Assembly: GCA_026770705.1 (NCBI GenBank) | Contig: JANJGN010000011.1 | Location: 98,518,001 to 98,582,000, forward strand | Origin: Isurus oxyrinchus | Taxonomy: Eukaryota | Direction of reading: 5' to 3' | Length of the DNA: 64,000 bases | Made by a program: the position numbers and the translations under genes | Notes under the pieces: model-generated | What the model saw: the letters and a program-made list of their open reading frames with translations, nothing else | Database searches by the model: none | What the model was told of the DNA's origin: nothing | Shown: positions 1 to 64,000 of the stretch, one piece after another | How positions within the stretch are numbered: the stretch's first letter is position 1 | How the letters are laid out: each line of letters starts with the position of its first letter

Positions 1-40
1 TGGAGGTGGTGGTGGGGGTGTGGAGGTGGTGGTGGGGGTG
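1..40. repeat. G-rich 20-bp tandem repeat (2 copies visible)
   Basis: TGGAGGTGGTGGTGGGGGTG x2 at the window edge. Confidence 0.8.
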
Positions 41-2899
41 CAGTCCTTCATGCCGCTTTATGCATGTTCAATTGTGCTGGCCTAAAAGAGGAGCTTGGCT
101 AGAGGTGGAGTTCCTGTGCTGGTGTCAAGTCGTGTTACATGCTGATTGATGTCATAATCTTCCTGCTCTGTATACTTCAGCAGACATCAAGTGCAAATAA
201 GCTAACTCTATTATCAAGTTGGCATTAAGTATGCTTTGTACCAGAAATGTGTGCCCACCACGAATGCCATTTTGGAACCCAAGGGTGCTTATAACCCTAC
301 CCTGACCATATTGGTTTATGAAAAGATGTTGGGAGCTTACATACGAGGGAGAGTGCAACATACAGGACTTTCCATCATTGTATTGTTTATATTGCACACT
401 CACTGATTTCATTTTTTAACCTATGGAAGAGTGAGGTGATAACAAAAGCACAAGAATCTCTATTTCTATGGCCCTCCTCACAAACAGAGCAATATTTCAG
501 ACTGCTTTACATAGGTAAACAAAGAACGGACAAGGCAAAGAAAAAAGAGATTGAGGAAATAAAACAGTCTTAAGGGAGCTGTCTCAAAGAGGCTTCTGAA
601 TAGAGAGGGTTAACAAAGGCATGGTACTAGGGGAAGAGAGACTGAGCATGATGGTTGAAGGAGGGGCCATCAATAGAGGCGGCTGGGTAAGAAGTAGTCA
701 TCTAGTATCAAAGGCGTACAGGATGAAAGAAGGAATGCATTTTTGCAGAAGATCATTCAGGTGGAGTGGGCAAGGTATTAGAGGAATTTGAAGGCAAGGA
801 TATAGACCCTGAGGTCGTTTCACTGGGGTGGGGTACAGGAGTCAGTGGGGCTTGGTGAGAAGGGAGATAATGATGGTATGGTTGTTGACATGGATGAGAA
901 CATGGGCAGCCATGGTTTGCATAAATTGTCATGGGTGGACAAGTTGTAGGTTGTGGAGGGTGGAAAGGGGAGTACTGAGAAAATTGAGCCAAGGTAACAA
1001 AGACATGGATAAGGCTTCTGTAGTACATTTGGTTCTAGCAGCAGAAAACAAGAATAAAGAAGGATAAAGAGAAATGTTCAACAAGATTACAAAAGCAAAA
1101 ATACTGTGAATGCTGGAAATCTGAAATAAAATCAAAGTCCTGGGCATACTCAGCAGGTCAGGCAGCATCTATGGAAAGAAAGAAAGAATTAACACTTCAG
1201 TTCAATGACCTTTGATCAGAGCCAGGAAAAAAAGATCGAAGAGGCCTTACACAAGTGAAAGGGTGAGGGTGGGAAAAAGGCCAAAGGGAACTGGGAAATC
1301 CTTTAATATGCCTTAAGTGGCCCTTAATGAACTGTATTGGCTACCAACTGCATGCAGACAGGTGGCCTTGCCATCTGCACCTCCACCCCCTCGCCTCAAT
1401 GAAAATGGCCCAGAGATAGGATGAAACTGGCACACTGGCTGGCGGAGCTACGTTTAGCTCCCACCCACCTCTAGGCCCCACTGGGGTCATCATCAAAGCT
1501 CAAGCCTGGTAACTTTGTTTCTAACTCCACAGCTGCTGCCTATCCTTCTGAGAATTTTCAGCATTTTCTGTTGTTATTTGTTCATTAAGATTGCCCTTTT
1601 CAATTTAACCAGCACAGTTTCAGGATTGTGCATAAGTGGAAGCCTGATTAGAGTTTTGAACATGAATGATGGGGGAGGTGGGACCTTTTCCAGGACTTTA
1701 AAAAAAATGGTTTAAATTGGGATTATGATTATGTAGTTTTTAATTATGTGAGAACTTATGGCAAAGATAGAGATTGAAGTGCTGAAAATGCAAACATGAA
1801 GGGATGGAAGGAAGCTGGATGGTCAGGAACTGGGTCAGGTGGGTTTCAAAGGTGGGCTTCATAAGCTTAATGAGGGCAACAGAGAAGTTGTGTCAAAAAC
1901 TATGGAATAAGGGGCTGGAATTTGGGGTGGAGCTAGAAACAGCAGAGAAAATTATCTTGATTTTGAACATAAAATAGCTCAGCATTTGAAAGGTTATTCA
2001 GCATTCCCAGATTCCCAGTCAGGAGCAACAGTGCTGGCAGGAGAACTTTGCTAATTATGCTGACATTATAACTTCATCACACACTTCCTTTGCCTGCAGT
2101 TTTCCTGTTGGGAGGTTGAAATTACTCTTTTGGTATCTCAAGTATAGATAAAGTGAAGGGAAGTCAGAAGCACCAGTTTGTTGTGAACGTGTTTGAAGCT
2201 GTTCCTGAAACCCCAGATGACCTTAGAATTCTGAAATGATCTGCCCACGGAAAGGGAAATTCAACAGTTTGTTACAGTTGAACATATTTGCCAATAGATA
2301 GCCATGCTCACTGGTCACCAAGTATGGTCTGTGGAATTGAGACCGTAAAGGTGGCTGTGTCAAGGGATTCAGCTGGTTTAGAAGAAAATTTGTAATTTAA
2401 TGGAGTCAGAAGTGTTAAAGTGGCCATCATAATGGCTTTGCGCTACGGGAATTTCAAAATCTAGATGGTTTCTACGTATTCCATCTTAAGGGACTGTTAG
2501 TATGGCATACTAGTCCCCTGGACCCTATGTTCTGCATCTTAAGGTTTTAAAAGAAGTGGCAACAGCAATAGTGGGTGCATTTGTTGTAATCTTCCAAAAT
2601 TCTCTATATTCTGGAAAGGTCTCAGTGGATTGGAAATTTACAAATGTAACACCCTGATTCAAGAAAGGAGGGAGGCAGAAAGCAGGGAACTATATGCCAG
2701 TTAGCCTAACATCTGTCATTAGGAACATTGAAAATGCTAGAATGTATTAGAGTAACAGGACAGTTAGAAAATTTTAATAGAAACAAGCAGAGTCAACATG
2801 GTTTTGTGAAAGGGAAACAGTGTTTGACAAATTTATTAATGTTCTTTGAGGGTGGATAAAGGTGAACCAATAAATGTAGTGTATTTGGATTTTTAAATT

Positions 2900-3735
2900 A
2901 ATTTGTTTTACTCATTCACAGGATGGGGGCTTCGCTGGCTGGGCTGGCATTTATTGCCCATCCCTAGTTGTCCTTGAGAAGGTGGTGCTGTGCTGCCTTC
3001 TTGAACCACTGCAGTCCTTGTGGTGTAGGTACACCCACAGTGCTGTTAGAAAGGGAGTTCCAGAATTTTTACCCAGTGATAGTGAAGGAACGGCGATATA
3101 TTTCCAAGTCAGGATGGTGTGTGACTTGGAGGGGAATTTCCAGGTGGTGGTGTTCCCATCTATCTGCTGCCCTTGTCCTTCTAGATGGTAGTGGTCGTGG
3201 GTTTGGAAGGTGCTGTCGAAGGAACCTTGGTGAATTCCTGCAGTGCATCTTGCAGATGGTACACACTGCTGCCACTGTGTGTCGGTGGTGGAGGGAGTGA
3301 ATGTTTGTGAATGCGGTGCCAATCAAGTGAGTGCTTTGCCCTGGATGGTGTCAAGCTTCTTGAGTATTGTGGGAGCTGCACTCATCCAGTCAATGGGGAG
3401 TGTTCCATCACACTCCTGACTTTTGCCTTGTAAATGGTGGACAGGTTTTGGGGAGTCAGGGGGTGAGTTACACGTCGCAGGATTCCTAGCCTCTGACCTG
3501 CTCTTTTAGCCACAGTATTTATATGGATAGTCCAGTTCAGCTTCTGGTCAATGGTAACCCCCAGAATGTTAATAGTGGGGGATTCAGTGATGGTAATGCC
3601 ATTGAATGAAAAGGGGCAATGGCTAGATTCTCTCTTATTGGAGATGGTCATTGCCTGGCACGAATGTTACTTTCCATTTGTCAGACTAAGCCTGGATATT
3701 GGCCAGGTCTTGCTGCATTTGGATATGGACTGCCA
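2900..3735 (-). mobile_element. 5'-truncated non-LTR retrotransposon (CR1/Jockey-group RT C-terminus plus 3' UTR)
   Basis: ORF 3382..3651 reads ILGVTIDQKLNW...GILRR...IYKAKVRSVME. The same family occurs at about 9130-10215(+), 22140-22300(-), 56405-56725(+) and 57470-57800(+). Confidence 0.8.
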
Positions 3736-3941
3736 AAAGTCATTTCATAAGGTGCCCCATAAAACTTTACAACACAAGAGCTGGTTTTGGGGCTGTTAGA
3801 GTAGCGTGGTTAAAGGATTGGCTAATTAACAGGAAACAAGGAGTCTGGATAAATGGGTCATTTTCAGGTTTTCAACCTGTAACGAGTGCAGTGCCACAGG
3901 GATCTCTGCTGGGGCCCCAACTACTTATGATCTCTATTAAT

Positions 3942-4866
3942 AGACCAAATCTTCTACTCTCCAGATTGTCAAAGACTGGATGGTACAACTGAAGATTTGC
4001 GTCGGAGACCTATGCAAGTCCTGACATGCAGACCCACGTGGGAATTGTCTGGGAAGTTTCAATTTCTGATGGGCAATCCCCCTGTTCCCAGGGACCCTCT
4101 GTGAAACTGTGGATAGTCCCGCGGTACTTCCCTGGGTAGTTACCCAGGAAATGTTAGACCGATAAAAAACCTAGTTTAACATCTGGATAACGACACAACT
4201 GATTACCCCTCCCCACCATCCAATCACCAACCTTGACCATCCAAGCAACCTCCTAACCCACCTGACTACTCTGCTGACCCAACCCAACAACCGAACTTAC
4301 CAATCAACCGGACCAAGGTATTCCCCAACCCGACTACCCAATGTCCCAACACAACTACTCCCCAAGACAATCTAACTACCCGCCAAGCACCTATCCTCCG
4401 ACCTGACTACTCCTCCCGACCACCCCCATCTATCACCTCACCCACTTACCCACACTCTACACTTCATCCAACCAGCACCTCAACCACCTCCACCTCACCT
4501 ATCCACTCACTTATCCACCTCACTCAGCCTACACACCTCACCCATCCACCATCTCACCTACTTATCCACCTTACCTTCCCACCTACCCATTCATTCACTC
4601 ACCCATTCATCTACCACACACTTATCCATTCATTAATATTCAGCTAGGCATATAAAGTTGCCATTTGGCAGTTCGTACTGTAAAAAGGGGGCATGTCCTG
4701 TCTTTCCCCGACTTCATTCCGACGGAGTTTCCCAAAATGGCGCTGTTCTGTGCATTTCTGAGAAAGCCAGGCTTGGAAGGTCAAAGAAAAAATGCGCATG
4801 AGTTGGGCAATTTTCGAGTGAAGCAGCAATCCAGCTATCACTACCACTGCTCAGAAAATCTGAGCC
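3942..4866. mobile_element. PIF/Harbinger-type non-autonomous element with a C-rich minisatellite core (family B)
   Basis: Termini AGACCAAATCTTCT...AGAAAATCTGAGCC. Inserted in CR1 at TATTAAT|GACTTGG with a 3-bp TSD AAT/ATT. Homologous to 59709-60624. Confidence 0.7.
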
Positions 4867-5446
4867 ATTGACTTGGATGGAGGGACAGAATGCATTGTGG
4901 CTAAATTTGCTGACGATACAGAGTTAAGAAGAAAAGCGAGTTGTGAGGGGAATACAAAGTCTGTAAAGGGACATAAGTAGGTTAAATGAGTGGGCAAAGG
5001 TTTGGTAGATGCGGCAAAATGAGAGGTTGTCCACTTTGGTGGGAAGAACAGGAAAGCAGAGCATTATTTAAAAAGTTATTTAAGCCATGTTTTAGTTTCT
5101 CAATCTCACTCCTTCTCCTCACACTGACATGAAACAGGGGATGAGTGAGAGCATTTAAAAGACCAACATTGGATACATCAGATATTATGCAGAACAACCT
5201 TGAGAATCAAAGTATTTCCCAATTCAAAAATAATTTGTTTTAAAACATGACAGACAAGAGCACCCAGGTGTAAAAGTAAAAATGGTCAAAAATATTGAAT
5301 ACAGTGACAAAAGTGACTTGTAATGTTTAATCAGAATTATAATACAGTAATAACACCTGACAGGAAGGAGGGTTTAAGGAAAATCATGTACTCCCTGTAC
5401 ACTTAGTGTCTTGATATGAATTCCAGTACTATTGCACTTTAGTTAC

Positions 5447-5584
5447 CTGGTGTGGGTAGGCATCTCCTGAGCCCATCAGCTTTTTGTTTTGGTCATACAG
5501 CATCCACAGTTGGCTATCAAATTCAGACTCGTACAGGAGTTCACAAAGTAGGGGACAGCTGGCAGTCACCTCTCCATTCTTGGG
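5447..5584 (-). CDS. TPP2: TPP2 exon (~21), 138 nt
   Basis: TCTAG|CCC...CAG|GTAAC. Encodes [46 protein letters not shown]. The next expected exon (YSLKLEKG...) was not found in 1-5446. Confidence 0.97.
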
Positions 5585-7410
5585 CTAGAGTTAGGAAGAA
5601 AAATTGTGCATCATTGCCATTTAAAATGAAAATCTGCAAAAGACTCGTGTATAATTTTTGAAAAACTATATTTATTGTAAGACTATAATGAAGGCATGTG
5701 CTCCACATTTAACTTTCTGTAATTTATTAATAGTTCTAATTACACTTAGAAATCAAACTCCAGAGGGAGAATTTTTTAAATATCAAGCACTGTAGGGTAA
5801 GGCTGCATCAGCTGTTGTTCCGTTCCTCCAAAGTTGTAGGGATACACTCATTTGTAAGATGCGAATGATTCATTTTTTTTAAAAAAGGATTTGTCTAATT
5901 GAGTTAGAAATATCAGGATTGAGGTTCTTCTAAGGCAATCACTTCCATCCAGTCAACCATAGTTCATCAGTCTCATAATAGTATAACTAATACCAGAACT
6001 AGACCTTGTTATTTCTGCAGGCAATAGAATGCCCTCTAACTTTCTAAATTTGTGATGTGGCTCTACCGAGAACATTCATTATGTGGTTGTGCATCTTGGC
6101 AATACATTGTTGAAAGAACATCAGTTCATTAGGTAGGTAATGTGCTCCATTCATCTTGACCAGGATTTTAATTGTTAGCAAGTTTCCTATAGGAAGTGCT
6201 AGTTTCAGTTATGTTCCTGCATCCCGATGTAGAACAAGCCTGTGGCAATTTTATCCAGTGGGGCACTTATGCATGTTGTTGGCTGACTTCCCACCTGGAA
6301 CAGCAGGGAGTAGTTGACATCCTGCAGAAATTCAGGTGGCCCTCAGCTGTCTGCCGGCACTCAGGCAAGTGTGGAAACTGGCTGCAGGAGGTCTCACAGT
6401 ATAGCAAGGCGGGTGGGAAGGGCGAATTCTGTGCCCACAAAGTAAAGTCTGGTAGACCTAAGATTGCCTTATGGGGTTTAGAGAATACTCCTACTAGCCC
6501 CACAAAGCAAAGTAAAAATTTAACCTTCAATGACCTCTTCCGCTTCTGATCCTCTTCTCACCTGACTTTACCTGGCAGGAAAGCTACAAAGCCTGCATCA
6601 CTCAAGTAGGAATTAAAATTATGGTCCGAGTTAAATGATGTCTGTCCCCTGATTTCCACATTTAAAGAAGCCTGCCAGCTTCAGAAGAGTGCCTTTCTCA
6701 CCTGCTCAGGAGAACAGGTTAAAACTGAGGATGGCAGGATGCAAGTGGATCATCAGTGAGTATTTCCCCCTGGTCAATTTTAGCTAAGTTTCAAATGGGC
6801 AAGAAGGGTTAAAAATCAACCCTCAAGTTTTTACCAGCAGTTTAATTAACAAGGCTTTAATTCACTTTAACAACCTGGTACATTTAATTATGTGCCATTA
6901 ATAACAAATTTTCATAGATTCCTTTCTGGAAATATTCATAAATTCCAATCATGCTTAAAACAATAAGCACATATTTTATACATGGTGTTGGGAAGAAAAA
7001 GATGAGGAACTGTCTGTGATATCCACAGTCAAATGGTTCAGCAACAGTTTGACACTCTTGTACTTTGGAATGATACAACTGTGGAACTGTACCTGAGTAG
7101 TGGTCACAGCCTTCAGGGAGGGAAGGGAAAAAAGGGGAAAACTGAAGAAGGAAGAAAAGTCCTACAGCATTGTAAATAAGGCTTTTATATCAAAGTTATC
7201 TGAATCATCTACTGATTTTTAAAAATAGCTTATATAGCACTGTTCATGGCCACTGGACGTCACAAAGCGCTTTACAGTCAATGATGTACTTTTGGAGTTA
7301 GTCACTGTTGTAATGTAAGGAACACAGCAGACAATGTGACAACAACCAAATAACCTGTTTTCGTGCTGTTTATTGAAGGATAGATATTACAACAGGGCAT
7401 TGGAGATAAA

Positions 7411-8858
7411 AACAAAAAACTACGGATGCTGGAAATCCAAAACAAAAACAGAATGACCTGGAAAAACTCAGCAGGTCTGGCAGCATCGGCGGAGAAGAAA
7501 AGAGTTGACATTTCGCGTCCTCATGACCCTTCAACAGAACTAGGTGAATCCAAGGAGAGGGGTGAAATATAAGCTGGTTTAAGGTGGGGGGGGCGGGGGG
7601 GGTGTGGTGTGGTTGTAGGGACAAGCAAGTAGTGATAGGAGCAGATCATCAAGAGATGTCACAGACAAAAGAACAAAAGGTGTTGAAGTTGGTGATATTA
7701 TCTAAATGAATGTGCTAATTAAGAATGGATGGTACAGCACTCAAGGTACAGCTCTAGTTGGGGTGGGGGGGGGGGCATTAAAGATTTAAATAAATTATTG
7801 GAAAAAACAAAAGGAAGGGGGAAGAAACAGAAAGGGGGTGGGGATGGAGTTCAAGACCTAAAGTTGTTGAATTCAATATTCAGTCTGGAAGGCTGTAAAG
7901 TGCCTAGTCGGAAGATGAGGTGCTGTTCCTCCAGTTTGCGTTGGGCTTCACTGGAACAATGCAGCAAGCCAAGGACAGATATGTGGGCAGGAGAGCAGTG
8001 TGGAGTGTTAAAATGGCAAGCGACAGGGAGGTTTGGGTCATTCTTGCAGACAAACCGCAGGTGTTCTGCAAAGCGGTCGCCCAGTTTACGTTTGGTCTCT
8101 CCAATGTAGAGGAGACCGCATTGGGAGCAACGAATGCAGTAAACTAAGTTGGGGGAAATGCAAGTGAAATGCTGCTTCACTTGAAAGGAGTGTTTGGGCC
8201 CTTGGACAGTGAGGAGAGAGGAAATGAAGGAGCAGGTGTTACATCTTTTACGTGGGCATGGGGAGGTGCCATAGGTGGGGGTTGAGGAGTAGGGGGTGAT
8301 GGAGGAGTGGACCAGGGTGTCCCAGAGGAACGATCCCTACGGAATGCCGCCGAGGGGGTGAAGGGAAGATGTGTTTGGTGGTGGCATCATGCTGGAGTTG
8401 GCGGAAATGGCGGAGGATGATCCTTTGAATGCGGAGGCTGGTGGGGTGATAAGTGAGGACAAGGGGACCCTATCATGTTTCTGGGAGGGAGGAGAAGGTG
8501 TGAGGGCGGATGCGCGGGAGATGGGCCGGACACGGTTGAGGGCCCTGTCAACGACCGTGGGTGGAAAACCTCGGTTAAGGAAGAAGGAGGACATGTCAGA
8601 GGAACTGTTTTTGAAGGCAGCATCATCAGAACGGATGCAACGGAGGCGAAGGAACTGAGAGAATGGGATGGAGTCCTTACAGGAAGCGGGGTGTGAGGAG
8701 CTGTAGTCGAGATAGCTGTGGGAGTCGGTAGGCTTGTAATGGATATTGGTAGACAGTCTATCACCAGAGATTGAGACATAGAGGTCAAGGAAGGGACGGG
8801 AAGTGTCAGAGATGGACCACGTTAAAATGATGGAGGGGTGGAGATTGGAAGCAAAACA
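7411..8858 (-). mobile_element. Penelope-like element (RT C-terminus, GIY-YIG endonuclease, 3' region), inserted in a SINE
   Basis: ORF 7851..8180 NLVYCIRCSQCGLLYIGETKR...RFAEHLR is a PLE GIY-YIG domain. TSD GGAGATAAA at 7402-7410 and 8859-8867. Confidence 0.9.
7503..7541 (-). ncRNA. Minimal type I hammerhead ribozyme motif (variant core, partly decayed) in a PLE
   Basis: Minus strand reads AGTT-CTGTTGA-A-GGGTC-ATGAG-GACGC-GAAA-TGTC-AACT. Confidence 0.55.
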
Positions 8859-9129
8859 GGAGATAAACCCCTGTTTCTTCTTTGAAATAGTGCCTTGGGA
8901 ACTTTTACATCCACCAGCGCAGGCAGATGGAACCTTTCAGATGAAAGATATTCAGCAAATATTTGGTGTGCTACCAACTGAGCCAGAGATGGTAGCATTT
9001 CATGATTGTTTTTCAGACAACCAGGTGAATACTGCCAAGCTAAACATGTTCTGCTATTACATCTCATGTCTTTTTTCTTGGTAAAGAAATAGTTGCAAAT
9101 ACATACGTACCCACAAATATCAAGGAAGT

Positions 9130-10215
9130 GTTGACATCAAGGCAGCATTTGGCCAAGTGTGGCACCAAGGGGCCCTAGCAAAACTGGAGTCAATGGGAAT
9201 CAGGGGGAAAACTCCCTACTGGCTGGGGTCATACCTAGCAAAAAGGAAGATGGTTGTGGTTATTGGAGGTCAATCATATCAGTTCCAGGACATCGTTGCA
9301 GGAGTTCCTCAGGGTAGTGTCTAGACCCAACCATCTTCAGCTGCTTCACTAATGACCTTCCTTCCATCATAAGGTCAGAAGTGGGGATGTTCACTGATAA
9401 TTGCACAATGTTTAGCGCCAATCACAACTCCTCAGATACTGAAGCAGTTCGTGCCCACATGCAGTAAGACTTGGACAATAACCAGCCTTGGGTTGACAAG
9501 TGGCAAGTAACATTTGCGTCACACAAGTGCCAGACAATGACCATCTCACAAATGAGAGAATCTTAACTTCACATTTAATGGCATTATCATCGCTGAATCC
9601 CCCACTATCAATATCCTGAGGGGTTATCATTGACTAGAAACTGAACTGGACCTGCCATATAAATTCTGTGGCTACAAGAGTAGGTCAGAGGCTGGGAATT
9701 CTGCAGCGATTAACTCACCTCCTGACTCCCCATAGCCTGTCCACCATTTACAAGGCACAAGTGTGATGGAATATTTTTCACTTGCTTAGATAAGTGCAAC
9801 ACTCAAGAAGCTTGACACTAAGCAGGACAAATCAGCCCGCTTGATTAGCACTCCATCCACAAACATTCACTCCTTCCACACTGACGCACAGTGGCACAGC
9901 AGTGTGTACCATTTACAAGATGCATTGCAGGAACTCACCAAGGTTCCCTAGGCTGCAACTTCCAAACTCATGACTGCTATCATCTAGAAGGACAAGAGCA
10001 GCAGATAAATGGGAACACCACCACCTGGAAGTTCCACTCCAAACTACTCATCATCCTGATTTGGAAATATATCGCCGTTCCTTCACTGTTGCTGGACTAC
10101 ACCACATGGACTCCAGCGGTTCATGAAGACAGCTCACCACCGCCTTCTCAAGGGCGATTAGGGATATGCAATAAATGTTGACGTAGCCAGCGATGCCCAC
10201 ATCCCATGAATGAAT
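9130..10215 (+). mobile_element. Non-LTR retrotransposon fragment, same family as 2900-3735
   Basis: RT motifs DIKAAF, GVPQGSV and a decayed FADD, followed by the 3' UTR ending GCAATAAATG...GAATGAATAA. Confidence 0.8.
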
Positions 10216-10689
10216 AAGAAAGAGATCCAATTGCTGGTAAGATCCACTGGCTGGGAATTCCATGCGAATTGTTCCTGTTGCAGCAGAGTAGAATCCCCAT
10301 CAACCCACATTTGCCTACCAGCTGTTGTGAAATTGGTGGGGGGGTGGGGGGGTGTAGATAGGGTCATTTTAATGGTTATATCAGGCTGCTGTTGTCCAAG
10401 AGCTGCTCATCTCTATCCAGCCTTGTAAGTTAGAGCAACCAACAGCCACTCACCTTGAGGTGACACACAGGAAAGCATTGTTCCTCAAGACATGCGTTAA
10501 TCATTTTCGTCCTCGATCTAGATAATACTGGAGGTCTTTCAAATAGTATACCGCAAATTTGAGCTTAAGTGAGTTACTTGCCATTTTTTGGTCCTGATCC
10601 ATAGATTCATGGAATTATGCCATGCCTAATGCACGAATTTCAGGGCTTATGTCTCAGAAATGAAGACCACCAATTACAACAACAGTTTA

Positions 10690-11620
10690 TACATATGTAA
10701 CACCTTTAACATAGTAAAATGCCCCAAAGTACTTCACAGGAGTGTTATCAAACAAAATCTGACATTGAACAACATAGAGATATTAGGAAAGAAGACAAAA
10801 ACTTGGTAAAAGAAGTTCCCAAATCCTTGCCTCTTTCTCTGTCTGTAATCTCCTCCAGCCCCATAACCTTTCGAGCTATCTGTGGCTCCTTTAATTCTGG
10901 CCTTTTGTGCATTCCCAATTTTAACTGCTCAACCATTGGCCTTTAGTTGCCTAGGCCCCAAGGTCTGGGATTCCCTCTCTACAACTCTCTGTCTCACTAC
11001 GTTGCTTTCCTCCTTTAAGACACTTCTTAAACACTACCTCTTCATACAACCTTCTAGTTATCCAACCTTAATATCCCCTTATGTGGCTTGGGGTTATAGT
11101 TTATTTTATAATGCTCCTATGAAGCACCTTGGGTCATTTCATTATGTTAAAAGCACTATATAAACACTAGTTGCTGTTGTAAGTTTTAAGGAGCGTCTTG
11201 AAGGAGGAAAAAGGCAGAGAGGTTTAGGAAGGGAATTCCAGAGCTGTGGTAACTGAAGTCACTGCTGCCAATGATGGGACCATTAAAATCATGGATGCTC
11301 AAGAGGCCAAAATTAGAAAAGTACAGAAAAATCAGGGGGTTGTACAGTGGAGGTTTCAGAGACGGGTGGGGGAGGGAAAGATGGGGTAAAGACCATGGAG
11401 GAATTTGAAAACAAAAATGAAAATTTTAAAAATTGATGTGTTTAACTTGGAGCCAGTGTAGGTCAGAAAGCACAGGGATGATGGGTGAATGGAACTTGGT
11501 GTGAATTAGGATACTGCCAACAGAGTTTGGATGAGCTCACGTTTACAAAGCGAAGAACATGGGAAGTCAAACAGGAATGCGTTAGAATAGTCAAGTCTGG
11601 AGGTATCAAAAGCATGGATT
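10690..11620. mobile_element. L2-like LINE 3' fragments in both orientations (nested)
   Basis: L2-type 3' end (CCTTTAAGACACTTCTTAAACACTACCTCTT...AAAGCACTATATAAA) sits inside an opposite-strand copy. A similar piece lies at about 51130-51900. Confidence 0.55.
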
Positions 11621-11762
11621 ATTGATTATAATTAATTCATTAAGGTCTCCTTACAAAATAATGAATAAGACCTCACGACTGTTGCACGTATGGCATGAAA
11701 TGGAGAACTGTTTAAAAAAAGCTACATGAACACAATTTCTTCTCCTAATTTTTAGTACTTAC

Positions 11763-11859
11763 TTGATGAAAGTTGTATGTCAAAATAATCTCATAGAAAT
11801 GTCGATTGTTTGGTAAAGTATCTCGTAGTCCTAAAGGCCTTGTTTTTGCACTTACTGGT
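11763..11859 (-). CDS. TPP2: TPP2 exon (~20), 97 nt
   Basis: TTCAG|A...CAA|GTAAG. Encodes PVSAKTRPLGLRDTLPNNRHFYEIILTYNFHQ. Confidence 0.97.
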
Positions 11860-12104
11860 CTGAAATTTGTAAAGAAAAAAAAGGTTTCATTAGGAAAAAT
11901 GAGGTATTAATCATTAAATACAGGAAAGGAAAACAAATGGTTTTACATCCAGAATCTCTGTGGAAATGCAATTGTTCTCCCTTCAGCAAATATTTTATTA
12001 ATTGGGAAGGCAGTTTGATCCTCTATTTTTCAATGCATTTTAGATAAAAAAAAACAGATTAACAGAACTCATTATTTCACAAAACCAATAAAGTTAAGTA
12101 CAAA

Positions 12105-12247
12105 AGATAAAAGCAAAAAACTGCAGATGCTGGAAATCCAAAACAAAAATACTTGGAAAAACTCAGGAGGTCTGACAGCATCTGCGGAGAAGAATACAGT
12201 TAACGTTTCGAGTCCGTATGACTCTGTTGAAGAGTCATATGGACTCG
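12105..12247 (-). mobile_element. Short PLE 3' fragment with a fold-back at the hammerhead motif
   Basis: 15-bp TSD AAAGTTAAGTACAAA at 12090-12104 and 12248-12262; inverted arms at 12206-12225 and 12231-12250. Confidence 0.8.
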
Positions 12248-12899
12248 AAAGTTAAGTACAAATCTGATTCAGTAAAGGATTACCATTTAATTCATATTGA
12301 AATAAGAACACAAGATAACAAACAGGAGCAGGAATAGGCCATTCAGCTCTTTGAGCCTGCTCCACCATTCAATGAGATCACTGCTAGTCTTCTACTTCAA
12401 CACCATTGTCCTGCACTATGCCCATATCTCTTGACGCTTTTAATATGTAGAAATCTATCAATCACAGTCTTAAACATACTCAGGAACTGCTGGAGATTTT
12501 CTGCTTCAACTTTGAAACTTGCTACATCTTTAGAAACCTGTATTGAAGGTGAGTTCATTATTATCCAGCTCCAGGTTCATCTTTGTAGACCAACTTGATT
12601 TGAGCTTTCTACTTCACATCTGATCAGTTGGCAAGACTGATCTATTCCACTCTAGAACATTGCCTGATTACACTTTACTTTTGCCTATTTGCTGTTTAAT
12701 CCTCATCTGTGCTTTCACGTTCCTAAATGTCCTGCTTGCTAACTTTGTCAAGATAGCTCATCACAAGCTCCTGCAAAATTCACACACCAAATTAACCAGC
12801 ATCTTGCCCATTTCTAATAGTTCATTGTGCCCCTCAAGTCAACTTCAAAATCCTCCTTCTCACTTTCAAATTCCTCCATGACATTGCTTCACACAATAT

Positions 12900-15250
12900 A
12901 CAAAGACTCATTTTTTAAGCAGCTTGGCTCTGTCATCCTGAGACTTTTCTGGAAGATGGTGTAATATTCTATCCAAATTTTTTAATGCCTTCATATTGGC
13001 TAATTTCATTACTGGGGGGTCCGATTTGAGAACTTTCAATCTCGGACTCAGCGTCTGAATCCTCAAGTTCACCATTTTCCTTCTTCACTACTTGGAGTAT
13101 GCTCACTGGTTGACCAGCCTCCCTGTCATAGTATCATTTCAGCATGTTTATATGACACACGCGTTGATGCTTCCTCATATCTGGGGTACTAATTACATAG
13201 TTTACCTCATTTGGTTTCTTTTAGGTCCACTAAAGCTAGCCTTCATCTGGCAAAGGTAACAGAACTAGTACTTTATCCCCTGGTTTAAAAGTTTGAGTTT
13301 CAGCTGTCTTGTTTACTCGGATTTTCATTACTTCTTGGGAAACATTAATTTGTTCCTGAGCTACTGTGCAAGCTTCTGACAGTCTTTCTCAAAATTTGTA
13401 CACGTAGCTTAAGAGAGTAATTTCTTCTTTTTTGGGCTATAATTTTCTCTTTAATGAATTTAAGCAGTCTCTTGATTTCATGTCCATAGACTAACTCAAA
13501 AGAACTGAACCCATTTGACTTATTAGGTGTGTCTCTAATGGGAAATGATAAAAATGAAATTCTCTTCTCCTTGGGATATTCAAGACAATAAGCTCTAATC
13601 ATTATTTTTAAGGTTTGATGGCATATTTCCAATGTCCCTTGAGACTGTGGGTGGTATGCAGATGATTTAATCTGCTTTATCCCAAAACTACGCATTGCCT
13701 CCTGGAATATTTGTGACATAAAACTTGATCCCTGATCAGACTGAACTTCTCTGGTAACCAATACCTGGTGAAAAACTGAATTAACTCTTTGGTTCCCTCA
13801 TTTACAGTAATTTTTCTTAGGGGGATTGGCTCTGGGAATTGGTTAGACAAATCTATAATAGTTAAAAAGATATTGATGCCCTGTTTTGGTTCTGAGTAGG
13901 GGTCCTACACAATCCACTGGAGCCCTACTCAATGGTTCATCAAAAGCAGGTACTGGAATCAATGGAGCTGGTTTAATCTACGACTGGCGCTTCTGAAACC
14001 AGTTGGCATGTGTGACATGTCTTGTTGAATTCAACCACATCTCAATGCAATCCTGGCTAATAAAAGTGCTTCATTATTTTCTAAATGACTTGCTTAAATG
14101 ACCTGCCAATGGAATCTCATGGGCAATGCTTAAAATTTTCCTGCAGTAACCAGGAAGGACAACAATTTGATGGACTATTGTCCATTCTTCATCCGCTGGT
14201 CTCTAAGGATGTCTTTGATTCTTCACCAATATGTCATTTTTTAGGTAATAACATTCAGGGACCCTTTCTGATTTTTCTTCAGAAGATGCCAGCTGAGACA
14301 ATGCCCACAAACTACAGTCTGCCTGCTTGGCTTCAACCAAGGCAGTTTGGCTAAATAAATCAGCCTTGTTGTTTTCAGGATCTTTAACCTCATTCAACAT
14401 CCCCCCCACCCCCCAAAAAAAAAAAGCCCTATCTAACTGGACACCTGAATTTTCCTCCCTCCCAACTGATTCTACTTCATCTTGTCTAAACTTATGAGCT
14501 TGGACTCTAGGTACCACACAATCTTTCACCTCAACTGGGTCTCTCTTGAAGCTCTTGGAGTTGCTAATGCTTTCAAACCTGCCAAATCTTTACTCAGTAG
14601 AAAATCTACCCTTCAATAGGACAACTTGGAACAATTCCTACAGTAACAACTCTGTTTAATAAGTTGCTTTGTACATTAACTTAATACAAGGGAATAAGTT
14701 CATAAATCCCATGAATACCCTCCTCAATACTTTTTCTTTCATCAAATTTTCTAGAAGACAAATCGTATCATCAGCCACCAACAATGACTGAACCGCTTCA
14801 GCATCTCTCAAAATTTTAATTTGTTTACTCATTTTGTTGGATGAGTAAGGGAATAATTCTCCTTTAGAGGCAAAATTTCTATAAGCTCCAGCAACCTAAC
14901 TCATTTCATCAGTATCCAGGGAAGAATCCCCTTGACTGCTCTGAACCATTCCACCACTCTAGTAGGTTCTGAGTGAACACTTTGCAAATGTACTATTGCT
15001 ACTGTTTATCACTGTTTCCTTTACTGGTACAGCATTTTTGAAGACTTCTTAGGCATTCCTATTACTGCCACTGATTTAATGTTCAGCTTCCAACAAATTG
15101 CTTTTACATGCCCCATCTTACAGCAATGAAAGCATGCAGGTTTCTTTACATCACTTTTATCTTCTATGCTGCCATTCTTATTGACTGAAACAGCTTCTGC
15201 CTTTTCCCTAAAGCCTGAATCTTTTCTATTCGTCCAGTGCTAGAGCCAAC
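12900..15250 (-). mobile_element. Decayed Gmr1-like Ty3/Gypsy internal region (gag zinc knuckle, protease, integrase)
   Basis: CFHCCKMGHVKAIC at about 15130, protease-like ILRDAEAVQSL at about 14810, integrase QSDQGSSFMS...SAYHPQSQGTLE in ORF 13345..13761. No RT lies between protease and integrase. Confidence 0.8.
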
Positions 15251-16516
15251 AAGGGGGCATACGCATACCATACTGGATTTGGTAACGAGCAAAGATTAGT
15301 GGTCTAAAGCTGTGCGAAAATTTCTCAAAGAGTGATCATAATATAATCAAGTTCAATGTATTGCTTGAAAGGGAGAGACACAGAAGAGCTACTAAGGTTC
15401 TAAATTTAGATAAGGTTGACCTACAATGTGATGAAACAGAACTGATTACAGTAAACTGGGCAAATCTGTTAATGGGTCAAAGTGACAGTGGGAGCTGTTC
15501 ACAAAAAATTGTACGCAGAATCAGTTTATAATTCCATGGGGCAAGAGCTCCACTTGTCCAAGAAAACTACGGGTGATAAAAGAGATGAAGGACAACATAA
15601 AAGTAAAAGAAAAAGCACACAAAAAAATAGCATAGGCTCTGTGACTGGGAGAGATAAAAAGAACAAAAGTAACATAACAGGCAGTAAGGCTAAAAAAAGG
15701 GGGATTACAAAAAGAAATATGCAAAGGATATGAAAAGCAACACAGAAGATTTTTACAATTACATTAGAAAAAAGAGGGTGGTTAGAAGCAATGAGAGCCT
15801 CCTGAAAACTGAAAACAGTGATATTATCAATGAAAATAAGGAAGTGGCAGACATATTGAATAATTGATTTGTGCCAGCATTCAAAGTAGAAGAGGCTAAC
15901 AGACTGTCTCAATTAAACTGACATTAAAACAGGGGACAGAACATACCAAAATTGACTTAAGCAACTATTCACCATATTTATTAATAACTAAATAATGGAA
16001 TAGAAAGCCACTTGTCCAAGTTTGACAATGACACAAAAATAGCAGCATTGTAAGTTGTATAATGGAAGCATAAAATTACGAAGAGATAAAAATAGATTGG
16101 TGTGCGGACAAAACTACGGAAAACAGATTTCACTGTAGGCAAATGTTAAGTCATCGACTTTGGACCTAAAAAGTATAGAACAGGGTACTTTCTCAAGAGG
16201 GAAAACTAGAAACAGTGGAGGTCTAAAGAGATGTGAGGGTTCAGGTACATAGATTATTGAAATTTCACAGAAAATAATCACAAAGGATAATGGAATGCTG
16301 ACCTTAATAGCGAGAAGACTAGAATACAAGGTGCTAGAGGGTAGAAGTTAAGCTTCAGCTACACAAAACCTTGATTAGGCCAGGCCTAGAGCTCTGAACA
16401 GTTCTAGGAAGGATGGAGCGGCCTTCAAGGCAGTGCAGTGTAGATTTACCAAGATTCCAAGGGCTGAATTATGAAGAAAGATTAGGGTTGTATTCCCTAG
16501 AAGATGGTTAAGGGGT

Positions 16517-17682
16517 TGTCATGAAGCTATTAATGTATATAACATTATTGGAAATTATTTTTTTAAAAATAGAGGGTTAGTCTGTGGGTGTGTCTTAATT
16601 GGATTAAAGACAGCTAGTCTGGGTGCCTGGGTGCTTTGATGTATACTAGTTTTGAGATGTAAGAGAGGTAGAGTCTGATTTCTGAAATTACAGCTACATC
16701 TCAAACATAACACTTAAAGTATGGGTTATGACAGCTGTTTAAAGTTTCCCTCTTGATTTTAAATAAAGCTTTACCAACTGCTGGGTCATAGAGGTCTACA
16801 GCACAGAAAAAGGCCCTTCAGCTCATCGAGTCTGTACTGGTACTTAACTATTCTAACCCCATTTTTCAGTACTAGGCCTTGTACACCATGGCATTGCAAA
16901 TGCACATCTAAATACTCCTTAAATGTAATGAGAGTTTCTGCCTCTACCACCTTTCAGGCAGTGAGTTCCCGCCACCTTCTGGGTGAAAAAATTCTTCCAC
17001 ACATCCCCTCTAAACCTCCTGTCCCTTACCTGAAATCTATGCCCCCTGGTTATTGATCCCTCCATCAAGGGGAAAAGTTCCTTCCTGTCTACCCTATCTA
17101 TGCTCATAATTTTATATACCTCAATCATGTCATCCCTCAATCTCCTCTGCTCCAGGGAAAATAACCCCAGTCTATCCAATCTCTCCTCATAACTAAAACT
17201 CTCCAGCCCAGGCAACATCCTGGTAAATCTCCTCTGCACTCTCTCTAGTGCAATCACATCCTTCCTATAATGCGGATTCCAAAACTGCACGCAATACTCT
17301 AGCTGTGGCCTAACCAGCATTTTATACAGTTCCAGCATAACCTCCCTGCTCTTTTATTCTATGCCTTGGCTAATAAAGGCAAGTATCCCATATGCCTTCT
17401 TAACCACCTTATCTAGCCGTCCCGCTACCTCAAGGGGCCGGTGGACATGTACACCAAGATCCCTCTGATCTTCAGTACTTCCCAGGGTCCTACCATTCAT
17501 CGTGTATTCCCGTGCCTTGTTTGACCTGCCCCAGTGCATCACCTCATACTTATCCAGATTAAATTCCATTTGCCACTGATCAGCCCATCTGACCAGCCCG
17601 TCAATATCCTCCTGTAATCTAAGGCTATCCTCCTCACTATTTACCACAACACTAATTTTCGTGTCATCCACGGGTCATAACA
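16517..17682 (+). mobile_element. Solo LTR (about 277 bp net of the CR1 insert) with a 5-bp TSD
   Basis: Termini TGTCATGA...TCATAACA; TSD GGGGT at 16512-16516 and 17683-17687. A fragment of the same family lies inverted at about 48015-48200. Confidence 0.8.
16791..17671 (-). mobile_element. Relatively young 5'-truncated CR1 LINE
   Basis: ORFs 17354..17671 and 16919..17338 (LVRPQLEYCVQFW) plus the 3' tail; TSD GGGTCATA at 16783-16790 and 17672-17679. Confidence 0.9.
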
Positions 17683-17777
17683 GGGGTGATTCAAGATATT
17701 AAGGTATACAGGTAGGGTAAATCGTGTGATACTGTATCTTTTGACTGGGGAGCCTAGTACTAGAAGGTACTGTCTAA

Positions 17778-17906
17778 GGCCAGGATTTTCTGGTCCTGTC
17801 TCGGGCGGGACCCGCTGCGGGCGAGGTGGTGCCCCAACCAGAAGTCCACTGACTTGCGGCGGGAGCAGAAGATCGCGGCAGCGGGTGGGTGCGGAAAATC
17901 CCGCCC
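17778..17906. mobile_element. 129-bp Harbinger/Tourist-like MITE
   Basis: TIRs GGCCAGGATTTTC / GAAAATCCCGCCC, perfect TAA TSD, CpG-rich. Confidence 0.8.
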
Positions 17907-18539
17907 TAAAATTAGAATCAGAATATTTAGGAGTGAAATTAGGAAACACTTCTACACACAAAGGGTGGTAGAAGTTTGGAACTCTCTTCTGCAAGTGGCA
18001 ATTGGTGCTAGATCAATCTGAGATTGACTGATACCCAAAGGAATTAAGGAATATGAGGCAAAGGTGGATAAATAGAATTAGGTCACAGGTCAGCTATGAT
18101 TTCATTGAAAGGTGAAAAAGGTTCAAGGAACTAAATGGTCTTCTCCTGCTCCTATCATCCTACCTCAGAAAATGCAACATTTCCTCAACAGTGTAACATA
18201 AGAACAGGAACAAACTGTTTTATTCTGGAAAGCCAATTGGTAAAGGATCGTATGTCTCACTTATATCAACAGAGTTAAATATTATAAGCATTTACCGTCT
18301 AACTGTCACCCAATCCCTTTATATGTGTTTCAGTAAATCTCTATTTAAAGTCCATCACTTGCATACAGTTAAACAAAATTAATATTCAATTAACACTTGG
18401 AACTTGAACCCATGACCTTTTTAACTCAGGTGAGAGTGCTCCACTAAGCCAAGATGACACTATTATTGACAGCAAAAAATGTACAATCATATACATCAGC
18501 TTAGGGGACTATAATTTCACTGTCTCTCATTTTCTATGA

Positions 18540-19470
18540 ATTGCTTCCTAGCGGTGGATCATTTACTTAAGACTTTAACGAATAACAATATTATACTTGG
18601 AGGGAAAATTATTTTCCAGGGAGGTGATTTTCTGCAGCTCCTACCAGCTATTCCTGGAACATCAAGAGATATATTGTAGGAAGTTGTATTAACAAAAGCA
18701 ATATATGCCACAACTGAGGAATTTCAAGCTTAAAGAAAACATGAGGTTAACACCCAACAAAAAATTGCAGATTGGCTTCTTAAACTAGGGGGTGAAAAAT
18801 TGGAAGATTTAATTGAAATTCCATAGAAATGGTTTTCCAAGGAGTCAAATTTTGTTGGTTTCCTATTTGGTGAAAGCATTCTGCTTATATTTGGAAGTTA
18901 TTCTTTGTGCTAAAAATGAAAGTTTGCTAGATTTGAATAAAAAAGTTTTAGAAAAGTTGTCAGGTGAATTTAAAAAAAATGCATGTGTCAACTTTATAGA
19001 TTATGATAATAACAATTTGTATCCTCTAGGGTGCCTACAGTCTAACTCTAACAGGCATGCCATTGGATAAATTTAGACTCAAAGAAGAGGCACTTGTAAT
19101 GTTGCTATGAATCTTGAATCCCAAACAAAGACTTTGTAATGGAAGAAGATTGGTAGTTAGGAAGCTGGTTTCTTCAATGATATATGCTGCAATTATAACA
19201 GGCAGAATTCAAGGAAATAAAGTGCTTATTCCTCAAATAACAGAGTAAACCTGTCTTTCCAACCCAACAGAAAATAGATCCCAATTAGACTTTCAATTTC
19301 AATGATGATAAACAAGTCACAGGGTCTGACTTCTGACGAAATTTGTATTTATATTCCTAGATCTGTCTTTAGATATGGACCGTTTTATGTAGCTTTTTCC
19401 AGAGTGAGAAGTGTTAATTCTGTTGAAAGTCTTTGGTAAAAGAATAACTAGAAATTTTGTACATTGGAAT
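18540..19470 (+). mobile_element. Decayed Helitron RepHel helicase (PIF1-like) fragment
   Basis: In order, broken by stops and frameshifts: LGGKIIFQGGDFLQLLP, LKENMR, LCNG, RLSISMMINKSQGLT, VFRYGPFYVAFSRVRS. Confidence 0.85.
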
Positions 19471-19834
19471 AAAGATACTAACTTGACCACAAATGTCTTG
19501 CCACTCTCTGCCAGTTTTAATTATTACTTATATTCTCTGACTTGGAATTTAAATCTATGACAAACTTGTTGAAGTAAATCAAGTGGAAATTATACTCCAT
19601 TGTTTTCCATGTTCTTGGAAGAACAATTAGAGGAACTATCCAGGAATACTTTGAAATTCTTGCAGTGACATCTTGCTTCCATTGCCAGCCTTATCCAGCT
19701 GTGCATGAAGTAAAACTAATAACAGACAGCATTCTCGTGAAGAATGTAACAGAAGCTGAAAACTTAAGGCCAAAAAGAGAATAATTATTATCCAACAGGA
19801 CCACATACAGATCTGAACTAAAGCTGTTGTTTAC

Positions 19835-19935
19835 CTCAAAGATTGAATCCAGCTCTTGAGACTTAGGCAGGGAGCAATATCTTCATGCTTCAATGTAGAT
19901 CTTACATCAAAACGAGTAATTCCATCTGATGCATG
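19835..19935 (-). CDS. TPP2: TPP2 exon (~19), 101 nt
   Basis: TTTAG|CAT...GAG|GTAAA. Encodes HASDGITRFDVRSTLKHEDIAPCLSLKSWIQSL(R). Confidence 0.97.
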
Positions 19936-20189
19936 CTAAATTGAACAAATATTAAAAACATAGGATCTGCTGAAATAACAAGTTTTGACCACGTGAAGCA
20001 AGTCATTCTAGGCCATACACTATCAGAATTAGCTTACTCAAATGAAATGTTTGTGTATTAAATGTAACAAAAGCATGCCCTTGGTGTTTGAAAGATCCAT
20101 TTACTGAATTTTGAGACACCATAAATGCTATAAGCAAACAACAAATGAACTAGCACTAACCAGCACCTCAAGTGACCCAAAGTATTTCA

Positions 20190-20950
20190 CAGTGAAGTCA
20201 TGAACTTTGATAGGAAGAATAAGGAGAGCCATTACAAACAAAATGGTGCAATTTTAAAGGGGTGCAACAACAGGGGGAGCTGGCACTGTACGTACAACAA
20301 TCTTGGAAGGTGGTGGAACAAGTTGAGAAGGCTGTTAAAAAAAACATATAAGATCCTTGATTTTATAAACCAAGGCAGCACTCAAGTGCTAGGAAGTTAT
20401 GCTAAAGCTTTATAAATCACTGGCTAGGCCTCAACTGGAGGCATCATACTTCAGGAAGGATGTCACGGCCTTATGAGAATGCAGAGTAGATTTTACTGAA
20501 CTGATGGCAGGGATGCTGGACTTCAGTTACTTGGAGAGACTACAAACTCTGGAATGGTTCTCCTCAGAACAAAGTAGGTTAAAGGGAGACTGAATGAAGC
20601 TTTTTAACAACATTGTGAAAGTTTCTCCTTATTTACTTTATCAAAACCTATTTTCAATGGCAGATGGTTCAGTAACCAGAGGACACATATTTAAGGAATT
20701 GTAAAATAATGAGCGGTAAAGTAAGGACAAATAGTTTTATTCTGAAAGCTGGTATGTTCTGGAATACATTGCCTGAAAGAATGGTCAAAGCAAATTCAAT
20801 AGTAATGCTCAAAAGGGAATTGGTAAATAATTGAAGGAGAAATTTGTGCAGGGCACAGGGTGTGACTACTTGGATAGTCCTTTCAAAAAACCAGCACTGG
20901 CACAGTGGGTCGGATTGTCTCCTTCTGCACTGTACCATTCTATAATTCTG
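20190..20950 (+). mobile_element. Decayed CR1 3' fragment
   Basis: Remnants of LYKSLARPQLE and the typical CR1 3' UTR. Confidence 0.7.
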
Positions 20951-21211
20951 TTACGCTAAGAGAACTTCATACGCACAGGCAAATGTTTCCAGGTAGTTTG
21001 AAAGTACAATAAATAACTGATATTTTTGATTTCAGATGGGGTTTGAAAATTTTGTTTACAAACAGTTAAAATCCATGTCACATAACCTGCTTCTGCAACT
21101 GATCTCAACTACATACAACATTAACAACATTCCTTCTCCAGAGCTACAATGCTCCAAATAAAATCTAAAATATTTGTCTTCTTAATACCAAAACATAAAG
21201 TTAGAACTTAC

Positions 21212-21328
21212 AATGTGCAGCTGGGAGGGTGTGCAAAGGAGGCCATGGAAGGAAATTGTGTAGTTGATATTGACATCACCAAGACTGGCCCACCAGCGGG
21301 CAATGCAAAACTCTACAGTTTTGCCATA
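21212..21328 (-). CDS. TPP2: TPP2 exon (~18), 117 nt
   Basis: TCTAG|TAT...ATT|GTAAG. Encodes [39 protein letters not shown]; follows a 108-nt intron. Confidence 0.97.
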
Positions 21329-21436
21329 CTAGAAACAGTAAAATAAAACAGGTACATTAATTTTAAAAGCTAAATTCTAACAGTTTAGATGCCAAAAGTC
21401 ATAAAGCTTTTACTATATTGTCGAATTTGTGCTCAC

Positions 21437-21591
21437 CAAAACCGGAAATGCCTCACAACATGATCCTTTCTCCGAAAGTGATGTGAATTTATAAAACTCA
21501 TTAGTACGATAAGCCTTTTGTTTTTCAAGTTGAACTGCATGGAGGACAAACTTTGAGGAAACGTCAGATGAAAGTGAAGACATGGTGACCT
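21437..21591 (-). CDS. TPP2: TPP2 exon (~17), 155 nt
   Basis: TTCAG|AG...TTG|GTGAG. Encodes [51 protein letters not shown]. Confidence 0.97.
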
Positions 21592-22324
21592 CTGAATAGA
21601 AGAAACCGAAGTATTAAAACAAACAGCAATGGACACAAGCACTTCTCCCTTTAATGAAATGGCTGGAAGATAGCCGTGCATTCTTATAGCAGCAAAGACG
21701 ACTCCTTTGATATGAAAGCATGTATCACATATCTTTTGCTGGAGAAGGTGGGAGGGAAAGCCTAAAGAGAGGAAGAGCAAGGTTTGCTTGCTGGAAAAGC
21801 AGCAATACTCCTCCTGGGCCAAGATGAACTTTACGAAAATAAATTTACCTGGGCCTCTTCTAGCCTAACGTCAAATAAAGTCATATGGCAGTGCCAGTGA
21901 AAACATTGGGCCACAACCTTTCCCTCTGGATTAGTCTCCCACCTGCATGGGGAGGGTGGCCTCTGCATTGCTGAAATCCCACATGCAAAATGTGTGGAGC
22001 AGGCTGGGCTAAAACGTTAATCTTACAATTATTCATTAATTACAATATTCCTTCCACTAGGTGCATTAGTGAGAACAGTGCTCTATCACTCATGATGGGA
22101 AACCATTTTGCCAGATTTGAAGTGATAGATTTTTGTTTATCCTTTCACATGGGTGTCACTGGCTAAGCCAGTTTTGCTTTTGCCCATTCCGAATTGCCCT
22201 TGGAAAGGTGGTGGTGAGCTGCCTTCTTGAACCACTGTAGTCCATGTGGTGTAGGTACACTCACAGTGCTGTTAGGGAGGGAGTTCAAGGATTTTGACCC
22301 AGGATTGGTTTTCAGACAAAATAA

Positions 22325-24150
22325 GAAATTTACCGGAACACAGAGGCCTGAACAGTCCCCATCCACCACCACTCTCCTCTGACTGGCTGAACTTCTCTCA
22401 CTGAACAATTTCTCCTTAAACTTAAAGGTGTGGCTATGGGTACCTGCATGGGCCCCAGTTATGTCTGTCTCTTTATGGGAACATTCCTTGTTCCAGCCCT
22501 ACTCAGGCCCCCTCCCACAACTCTTTCTCCGGTACATCGATGACTGTTTTGGTGCTGCTTCATGCTCTCGTCTGGACCTGGAAAAATTTATCAATTTTTG
22601 CTTCCAATTTCCACCCTTCCATCACCTTCACATGGTCCATCTCCGACACTTCCCTTTCATTCCTTTACCTCTCTGTCTCAATTTCTGGTGATAGATTGTG
22701 CACCAATATTCATTACAAGCCCACCGGGGCCCACAGCTACCTCAACTACAGCTCCTCACACCCTGCTTCCTGTAAGGATTCCATCCCATTCTCAGTTCCT
22801 TCGCCTCTGTCCCATCTGTTCTGATGATGCCATGTTCCAAAATGGCGCTTCTGACATGTCTTCCTTCTTCCATTACCAAGGTTTCCCACTCACTGTGGTT
22901 GACAGCGCCCTCAACCGTGTCCAATCCATCTCCCGTGCCTCTGCCCTCACCCCTTCCTCTCCCTCCCAGTGCTATGAGGGGGACCCTCTTGTCCTCACTT
23001 ATCACCCCATCAGCCTCTGCATTCAAAGGATCATCCTCTGCCATTTCTGCCAATGCCAGCATGATGCCACCAAACAGATCTTCACCTCACCTCCCCGTCA
23101 GAATTCCGTAGGGACCATTCCCTCTGAGACACCCTGGTCCACTCCTTCATCACCCCCAACACCTCATTCCCCACTCACGGCACCTTCCCATTCAATCGCA
23201 GAAGGTGCAACACCTGCCCCTTTACCTCTTCCCTCCTCACTGTCCAAGGGCCCAAACACTCCTTTCAGGTGAAGCAGTGCTTCACTTGCACCTCCTTCAA
23301 TTTGGTCTACTGCATTTGCTGCTCTCAATGTGGTCACCTCTATACTGGAGAGACCAAACGCAGGCTGGGTGACCGCTTTGCAGAACACCTCTGGTCTGTC
23401 CACAAGCATGACCCAAACCTTCTTGTTGGTTGCCATTTTAACACACCATCCTGCTCTCATGCCCACATGTCCATCCTTGGCCTGCTGCAATGTTCCAGTG
23501 AAGCTCAACGCAAACTGGAGGAACAGCACCTCATCTTCTGATGAGGCACTTTACAACATTCCGGATTTAACATTGAGTTCAACAACTTCAGACCATGAAC
23601 TCTCTCCTCTATCCTTACCCCTTTTTTATCCCCTTTCTCAATATTCATTTTCATTTTAAAATTTTTTTTTACCAACTTATTTTTATTTATTTTCATTTTT
23701 ACTCATCGTTTTATCCCCTTTTATCCTATTTTCAAGCTTTTTTCCCCACCATCGTCCCCTATCCCAACAAGGGCTGTCTGTCACCTGTTCATGTTGTTCT
23801 TTTCAGAGTACTTACCCTTCTCCTGCTATTATCATAGTCTGCTTTCAGAACTTAATGGCACTATCAGCACCTCCTTTAGCCCTTACCACTACCATTAACA
23901 CCCACTCTGTCCTTTTGTTCAATCTCTCCTTTGCCCCCACCTATCGCTGGCCTTCTATCCAGCTTCACCTGCTCCACCCCCCCTTAAACAGTATAATTTT
24001 CATTACATTTATAATTCTCTTTAGCTCCGAAGAGTCATATGGATTTGAAATGTTAGCTCTGTTTTTCTCTCCACAGTATGTTAGACTGCTGAGTTTTTCC
24101 AGCATTTTCTGTTTTTGTTTCAGATTTCCAGCATCTGCAGCATTTTGCCT
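22325..24150 (+). mobile_element. Penelope-like element (RT YIDD, GIY-YIG, 3' region)
   Basis: FLRYIDDCFGAASC in ORF 22428..22691; NLVYCICCSQCGHLYTGETKR in ORF 23269..23541; degenerate hammerhead at about 24023-24058. Confidence 0.9.
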
Positions 24151-24270
24151 TTATCCAAGAAATGTACCCTATTTCAAACTGTAAAGTTTAAAAGATAAAA
24201 TAAAAATCTAAAATAAAAAAATTGTTAAAAATAAATATTTTATTTTTTCTACATAAAACAAAGCTCTTAC

Positions 24271-24377
24271 CAGCCCAGGTAGCACCCCAAGGTACTTCAA
24301 TAAAGTGTCTTCTAATTTGGCCAGGCTTAAACTGAACATCACTGTATGCAAGATCATAACTAGAGGTTTCATGTAAC
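24271..24377 (-). CDS. TPP2: TPP2 exon (~16), 107 nt
   Basis: TACAG|G...CTG|GTAAG. Encodes LHETSSYDLAYSDVQFKPGQIRRHFIEVPWGATWA(E). Confidence 0.97.
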
Positions 24378-24479
24378 CTGTAACCAAAAAATTATATTAA
24401 TTACATGGTGATTCATAGAGTGAATCAGAATCTGATTAATAGAATCTAAAATGTATTCATTTTTTATACCTATTCTGGG

Positions 24480-25450
24480 TGTTGTCAGCAGGATTATAGC
24501 TGGACTGAAAGAATTTGAACAGGATGTTCTGAAAGAAGGGGAGCTTCAGCTGGAGAGAACAAATGGGACAAGAGTGAACTTTCTGAGGAGGGGGTGATAA
24601 CGGCAGTTCTGAAAGAAGAAAGGAGGGTGCCAAAACAAAGAAAGCCATTAATAGAGCCAAATAAGCATGGGGTGGGGTGGGTGACTGTAGGCAGGAGTGC
24701 CAACTGAGTGTTCAGAAATTGAATGAGGAGTGAATCAAGAGAACAGGAGATGAATCTCACATAGCAGATAAGCTTAAGACAGAATGGGAAGATCAGAGAG
24801 AAACTGAAAAACTATCATTGGTTGGGGATCAGATTTTAGCTGGTCAGGAGCAGGCAAGGAGGGTGAGTTTGTGACATAAAAATAGGGGATGGGGTGCTGG
24901 AGGTAGGATGGAGGGTGTTTGTAACTGGCTGTGAGCAGAAGAGAAGGGTGAGATGGTGGCAAGACAGCTTTTTGTTGGTACTGGAGATGAGGAGATATGG
25001 AGTGCAGGAAAGGTAGGATAGGAGTTTAAGAAGATGGTTCGCCATTTAGAAAAGGAATGCTGGGGCATACCTCATTAAGATGATCCTATTGTAATAAGAG
25101 AATTTGGCTGAAGTGCTCAACATGGTATAGCCAAATCTGATTTTGAATAAGCAGTCACATGCCAGATACATTTTTTTAGTTTGCAGCCCTCAGACATAAG
25201 GAAGTGAAGTTGTGGGCTGCACTAGAAGGAAGGACAGGGTGGGAAGTGATTGACCATCTATATGAATAAGGCCATTGTTGGCAAGCCAACAGTCAATAGA
25301 GGTACATGACTGATGAATAACTAGAGCAGCAGGAATGAATTATTTGGTGCAAGAGATTTTCAGGGGCAGATGGCGAAAATAGTGAGGTGGGGGAGGTTCA
25401 TGAATTTCAACCAAAAACGTAATGGAATTGACAGATTTACTTAAAACCTT
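24480..25450 (-). mobile_element. Decayed L2-like LINE ORF2 fragment
   Basis: Purine-rich plus strand typical of antisense L2 ORF2; no intact ORF. Confidence 0.45.
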
Positions 25451-26072
25451 TGAAACTTCTGAAAAGTTGTTTCAATACTGGTAGAACTCTAAGAGCTTGG
25501 CTGAGGCAGGTCAGTCGCAATAATTAGCTATTCACCTTTTGGCAGGCTCTTCAGGGGTCTATGCAGGTAATTGGAGGGGGAAAAAAGTCACATTTCTGCT
25601 GGATCAATTACAATGAAAATGAAAGGAGTGGCATCTGATTCACATTGATCAGAGACAGTAACTCACATGGTTCCCAGGAATGAAAGTCACAGGAGGAAGA
25701 AAAATCAATGATTTGCTTACATGATTGACAAAAGCAAATCAACAGGGAGAAAAGAAATGATGAAGAAGTTAGATATGCTGCAGACAAAAGTCTACTAGAA
25801 ACTGAAGCAACATGTAATATATTATTTTAGCAGATCTCTGATGACATGGTCATAGGTGGTCTAGGGTCTAACATATGATTGTAATTTTAGCTGCCAACTT
25901 AATCTGAACATTTAAGGCCAGTGCTCTAAATAGCTAAAGTTAAATACTATGAAACATGTACAAACAACCACCCTCAAAAAACTGCCCCCACCTAACACAG
26001 GCCCTCTATCCAGCTCTACCTGTCCCACCCCCCTCAACCAGCTTATATTTCATCTCATTTCTATTTTTCCTT

Positions 26073-26111
26073 AGTTCTGATGAAAAGTCATACGGACTCG
26101 AAACATTAACT
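26073..26111 (+). ncRNA. Minimal hammerhead ribozyme motif with canonical core, in a PLE 3' fragment (about 25990-26165)
   Basis: AGTT-CTGATGA-A-AAGTC-ATACG-GACTC-GAAA-CATT-AACT; two substitutions from the apparent family consensus. Confidence 0.6.
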
Positions 26112-26961
26112 GTGTTCCTCTCCGCAGATGCTGTCAGACCTGCTGAGTTTTTCCAGGAATATTTTCAAGCCTTGTGCCTTTTTTGAATTACCCAGGAGCT
26201 TGGGGAGCCTATAAACTCCCCTTTGCTTTCTCTAGGGAAATGCCTTAGCCAATAAGAGTCGACTTGCCAGCCAATAAGAGTCGACTTGCCAACAATCAGC
26301 ACTCTTTTCTCCTGTAGTATAAATTGCTGTGAGCGTTTGAAATTTGGCATTTTTGTGTTTGTCCTGATGAGTGGAAGATAAAAAACCTCAGCAACATGTC
26401 TATTTTTTCAGCAATATGCAAGCTCTGTACTATCAAGTGACAGAGAGATAATGGGTACTTGCCTGCTGAATGATGTAGAACCCCCACAATCATAAATTTA
26501 AGCTCATCTCCTGTCAGAGAAAGTTTGCTTGTCAACCTCTCTATCGATTAACTAGTTTTCCTTCATTTGCTCAAATCTCATTGTCCCTTTTCCTCCAGCA
26601 TCTTATCCAAAACTTCATCCGTCTACTAGGCCCCACTCTCCTGTTCTATTTGCCTTTTTTCCTGACAGAGTCCAAATATCACCCTAAGTGATATGACTCC
26701 CCATGTTCAATGCCTTGGAAGATTGATGCTAATGTAAATCACCCATGGTAAACTGGATTATAAACTGTATTGTAATGGCAGGAGCACAATAATACAAAAT
26801 ATATGATTTACTACTCTGTCAGTAAGGTATTTGAAGTGATCTGTCTATTCAAGGCAGGTTCTATAAGTCTGCACAGCTAGAAGTAACGCAGAATTTGACT
26901 GGCAGGGAATTTTCCAGATTAGAACATGCTCGTTAGGTTCAGGTTACAGCTCAAAAACATT

Positions 26962-27607
26962 GGGCAGGGTTTTTCATATGGCGGGCGTGCTTGGTGGGAG
27001 CGGGCATGGAGCTGATCATTGCCTGCGATCAGCTCCGCACTGCCATTTTACACAGGTGGGCCAATTAAGGCCCACCCAGCATAACACACGGCCGGTAGCG
27101 CTCGTGCAGGCGGGGCAAGGGAGGAGAGTCGAGGCCAGCGATCTTTCGTGCATGCGCACAAATGAGCGCTTCAATCTCCCTGAGGCACGGAGCTGCCTCA
27201 GCGAGATTGAATCGATAATAAAATTATTAAATAAAAGGTGTGAAAATGTATTTAGACATGTCCTCACATGAGTTGGGACATGTTTTCAAATTTATGAATT
27301 TTTATTTATTTATTTAATAAATGCTTCAGGAAACCTCATCCCACTGGGGGATGAGGTTTCCTAAAAAACAAACGCCGGTTGGCCCTTTCGCCTGCCCACC
27401 AGCCTTAGGGTTGGACGGGCAGCGTTTAGAATAACTTTAATTAGATCCTTAATGGCCTTAATAGGCCGTTTACATATCGGTGGGCACACAGCCGACTCTG
27501 GCATGTGCCTGCCGAGCGAAGCATCGCTACTGTGTGTGATGACGTTGGGACGCACACTTGACATCATCGAGCATCAGCACCCGCACGCTGATCTGAAAAT
27601 TCTGCCC
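26962..27607 (+). mobile_element. Harbinger-type triple-hairpin element (family A)
   Basis: TIRs GGGCAGGGTTTTTC / GAAAATTCTGCCC, perfect TSD ATT, internal hairpins. Strand is an arbitrary reference for the family. Confidence 0.85.
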
Positions 27608-27739
27608 ATTAAGTTTATCCAGTCCCCGTGCAAGCCTTAGCTCAGCAGCACCACTCTCTCCAGGTCAGAAGGTCATGAGTTCAAGCCCATTTCAAGGATA
27701 TAGTGGAAAATAAACCAATAAACAAACAGCCTTACTAAC

Positions 27740-27816
27740 CTTATCGGTACTGTGACAGTTATTGGAAGTCTAAATAAAGGACCTGCGTTAGGAGCAGTGG
27801 TGTCATATCCACAAAC
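27740..27816 (-). CDS. TPP2: TPP2 exon (~15), 77 nt
   Basis: TGCAG|GTT...AAG|GTTAGT. Encodes VCGYDTTAPNAGPLFRLPITVTVPI(R); phase 2 matches the next exon. Confidence 0.95.
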
Positions 27817-28564
27817 CTGCAATAAATGAATAAATGTTAATAAATGAATAAATAATAAAATAGCCAAATCATGCCTGATACAATGCCACGGAGTATTACA
27901 ATACTGTTTGCGGCCAAAAAGTTAAAACATAATTAAACATAATTATAACATTAAAACTAAATAGAACGGAGTAAGCATTTCACACTAGTAGCACATTACG
28001 ACCACAGAAACAAATGTTTTCAGTGCATTGGGGAACATAATTTCTGGTTCGCTGTTATTCTGCATAATAATCATTTTTAACCACATTCTGAATTATTATA
28101 TAACTGCACAGCACAGAATTTGTTCTAGTTTTCTGGGTTTCACATCAAACAAAACCAGATGTCTCATGTAGGATTAAGTTCTTCACGATACATAAAAGTT
28201 ACACTTTCAAAAAAGCTCAATAAAATTATAACTACCTTCCAGCAAATCTTTAACATCAATTTCATTGCAGGAAAATAATGATGCAAGTTTTGACTTTGGC
28301 AAGGGTGTTAATGTCAGGTGTGTAAAACCGTGTTACACGCCCCATCTGATTTTCCTCTCCATTGAGTTCAATGTTAGGGTATATAATGGGCAGCCAATCT
28401 GATGCTGCCTGTTTTATATCCAAAAGAGGCAGCTTCTCTTCCCCTTTGCAATGCATAAATGCAACTCAAATACTGTTACTTTTTGAGAAAATCAAGCATA
28501 TTTTGGAAAAACAGAAAACACTGTGCATATTTACTAAATAAAGACATTATCTAGTACAAGATAC

Positions 28565-28722
28565 CTCAGTAAAATGCACTCCTTCACGAAGGCCACGTGG
28601 ATCCACTCGTATGGTTATATGTCTACACTGATTCATCAGCTCCAAGTGACTGGGACACTGAATCCATGATGCATTGCATGTTAAAGCCAAGTGAAGTTGC
28701 AGAGATATGCGTTCAGAGTTTT
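28565..28722 (-). CDS. TPP2: TPP2 exon (~14), 158 nt
   Basis: GGCAG|AA...GAG|GTATC. Encodes [52 protein letters not shown]; visible in ORF 28547..28729. Confidence 0.97.
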
Positions 28723-28808
28723 CTGCCAAAAATGAAAATTTGAAAAAGGAACATCATTAAGTCATGTGCTAGGCTGTGAAATCTAACCACATTGTTGGTA
28801 AGAGGTAT

Positions 28809-31081
28809 TGTTAGGATCCCAGCTGAGGTTACCCCTGGATAAGCCTGATCCCAGGGTGGAACCCAGCTTGATAGATCCTAACTTTTATTTATTTAGCTAC
28901 GAGGAGAGTAGCTACTGAATGGAGTCACAGGAGTCAGCTGATGAACTTTTAACAAAAGAATAAAACATTTATTCAACAAGAAAAGATGAACTATATTACA
29001 ATACTCCTTCACCTGCAACTATACATTTTACAGATTTGTAAGGGTAACACAAGTTACAAAGCTATCTTATACTCTAATGTCATAGTAAGTACATAGTCCA
29101 TGTAAACCAATAGATACCCTGTAGTCAGACACACCACACTTTGAAGACAAAGGCTGAATCTTCCAGTTGGCGTGCGGAGGTGGGCCTGACACACCGAAGC
29201 GTTAAATGACGCGCAATGTCAGGCATGCGTCCCGACATCATCACGCGCCATCGTGGTATTTCGCTAATGGCCTATTAAGGCTGTTAAGAACGTAATTAAA
29301 ATATTTAGGAATGCTGCCCGTGCAACCTTAAGGTTGGCAGGCAGGCGAAAACCCCAAGCAACCTTCACGTTTTAAAGGAAACCTCATCCACGGGTGGGAT
29401 GAGGTTTCCTGAAGCTTTTATAAAACAATTAAATAAATTTCCCCACAAACATGTCCCAACTCATGTGACATAGTCTCCTGAGGGGACACGTTTGAATAAA
29501 TTTTTAAATAATTTATTGAAGTTTTTTATTGTCTATTTGATCTCCCTGAGGCAGCTCCATGCTTCAGGGAGGTTGCTGCGCTCTTTCCTGCGCATACGCA
29601 AAAGAGCGCTGACACTGACACTCCCTCCTTCCGCTGCCCGCACAGATAGGGCTGAGCGCTACCAGCTGCGCATTATGCTGGGTGGGCCTTAATTGGCCCG
29701 CCCGTGTAAAATAGCTGCGCGCAGCCGATCCCGGGCGGCAATCCGCTCCGTGCCCACCTCCGCCCGCTCCCAGCCAGCTCACCCGCCATAGGAAAATTCC
29801 AGGCCTAAGTGACAGATGCCACCTCAACCAGGTGTTATGGACCTCTCCTCAACTCCCTGCAAATGCTCGTCACACCATGAGCCAACCGGTCTCACTGCAC
29901 TCCGTCTTTCACATCAGGGTTTTCAATCCCCACTCTCCAAGACTTCGCCTTGGAATCTTTTCCCAAACAGATGCTTTCTTTCAGATATCTTCTGCAAGGG
30001 TTCACGTCCAGGGTTTCAAACTCTCCTTCTAATGTTTCTTTTCCCTGGGTCACCACATGCATTCAAGCTGTCTTCCATGTGCTCACTCTCACCAACTCAG
30101 CTCAGCAGTAACTGTATACCACTGTGTCACAAGCCCAAAGCAAAGGATTGCAGACCTTCTACGTGGCATATTCAAGCACCTGACAGCAGAACTCAAAACA
30201 CATCAGCCCCCAGATATCTTTTTTTTAAATTATATTTCACCCCGAACATTTCATCCCATTTTGCCAGTGCAACGAGTGCGAAGTCGCACGGGCAACGAAA
30301 ATCACAGATAATAGGATTTTTAATGGCCTTAATTGGCCTTTTAATTGTTGTCAGGTGCGGCGCTGACTCCTGCACACACCCGCCAACCACATACATTCAA
30401 GCTGTCTTCCATGTGCTCACTCTCACCAACTCAGCTCAGCGTTTACTGTATACCACTGTGTCACATGCCCAAAGCAAAGGATTGCAGACCTTCTGCCGTC
30501 TCTTTGGACCTTGATGCCTCTTGCAAGCTGTTCTTCCTTTAAATATCCTTTCTGCAGCTTTTGTCTCTTTAAATCTGAAGCTTAGGGCTTTTCTCTCTGC
30601 CCCTCACTCTTAACTTCACTTAACAGAACCTTTTCCAGGTTCCTGTTCTTCCTTTGACTAGAAGGTCTGCTTGGGATTTTCCCCTGTTCCACTCCTCTGG
30701 ATGTTGGGGTCTTTCTTTAGCTTGGCTCTGGCTATCTGCCCCCTTCTAGATTGCTTCGTTGGCAGCTATCTTCAAAACCAGCTGAACTCCAAAGTTTCCA
30801 AAACAAACTGCTGTTTTGTGTGCGTCAGTGAGAGGGAAGCCTCTCTGGGCCCCTGTTGCCAGGCAACAGTCCAATTCTTCTACTCTTCTTTGTTTATCTT
30901 AGCTTAAGTCGTAAAACCAAATAGAAATGCAGGCACATTTTTAAAGTGAAACTAAAACTCAACTTGACCTTTAACATACAGATACAGAAATACAAACCAA
31001 ACTTAAGCTTTAAAGCTAAAACTCATTCCTAGCACCTACAAATACCAATATAACTTACGTATCTATCTCTATTTCCTAACA
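28809..31081. mobile_element. Solo LTR with a 4-bp TSD, hosting a MITE and a templated insertion
   Basis: Termini TGTTAGGA...TCCTAACA; TSD GTAT at 28805-28808 and 31082-31085. Confidence 0.85.
29151..29805 (-). mobile_element. Family A triple-hairpin element, inverted relative to the 26962 copy
   Basis: Termini AGGCTGAATCTTCC...GGAAAATTCCAGGCC, TSD CAA/TAA, same three hairpins in reverse order. Confidence 0.85.
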
Positions 31082-32321
31082 GTATATACAACTATACACC
31101 TTTGATGAGCAGTATGACTGTTCAACAGCCCATGTATTTTCATTAAAATTGCGAAATGTCTGGAGTGTGATAGGTCCAATATGAATGTACATGCGTGCAT
31201 ACACACGCTAGTGAATCTCCCGTGGTACTGCTCAAGGTAAATCAAATGATAATCTACTTTACAAAGACTCTTGTTCTACCAGATAATGTATTGTTCTGCC
31301 GTTGAGGTGAAGCTGTGTCTCAAGGGTACAAAATGTAACTGTTAAGTAAACAAGAGATGAGGCTAAAGTTTAACTGTTCGTCAGGTTGCATATTTATTTC
31401 TCCCTTTTTAAAAAGAAAATGTGATTAATTACATTATTCAAGCATTCGGGCTTGTGTCAATTGACTATCTTTGTTTCCATATATATTTTGTGCAAGTCAG
31501 CCTGATGCAGACATTGACACGACACCTGCAGTGTGATGGTAAAGAAATCATGCTAAAATTACTTTTTATAATATTTTAGAAAATTTTCAACGCAATTGTT
31601 TAAAGAGAATGCATTATTTTGTAAAGACACAAAAATTATACATGGTATTAATCCGCCATCAGTTATTAACTTTTCATCTGAGTTAGAAGCTGTGTTGACT
31701 ATCACTGCACTAATGAAGAAGTGCTGCATTATTAGAGGCGCTGTCTTTTTAGAGACGTTTAACCCGGGGGAACTATCTATTCCATTATTCTTGAAACCAT
31801 TACTTTACATTGTGGTTTGCATCATCATGCTTCACTGTATTACTTGTTCTCTCCCAATCTTTCCCCCAAAGTACACTACCTTTTGCATCATTTTCTTTAA
31901 AGCTTTATTGTTCTAAGTACTTTAACCTCCTGGCTAAGTGTTAAATCTATTACTACCTCAACTAGATTTTAACATCTGAAGTTAATAACAGTCTTTCAAT
32001 AACCCAGGAAACTGGTTTCCTCATTTTGAATTCTGCTCACTTACTATGCAATTACACTGTCTACAAACTCTCGAGAAAGCCTTAAATTCTTTTCAAATAC
32101 AGATTGATCTTTCTTTTCAGTGGTCTCCATGAATTGAGAGCTCCATGAAGACTCAGATAACTTCCCTTCTAAGTAAGATCCACTCTTACATCCATGAATA
32201 AATTGTCCATAAAGGATACCTCTTTTGTTACTTTAACCCCAATACACATTCGTGGGCAGGCTACTTGATATTCAGAATTCTCTAAATGGAATAATAAATT
32301 ATATTCATCTTTTTAATCCAT

Positions 32322-32979
32322 GGCCAGAATTTTGTGTTGATCAGGCAGGCATGCGCTCAACTCAAACACAAGTGAAATTGCGCAAAATGACATCGGGCAT
32401 GCATCCCAACATCATCGCGCATGCGAGCAATTTTGAGGTTGGCGGGTGTGTGCAGGAGTCAGCGCCGCACCCGACAACAATTAAAAGGCCAATTAAGGCC
32501 ATTAAAAATCCTATTGTCTGCGATTTTCGTTGCCCGTGCGATTTCACGCTCGTTGCACTGGCAAAATGGGATGAAATGTTCGGGGTGAAATATAATTAAA
32601 AAAAAGATATCTGGGGGCTGGTGTTTTTTGAGTTCTGCTGTCAGGTGCTTGAATATGCCACGTAGACACAGTTTGGTGCGTTTTTTCCTGTCATTTAATC
32701 TGTCTAGGTCTGCCGCTCCCTGATGCAGCTCTGCAACAGCTGTCTGCCTTCAGGGGAGCTCGCTAGAAGCGCCCACCCACACCCTCACTTTTGTCAGTGT
32801 CTGACCTCTTCCTAGCCCCCTCGGCAGCGCTGAGGCTTTCTCAGCACGTGTTTCATGCTGGCTGGCCGTTAATTGGCCAGCCAGAGTGAAATTGCATTCA
32901 GGGGCCGATGGTGGGCGTAAGTGCATTTTGCTTCCAGGCCTGCCGACTTGGTGCACACACCAAGCGTGAAATTCAGGCC
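32322..32979 (-). mobile_element. Harbinger-type element related to family A
   Basis: Termini GGCCAGAATTTT...AAATTCAGGCC, TSD CAT/CGT, shared subterminal motifs and a degenerate CTCCCTGA hairpin. Confidence 0.75.
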
Positions 32980-34749
32980 CGTGTAGGATTTGATTCGATG
33001 ATTATAATATTTTTCCCTTTTTTTAGTGTCAATATTTTTGAAGTTCCATTATTTTTCATGATTTGTGTATTGATCCCCCACCTTTCCTGGACCATAATTT
33101 TGCCTCTAGCTGTTTCATGTCACTTTCTCATCTACAACTTCCCTTTTCTTTTTATATATTTGTCTTTGCCATTCCAGTTTCTGCTATTCCTGTAGTCGTT
33201 CTATTCCTATTATTTTCAATATATCTCCATTGCAATCTGAAGATTCAGCACGATTCTGCTAAAGAGAAACTTACCTGAACTAAAACCCACCATAGTGTTT
33301 AACTAAAGCTAGTGCTTTCTCTATGCATTTGCAATTTAAAATATCCTCCTGGTCTCTATAATTCACGTTAATCAATAAATACTTCGTAATTATGAATCTA
33401 TACAGATATCTCACATTCTTGGCGACACGGCTATATTTCTGTGGGAACGTTTCAGATTGTCTATCGTCAACACAATTAGTACAAATTGAACAAGAGCTGA
33501 AGCACTAGATTTTATTAAATTAAAAAAAAGATGTTTCCTAAATTCCTAATATTGTTTATCTAGTTAAAAAAAGTCTTTTAAGCCTCAACTTTATCTTGCC
33601 TACAAGCTACTTCACAGTCATCAATCTTGTAACATTAATTCCCACCTTAATTTAACTTTGCATTTACATAGCACATGGCCTTGGGACATCCTAAAGTCCA
33701 TGTAATTATTTCAAATCTATTGTTATGGTAGCAAACTTATTGATGTATATATCTGAAGTAGCTCCTTAGCCAATGTCTTGCCTATTCTAAAGGCAAATCT
33801 CCCGTTCAAATCTCTAGCAACTAAATGCTAGTACTAATTCTTTGTAGATTTCTCCAATCTTTCTGGTTTACACAAAAAGTATCCAATAACTCTGTAGTAA
33901 AGACGTTACTGGTTGTTGCCACTAAACAAAGACTTTCACAGAACATAACTAAATTTCAATGGAAACCATGAGAATAAATAGCTACTCTAAGTATCTGGAA
34001 AGGATCTATTATGGCATTCATTAATTTCAGAATATAGCATTATAATGCAGCAACATGTGAAATGTCTGGACTTCAGAAATGGAAATGTATGGTCAAAGGA
34101 AACAAAACTATTACCCATGTTCAAGTTGAAGTTCTACTTTCAGGTATATCTTTGTAATGATACAGTAATACAGTACATTGAAGTACCAACCAATAGTGCC
34201 AATGAGTGGTGTAACACTGCTTACAAATACTAGGATGCTGAGCTCTCCATCTCTGGATTACTACATTTATATCACTGTACCCATTATATCAAGACGCACA
34301 AACCAGCTAAGTAGAAATAGATGAAGTAATTCTAAAGAATGGATGAACAATGATAGAATGCATAAAATGAGGAATATGAGGAAAATCAAATCGATCCCAA
34401 TTATAAGGAGGTAAAAGACAGAGAAAAAAGAATTAACTGCAAATGTGAACAAAAAATGTAGTCTATGTACTGCCATGCTCTGAGTTTAAGAAACAAATTG
34501 GCTATTATAAGTGATAATATCACAGGAAAATACAAATTTGATAGCAACAAGAAGAAATGTGGCTGCAAAAATTGACAGATATTGAAGATTGGGTTGAAAT
34601 AATACTTGTAGGTGAAACAGTAAGTCTGATAACATGAGTAAAGGATGTAATGTATGCTGTAACAATGGCTGACATACACAAAAAACAGTTTCAGGCATAA
34701 GTTAACATGGTTTTGGATCAAAGATGAAAACAGAGTGTTACATTATCCT

Positions 34750-35470
34750 CGGCTCAGTTCTAGCACTCCCACCTCTGAGTTAAAAGATCTAAGGTTCAAA
34801 CCCCACTCCAGGGACTTCAACACAAAATGTAGGTCAGTGCTTCCCAAATCTTTTCCTGGTGTCACCCCGTTTTAATGCCTCAGACTTGGTGTGTCTTCGC
34901 TGAGGGCAGGGGTGAGACAATGGTGGCGGATTCAGCTGCTGAGCAGGGGTTTTTCCGGGGGCTGGTGGGGAGTACAGCCTGATGGGAATTGTTTAAACTG
35001 CAGGGTTGTTTTTTTTAAAAAAAACAAGCACCAAATTTTCACAAGTTTTTTTTGCAGCAGCAATCAAGCCTCAAAGATTCCATTTAGGTCACAACCACCA
35101 ATAGAAAAACGTGAGGATTTAAAGAGGTCTTGCAGTTGTTAGCATTCAGTCTGAGCTCCATGGCAGCCGTTAGTGCCTTGGAGCTCATGACCCCAAAATC
35201 TCGTCTCGCGACCCCACGGTTTGCAAAGCCCCAATCTAGGCTGAAACTTTGGTAGAGAACCGAGGGAGTGCTACACTCTTAAAGGTGTCATCATTTGGAT
35301 AAACCAAACTGGTTCTCTCAGATGGCACTATTCAAAGAACAGTAGAGGAAATCTGTGTCCTGTGTAATATTTGTCCTTCAGCCAACATCTCCAAAATAGA
35401 TTATCTGATTATTTGTCACATTGCTCAGTATGGGACCTTGCTTGCTGCCATATTTCCCTACAAGAACAGT
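34750..35470 (+). mobile_element. tRNA-derived SINE (Deu-domain type) interrupted by a hAT MITE
   Basis: B-box-like GGTTCAAACCCC followed by the GAGGGAGTGCTACACT core after the insertion. Related SINE pieces lie at about 7230-7400, 8860-9000 and 41780-42050. Confidence 0.6.
34835..35233. mobile_element. hAT (Charlie-like) non-autonomous element
   Basis: Termini CAGTGCTTCCCAAA...TTTGCAAAGCCCCA; 8-bp TSD ATGTAGGT/ATCTAGGC with two mismatches. Confidence 0.65.
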
Positions 35471-35934
35471 AACTTCATTAGATAATTATGGAAGTGGAAG
35501 ATGAAATTTGTACAGATTAAGATGATGACATAACAATACCATTGGTCCAGGAGATTTTAATTACCCACTAAACAATAGAGACAGGAAAGAATAAACAGAA
35601 AAAAAAATCGAATTCTGAAAACATGTGCATGACTACTTTCACATACAATAATTCTGTATGCTTATAAGGAGAAAAATTGAATGATGTAGACGAAGATGAA
35701 GAATTAAATATGGGTGAACACCTTGAAAGTAGTGAATTGGAATGGTGAAGAATTTAGAAATGTGTGAGGTGAGTTAGATGAGGCAAGCTGGAAAGGAATT
35801 TGTACATTGGTACATTGGGCTATAGAACAACAACTGGAATTTTTTTAATTCAAGAAGCTGATTGGTGATTGTAAAGTTGCATAATAAATATCTACTTAAA
35901 AATGGATTCAAAATTTAAAATTTCAAAATGCATG

Positions 35935-36420
35935 ATCAGAGGTTAGAAACAAATGAAAGAGGCATGTTGTTGAAGCTTTTCGTCTTGTCCTCATCAGGAT
36001 AGCTGCAAGAATGTCAACTTTTAATAGGAGCAACAATTTATACTGCATGTGAAAAGGGTGATGATTGGTTGGCAAGTCGGCTCTGATTGGTTGAGACATT
36101 GCCATGGAGAATACAACAGGAAGCCATTGTCCCCCAGGCTTTTGTTTACTTCAATAAAAGAGGCAATACCTGGACAAATTCCTTTTGCCTGCAGAAAACA
36201 GGTCCCTGAGTATGAATATACATTGCTTCTAGAGGTGTAAGTGAGCTACATTGCAAGCACAACTGATAATCTTCAACTGGTTGTTACTGTAATTCTGAGC
36301 ACACTCAGGATTGTTCAGCAAGTACTGCCCAAACATGGGATCACATCTAATGTTAGATATTATATTCTGACTTTTGCAAGCATGGGCTGGCTTGGTATGG
36401 TAAATACTCTTCCTATTGTA
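35935..36420 (-). mobile_element. Second PLE family: endonuclease C-terminus plus terminal region
   Basis: GQYLLNNPECAQNY..QLKIISCACNVAHL in ORF 36229..36501. The same family occurs at about 48415-48620(+) and 26165-26415(+). Confidence 0.7.
35966..36001 (-). ncRNA. Minimal hammerhead motif of the second PLE family
   Basis: Minus strand reads TATC-CTGATGA-GGACAAGAC-GAAA-AGCTTC-AACAAC. Core is intact and stem III is the palindrome AGCT; stems I and II are decayed. Confidence 0.55.
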
Positions 36421-36485
36421 TGAGAACGTATAACTAGAAAGAAATAGTTCAAATAGGAGTGAATTTTTTGTGTAAAGGAAATATC

Positions 36486-37477
36486 GGCCTGAAACTTTCA
36501 CGGTCTCCAGCGCCAGATTTGTGGGGTACTCCTTCTGGCAAGTTCCCAGGTAAGGATTTGCACGGCAATTGCCCAGAAATGCTAACTTTCGCTGAACAAT
36601 TGCGTTGTGCTGGGAACCATCAGAAAATACGATTTAAATTGCAAACTTCGATGGTTCCGCCAGGAATGTACCAATAGTTACCCAGAAAAAGTTAGAAGAT
36701 TTAAAACCTCTTCTAACTTCTGGGTAACTATTGAAAAGACCCAGGCAGACCTTACGGGACTGCCCCGCACCCCTGACACTCCCATCCATGGGAGACCCCA
36801 CATCTCCATCCCTCCACAGTCCTAGATCCCCACTCTGACCTCGGACACCACCCCACCCAGATCTTGGAAGCCCCCGACCTCAGACTCCCCGTTCCTGACT
36901 TCGGGACCCCTGATCATGGAACCTCCGATCCCCCTCTCCCACCTCAGGATCTCCAACTGCCTCCCCCAACCTAGGAACCCTTGATCGTCCCCCAAGGACC
37001 TCGGAACCCCTGACCTTAGAACCTCCGACCCTCCCTCCCCGACCTCAGAGCTCTGATTCCCCCCCCCACCCACCCCCGACATCTGACCCTCCCTTGACCT
37101 CGGACCACTCTCTCACCCGACCTTGGATCATCCCATCCTCGGACTCCAGACCCCCACAACACTCCCCCCAACGTTGGGCCCCTGGACCACCACAACTCAT
37201 AAATCCTATTCACTTACCTTCCCCTAGCCTGTCAATTTCCCAGGCCCTTTAAAATTACTTGCTTTATGGTAGTTAGTGCTTTAAAAAAGGGGGCATGGCT
37301 TCCTTGAATATGGTGGATCTAGACTTTGCTGGGGCCTGCGAGGAGTTTTTTGCTGGCCCTAAGCAGCTCTGGCGAACAGAAGTGACCACACAATTTTCAA
37401 GACCAGGTAAGTATGTGTTTATTTCTTCTAATTTCAACGGGCCAGCACTTTCTGACGCTAGTTGGAAGTTACGGCCC
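36486..37477. mobile_element. Harbinger-type element with a C-rich minisatellite core (related to family B)
   Basis: Termini GGCCTGAAACTTTC...GGAAGTTACGGCCC, perfect TSD ATC, degenerate CCCCGACCTCGGA-type repeats at about 36760-37190. Confidence 0.75.
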
Positions 37478-37498
37478 ATCGTTTTTTCCTAATATTAC

Positions 37499-40365
37499 TG
37501 TGGGATACTGAAACAGGCTTGTGGGGCCTTTGTGTGCATGTGTTGCGTGTGTATGACTAACTTAATTGCACTGAAGACAGTCAGACTGCAAGGTTTAAAT
37601 CATCAAGGGGTTTAGGTGTAAAAAGCAGGCATTTTAGACTCATAGATGTTTACAGCACAGGAGGCCATTCAACCATCGTGTCTGCACTGGTCAACAAAGA
37701 TCTGACTACAATAATCCCATTTGCTAGCCCTTGGCCATGGCAAAGCAAGTGAATATCTAAATACTTCTTAAATGTTACAAGGGTTTCTGAATCAACCACC
37801 CTTTCAGGCAGTGAGTTCCAGACTCCCACCATCCTCTGAGTGAAGACATTTCTCAACTCCCCTCTTAGCCTTCTATTCTTACCTTAAATCTATGCCCCAT
37901 GGTTATTGACCTCTCTATCAATGGAAAAAATGCCTTCCTATCCACCCTATCTATGCCCCTCATAATCTTATACACCTCTATCGGATTCCCTCTCAACCTT
38001 CGCTGCTCCAAGGAAAACAACCCCAGCCTATCCAATCTTTCCTCATAACTCAGACTCTCCAGCCCAGTCAGTGTCCTGGTAAATCTCTTCTGCACCCTTT
38101 CCAGTACAATCACATCCTTCCTATAATGTGGTGACCAGAACTGCATGCAGTATTCCAGCTGTGGCCTAACCAGCGTTTTATACAGTTCCAGCATAACCTT
38201 TGTGCTCTTGTATTTTATGCCTCAGCTAATAAAGTATCCCATATGCCTTCTTAACCACCTTATCTACCTGCCCTGCTGCCTTCAGGGATTTGTGGATATG
38301 CCTACCAAGGTCCTCTGATCTTCAGTACTTTCCAGGGTCCTGCCAATCAGAGTGTAATCCCTTGCCTTGTTAGCCCTCCCAAGTGCATTACCTCACACTT
38401 TTCCAGGTTGAATTCCATTTGCTACTGACCCAAATTCCATTTGCCCAACTGACCAGTCAATTGATATCCTCCTGGAGTTTATGGCTATCCTCACTATTTA
38501 CCACCATACCAATTTTCGTGTAAGTTGCAAACTTCTTGATCATACCCCCTACATTTAAGTCCAAATCATTTATGTACACCACAAAAAGCAAGGGCCCCAC
38601 CACTGAGCCCTGTGGAAGCCAACTAGAGACAGACTTCCAGGGACAGTAACATCCCTCTACCATCACCCTCTGTTTCATGCATCTCAGCCAATTTTGGATC
38701 CAAGATGCCACTTTGCCTTGGATCCCATGGGCTCTTACTTTCTTGACCAGTCTGCCATGAGGGGCCTTATCAACAGCCCTGTTAAAGTCCATGTAGACCA
38801 CATCAAATGCATTATCCTCAACAACACTCCTGGTTACCTCCTCAAAAAAATTCGATCAAATTTGTCAAACATGACCATCCCTTAACAAATCCATGCTATC
38901 ACTGATTAATTCATGGTCTCTCCAAGTGCAGATATATTCTGTCCCTCAGAATTCTTTCTAGTAACTTTCTCACCAGCAAGGTTAGACTGATTGGCCTGTA
39001 TTTGCCTGGTCTATCCCTTCCTCCCTTTTTAAATAATGGGATAATGTTAGCAATCATCCAGTCCTCTGGCACCGCAACAGTGGCCAGAGAGGATTTGAAA
39101 ATTACTGCTAGGGCCCCGATATCTCTTCTTTTGCCTCTTTCAACAACCTGGGATACATCTCATCCAGGCCTGTGGATTTATCCACTTTTAAGGCCGCTAA
39201 ACCCGTTAGTACCTCCTCTCTCTCTATATTAATTTCCTCTACTATTTCACCGTCCTCTACCCTTAAGTCTATACCTGCGTCGTCCTTTTCCATTGTGAAG
39301 ACCAATGCAAAGTATTCATTGAGGACTGTACCCACATCTTCCGGGTCCACACACAGATTGCCTCTATGGTCCCTAATTGGCCCTACTCTTTCCCTAGTTA
39401 TTCTCTTGCCCTTTAGCTATTTAAAAAAAACCCTTTGGATTTTCCTTCATTTGACCTACCAATGCTTTCTCATGCACTCCCTTAGTTTCTCTAATTTCCT
39501 TTTTAAGGATCCCCCCTGCATTTTTTACACTCCTCTAGGGACTCTGCTGTATTGAGCCCTCGATATCTGTCACAAGCTTCCCTTTTTGGATGAGCTAACA
39601 TTTGCATTTGTAGATAAGTTGAGAGGTTGTTTGAATTTAAAAGGGGAATTAGAAGGTGACAAGGAAAAGGGCTGCATCTTGCAAGAGCTCATGGGTAAAC
39701 AAGCAGTGGGGATATCATGTGTTATTGACCCAAAAACAAAGACAAGGGAGAAACATTAAAGTCTTACATTTGGAAGAATTTGAGTTTCAAAGAAAGTTCA
39801 AAACAATGGATTTAAAGATAAAAGAGGAAAAATATATTTAAGGAAAGATTGAAAGTTGTATGAGGGGGTGGCAATGTGAGATCTTGAAGAGTGTGCTGTG
39901 AAGTATCAGTTTCTAGCCACCCCAAAGAAGTGCTTTCTTGTTCCAGAAAGCAAGATTTTGTTAAAAGCCTTGGAATTCAATTGCCTAGCGAGAGGAAGAG
40001 AAAAGCCGTGAAACACCTCCCTTATAGCAACAGTGTGTGCCTTGTGGTAATATTACTGGATGTTTTATAGATTAAGAATTTATTTGGATTGTTGCCTGGG
40101 AGTAGGGTGTTTATTTGGGGGTGTAGCTAAGTAAAAATCTTTTGAGAACTGTGGTAAAAAAAAATTTAACTGTTTAACTGTAACCTTGTGTGTTTTAATT
40201 TAACATTTAAAATCTCTAAAAATGGCAGTGGACTCTTTACTTCTGACTTCAGTGCACATAACTTCTTATAATGGGAATACAAATTGTAAATTGTTGTGAT
40301 AGCTTGGCTAAGTTACCCTTTGGGATTTGATCAGCCTGGCAATTACCACCTGCCATGTCATCACA
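37499..40365 (+). mobile_element. Probable solo LTR interrupted by a CR1
   Basis: TGTG...TCACA termini and LTR-like composition similar to 16517; no clear TSD. Confidence 0.5.
37640..39588 (-). mobile_element. CR1 LINE, 5'-truncated
   Basis: ORFs 39108..39350, 38457..38801 (PQGSVVGPLLF) and 37865..38194 (LVRPQLEYC) plus the 3' tail. Confidence 0.92.
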
Positions 40366-40541
40366 TTTGTTAGATCATTAAAGATTCAGGGGTGATTTCA
40401 AAAAGGAATTTAAAATTATGAAGAAATCTGCAGTGAAGATGAAAACAGATTGTTTTTTCTAGTGTACAAGTGATCTAGGATGAGAGGACCTAGAAATAAG
40501 ATAAATGTATGTGCTCCAGGACAGTAAGCATGAGAAGCTAT

Positions 40542-41158
40542 GGGTTGAATTTTACAAGCTGCGAGTTCCCTGCCCTCACAGCTCAAAACTCAGGGGTTGG
40601 GGTTTAGCCTGCCCAGAAGAAGAACAGCTGCCTCACAGCCATTTGATAATAGGCTGGTGGTATCTCAACCCTTTGGGGACAGGACGTCCCACCTCAAAGA
40701 GCTGCCGGTCATTCAGAAGCCAGCAGCTCTCAAGTACTGGTAGTGGGGCTTGAGGAAGTGTTCAGAGATGGATTGGAGCTTTGTAACTGGTGATCAGTGA
40801 GGGGGTTGATGGCCAGGTTTTGAGTGGCCATGGTGAGAATGGAACCTGGAGGGTCGTTGGGCCCAGGGTCCAGTCAAGGAGGGAACCTATCACGCTCTCA
40901 TGCAGTGAAACCTGCCTGGATGGCCAATTGCCATGGGCCACTCCTGTCACTGGCTTAGTCCCAGCAGTGGCAGAATGAGGCCTTTAAATGTAAGGGCCTC
41001 AATTGGTCCACTGGTAGGTTGGCTGTCCCGTAGCTGGTAAAATTGCTGCGGGGCAGGGGTGGGCAGGTAGGTAGCGGGCAGCCCGCTCACTGGATTTAAA
41101 GTACCCCCATCACCCCACACCTTCAAACCTGCCAGTGTGGGAATGTAAAATCCAGCCC
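40542..41158. mobile_element. Older Harbinger-type non-autonomous element
   Basis: Termini GGGTTGAATTTTAC...GTAAAATCCAGCCC; TSD TAT/TGT. Confidence 0.65.
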
Positions 41159-42052
41159 TGTATTTTTCTTACTGTTTACAGGGAGCTGTGAGACTGCAAT
41201 GCAATACTGGACTAAATTGAATTAAGTGGAGATCACAACAACATTTAAGAATAGGTTAAAAAGATGGTAAGAAAGGGGATATAGAACAAGGGTGAAATGC
41301 TGCGGATGCTGGACACCTGAAATAAGAACACAAAATGCTGGAAAAGCTCAGCAGGTCTGGCAGCATCTCTGGAGAGAGTAACAGATTAATGCTTTAAGCC
41401 CGTATGACTCTTCTTCAGAGATATAGACTAAGCATTGGCATGTGGGATTAGAATACTGCTGTACTGGTGGATAAACACCAGCACAAATAGTTTCTATGTT
41501 GCAATTTTTAGGTAAAAGCAGTTACTAATAAAAATAAAGGTGAATGTGCAAGCATGAGAAAATAAATACACATACACCACGTGTCACACAAGCTTCACTG
41601 CAATCAGTTCAAAGCAGCAATGGTGGAAGCCTGGCAACAGATTAACATCTACATGCTTAGTGATGAAGACAGTAACAAACTTATTATCAAAATCCAATTT
41701 AAAAATATATTGACCGGTGGTAACCTACAAGTCTGTTTTAGGGTTTCTGGACAATCACACAAATATTATTACAAATGTACTGTGGGGACTGCTGCTATTT
41801 AGATGAGATTTTAAGCCTGTCTGTCCTCAGTTGGATGAAAAAAGAACAGGGCAGTTCTTCCTTAAGCCCTAGGCAATATTTATCACTCAAACAAAAGAAA
41901 ATCTGGCCATTTCATTGATGTCCATGGCCATTGCCCCACGAAAACTGGCTGCCACGTTTCTCTACATGACAACAGTGACTACACTTCAGAAGTACTGTAC
42001 TTCATTGGTTGTAAAGTGCTTTGGGGTGTCCAGAGATTATGAAAAGTGCTAT

Positions 42053-42983
42053 GGTGATAAACTCTATGCTTTGTTAAAATTTGTATTTGGGAGAATCCCT
42101 TTAATTCAAAATGAAACTAAAGAGAATTCTGTAAGGAGGGGTGTAATTGGAATTCCTGGCTATGAAGTTATTAGACTTCTGAGAAATTAACCTGACCCTA
42201 GGTTGCGAGGGAGACAGGGTTCACATATGAGGCAAAGCCATGAACTGCGCTGTGATTTAACATTGCTACAGAGATGATATCTTGATAACCAGAAAGGGCA
42301 AATTGCAGCTAATCGGGTTTTGAATTTCGGCCTGGGTTGTGGCGTGCAGAAGCCCCACACACAAAATTCTTGTTGAGGGAAATGTAGATAAAACTTCTGG
42401 TGTTAATAATCAAGCAGGTTTCTCAAGGAGTCTGTTTCTGTTCAGAAGAAAGAGAACAGAAATAGGCTGGGCTTGAGTGCAACAGAATGATGAAGGTGTA
42501 AATGGGAGATGGTTAAGGAAGGAAGTCTTGGGCAGCTGGAAAGAGAAGACCAAAAAGGTAGATTCTGGGAGCTAAGCAGTGAATGTCTGGAAGGGTATGT
42601 CTTTTAGAAGCATGTGGAAATTGGATACAGTAAAACTTATCTGAAAGGACTTTGGGCCTCCCCTGTATGATTAAAGGAAATGAATTTCCAGCTGGGAAAC
42701 TTAAAAAGTTGTGGGACTTGGTGGCTGTGATTAATGACATAAGTACTGGGTGGGGGGCACACACAATTTTCATGAGGCCTATCTTTGCAGTATTGACTAT
42801 TTAAAGTGAAATTCATTGTTGCTATAGAAATGACATATCTCTTAATGTATGTTTTATTTTACATTGATTTTGGGTTTGACTGTTTCAGTAAAAGTTCCAA
42901 AAAGTGAAATCTTGTCCCTTTTGTTAGCATCCTTTGGGGATTCCTTTCTTTTGTGGTTATTGGTCTGTTTGGGAATCGTAACA
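42053..42983 (+). mobile_element. Solo LTR (931 bp) inserted in a SINE 3' end
   Basis: Termini (T>G)GTGATA...CGTAACA; TSD CTAT on both sides; the host tail GTGCTAT|AAATGCAAG is restored on removal. Confidence 0.75.
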
Positions 42984-43110
42984 CTATAAATGCAAGTTTT
43001 ATCTTTTCACAAAATTGATACTATTGCATCTGTAATTCTAATTCAAAAATTTAATGCCTAATGAGTGCAAAGCCTTTGTTAAAAATAATACATGATCAAG
43101 AGAATCTTAC

Positions 43111-43282
43111 CTGCATTTTCTGGAAACACTGGTTCTATGCCAACTCCATGATCTGAAGGTGAAACTAGTTGGGCAGGATCCCGGAGGTAGATCCCACGTT
43201 GGTTGCCAACAGCAATGCTGAATCCCAAATCACTGGTACTCATGGATGAATTTTGTATGAGGTAGTCATAAGCTTTATCAAC
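43111..43282 (-). CDS. TPP2: TPP2 exon (~13), 172 nt
   Basis: TTAG|GTT...GCAG|GTAAG. Encodes [57 protein letters not shown](E). Confidence 0.97.
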
Positions 43283-44589
43283 CTAACAAGAAAATAAGTT
43301 TCATATACTGAGTCCAATACCGTATTATGTCCAATAATATTACCAGGGACACTGATTTAACAGCACTGGGACAATTTTACGATTTGGAAGGACTGGGAAT
43401 GTGGTCTGGGGTCTGGCAGTTCTGGGATAAGGACTGACTAAGGGTCTTGCAATATTTTGATGCGGTTAGCCCCAGAATTTCAGGAGCTCCACGCATATCT
43501 ATTCTGTTTTAAAATCGTATTTGCTTGTAGCATTCCAAAGGTATTTCACCTGTAGATAGTGCAGTGAACTTAACATTACATGATAGATCATTATGCGGTG
43601 GGCTAAACATCAAACTGAATAACCATCCCAAGCTTGAAGACATGGAAATCGCCCAACCACCTGCCGCCTCTATGGACTAAACAAACAACATTAGAAACAA
43701 ACCCACCAACCTTGCTTACCAAGGCAACAACTGCGAGCCCTTCCCACTAGCTGAACCAAATTCTAAATCAACATTCAAGGTTAGATTGGATATGTGGAAG
43801 AAGACAAATGGTTAAGCAGTTACAAGAATAGTGCGGACTAAAATGCTTGGAAATATTTTCTCACATTGTATTATAATTTATATTCTGAATATTCTGAGTA
43901 GTTGGTTCAAATGTCCTGTTTGATGTATTTGTTCTCTATCTTCTCCCACTGAAGCAAACTCACCTCTCATAGAATGAAAATTCTTCCAAGAAGCTCCTCT
44001 GCTGAGGATGAATCAAACTCTCACTCATTGAAGAAATCTCCATGAGCCCCCAACCAGCTAAGGCAGTATTTGCAAATTCCTCCACCAGAAGTAAATGCAT
44101 CCACCAACGTACATCTCTCCTCTTCCCCTAAACTGTCCATTAACTATCTTAGCCCTTGCTGAAATAAAATTATACACCAGAATCCTCACATCCAGAGAAA
44201 ATAGACACACATTTCTCCATCTCCCATTATCTCTTACTCTGCCCCTCCATCTTTCCAATCCTCACCTCCTCTTGCTCTGTAAACCCATGTCCACCTACTT
44301 CCTCCTCCCATCCCTCTCTCCACACCTAGTATCCCTAATCCTTCTTTTCTCTTATTAGAAGTTAGCTGACTATTCTTTTCTGAAATAGCAGTGAAGTCCA
44401 CATCATACAAGAGGTAGGTACCAAATAATAGTTGGTTTGGTTACTTTGGACTAACTTAAATTTCCTGGAGATATTTTTCAGATTATTTTCCCCCTTCTTG
44501 GCATTAGGTTGTTAATTTTTTTGCCTATCCCAAGAGTTTATGTGGCATCCAGAAGGTAAGGAGTCTTTTGATGTGATGAATGTAGAAGG

Positions 44590-45870
44590 GAGAGGGGAAC
44601 TTGGTGAAATGTCAATCACTAGGGAAGTGGTATTGAGCAAACAGATGGAGCTGTGGGCTGACAAATCTCTGGGTCCAGATGGACTTCTTCCTAGGTGGCT
44701 CTGGAGGTAGTAGATACATTGGTGTTAATTTTCAAAAATTCGTTAGATTCTGGAAAGGTTCCATCAGACTGGAAAGTAGCAAATATCATCCCTCTATTCA
44801 AGAAGGGAAGGAGGCAGAAAACAGCAAACTATAGGCCAGTTAGCTTGACGGCTGTCGTGGGGATGGTGTTGGGGTCGATCATTAAAGAGGTTACAGTTGG
44901 ACAGTTAGAGAAACTCAAAGTAATTAGAAAGAGTCAGCATGATTTTGTGAAAGGGAAAACATGTTTAACCAATTTATCTGAGTTCTTTGAAGGAGTAACA
45001 TGTGCTGTGGATAAAGGGGAGGCTGCAGATGTGCTGTATTTGGATTTCCAGAAGGCATTTGATAAAGTGCCACATTCAAGGTTATTACAGAAAATAAAAG
45101 CTCATAATGTAGGGGTAACATATTAGCCTGGATAGATGATTGGCTGGCTGGCTGAAAACAGACAGCATGTATAAATGGGTCTTTATCTTTTTGGCAGGAT
45201 GTGATGAGTGGAGTCCTGCAGGGGTCTGTGCTGGGGCTTCAACTTTTTATAATTTATATCAATGACTTAGATGAGGGGAGTGAAGGCATGGTAGCTAAAT
45301 TTGCAGATGACACAAAGATACGTAGGAAAGTATATTGTGAAGAGCATAGGAGGTTGCAGATGGATATAGATAGGTTGAGTGAGTGGGCAAAAATCTGACA
45401 GATGGAGTATAATGTGGGAAAATGTGAAATTGTTCACTTTGGCAGAAAGAATAAAAAATGCAGAGAGTTACTTAAATGGAGAGTGGCTGCAGAATTCCGA
45501 GGTGCAACGGGATCTTGATGTTCTAGTGCATGAGTCACAAGAAGTTAGAATGCAGGTAGAGCATGTAATTAAGACGACAAATGGAATGCTATCCTTTATT
45601 ATGAGAGGAATTGAACATAAAAATAAGGATGTTATGGTTCAGTTATACAGGATATTGGTGAGACCGCATCTCGAATACTGTGTGCAGTTTTGGTCTCCTT
45701 ATTTAAAGAAGAGTGTAAATGCATTGGAGGCAGTTCAGAAGAGGTTTACTAGATTGATACCTGGAATGAGCAGGTTGTTGTGAGGAAAGGTTAGATAGAC
45801 TGAGCTTGTTTCCACTGGAGTTTAGAAGAGCGAGAGGTGACTTGATTGAAGTATATAAGATTCTGAACGA
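44590..45870 (+). mobile_element. CR1 LINE RT region, cut off by the retrovirus-like element
   Basis: ORFs 44695..45126 (YLDFQKAFDKVPH), 45201..45398 (KFADDTK) and 45379..45783. Confidence 0.92.
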
Positions 45871-48010
45871 TGTAAGTGGACTTGAAGGTTAAATACCTCC
45901 CAAAAACTTACAAATTGGTGACACCGACATGATCGGAGATGAAGAAGGAAGACTTAGTGTTTGTAACAAAGGATCTTGGTATATCTGCCAGGCCAACAGC
46001 AGCATTGGGAAGAGAAAGCCCTCAGGGTTGTGGGATCATTGAAAACCCGCCAGTGACTCAGACGCTTTTAAAGATGACAGCTAAAACTGTTTCTTCTCTC
46101 TACCAAGAAAAGTTACACAAGATGTCAAGTAAAGGGATCCAGACACTGCTTATGAAGTGTCTGGAGAAAGGGGGTTGGGTCCCTTTTGAAGAAGTAGTTA
46201 CATTTATCCAGGAACGGCCGGGTAAGAAAAAGTTAAGAGCTGAAAAGGCAAAGAGTCTTGTGGCTTATGGAGCATATTACTGTGCTTGGAGAGGTGATAA
46301 GGCTTTTAAACAGAAACAGGAAGAGATTGAGAACTTAAGAAATGAATTACAGCAGAAGGATCAGGAGGTAGTAAGGTTAAAGAAGCACATTTGTACTTTG
46401 GAATTGGGAGCTGAACAGTCAGCTGTCTTATTACAACAGCAGAGCATGTGCAGTCTGCATGCAGAAGCCACCTTGGTTGAGGTACATCAGTTAGGCAAGA
46501 CCTCACAGAATGTCAGGAGGAGAACAGGAAACTCACAGGAGCTGGATGATGCCAGGGGAGTTTTAAGGGAATCAGTTAAATAGCCTCATGGGGATATAGA
46601 TCACTCTCTCTCTGTAAAATTAACTAACTAGAACTAACAGAGAAGTTAGGAAATCAGCAAGCACCAGTATCAGCTGTTACAGCTGGAGCAGTTCAGGGAA
46701 TAGGTGTGATTGAACCAGGAGACTGGTTAGATTGGGATCATGGGACTCAGGAAAGAACCAGGAGAGAGTGGTCAGCAGGCTGTGATTCCCTTGAATAGAG
46801 CTTTAACCCTTCAGTTGCTGTGTTTAGTGTGTGGAGCGTAATGGACCCGCAAGGTCAGGTCCAGTCCAGAGAGGTCGGCGTGTGCCTCCTTGCCCCAGGA
46901 GAAGCTGAAGCATTGGGGTGAAAATTAGGGCCCATTGAGCTGGGAGTGATCCTATTAGGAGAAGGGGTGATTTTAGAAGGGCCCACAATGATTTAGATGA
47001 TCCAGACTTTAAGCAGGTGCTCCTGACATCATGCTTAAATTCTGAGAGGTCAGATGTCCCTGCTGATGTCTTTCAGAATGACCACCAGCTTTGTGAGCTT
47101 TTCAGAGAGATCCTTAATGTCCTCAGGATCTGGAAATTGAATCTGGCTGCAGTAATGAGCTAAACTTTACAGAAGCTTGATGAATCTGAAAAGTGTAAAG
47201 ACTTCACTGTGCTGAGAAATCTGATAAGGTTTTTCAGGAGTCAGATGATTTATGACGCAAGGCATGCAAGAGATTCAAGAATTAAAAGGGAAACAGGACA
47301 GGCAAGAGGTACTTGTCCTTGCTAAAATGAGAGATGAGATGAGCTCCCTTTTCTGCGGGACAATACAACAGCTGCTTGTGTGTCTGGCCAAAAAGTAAAT
47401 TGATCTGTTTCTCTAAATTCCACCAAGTCACAACTAAGGTTAAGGAAGAAAAGAAAATTTGAGCAGAAGGAAAATGGTTAGGAGAAAATAAGCTTGTAGG
47501 CTCATAGTAGAGTTAAGATGCTGTGTGGAAAGGAAAAATACCATGGATGAGTAAGTTTGCTTGTGTATTTTGTTGAAGTATAAATCTTTTCTCTGTCTGA
47601 ATGTGATTTTTTTTAGGTGCCTGTAAGTGCTGTTTCTGGGTCACTGTATTAACCCTCTGTAGTCTGGTCTTGTATGTTGTTTTAAGTTTTCTTTTTTTTC
47701 CCCTAGTTGTTTAATGTGTGTCACCATTTGTATAATCGTTGAGATTTTAAACCAGTTCAAAGCTTAATTTGTTTTTTCTTCTCTCCCCTGAAGCTCGCGA
47801 TCTGGGGATACTTTTGACACTTTGTGTTGATCTCATTATAAGAGCTCATATTTCTAGGGGTACATGGGAATATGAAAGTGATTGTTGAGGGTGACTATGT
47901 CAATTTAATATAAGGCTTAATTGTGGATTTGTGGGAACTCAATGACCAGTTAAAAGTGAGAATTATAAGTCTGGTCTAGAGGGATGTGGAATTAGTGTTA
48001 GAATGTTACT
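45871..48010 (+). mobile_element. LTR retroelement or endogenous-retrovirus relic: mini-LTR, tRNA-Trp PBS, gag-like region
   Basis: TGTAAGT...ACTTACA at 45871-45912; PBS TGGTGACACCGACATGAT at 45916-45933; ORF 45939..46583 with a coiled-coil stretch. The 3' boundary is uncertain. Confidence 0.7.
45939..46583 (+). pseudogene. gag-like ORF (214 aa); decayed gag-like sequence continues beyond the stop
   Basis: Starts immediately after the PBS; heptad-like KQEEIENLRNELQQKDQEVVRLKKHI; fragmentary coding-like sequence continues to about 47150. Confidence 0.55.
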
Positions 48011-50725
48011 GTATTGTTATGAGACAGCCTTTCGGTAAAGCTGAGTTATTTAAAAATCCCAGAGGGAAATTTAAAACAACTGTCATAACCCATATTTTAA
48101 GTGGTATGGTTGAGATGCAGCTCTAAATTCAGGAATTAGACCATCAGCTCTCATGAGATTTTTACATTAAACTAAGTGAAACATTTTATTAAGTTACAAC
48201 ACATGGGGGAGGTGCAAGAGCAAAAAGGGATCTTGGGAAAACATAGGAAGGGAACTGCTGAGAGTCACTTCTACCTAGCAGCTCCTACTCAAAATGCAGC
48301 TTGGAGCTATCGGGAGCTCCCTTATTTTCACATTAACTCCGATTGGCTTTGGCATTGCCACGGAGTTAACAACAAGGAACTAGAAGCTCCCCAAGCTCAA
48401 GAACACATCTACTGTTAAGCTGCGATTCCATGATTCAGCAGCACCTGTTGAACAATCCTGAGTGTGCCAATAGCTACACTAACCATGGATTTAAAGTATT
48501 CAGTCAAATTTGTAACCTGGTTCATTATTGCTTGCTGGAAGTGACATACATTGATACGCAGGGACCCAAGCTCTGCAAACAAAAGGAATATGTTCAAGCC
48601 TTGTGCTTTTTTGAACTACCAAAGTGCTTGGGGTTGGGATGGCATTTGAGTGGAGGAATGCATGTGAGGGGAGGAATGCATGGAAGGGGAAGGCATGGGA
48701 GAGACGGAATGGCAGATGAGTCGGCATAGAAGGGGTGAAATGGGGGTTGAAATGAAACAGGTGAAAGGAATAGGGTATGACATGAGAATGTTAGCAATGG
48801 GAAGGATGGAATATCATGGGACAGGGATTTAATGTACTATTGCAAGAAATATATTAATTTCATTGCATATGTTTTGCAGGTCTCTGCTAGTTATTTCATA
48901 CTTCAGATAGAGTAGAAAACTATTTATGCTTCACAAAAATTATGATAACGCTGTGCTACTTAAAAGTTTAATTTAGCAGATAACATTTTAAAGTACACAG
49001 TCCACTGACAAATACCTGAAATGTACTTCACTACTAAAATAGCTTGACAGTATTTTGTTATCACTGAAATTTAGGTAGCATTACACTTGGAACTGCCATT
49101 GAGGCAGCGGTATCAGGATATTAAAATGTTATTTGAGAACTGTGTAAATGATTGTTCATTGTCATTTAGTTTAAGTCTACCTGATTTGTCTGGACTGTTT
49201 CCTTTCAGTTTAGTAACACTGAAAATAAAATTTTGTAGATTCCCTCCGAATGTAACCAGGTTTTTGGCCCCTAATTTTCTTTTGGTTTGGACAGAAATAA
49301 AATAAACTCTTGCATCTATATAGGCCTTCAATGACCACAGGATGTCCCAAAGTGCTCTACAGTCAATGAAGTACTTTTTAAGTATAGTGACTGCTGTAGT
49401 GTATGAAACCCAGCAACCAATTTACGTAAAGCAGCAATGTGATAATGACTAGATAATTGGTTTTTGCTAAAAATAGAAATTATAAATCAACCAAAGAGTT
49501 TTTGTTTGTATTTAAAATGGTGTATATTCTGCCTAGTCCAAGGCTTTGGCAACATCTGAGTTATAATTTTCTAACCAAAAAAGTTAAAGACAACATGGGC
49601 AAAAGAACAGTTGAAAGAATTTTAGTACAAATTCCTGAAGTTCACCTTCTACTAAAAATGCATACATTCTTATTATAATAGCAATTTGAAGTCTTGATGT
49701 GTGTCCTGGTAGGGTTACATATGCTCAAACATACAGGTTGGAATTTTTGATATCTATTGTAACTCAATAACACTTCTAAAATAATCTATTTATGTTATCA
49801 TTGTAGATAAACCTTACTACAAAGGTTAATTGAAGATTTACTCAGAATAAAGAAAAGCATAAGTAGCATGTAAAAGTGCAGTCTTTATCTGTAAATGAAA
49901 AAAATGTGCACAGCATTTATTTCTGGAGTTAAAGCTAAAACATCTAATTAAGACAACATAAAAAATTTAGAAGATTTCTAAATTAAATCGCATAATGCTT
50001 CTTGAATGACTTTTCAAAATGAAAAAAAATAATGAGACCAACAAAGATTTACAGCGCAAATTCATGGTTAGGAATTGTTCATTATCGCCAAGACAGCTTA
50101 AAGTTATCTCCTGTGTGTCTAAGGACAGGCACATTGATGTCATTGTTTTAACTTATTACTACAAGATAATAGCCAGTTCTCACATGGCATGCATTTTAAA
50201 ACTGATTTTTAAAATCAGTTTATAAAGTGTACTTCTAGAAGGTTGGGATGCATCCACTAAATAATTTAATACTGTGTAATTTAGACACAAAAAGAGCAAA
50301 ATGATTAAGATCATAAGATGCATAAGATCACTGGGAGGGAAAGACATTTAATTTCATATTAGATTTCTAATTTCAACTCCTTATATTTTACAGTAATTGA
50401 ACTAATCTCCAAGGTGCAGAATAAGCCAGATAATTTTTCTGGTTTAAAAACTGTGAGAGGGAATTGCAATGCAGGTGGAATTAAAAATGAAACATACAAT
50501 TTTATAACACAAACATATGGTTAAATTGTGAAAAGATACAATTCTGTCAAAATGGCCGAAACATGCTATGTCACATCTAACTATAACTCATCTGGTCTGT
50601 AAGGTCTCAGCAAGAACTCAAATTAAATAACACACTTTTGACGGTAGAGCTGATTTTACTTTCTTTAAAACATTCAAATGCCTTAAGCCTAGTTTAAAGA
50701 AAGCTATGCAATATTAAAAATATAC

Positions 50726-50841
50726 CTGAATTACACCATGTCCTTGCGCAAATACTTCAATATCATCAACCTTCAGGGCTGTGTTTTCAAGGGCTCGTCG
50801 AATGAAATGAACTGTATAATGAACACCATTAACCTTAAGAC
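50726..50841 (-). CDS. TPP2: TPP2 exon (~12), 116 nt
   Basis: TACAG|GT...CAG|GTATA. Encodes (G)[38 protein letters not shown]. Confidence 0.97.
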
Positions 50842-52085
50842 CTGTAAAATGTAAAACACGTTACTCTCCAGTAAGCCTGATGGTGAAGGATAAAACAGTA
50901 TACCATCTTTACAAACTTTAATAAGCATTTATTCACAGAGATACACATTACAAACATGTACCTCCTCAACTTAAAAGATCCATTCCAGTCCGCTCCTATT
51001 TGTGGGAGACCAAGTGACTCCCTGCTTAATGCTGAACACCTGCATCAAATTACACAAATTAATATACAACTGCCAAGCATAAAGTAAAATAAATATAATA
51101 TATTGAAGAAATTGGGACGACTGAAGTCTTTAGTCATTGCTTCAAGCTTCGTAGCTACCGACTCCATTCCTCTCCCTGGCAACTGTCTGAGACTAAACCA
51201 CACCGTTCACAACCTTGGTCTCATATTTGATCCCAAGTTGATATTCCGACCATACATCCAGGCCATCAATAAGACTGTCCAGTGCCACCTCTGTAACATC
51301 GCCCAATGTCACCCCTACCTCAGCTTATTTGTTGCTGAAATCCTCATTTTGTCTCTGTTACTTTTTGATTTGATTATTTCAATGCAATCCTGGCTGGTAT
51401 CCCACAGTATAGTCTCCATAAACTTGAGATTCAGATGCCTGAGTCCTTACTCACACCAAATCCATTTATCTATTATCCGAGGATGCTTACCTACAATGGC
51501 CCTTGGTGAAGCAACATCTTGATTTTAAAACTCTCATACTTGCTTTCAAATTCCTCCAATGCCTCATCCCACCCATTCACTGCCAGCTTCTCTAGCCCTA
51601 CAATCCTCCAGGATATTTGCATAACCCTAAGATTAACCTCTTGAGCATCCTCAATTTTAATTACTCCACCATTAGTGGCTATGCCATGGTCCTCAGCTCT
51701 GGAATTCCTTCTCTAAACCTCTCTGACTCTCTACCTCTCTTTCTTTAAGATGCTTCCTAAAGCCCACCTTTGACCAAGCTTTTAGTCACCTAATATCCTA
51801 ATAATACCTTTTGTGGCTCAGTGTCTAAACTTAGCTTTATAACTCTCATGCAAATCACCTTGAGAGGCTTTATGATGTTAAATTCACTTCATAAATACAA
51901 ATTGTTCTCTTTTGTACAGAGAATGCTAAATCATAAGTAGGACAGTACAGTACAAGTCAAAAGAAGCTTGCTGTAGTCAGATCACACAGAGCAGTCAGTG
52001 AGATACACTGAAACAATCAAGTATTATAAGTAATTCAGAAAAAAGGCATGAGCTGACCGGTAATTTATTGAGCAACTGAGTCATG

Positions 52086-52708
52086 GGGCAGGATCTTTCG
52101 GTCGACGAGCGGGGTCGGGACCTGCTTGCTAACGCATAAAATGATGCAGGATGACGTCGGGTGAAACTCCCGACGTCACCCCACGTCATTTCTATTTTCA
52201 GGTCGGCAGGGGCGCAGCCAAGTCAGCTGTGCGCCCGCTGACCTGTCAATGGCCTGAGGCCATTGAGAAACTAATTAAAATCATTAATGGACCTGCCCGT
52301 CCAACCTTTAGGTTGGTGGGCAGGCTGGGAGCCCTGGCGAGCTTCAGAAAAAGCATGAAACCTCATCCACGGGCGAGATGAGGTTTCACAAGGGTATTTA
52401 AATTTTTAATAAAGATTTCAGTTAAAGTTATGGCATGTCCCAACTCATGTAACAGTGTCACATAAGGGGACATGTCAGGAAAATTTTTCTTATTATTTTT
52501 ATTGCAAATTTTAATTTGGAGCCAATCTCCCTGAGGCAGCACTTAGCCTCAGGGAGATCAGTGCGCTCTTTTGCGCACATGTGCGAAAGAGTGCACTTCC
52601 GGCTGAGGGCATCCCCCCCACCCACACAGGGCGGTTGTCACGTTGGGCAGGCCTTAATTGGCCCGCCCCGATCGGAGGTGCGCCCACCTACTCCCGCACT
52701 TCCCCCCC
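52086..52708 (-). mobile_element. Family A triple-hairpin element
   Basis: GGGCAGGATCTTTC terminus, perfect TSD ATG, three hairpins; partial deletion near the right end. Confidence 0.85.
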
Positions 52709-52719
52709 ATGATCTGATT

Positions 52720-55060
52720 GTAACCTCAACTCTACATTCCTGCCTATCCCCTATAACTTTTCACCTTGTTTATCAAGAATCTATCAACTTTGCCTTAAAG
52801 ATATTCAAAGACTGCTTCTACTGCCATTTGAGGAAAAGTGTTCCAAGGATTCACCATACTCAGAGAAAAAATTTCTCGTTATCTGTGTCTTAAATGGGTG
52901 ACCACTAGTTCTAGATTCTCCCACAAGATGAAATATCCTTTCCACATCCACCCTGTCAAGACCCCTCAGGATCTTCTATGTTTCAATCAAGTCGCCTCTT
53001 ACTCTTCTAAACTGCAGCGATTATAAGCCTAGCCTGTCCAACCTTTCCTCATAAGACAACCCGTTCGTTCCAGGTATTAAGTCTTGTAAACCTTCTCTGA
53101 ACTGCTTTCAATGCACTTACATCCTTCCTTAAATAAAGAGACCAATACTGTACACAATGCTCCAGATGTGGTCTCACCAGAGTCCTGTATAATTGAAGCA
53201 TAACCTCCCTATTTTTGTATTCAATTCTTCTCGCACTAAATGATAACATTCTATTAGCTATCCTGATTATTTGCTGTACCAACATTCTAGCCTTTTGCGA
53301 TTCTTACATGAGGACACCCAGATCCTTCTGCATCTCAGAGCTCTGCAATCTCTCACCACTTAGATAATATGCTTCTCTTTTGTTTTTCCTCCCAAAATAG
53401 ACAATTTCACATTTTCCCACCTTATACCCCATTTGCCAGATCTCTGCCCAGTCACTTAACTTATCTATATTGCTTTGTAGCCTCCTTGTGTCCTGTTCAC
53501 ATCTTACCTTCCTACCTCCCTTAGTGTCATCACAAATTTAGCAACCATGACTTCTGTCCCTTCATCAATGTCACTTCTATAAATTGTTAGAAGTTGAGGC
53601 CCCAGCACTGATCCCTGCAGCACACCACTCATCATATCTTGCCAACCAGAAAAAGACACATTTATGCCTACCCTCTGTTTCCTATTAGCTAGCTAATCTT
53701 CTATCCATGCCAATATGTTATCCCTTACATCATGAGCTTTTATTTTTCGCAATAACCTTTGATGTAGCATCTTATTAAATGCCTCTCGAAAGTACAATAC
53801 AGCTGAGTGCCTATTATCCACAGCATAAAGTCGCTTCTGCAAAGAACTCCAATAAATTGGTTAAACGTGATTTCCCTTTTACAAAACCATGTTGACTCTG
53901 CCTGATTATCCTGATTTCCAGGTGCCCTGCTTTAACGTTGTGAATAATAGCTTTTAACATTTTCCCTATGACAGATGTTAAGTTAACTGGCTAACCCTAG
54001 GATGAAGTCCATTAGGACCCAGGTACTTGTAAGTCCAAAGCTCCAACAATTTGTAAAGTACCATTTCCTGGATTATTATAATTTTCTTGAGTTCCTTGCT
54101 CTTTTCCATTTCCTGATTTATAGCTATTTCTGGGATGTTACTTGTATCCTCTATAGTGAAGACTGCTACAAAATATCTGGTCAATTTATCTGCAATTTCC
54201 ATTATTAATTCCCCAGACTCACTTTCTATAAGATCAATGCTCACTTTGTTAACTTTTTAAAATATCTATAGAAACTTTTACTATCTGTCTTTATATTTCT
54301 AGCTAGCTTTCTCTCATTTTCTAATTTTTCCTTCCTTATCAATCTTTTAGTCATTCTTTGCTGCTTTTTATATTCTGCCCAATCTTATGATATGCCACCC
54401 ATCTTTGAGCAATTTTATACTTTTTCTTTAAGTTTGAAACTATCTTTAACTTCTAGTTAACCACAAATGGTGGGTCCTCTCCTTGGAATTTTTCTTGCTT
54501 GTTGGAATGTATCTATTCTGTGTATTCTGAAATATCCCCTTAAATGTCTGCATCTCCATTGACCTATTCCTTAACCTAATTTGCCAGTTCACATTAATTA
54601 GCTCTGCTTTCATGTCCTCATTATTACCCTTATTTAAATTTAAAATGCTAGTCTTGAGGAGACACTCTTCTCTCCCTCAAACTGAATGTAAAATTCAATC
54701 ATATTATAATCACTACTACCTAGGGGCACCTTCACTATGAGATCATTGCTATCTCGTTGCACAATATCTAGTATATAGTCTGCTTTCTGCTTGGCGCCGG
54801 AACATGCTGTTGTAAGAAACTATCCCAAAAACATTCTATGAATTCCTCATCTAGGCTACCTTTGCCATTCTGACTTTTCCAGTCTATATGCACACTAAAA
54901 TCCCCCAAGATTACTGCCGTACCTTTCTAGCAACTCTGATTATTTCTTCCTTTATGCCCCATCCTACCATATAGTTACTGTTAGGGGGCCTGTACACGAC
55001 TCCCACGAGTGACCTCTTTCCTTTATCATCTCGACCCAAACCGCATCTACATCCAGGTTT
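52720..55060 (-). mobile_element. CR1 LINE (endonuclease to RT), decayed
   Basis: ORF 53049..53285 (LVRPHLEHCVQYW); endonuclease GDF motif at about 54900. Confidence 0.85.
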
Positions 55061-57132
55061 CCTTATCATCTTATCCTACTTACACCAAAGCTGACCATAC
55101 ATCCTTACATGGCTAAGAAAAGATAGACAATGTTACTCAGAGAAAAAATTCAAGTGTTTTATGGGGCTGGCACAATGGGTTTCTAAACCTCTGGGATCTC
55201 AGCCTAACTCTAGCTGTTTGCTCAGAAAGGATAGTTGATCTGGTGACCAGCATACCTCATCTACCACCACAATTTCTAATTATTTCATACCTTTAACATT
55301 AATGCAATTCCAAAGTTCTTCACAGAAGACATTTGGAAAACATACTGCAATTCTGGGGAGGAGATTAGCCAGGGTGCCCAAAAGCTTGGTTTGAGATGAG
55401 TTTTGAGGATTTTTTTTAAAAGGAGAGAGAAGTTGAGAGACAGGGAAGTAATTCGAGAGCAGGAATGGCAAGGTGTCATCAGTGCACATGGAAGCAGGCC
55501 TCATGTCAGCGTGTAGGTAAGATGGAGAAGGGGTTAAAAATGAACCCTTGTTGGACTCCGGATGCAATAGCATAGAGGTGAGAAGAAAAGCCATCGACAG
55601 AGATGTTTGTGTTACATTCAAAGGGACAGTTGTGGAATTATGCAAGGCCAATCCCACAGAGCGAGCAAAGGGACTGCCAAAAAACTCTGCAAAGAGGACG
55701 AGGAGTGATAATGTACTATAGTTATAATCAATGAGAATATTGGTCATGATTTTATTTGGGCCATTTTCATATCACGGGAATGACAGAAGCCAGACTGGAG
55801 ATGTTTGAACAGAGAGTTAAGATACAGACGGAAAACAGAAATAATGGTGTGAGGATGGAATTGTTGTGAGTGATTATCTTGTCCCTGAATTGGTAGTGCT
55901 CGATATTCACAGTCAATGAAGATGAGTGTTCCATTCTTAGCATTAACATACTATAACCTCAAACAATTTCACAAGAAGATTATTTCACACATAATAATTA
56001 TCCAAATTGTATTTCAGTAAATAAACTAGAACTTAGCTCAACAAAACAGATAGGAATTTCAGGGTTCCCTAAAATAAAATACTTGGGTAGATGGCTCACA
56101 GAAAACTTGCTGTAGGCATTTCTATACTGCAATTCATTTTACTGCAACCAAAGATAAGTATGCCTATACATTATGCATGCTGAGCATAATTTTTTTAACA
56201 CTATCAGAGATGAGTGTCTAAAACACATTAGCGGACACCAAGAGAAAACAGAGCAATTTCATATAAGCATAAAAGAAAATGGGAACTTGTTGAATAGCCT
56301 AAAATATCTAATCATTTTTGCACTTTGATATAGGAATAATTAATAATTTACTTTTCTGTTTTGAAATAGCTGAAGCCAATGATCTAAAAGGTTCTTTGTA
56401 ATTGGCAGCAGTGTGTGTACCATCAACAAAATGCACTGCAGCAACTCACCAAGCCTCCTTCGAAAGCACCATCCGAACCCACGACCTCAATCACCCACAA
56501 GAACAAAGGCAGCAGACTCACGGAAACGCCACCATCCGCAAATTCCCCTCCAAGCCATACACCATCCTGACTTGACACTATATCACCATTCTTCACTGTT
56601 GTTAGGTCAAAATCAGGGAACTGCCTTTCAAACAGCACCAGCACTGTACCTACACCAGATGGACTGCAGTGGTTCAAGAAGGTGGCTTACCACCACCTTC
56701 CTATTGGCAATTAGGGATATGCAACAAAGATTCATATCAGGGTGAGCGCAATATGACCAACATTTTGGGAAGATCAGAAGAATAATTCCTTCACATTTAG
56801 ATGAATATCTACAACCAATGCAACACTTCGGAACAGCAAAGGACTAAAATGCATTAATATACAGATCAGACTACTTTATTAAATAACAAAATGCTTGAAC
56901 CTAAAACAGGCACTGCTGGAAATACTCAGGATGACAGCATCTGTGGGAAGAAACAGAGGTAAATTTCAAGTCTTGTGACCTTTCATCAGGACTGCTTGAA
57001 CCATATCTACAAACATTCCATGGAATTCCATGTCTACCTATTTTGAGTGAACAGATTAATAATGAGAGAGTATACTGATACGAGAAATACATTCTGTTTC
57101 CACACACTATTCAGTCATTTGTTGCAGGACTA

Positions 57133-57309
<177 letters not shown>

Positions 57310-58072
57310 CTAGTAAACTACACATTTAAGACAAAAGACAGGCAGGAAAGAACTAGTCTATGATACAGAAAAATAAATTTCACTTCTTTTTTAAGAACCT
57401 CCATTGATATCACATTATATCAGCAGTCCTAATGCAGCCCAAATCCACCACATGAAAACACCCCCATCACCACAGTGGCAATAGTGTGTACCATCTTCAA
57501 GATATACTGCAGCAACTCACCATGGCTTCTTCAAAAGCACCTACCAAACCCTTCACCTCTACTAGCTAGGGGCAGCAGACACTCTGAAACACTACCACAT
57601 ACAAGTTCCTCTCCAAGTCACACACTTGCACGACTTGGAAATATATCACCATTCCTTCATAATCACTGGGTCAAACTTCTGGAACTCTCTGCCTAACAGC
57701 GCTATCAGAATGTCTTCACTGCAAGGACTCTGATTCAAGGAGATGGCTTCTCAAGGACAAATATGGATTGGCAATAAATGCTGGCATTGCTAGTAATGAA
57801 CAAATAAAAAAAATTGCACAGAACAGTAATCTTCATCTTCAGGCCATCTCAAACATGAATCCTGACACTTCATATACTGTAACAATTTCAATTGCCAAGT
57901 TGGTAGCATCAAAAATTCACTAGTAAACATTCACCATAAAATTTAATCTACAAGAAGACTTGACTAAATTCAAGCAGTGCTTATACAGAAAGTTCTCAAG
58001 GTTCCATGTCACATATGGATCAAGTATCATTTTCCAAGTTTTATCTTCTATATTGTATACATACCAGTCTAT

Positions 58073-58718
58073 GGGGACAATTTTCTCCCCGTTGGTCAGG
58101 CCATTGGGTGTGGAGCCGATTGCCACTCATGATTGGCTGCGCGCCGCTATTTTACGTGGGCGGGTGAATTAAGGCGCTCAACGCTAATTGTGCAGATGGG
58201 GGGGAGGATGGACTCGATGCCTGCGCTCTTTCGTGCACGCGTGCAAAAAAGCACAGAAATCTCCCTGAGGCAGCTCCGTGCCTCAGGGAGATTTTCAGTT
58301 CAAAAGATGTTTAAAATAAAAAAAATAAAATTATTCAGACATGTCCTCTCATGTGACAGTGTCACATGAGCTGGGACATATTTATGAATTTTAATAAAGA
58401 CTTTTGTTTAATTCATAAACCCTTCATGAAACTTCATCCCATCCATAAGAAATGCGAAGGCCGCCTGAGCTTTTCGCCTGCCTGCCAACCTTAAAGTTGG
58501 ATGGGCAGGCCTGACAGTCACTTTAACTAAGTAATTATTGACCTTAACAGGCCTTTGACAGTTCGCCAAGCACGCAGCTGACTCCAGTGTGCACCGGCCA
58601 AACTGAAGATCGGAATGATGTGCAGTGATGTTGGGATGCACGCCTGACGTCACTGCGTGTGATTTTACACATTGGCATGTGGAGCCTGCCCCTGCACACT
58701 AAATGGAAGATTCTGACC
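58073..58718 (+). mobile_element. Family A triple-hairpin element
   Basis: Termini GGGGACAATTTTC...GAAGATTCTGACC, perfect TSD TAT, 16-bp perfect stem at 58257-58294. Confidence 0.85.
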
Positions 58719-59708
58719 TATGATATCAGGGTATGGGGCCTTTATTTTTTATTTGATATCATTTTTTGCCCAAAAGAAATCTTAATGTTTTTACTTTGTG
58801 ATCCAGCTTGCTAAGAAGAAATTAATGACCATTTTGAAAATACCAATGCTAAAGTTGCAGTATAACCTTGGATCAATATTCACCACCGCAATCTAGTAAT
58901 TTGGGATCCTGTGGAGGAGCCAATGACAAACAGCTTGAATTTGATAACTGAATGGAGTAAAACTCCACCATAGTATTAAATCCTTTGAACCTCCTCAACA
59001 TGTTTTAAACTTACCAGAGTGGATTTCAATTCTGCCTATATTCCCTAAATGAGCAAATTTTAACATAGCTCTCCTCTATGCAGAAGAATTTCAATTTGAT
59101 CAAGAAAACATAACAAAGGTGCTGACTGGAAGAAATATTATGATCTTTGACAGTTTAGTACAGTCTTAATAACCTGGTCTAAGGAATAATTTATATTTCT
59201 ACAAATTCAAAAAATTTAGATTACACTTTGAAATGACAGGTAAAAGTGAAGGACTTTCCTAAACATGCTGACTTGGAAAACCCAAGTTGTGAAGCTATGT
59301 CACTTATATCCAATATTCAAAAATGGAACAAATATTATAGACCAAAAGCAATGAATTTGGACCCTTAGTTTGGGAAGGAACATTTTTGTATCGAGGTCAG
59401 AATTGCAGGAGAAGAACCAGGATCCTACCATACAATGCAGAGCAACGACACTGCTAGCTCATAATTTTCCTACCTATGTGACAATATATAGGCAAAAGGT
59501 AATACTGACTAGTTGTACCAGCGTGAACAGAATCAACTGAATTCACCCCTTGAGAAGACTTTTTTCCCCCAGAGTAAAGAAAGTATAAATACTTCATCAT
59601 ATATGAAGAATACCTTCCTTTGATTGAACACATATGGTTTCCAAATATAAATAGGCACAACCTCTTTTCTAAAAACACTTGCGTTGAAATTACACTATTT
59701 AAAACAAC

Positions 59709-60624
59709 GGGCCAAATCTTCCGATCTCCAGATTGTCGGGATGATCGCGTCTGGAGCCTGCGGAAGTCCTGACACGTGAACTTATGAGGGAATTACTCAG
59801 GAAGTTTAAACTTATGTCGGGCAATTTCCCTATGACCCTGGACCCTCCACAAATGTCTCCAACTCTGGTCTAGAATTGGAGGCTTCAAGCAGTCCTGCGG
59901 TACTTACCTTAACAGTTACCCAGGAAATTTTAGACATTAAAACCTAGTCTAATATCTTGATATCTCCATAACTGATCCACCCAATCACACACCTGACCCC
60001 CGACTACCCTCACAACCCGATTATCCTGACTAACTCTCAGACTACCCCTTCAACCTGATCACCCCTACGACCTGATCAGCCCTCCTGATCACCCAATTAA
60101 CTCCCCTCCTAACCAGACCTGGTTATCCCCTGACTTGACTACCCCTTCTGACCACCCTTCTACCCTCCCAACTAGATCTGTCTACCCCTCTGACCTCCTG
60201 ACTAACCACCCACCCAAATGCCCCCACTGGATCAGACTACCCCTCCCAAATAGGCCAGACTACCCTTCTTGACCACCTGACCATCCTCCCGACCCAACCA
60301 CCCTCACACAACCACCCACCCACCCTACCCACTTACCTACTCACTCATCTACCCAGTCATCCTTTCATTCATCCATTTACTAACATTCAAACTAGACCTT
60401 TAAACTTCCCATACAGCTAATGCTGTAAAAAGGGGATGCGTCATGTCTTCCCCTGACTCTACTCCACTCCAACAGAATTCTCTGAGGGATGCTGCATTGT
60501 GCATTTCAGTGAAAGCTGGGATTGGAAGAGCCCGGAAGAAATACGCAGCAGCATCGAGTTGGGGGAATTTATGGGTGCAGTGGTAACCCACTCATCATTG
60601 CCCACTGCTCAGAAGATTTGGGTC
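59709..60624. mobile_element. Family B Harbinger-type element with a C-rich minisatellite
   Basis: Termini GGGCCAAATCTTC...GAAGATTTGGGTC, TSD AAC/AAA, colinear with 3942-4866. Confidence 0.75.
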
Positions 60625-60884
60625 AAAGAATTAATGATTTAGTTGAAATAGGACAAAGGAATTTCAAAAAATTAGGTTAACACATTTATTACTAATAACA
60701 CAACACAATTTCAGGGCAACAGAATGAATAAAACTTAAAAAAAACAACTAGGTGGAGAGAATAAATCAATGCTACTTTGTTCTTATGATTACTCAGGAAT
60801 TACTCGTTACTGCTGCACTATTCGCAATAGTTTATCATAAAAGCTTCCTCTGCAGCCTGAGTTGACCAACACAGATGTTGCTTA

Positions 60885-61055
<171 letters not shown>

Positions 61056-61101
61056 CTACTTCTGTACCAAACTGTTGCTTTATGGGAAATTAATTGCTTG
61101 G

Positions 61102-61712
61102 GTCTGTCCTTGGCTTGCTGCATTGTTCCAGTGAAGCCCAACACAAACTGGAGGAACAGCACCTCATCTTCCGACTAGACACTTTACAGCCTTCCGAACT
61201 GAATATTGAATTCAACAACTTCAGGTCTTGAACTCCCTCCTCCATCCCCACCCCCTTTCTGTTTCTTCCAATAATTTATATAGATTTTTCTTTTCCCACC
61301 TATTTCCATTATTTTAAAATCTTTTATGCCCCCCATCCCCAATAGAGCTATACCTTGAGTGCCGTACCATCCATTCTTAATTAGCACATACGTTTAGATA
61401 ATATCACCAACTTCAACACCTCTGTATTCTTTTGCCTGTGACATCTTTTGATTATCTGCTCCTATCACTGCTTGCTTGTCCCTACAACCACACCTTCCCC
61501 TCCACTTCTCGCCCCCCCACCACCGCCACCTTAAACCAGCTTATGTTATATTTCACCCCTCTCCTTCGATTCACCTAGTTCTGTTGAAGGGTCATGAGGA
61601 CTCGAAACGTCAACTCTTTTCTTCTCCGTCGATGCTGCCAGACCTGCTGAGTTTTTCCAGGTAATTTTGTTTTTGTTTTGGATTTCCAGCATCCCGCAGT
61701 TTTTTGTTTTTA
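61102..61712 (+). mobile_element. PLE 3' fragment, close inverted match to about 7411-7980
   Basis: End of the GIY-YIG domain (KLEEQHLIFRL) plus the 3' region with the hammerhead motif. Confidence 0.88.
61577..61615 (+). ncRNA. Best-preserved minimal type I hammerhead motif (CUGUUGA core variant)
   Basis: AGTT-CTGTTGA-A-GGGTC-ATGAG-GACTC-GAAA-CGTC-AACT: stem I AGTT/AACT, stem II GGGTC/GACTC, palindromic ACGT stem III, predicted GUC cleavage site. Confidence 0.65.
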
Positions 61713-63330
61713 TTACATAACCTCATGTATTCATCTAGACTTTTTTACATGACTATCCTTAGTCTTGTGACAAACACTTCAGACCCAATAAAATAGACAT
61801 CATCTACACAATACCAACAAGAAAGCTATATATTGGTATGCAATAATTATACACAAAAGGACCAAAGATTAGTAGAAAGAGACTATAAGATAGAAAAGTT
61901 CAAAAATAAACTAAAATAGCAGCCCACTGAACTGATTATGCAAGTTTAAATAGAAACTAAGCAATTTATAGTAGACAACATAGGGCTCGCTAGCACATGA
62001 TCAAAGCAAAATATTGCACCACAGAATAGTTGGGCATTGGGTCACTCTCAATATTCTGTACACTAACTTGTTTGGGATATCATGCACTCAAGAAAAGACA
62101 GAAACACAAATTCAAATGAACAAGGATCACAAATATGAACAGCAGATCATCTGTCTAATTGTTCAGTGATATGTGTTCAATAAGGGTAGGGAAAGAAAAT
62201 ATATGTGCTATCAATTTTTGACCAAGCATCATTAAGAGTGGGGGTGTTATGTACTATATGGCTGAATTTAGCAGTATTTTTAATTATTAGATGTGGAGAA
62301 AATTAAGATGGTTGCAAAGGTATTAATCAAAATTGAATTTTAAATAATTTAAGCAGAAACTAATTTCAGCCACTGACTGAAGATACTTACCGCAGCAAAA
62401 TTAGATCATCTACATAAAGTATTTAATCGTGGGTTCAATTTTCCACAATTTTTAACTCTCAAAAAAATCATATACAGGAGACTTTGTATTACTGAGATAG
62501 AATTTCGAATTAGGAACTGAGGGGGTCTGTAGTTTTCTGCCTACTGAATGGAAAAATCACAGGCTGATGAGCACAGAAGCAGAAAATTCTAAACAAAGCA
62601 TCTAAAACAAAATTATTCCACAAATGTATGAGTAGCAAAAATTAATCTTTATTAGAGATGGAATCTGGATGAAGGGTTGATTGTACAACGTCATTTAATG
62701 AATCACAGCAACATTCTACTCGTGTTGAAATACCAACAATAGACGAAGTTTAACCAGTTTATATTAATTAATTTAATCTTTAAAAACAGCTGAAATTGGT
62801 CCTCAGTGGCCTTTAGCTGTATTAGGAATTATTTTGTTTAAGGACAATGCTGGGTGGTTTAATAACAAGAGCTTTTTAATAAAAGCAAAAACTAAATAAC
62901 AGGTAAATAAACCAATTAATATTTCCAAACAGTTAATACAACTGGTGTTCAAAGATACATTTTGGTCAGGGATAAACCAGTCAGTAGCAGGGACGTATAA
63001 ATTGGAAAGGATGAGGTTTGACCCCTGATCTCTGCTGAGTGAGTGGACTTTAGCCAGTATAGTTGTAGCAGCAATACAGTTTCTCTCAATGCTTCTTGGC
63101 TGGGATGGTGAAAGTTGACCAAGACTTTGCACCACCCAACCTCATGTTTGGTGGTCTGCCTACTCTTGCTGCAAGTGTGCAGAGAATGGGCAATGCAGGC
63201 ACGCAGGATTAAGCTGAACTGTGATCATCACTACAGTTAAATTGCTTGTAGGCAGTCACTGTCTAAGGACACAGCATTTGAGTGAGGTATAAGAAGCACT
63301 TGGTACCTGCTGTGGAATCTCAGCAACAGT

Positions 63331-64000
63331 GGGCTGAATCTTCTGGCTGACGTGCGAGGGGCAAAGCCCGTACATCTGTGCTTAAAATGTTGCGCGCTGA
63401 CGTTGCGCGAGCGTCCTGATTCAGCATGCGGCATCATGATGTTTTGGTCGGCGGGCACGCTATGCAGTCCAACGCGCGCACGCCATTAATTAAAGGCCTC
63501 GTTAAGGCCATTAAGTAATCAATTGACCAGGATTTTGAGGGGCCTGTGCGAACTTTGGGTCGGTGCATGGGCCCAAGGGGCAGGCAGGTAAGTGATTTTT
63601 TCACAAACCTCATCCAGTGGTGGGATGAGGTTTGATTTCGGTTTTAAAAAAGTTTACTGAAGTGATTGTATACTTTATTAACATGTCCCATCTCATGTGA
63701 CATTTTCACAAGGGAGACATGATTTTTTTATTTTTCTATTTTTAATGTCTCACAGACTTTCAGCGATCTCCCTGAGGCAGCACTTTGTCCAAGGGAGATG
63801 TGCGCTCTTTCGTGTACATGTGCGAAAAAGCGAACTCTCGTGGTTGGGGAATCCCCTCCAACCACAGGAAGCGCATAGCGCTTACCGTCGGGCGGGCCTT
63901 AATTGGCCCACCCACGTAAAATGGTGGCAAGGCCCAATTCGGCAGTGGCGAATGGCTGCCCGCCTGCTGCCGAGTCGGTCGGGCCCGCCCGCCCATCAAG
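63331..64000 (-). mobile_element. Family A triple-hairpin element running off the window end
   Basis: GGGCTGAATCTTC terminus; hairpins at about 63604-63634, 63681-63720 and 63766-63799. Confidence 0.8.

Follow-up and report, generated by a model that had tools for sequence, protein, structure and literature searches.

A palindromic centre of fixed spacing in an abundant Harbinger-type MITE of Isurus oxyrinchus and the two-gene element that likely moves it

Why should a short, non-coding transposon carry palindromes that keep their order and spacing from copy to copy? The question is raised by a stretch of 64,000 nucleotides from Isurus oxyrinchus (assembly GCA_026770705.1, contig JANJGN010000011.1, positions 98,518,001 to 98,582,000 of the forward strand; hereafter the window). 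The original prediction, made from these letters alone, described five copies of a Harbinger-type element with three internal palindromes, H1, H2 and H3, and took it as established that MITEs depend mainly on their ends. The latter premise is too strong, since internal regions of the rice element mPing promote or inhibit transposition, an effect for which nucleosomes have been proposed as a reason (PMC9921582). The locus bears on a wider open question, namely what causes some MITEs, but not their partners, to reach 10^5 copies.

The element and its copies

A single profile recognises all five copies, each at E<=3e-151, and the order H1-H2-H3 is fixed on the alignment, which bears out the proposal of a single family (Table 1). 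The positions reported for H1 (27328-27362), H2 (58348-58370) and H3 (58257-58294) were exact when the letters were re-read, and the TSDs ATT, ATG and TAT are indeed perfect at 26962-27607, 52086-52708 and 58073-58718, respectively. The copy at 63331 extends 15 bp beyond the end of the window and is flanked by AGT/AAT, with one mismatch. The full length is about 700 bp (697-709 bp in eight consensuses) rather than the predicted 650 bp or so. Being short, non-coding, present in high copy number and uniform in length, the family is a non-autonomous Harbinger element of ~700 bp, a Tourist-like MITE with about 10^5 copies.

Table 1. Coordinates of MITE copies and of their internal features in the window (a dot marks features without strand)
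Feature	Position	Strand	Remarks
MITE copy, set A	26962..27607	-	partner's transposase-promoter end first; TSD ATT/ATT
P6, arm palindrome	27054..27077	.	common to partner's right end
H4, fourth palindrome	27138..27169	.	absent from the original prediction; perfect only in groups A-E
H3 palindrome	27174..27207	.	TIR-facing half aligns to partner leader, TATA-like box to Myb-gene ATG
Spacer 2, about 50 bp, A/T-rich	27208..27255	.	
H2 remnant	27256..27283	.	15 bp of tip deleted
Spacer 1, 47 bp, A/T-rich	27284..27330	.	length fixed across subfamilies
H1 palindrome	27325..27365	.	TIR-facing half homologous to partner sequence just upstream of transposase gene
P3, arm palindrome	27399..27414	.	
MITE copy, A-like	29151..29805	+	TSD CAA/TAA, one mismatch
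Hairpins of 29151 copy	H1 29379-29407, H2 29449-29491, H3 29540-29573, H4 29578-29609		
MITE copy, set B	52086..52708	+	TSD ATG/ATG; right TIR and terminal hairpin deleted
Hairpins of 52086 copy	H1 52358-52386, H2 52433-52475, H3 52525-52558		
MITE copy, set C	58073..58718	-	TSD TAT/TAT; one H1 arm deleted
Hairpins of 58073 copy	H2 58339-58381, H3 58257-58294		H3 loop inverted relative to set A
MITE copy, set D, apparent chimera	63331..64000	+	partner-lineage ends, MITE centre; H1 63604-63634

A hairpin peculiar to sets B and C lies immediately inside their right TIR, which the set-B copy of the window lost together with the TIR by a deletion from C-run to C-run (52690-52711) that left the TSD intact. 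The window also holds a sixth, more distant relative (32323-32980) with the family-type left arm and right end and an H3-like stretch, without H1 and H2, and a 129-bp element (17778-17906), which has comparable TIRs and is flanked by a perfect TAA duplication, lacks the centre and is a different small Harbinger-type MITE. Elsewhere in the genome, one copy (L070:5415-5946) has an internal duplication within H2.

In the 4.98-Gb genome, the 26962 copy retrieved 12,223 first-look candidates, the best of them 74-81% identical. Intact H1 occurs at 21,090 exact sites genome-wide and the reversed control pattern at none; H1 is thus not due to chance. Eighty evenly placed 10-kb pieces of the genome (800 kb) contained 20 centre-bearing copies, which extrapolates to ~124,000 genome-wide and makes the family, at ~1.7% of a 5-Gb genome, a major repeat. 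TIRs of ~15 bp, starting with G or A, bound 108 of the 151 collected copies on both sides; L015 and copies outside 640-720 bp had been left out of the first profile, and loci L031-L060 out of the copy set, 20 of these 30 being taken again at greater length. Among the 108 copies with two TIRs, 59 have a perfect 3-bp TSD, 27 a TSD with one mismatch and 22 other flanks. The central base is A or T in 94% of the 59 perfect TSDs. In the same 59 copies the target preference is palindromic beyond the TSD, with A at -5 (62%) and -3 (54%) and C at -2 (59%) from the central base and the mirrored pattern on the other side. A palindromic preference around the TSD resembling this one is reportedly found in zebrafish Harbinger3_DR. 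Strict TWA duplications are not the rule in the shark MITE, TAA or TTA accounting for six of the 59 perfect TSDs. The account in PMC4482050 gives TWA for PIF/Harbinger in the strict sense, CWG for NuwaI and C|TNA|G as the target of NuwaII. In the shark MITE, CAG or CTG makes up 7/59, and a C precedes and a G follows the TSD in 59%, but the TSDs are mixed.

A two-gene partner and the limits of its sequence in the MITE

An autonomous partner with the same TIRs, encoding a transposase and a Myb/SANT protein, had been named as something to look for. It was found in the same genome, and its PF13359 and PF13873 domains, shared TIRs and 3-bp TSDs support the proposed Harbinger-type identity. The transposase is a DDE_Tnp_4 protein (PF13359, E 1.1e-40) whose 25 best homologues are shark or ray proteins, and in 25 of the 30 best PF13359 loci a MITE-like end lies ~1 kb upstream of the DDE core. 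Eleven partners were delimited to their other end and are 3.2-5.4 kb long, six of them with perfect 3-bp TSDs. The Myb/SANT protein is encoded on the opposite strand, convergent with the transposase; PF13873 scored above cut-off in two of five frames, and a separate domain search of Myb-side partner frames gave no match, these copies being broken. From the shared ends and TSD type, the MITE is likely moved in trans by this two-gene Harbinger.

The partners themselves are very common, with 73,236 first-look candidates for PF13359 genome-wide. Stretches derived from partners of at least three lineages were seen in ~10 of 80 random 10-kb pieces (L089, L093, L103, L107, L119, L125, L127, L135, L147 and L149). 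In one of these (L149:8432-9541) a MITE centre and right half adjoin a partner 5' fragment back to back, the junction being at 8798/8799; this may be an intermediate of recombination or insertion. Short-period tandem arrays directly adjoin partner elements at L078:4500-8000 and L070:1-442. Contigs of four runs guessed to be RNA cover the coding parts of the partner, giving neither strand nor ends, and cover is thin at the partner ends and at 2257-2409 of L074; no RNA dataset was listed for the 63331 locus.

The MITE profile matches the 11 partners at their ends only, over the first ~300 bp and the last ~140 bp; overall, the MITE retains ~140-250 bp of the partner's right end. The centre (profile positions ~343-558) has no match in them at E<1. 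In the alignment, homology on the left stops at H1, at the upstream end of the transposase gene. The partner-type H1, of which there are 2,202 exact sites, has the same left half and loop as that of the MITE and an imperfect right half; in the commonest partner lineage it adjoins a TATA-like box. On the right, homology stops at H3, the TIR-facing arm of which corresponds in the alignment to the leader that runs from a TATA-like box to the Myb ATG. H4 occupies the place of this box, and the boxes are lost in the MITE. Judging from position, the gene-upstream ends of the partner would act as its promoters. H1 and H3 thus fall at the upstream end of either gene; as far as alignment tells, they are perfected versions of partner sequence that mark where this sequence stops.

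Simpler derivations failed. The MITE is not a simple internal-deletion derivative of the partner, because the two are not collinear and the centre lacks a demonstrable partner match. Homology of the centre to the partner intergenic region could not be demonstrated either; when eight centres were aligned to three intergenic consensuses (L071 left out), the reverse strand did as well as the forward strand. The hairpin arms are also not inverted repeats that once flanked partner gene cassettes, as the partner has no distant second arm. A partner with an A/B/C-type left arm was not found, the probe giving two sites, both MITE-derived.

Subfamily D, represented by the 63331 copy, is peculiar in its ends. 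Its left arm and right end are 91% and 94% identical, respectively, to the partner L062, and the left arm is only 62-65% identical to its nearest centre relatives, whereas the centre is 86% identical to them. In trees, the left arm falls within the partner clade (99/98) and the centre groups with L266 and L159 (100/99). Forcing the left arm of D to join its centre relatives was rejected (p-AU 1.4e-6, with a constraint group named after earlier trees had been seen and with L262 left out of the trees); one clade of all MITE left arms was not rejected (p-AU 0.092). Thus, D apparently arose by the joining of a MITE centre to the ends of another partner lineage. On the simplest reading these ends would have been captured stepwise, at H1 and near P6, and one outer H1 base then changed and restored the pair. 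The subfamily is rare, its outer H1 pair being found in none of the first 50 intact H1 sites. Two copies, L159:3341-3973 and L266, combine a D-like centre with a B-like left arm, and L159 already has a partner-type right end; both are possible intermediates of the end swap.

Symmetry and constraint in the centre

H1, H2 and H3 are real palindromes, but they are not the only ones. Once CpG decay is reversed, each of the four main consensuses contains 8-12 stems of at least 8 bp, as compared to 0.2-0.3 in null sequences, and about eleven dyads hold their places across the eight groups. Multi-base compensatory changes occur in arm stems, too. H1-H3 are conspicuous in old copies because they lack CpG, and the CpG-rich stems have decayed. 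In the partner consensus, one stem lies in the first 300 bp and four lie in the last 250 bp, and 1.5 kb of interior is free of stems. The centre at 58200-58480 folds at z = -6.2. An Rfam scan of 26900-29900 returned five matches at E<=1, all far below the gathering score. Likenesses of the stems to host-factor motifs (GC box, CRE, NRF1, E-box, AP-2, p53 half-site) we take to be too short to count.

What is kept between subfamilies is sequence and geometry. In the H1 and H3 cores of the eight consensuses, 37 of 44 columns are invariant (94% mean identity), as opposed to seven of 90 columns in the spacers (52%, near shuffle level); H2 lies at 80%. Groups E, F, O1 and O2 rest on 4-12 copies each. 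The H1 right arm is at 292-293 in all eight consensuses, the distance from H1 to H2 is 71 bp in seven and 72 bp in one, and that from H1 to H3 ranges from 147 to 153, spacer 2 being more variable than spacer 1. A set of 47 copies taken without regard to likeness gave the modal H1-to-H2 distance of 59-60 in 28 cases and another value in five; in 14 it was unmeasurable. In sets B, C and D the dyads are 83-88 bp apart. The A/T tracts of spacer 1 recur with a period of 10.5-11 bp, in the same phase in all eight consensuses, although common phase and length are partly inheritance in consensuses that are related. This periodicity exceeds the 95th percentile of 1,007 A/T-rich genomic controls in four of eight consensuses for spacer 1 and in one of eight for spacer 2. 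Correction between arms is insufficient to explain cores so much more alike than spacers, as by itself it would let paired stems drift.

The outer pairs of H1 had been said to change together between copies. They do covary, but between subfamilies and not between individual copies. In four similarity-chosen sets (118 copies, 6-9% non-CpG divergence), 7,831 non-CpG pairs were unchanged, 898 had changed on one side, 23 had changed on both sides and remained complementary (15.4 expected), and 11 showed other double changes; six of the 23 represent one shared change. G-T and A-C mismatches were equal in number (112:110). Inserted copies thus mostly decay, paired changes belong to the masters, and post-insertion correction of the palindromes is too rare to maintain the stems. 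Likewise, the expectation that stems are better conserved than their flanks holds strongly between subfamilies and weakly after insertion, where private substitutions in the H1-H3 stems number 297 against 386 expected from trinucleotide context (0.77 of expectation). This deficit concerns G/C sites (4.3% vs 6.1%) and not A/T sites (P = 0.32), and it could stem from search bias, top hits having been chosen, or from intermediate masters.

Of 21 scorable set-C copies, 15 have the H3 loop inverted, as do the 58073 copy of the window and one set-A copy; the H1 loop is inverted in one copy, and one inversion call in set D is doubtful. Loop inversion is the footprint assigned to template switching of hairpins, by which compensatory changes, stem extension and loop inversion arise in single steps in rRNA genes (Monttinen and Loytynoja 2022, PMC8794818). 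From these inversions, stem symmetry would owe its origin to template switching also here. Lineage-private hairpins are present, and perfection is graded: in groups O2 and O1, with left arms nearest to the partners, H4 is missing and H2 and H3 are imperfect; F takes a middle place, and A-E are the most perfect. Symmetry is therefore likely derived and growing. Palindrome correction, which the original prediction had considered, probably supplied the symmetry, a reading that the loop inversions support, but it cannot account for the fixed core sequence and spacing. The family is probably a clear case of covariation in stems that results from template switching at the DNA level and is no sign of RNA structure.

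The losses of the H2 tip at 26962 and of one H1 arm at 58073, which had been described as expected of extruding hairpins, are real in these copies but not typical of the family. Only three of 79 deletions touch H1-H3, and 33 fall in the GC-rich H4-P5 stretch (sets B and D), which gives extrusion no support; sets B, C and D have one H2 deletion each. The H2 tip is kept in seven of 30 set-A copies, a set chosen by likeness to the tip-less query, and extrusion-driven loss was rejected.

Explanations of the centre and known systems

What, then, might the centre do? The explanation that we favour, and to which we give an even chance, is that H1-H2-H3 forms a cis-acting DNA module of fixed geometry that favours transposition of the partner-mobilised MITE. 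The module would consist of symmetric, putative protein-binding sites, with A/T spacers in helical phase linking them; in lineages that are active, template switching would make and extend the symmetry, and selection would act on those copies that go on transposing, not on the host. The amplification of a loop-inverted master in set C indicates that the flip was tolerated, as would be expected of a symmetric DNA site. Precedents are the effect of internal mPing sequence on mobility (PMC9921582) and the binding of a subterminal motif by the Myb-like protein of Harbinger3_DR (PMC9710019). Mobility as such does not require the centre, since partners transpose without H2 or a perfect H1. Against a module of this kind, the older groups O1 and O2, in which H2 and H4 are missing or imperfect, also amplified, and, as the dyads differ in sequence, it cannot be taken for granted that a single Myb domain binds every one of them. 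In a more specific and distinctly tentative form, the helically phased, three-dyad centre of ~170 bp would be a transposition-enhancer cassette with its own ancestry, which shapes a nucleosome or the transpososome and is carried between the ends of autonomous Harbingers. If this were true, an exchange of ends at H1 and P6 would let the MITE outlast each of its partners.

Other explanations start from the same observations. Given that each gene has H1 or H3/H4 at its upstream end, the arms could be the inward-facing promoter regions of the partner, and the centre a two-way transcription stop in which a poly(A) signal in each spacer, around the palindromic H2, ends both inward transcripts and so limits double-stranded RNA and silencing. 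In 21 of 35 copies there is an A[AT]TAAA at +30 to +34 from H1 (shuffle mean 2.2, maximum 8), where the phased A-tract of spacer 1 can thus also be read as a poly(A) signal, and a hexamer on the other strand lies 22-34 bp before H3 in 16 of 35 (shuffle mean 6.8, maximum 14), although these windows were chosen after the consensuses had been seen. The partner intergenic region also has opposed hexamers ~98 bp apart and short H2-like motifs, but its three consensuses gave no consistent signal when compared with the eight centres. Moreover, the top hexamer is missing from O1 and the bottom one from E, the MITE no longer has the TATA-like boxes, and neither the fixed H1 and H3 cores nor the exact 47-bp spacer would be explained. 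We consider such a stop unlikely, although it ranks first among the rivals. Of the earlier suggestion that the hairpins are terminators of convergent genes, the two-way layout resembling poly(A) signals around H2 survives; the placement does not, as H1 and H3 are at the upstream and not the 3' ends of the genes.

The hairpins might also be scars without function, formed by fold-back synthesis at two deletion breakpoints and perfected by later template switches, with the centre riding along. The position of H1 and H3 at the breakpoints, each with one partner-derived arm, the growth of stems from O2/O1 over F to A-E, the lineage-private hairpins and the loop inversions, which match the footprint described in PMC8794818, would all be in line with this. 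Yet correction keeps arms complementary, not constant, and the cores are far more alike than the spacers; double changes after insertion are barely above chance, six of the 23 being one shared change, and the length of spacer 1 was kept through heavy substitution. Scars thus seem quite improbable. Very improbable, finally, is a role of the hairpins as extruded cruciforms or as folded RNA, for example a small-RNA source, under selection at the level of the host. The deficit of private substitutions in H1-H3, most visible at G/C sites, would fit such a role, but A/T sites show no deficit, G-T mismatches are not favoured over A-C, Rfam gave nothing near a gathering score, deletions avoid H1-H3, and a master with an inverted loop was amplified.

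If the centre is a module that favours transposition, a discrete stretch of 210 bp becomes a candidate cause of high copy number, for which natural controls exist in the partner ends, the older imperfect groups, the end-swapped subfamily and the loop-inverted subfamily. It could also inform the design of Harbinger vectors.

No description of this centre architecture turned up among the papers searched. PMC9179366, PMC13668399 and PMC5753468 provide general background. The group in which this repeat is so abundant was once reported to be without PHIS elements (PMC4482050), which was corrected later at the superfamily level (PMC8455134, PMC12498223). Four known systems, at least in those parts of their descriptions that were compared, come close. 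In Xenopus tropicalis, Harbinger-N12A_XT is, like the shark element, a vertebrate Harbinger MITE with palindromic internal repeats; it is 342 bp long, has 3,521 copies and was studied as a source of liver enhancers, with no parent mapping or subfamily covariation in the text compared (PMC12676858). Zebrafish Harbinger3_DR resembles the shark partner in its two genes, short G-rich TIRs and subterminal motifs (Sinzelle 2008, as described in PMC9710019 and PMC9179366), and its Myb-like protein binds a subterminal motif (PMC9710019). For Harbinger3_DR one 9-bp motif is reported, whereas the shark MITE has about eleven dyads of 8-22 bp in fixed places that covary between lineages. Template switching, described from rRNA genes in PMC8794818, would here have acted on a DNA transposon, where it is visible mainly between amplified lineages. 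Rice mPing, with Ping and Pong, is short and non-coding and has a 3-bp TSD like the shark MITE, and it is moved by a DDE transposase together with a Myb-like protein (PMC9921582), both types being encoded by the shark partner. No promoting internal sequence is common to mPing and mPong. Unlike mPing, the shark MITE has one palindromic centre of fixed spacing that is common to many subfamilies, lacks a clear match within the partner and apparently survived a swap of ends.

Follow-up and report, generated by a model that had tools for sequence, protein, structure and literature searches.

The Penelope-like insertion and its hammerhead motif

A 5'-truncated Penelope-like element (PLE) insertion was found at positions 61102..61713 (+) of the window, i.e. 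the whole 64-kb stretch of shark DNA analyzed. It comprises the end of a GIY-YIG ORF, a 3' UTR/pseudo-LTR (pLTR), a hammerhead motif and a tail. Homology with other copies extends from 61102 to near 61713, and alignment places the insertion at the 3' terminus of a full unit (L038). The hammerhead, a minimal type I motif, was located at 61577..61615 (+) from its sequence and from alignment with other subfamilies. Its 39 bases read, in order, AGTT / CTGTTGA / A / GGGTC ATGAG GACTC / GAAA / CGTC / AACT, letter for letter the full type I layout with CUGUUGA given in the preliminary description. Stem I consists of AGTT/AACT and stem II of GGGTC/GACTC (5 bp, one of them a G.U pair); according to sequence, folding and alignment, both can pair around the core. 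The ACGT palindrome, the GUC triplet (in agreement with NUH), the GAAA box and A15.1-U16.1 are all present, as are the G10.1-C11.1 pair and an extra A between A9 and G10.1. The palindromic 15.1-16.1 segment (ACGT) permits a dimer and is unchanged along the subfamily ladder described below. From sequence and genome counts, the core box C3-U4-G5-U6-U7-G8-A9 was assigned to 61581..61587 (+); by its U at position 6 (61584) the family departs from the canonical core consensus CUGANGA. Hammerhead matches were 0/10 at E ≤ 10 when the motif was searched against Rfam. From the hammerhead consensus, site-specific self-cleavage of the A6U motif is predicted after H17, here C17 (61611..61612, +; numbering according to the legend of Fig. 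1 in PMC4209133). The tail 3' of the predicted cut (61616..61713, +) was defined by the 3' ends of the family, which form two clusters ~65 and ~100 nt beyond the cut.

Full units of the carrier were obtained by fetching spaced genome matches. L038 has a single ORF with an RVT_1 domain (E=7e-8) followed by a C-terminal GIY-YIG domain (E=9e-4), which bears out the Penelope-borne origin supposed earlier; hammerheads of the 61577-61615 type sit in the pLTR of this RT- and GIY-YIG-encoding PLE. In a tandem of three units (period 3.35 kb), the units are 99.8% identical to one another, the ORF is intact and every pLTR carries U6. The intact RT/GIY-YIG ORF encodes 917 aa counted from the first Met, and a comparison of two intact ORFs from independent copies gave 98.1% identity. 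Their nearest named protein relatives are from Chiloscyllium (65-69% identity), in keeping with a shark host. The translation contains a DKG motif, a CX4CxxC linker before the nuclease and a CxxC between the GIY-like and YIG motifs. Tandem or partial-tandem pLTRs, inverted 5' copies and a tail, which characterize the EN+ Penelope-like layout, were all found. Judged by the zinc linker and the EN motif layout, this EN+ PLE is probably of the Neptune/Nematis type. According to the searchable text of Craig 2021 (PMC8557442), those PLEs likewise have a single RT ORF, DKG, a CX2-5CxxC linker and GIY-YIG with CCHH, together with partial tandems and inverted 5' copies, the likeness being one of layout. 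A non-LTR retrozyme was ruled out, since the unit of 3.35 kb codes for RT/EN and is not short and non-coding. Coding constraint on the motif was ruled out as well because the main ORF begins downstream of the hammerhead, its first Met lying ~140 nt 3' of the predicted cut.

Further copies are found in the window. A longer member of this U6 subfamily, likewise truncated (7403..8856, -), has an RT-thumb/GIY-YIG coding remnant (GIY-YIG E=1.9e-4); its hammerhead at 7503-7541(-) is identical to 61577-61615 in the core and shows two private decay changes. A short insertion of an older U6 subfamily (12107..12250) is inverted head-to-head. Its hammerhead at 12223-12250(+), the short arm of the inversion with 12107-12225(-), combines CTGTTGA with the older stem II and lacks stems I and III. 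The same core change, previously noted at 7503-7541(-) and 12224-12250(+), therefore stands with a full motif at the first site, whereas at the second the core is present but the motif only partial. That two stem II loop variants carry CUGUUGA was also correct: they are successive subfamilies of a single U6 lineage. CUGAUGA is indeed retained at 26073 and about 56958-56990, where sequence and alignment identified an older canonical A6 relative with decayed G10.1 (26073..26111, +) and a more distant one with decayed stem III (56958..56990, -; CTGATGA at 56964-56989(-)). At 22340-24154 (+) this PLE lineage has a further copy, older and longer, with 82% identity to the young unit, GIY-YIG at E=4.6e-4 and a decayed hammerhead; additional decayed copies are at 41300-41419(-) and 1091-1226(-). 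At 35997 (-), canonical CTGATGA...GAAA occurs with a different stem II and an AGCT palindrome, probably the hammerhead of another PLE family. A 216-codon open frame at 45933-46583 (+) has a weak coiled-coil Pfam match (E=0.005).

Fixation of U6 and order of the core changes

The genome was searched for exact matches to a 33-mer of the motif with core positions 6-7 left open. The motif is not a chance occurrence, because 68,672 matches (34,358 + 34,314) were obtained versus 0 + 0 for the reversed-pattern control. Canonical A6 accounted for 99/68,672 matches, which is the level of point mutations, and positions 6-7 in the first 100 matches listed were TC (87), TT (12) or CT (1). For a sample independent of the core, 90 regions were taken from the first 100 of 3,924 ORF-start matches, giving 89 distinct copies. 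In the 55 copies containing the whole motif, position 6 was T in 54, C in one and A in none. A check of young copies for canonical CUGANGA had been suggested earlier; recent copies have U6 instead. The scarcity of A6 in the genome and the intact tandem ORFs with U6 also uphold the former statement that A6U was carried by actively retrotransposing copies. U6 is fixed in the active family.

Exact matches to a looser stem pattern numbered 90,465 for U6 versus 5,578 for A6; this ratio is confounded (inflated) by age, and a copy-number burst driven by A6U is not claimed. Age-matched within the older stem background, U6 was present in 8,021/12,344 matches. Contigs from runs under two organism labels contain the family, and no T-to-A difference >2% was seen at position 6, in a difference table which is weak for this position as it also misses the known variation at N7. 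A subfamily of A6 revertants was considered and rejected, the inspected A6-G7 copies standing in differing backgrounds. A pattern scan of metagenomes for the motif gave 0 matches.

For the order of changes, 211 copies were anchored on the tail, and the 88 with ≥ 150 nt of upstream pLTR entered a tree; the copies were gathered via pattern matches and are a non-random sample. The tree is a single ladder, CUGAAGA > CUGAUGA > CUGUUGA > CUGUCGA. When columns 6, 7 and CpG were removed, 67/67 T6 copies fell within one 71-tip clade, whose other members are a G6 copy, a C6 copy and two A6 copies that had been chosen as revertants; without the diagnostic columns this node has low support (UFBoot 29), and deeper nodes have 99-100. 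These placements indicate that A6U occurred once and was passed to all later subfamilies. CUGUUGA was the first U6 state because of the order of the ladder, because 99 of the first 100 older-background U6 copies listed have TT, and because TT is found in 3/3 ORF-start copies sharing the flank of the 61577-61615 copy. The proposal that CUGUCGA was original and gave rise to CUGUUGA by CpG decay has to be reversed, U7 being the earlier state and U7C the later. CpG decay was ruled out as the source of CUGUUGA in the lineage and explains no more than some of the TT copies in the youngest subfamily.

A6 and U6 subfamilies do not differ in stem I or in the ACGU palindrome. A canonical A6 side branch (L054, L053, L062, L071:9691) also has the G.U pair in stem II and a triplet reading GUC, independently of the U6 trunk; convergence or recombination may account for this. 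Two observations concern the flank upstream of stem I: in the youngest subfamily (L038:548-563) it now resembles the 3' half of the motif itself (GACTC-GAAA-TC), and across subfamilies it gains predicted pairing with the tail.

Substitutions after A6U and ends of the inserted copies

Six changes were placed on the trunk after A6U: U to C at N7, U to C at H17 (GUU to GUC), three in loop II and one in stem II, where A-U became G.U. None affected the 12 core sites or the 2 palindrome sites. A seventh change (loop C to T) was dropped as a CpG artefact of a 7-copy majority. Hammerhead chemistry leaves N7 and H17 free. Among junction bases, N7 (on two occasions) and H17 alone varied after A6U, and the remaining core was left untouched, in copies which were mostly collected by core-containing patterns, so that core-mutant side lineages below ~5% would escape. 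The probability that all changes fall on compatible sites by chance is 0.0008-0.003, and 0.004-0.04 under a hairpin-only model in which the stems are kept for another reason; for core sparing alone, significance was not reached (P about 0.11). Overall, tail and motif changed equally fast (10/63 sites versus 6/39), and therefore the whole region is constrained for additional reasons.

Side lineages were found as well. N7 to G has 1,496 matches, with a diagnostic flank common to 13/44 inspected, and is a post hoc lead drawn from listings in which the other core sites were fixed. A loop II change is present in 6/55 ORF-start copies. No two-sided stem covariation propagated among the subfamilies; only the one-sided A-U to G.U change spread. 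A compensatory G-C repair of stem II was rejected as a subfamily, as its 205 matches have mixed backgrounds and are at point-mutation level.

The ends of the copies were used to determine which RNA was inserted. At the 3' side, 110/181 U6 copies end at the two tail sites and 43/181 run on into the next unit. At the 5' side, 68 of the 89 ORF-start copies run through the predicted cut and 0 start at +1..+12. At either hammerhead, the reverse-transcribed templates had therefore not been cut or had been re-joined. Such templates show that a given insertion can do without cleavage. Among older A6 copies a pile-up at the predicted cut is likewise absent; hence, its absence is no measure of activity and does not point to inactivity of U6.

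A small pile-up of 5' ends was seen at the first bases of stem I (-30..-26; 7/89 ORF-start copies), and 19/30 inspected junctions at this site are head-to-head inversions. It is possibly a transcript start or an RT stop, and its flank resembles an initiator. A cap-derived G was rejected, since G precedes AGTT in only 9 of the 100 copies listed and given the inverted junctions. About 30 nt upstream of the pile-up, TTATATTT is conserved (family-wide; L217-L246, window 12107-12250). The hammerhead as a spliced exon (AG before, GT after) was discarded with 0 genomic junction matches and no GT..AG among the 15 joints listed. The tail of younger subfamilies contains a donor-like CAG/GTA (L038:641-649; window 61657-61666), and the oldest have CAGC; no spliced product at this site was found among genomic junctions and the joints listed.

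Predicted activity of the U6 motif and comparison with known hammerheads

In predicted folds, the junction of U6-U7 closes up into a rod that is more stable than the open fold by 2.4 kcal/mol, and U7C removes the rod; as a prediction, this is a weak hint regarding activity. By nearest-neighbour energy, misfolds are favored over the designed dimer, whether position 6 is A or U.

The closest known motifs are the minimal hammerheads in metazoan PLE pLTRs (Cervera and De la Pena 2014, PMC4209133). Their searchable description gives the same pLTR position, a 4-bp stem I, the same extra base between 9 and 10.1, G10.1-C11.1, the same palindromic 15/16 segment without a stem III, and many solo copies. 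These hammerheads are slow even if canonical and need dimers. The core variant named there is U3-A8, whereas here the dominant active family has become fixed for U6; no shark sequence was found in the searchable supplement, one file of which was outside the search. A pyrimidine at A6 in an otherwise intact core is known from phage Bcep176 (Perreault 2011, PMC3088659; Naghdi 2020, PMC7151607). According to the accessible text, this natural A6C hammerhead is slow but active (<0.1 per min; PMC3088659), and A6C ribozymes favor Mn2+, attaining 0.18-0.31 per min there (PMC7151607). It differs in being C in a single phage sequence with measured slow, Mn-favoring activity, as opposed to U in tens of thousands of retrotransposed copies described from sequence alone. 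A natural A6U hammerhead was not found in the literature search and the searchable PMC4209133 supplement; Lunse et al. 2017 (RNA Biol 14:1499) was outside this scope and may bear on it. Natural A6C is thus already published, and A6U is a family-wide variant without a report found in the literature searched. The Anolis Poseidon element PAc (PMC11167929), as far as its accessible text goes, is likewise an EN+ PLE with tandem pLTRs, two 3' end sites in the tail past the hammerhead and insertion from uncut RNA. Unlike the shark element, PAc retains A6, and its hammerhead contains the ORF start; in the shark element the ORF begins ~140 nt downstream and has the CX4CxxC linker.

With about even confidence, we regard the U6 motif as an attenuated ribozyme that is unneeded for insertion and remains under selection for its rare cutting. 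A6U became fixed in the source elements of this young and highly abundant PLE family and, judging from published A6C and CUGA mutants, would strongly lower the cleavage rate. A dimer, and perhaps also the protein of the element, is predicted to be required for the slow cutting, so that most transcripts would stay whole and get copied, and residual cleavage (occasional unit-length or circular RNA, or turnover) may keep the core selected. The preliminary description had offered a functional variant or dispensable cleavage as alternatives; probably both apply in part, as insertion used uncut RNA, yet the remaining core is fixed. A credible explanation, although one we would not bet on, is that A6U ended catalysis, that cleavage is dispensable and that the motif is kept as a structured or sequence-specific pLTR element, either for protein binding beside the reverse-transcription start sites or as a promoter-proximal element. 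As far as its text is accessible, a full pairwise mutation scan gave low activity for all single and double CUGA mutants other than the C3/G8 swap (PMC9901934). The hammerhead of PAc requires protein for cleavage, and PAc with catalytic mutations in it still inserts in vitro (PMC11167929); Naiad PLEs proliferate without canonical hammerheads (PMC8557442). Loss of catalysis also agrees with the uncut templates, with a tail conserved as much as the motif and with 5' ends piling up where stem I begins, a pattern that a transcript start or an RT stop there could produce. However, post-A6U junction changes confined to N7 and H17, improbable even under the hairpin-only model, argue against a dead motif, as does its position outside the protein-coding region.

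It is improbable that U6 is fully functional in its own context, the loss of A6 being offset by dimer geometry, the extra A, metal (Mn2+) or protein. The Mn2+ rates of A6C (PMC7151607) and the protein-assisted PAc hammerhead (PMC11167929) would be in line with such an offset, as would the rise of U17C to GUC in both the U6 trunk and the canonical A6 side branch. On the other hand, A6U came without an accompanying compensating core change, no second mutation rescued CUGA mutants in the scan as far as accessible (PMC9901934), and efficient cutting would strip the tail which the copies keep. Very improbable is a role of U6 RNAs as mere substrate strands in mixed dimers with older A6 transcripts. 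Stem I and the ACGU palindrome are common to both, and 5,578 exact A6 copies remain, but for this role the U6 lineage would have no need to keep its enzyme-side bases (CUG..GA, GAAA) unchanged, and the A6 subfamilies are at the old end of the ladder.

Beyond the attenuated ribozyme preferred here, a bolder and somewhat doubtful idea is that shark PLEs tune the hammerhead at position 6 like a rheostat, A6U giving a slow, protein- or metal-gated ribozyme. Slowness would then be favored, uncut RNA being the insertion template, and rare cutting would still be required. Proposed roles of hammerheads in PLEs range from circle-forming processing to parasitism. If the rheostat idea were true, no earlier natural A6U hammerhead would be on record as cleaving, and the subfamilies would provide a natural before/after series on the role of hammerheads in PLEs. 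The genome offers ordered subfamilies that precede and follow the core change; the later copies number at least 90,000. This series bears on whether the success of an element is compatible with a ribozyme that is slowed or dead. Searches based on CUGANGA overlook the dominant hammerhead-like motif of this genome.
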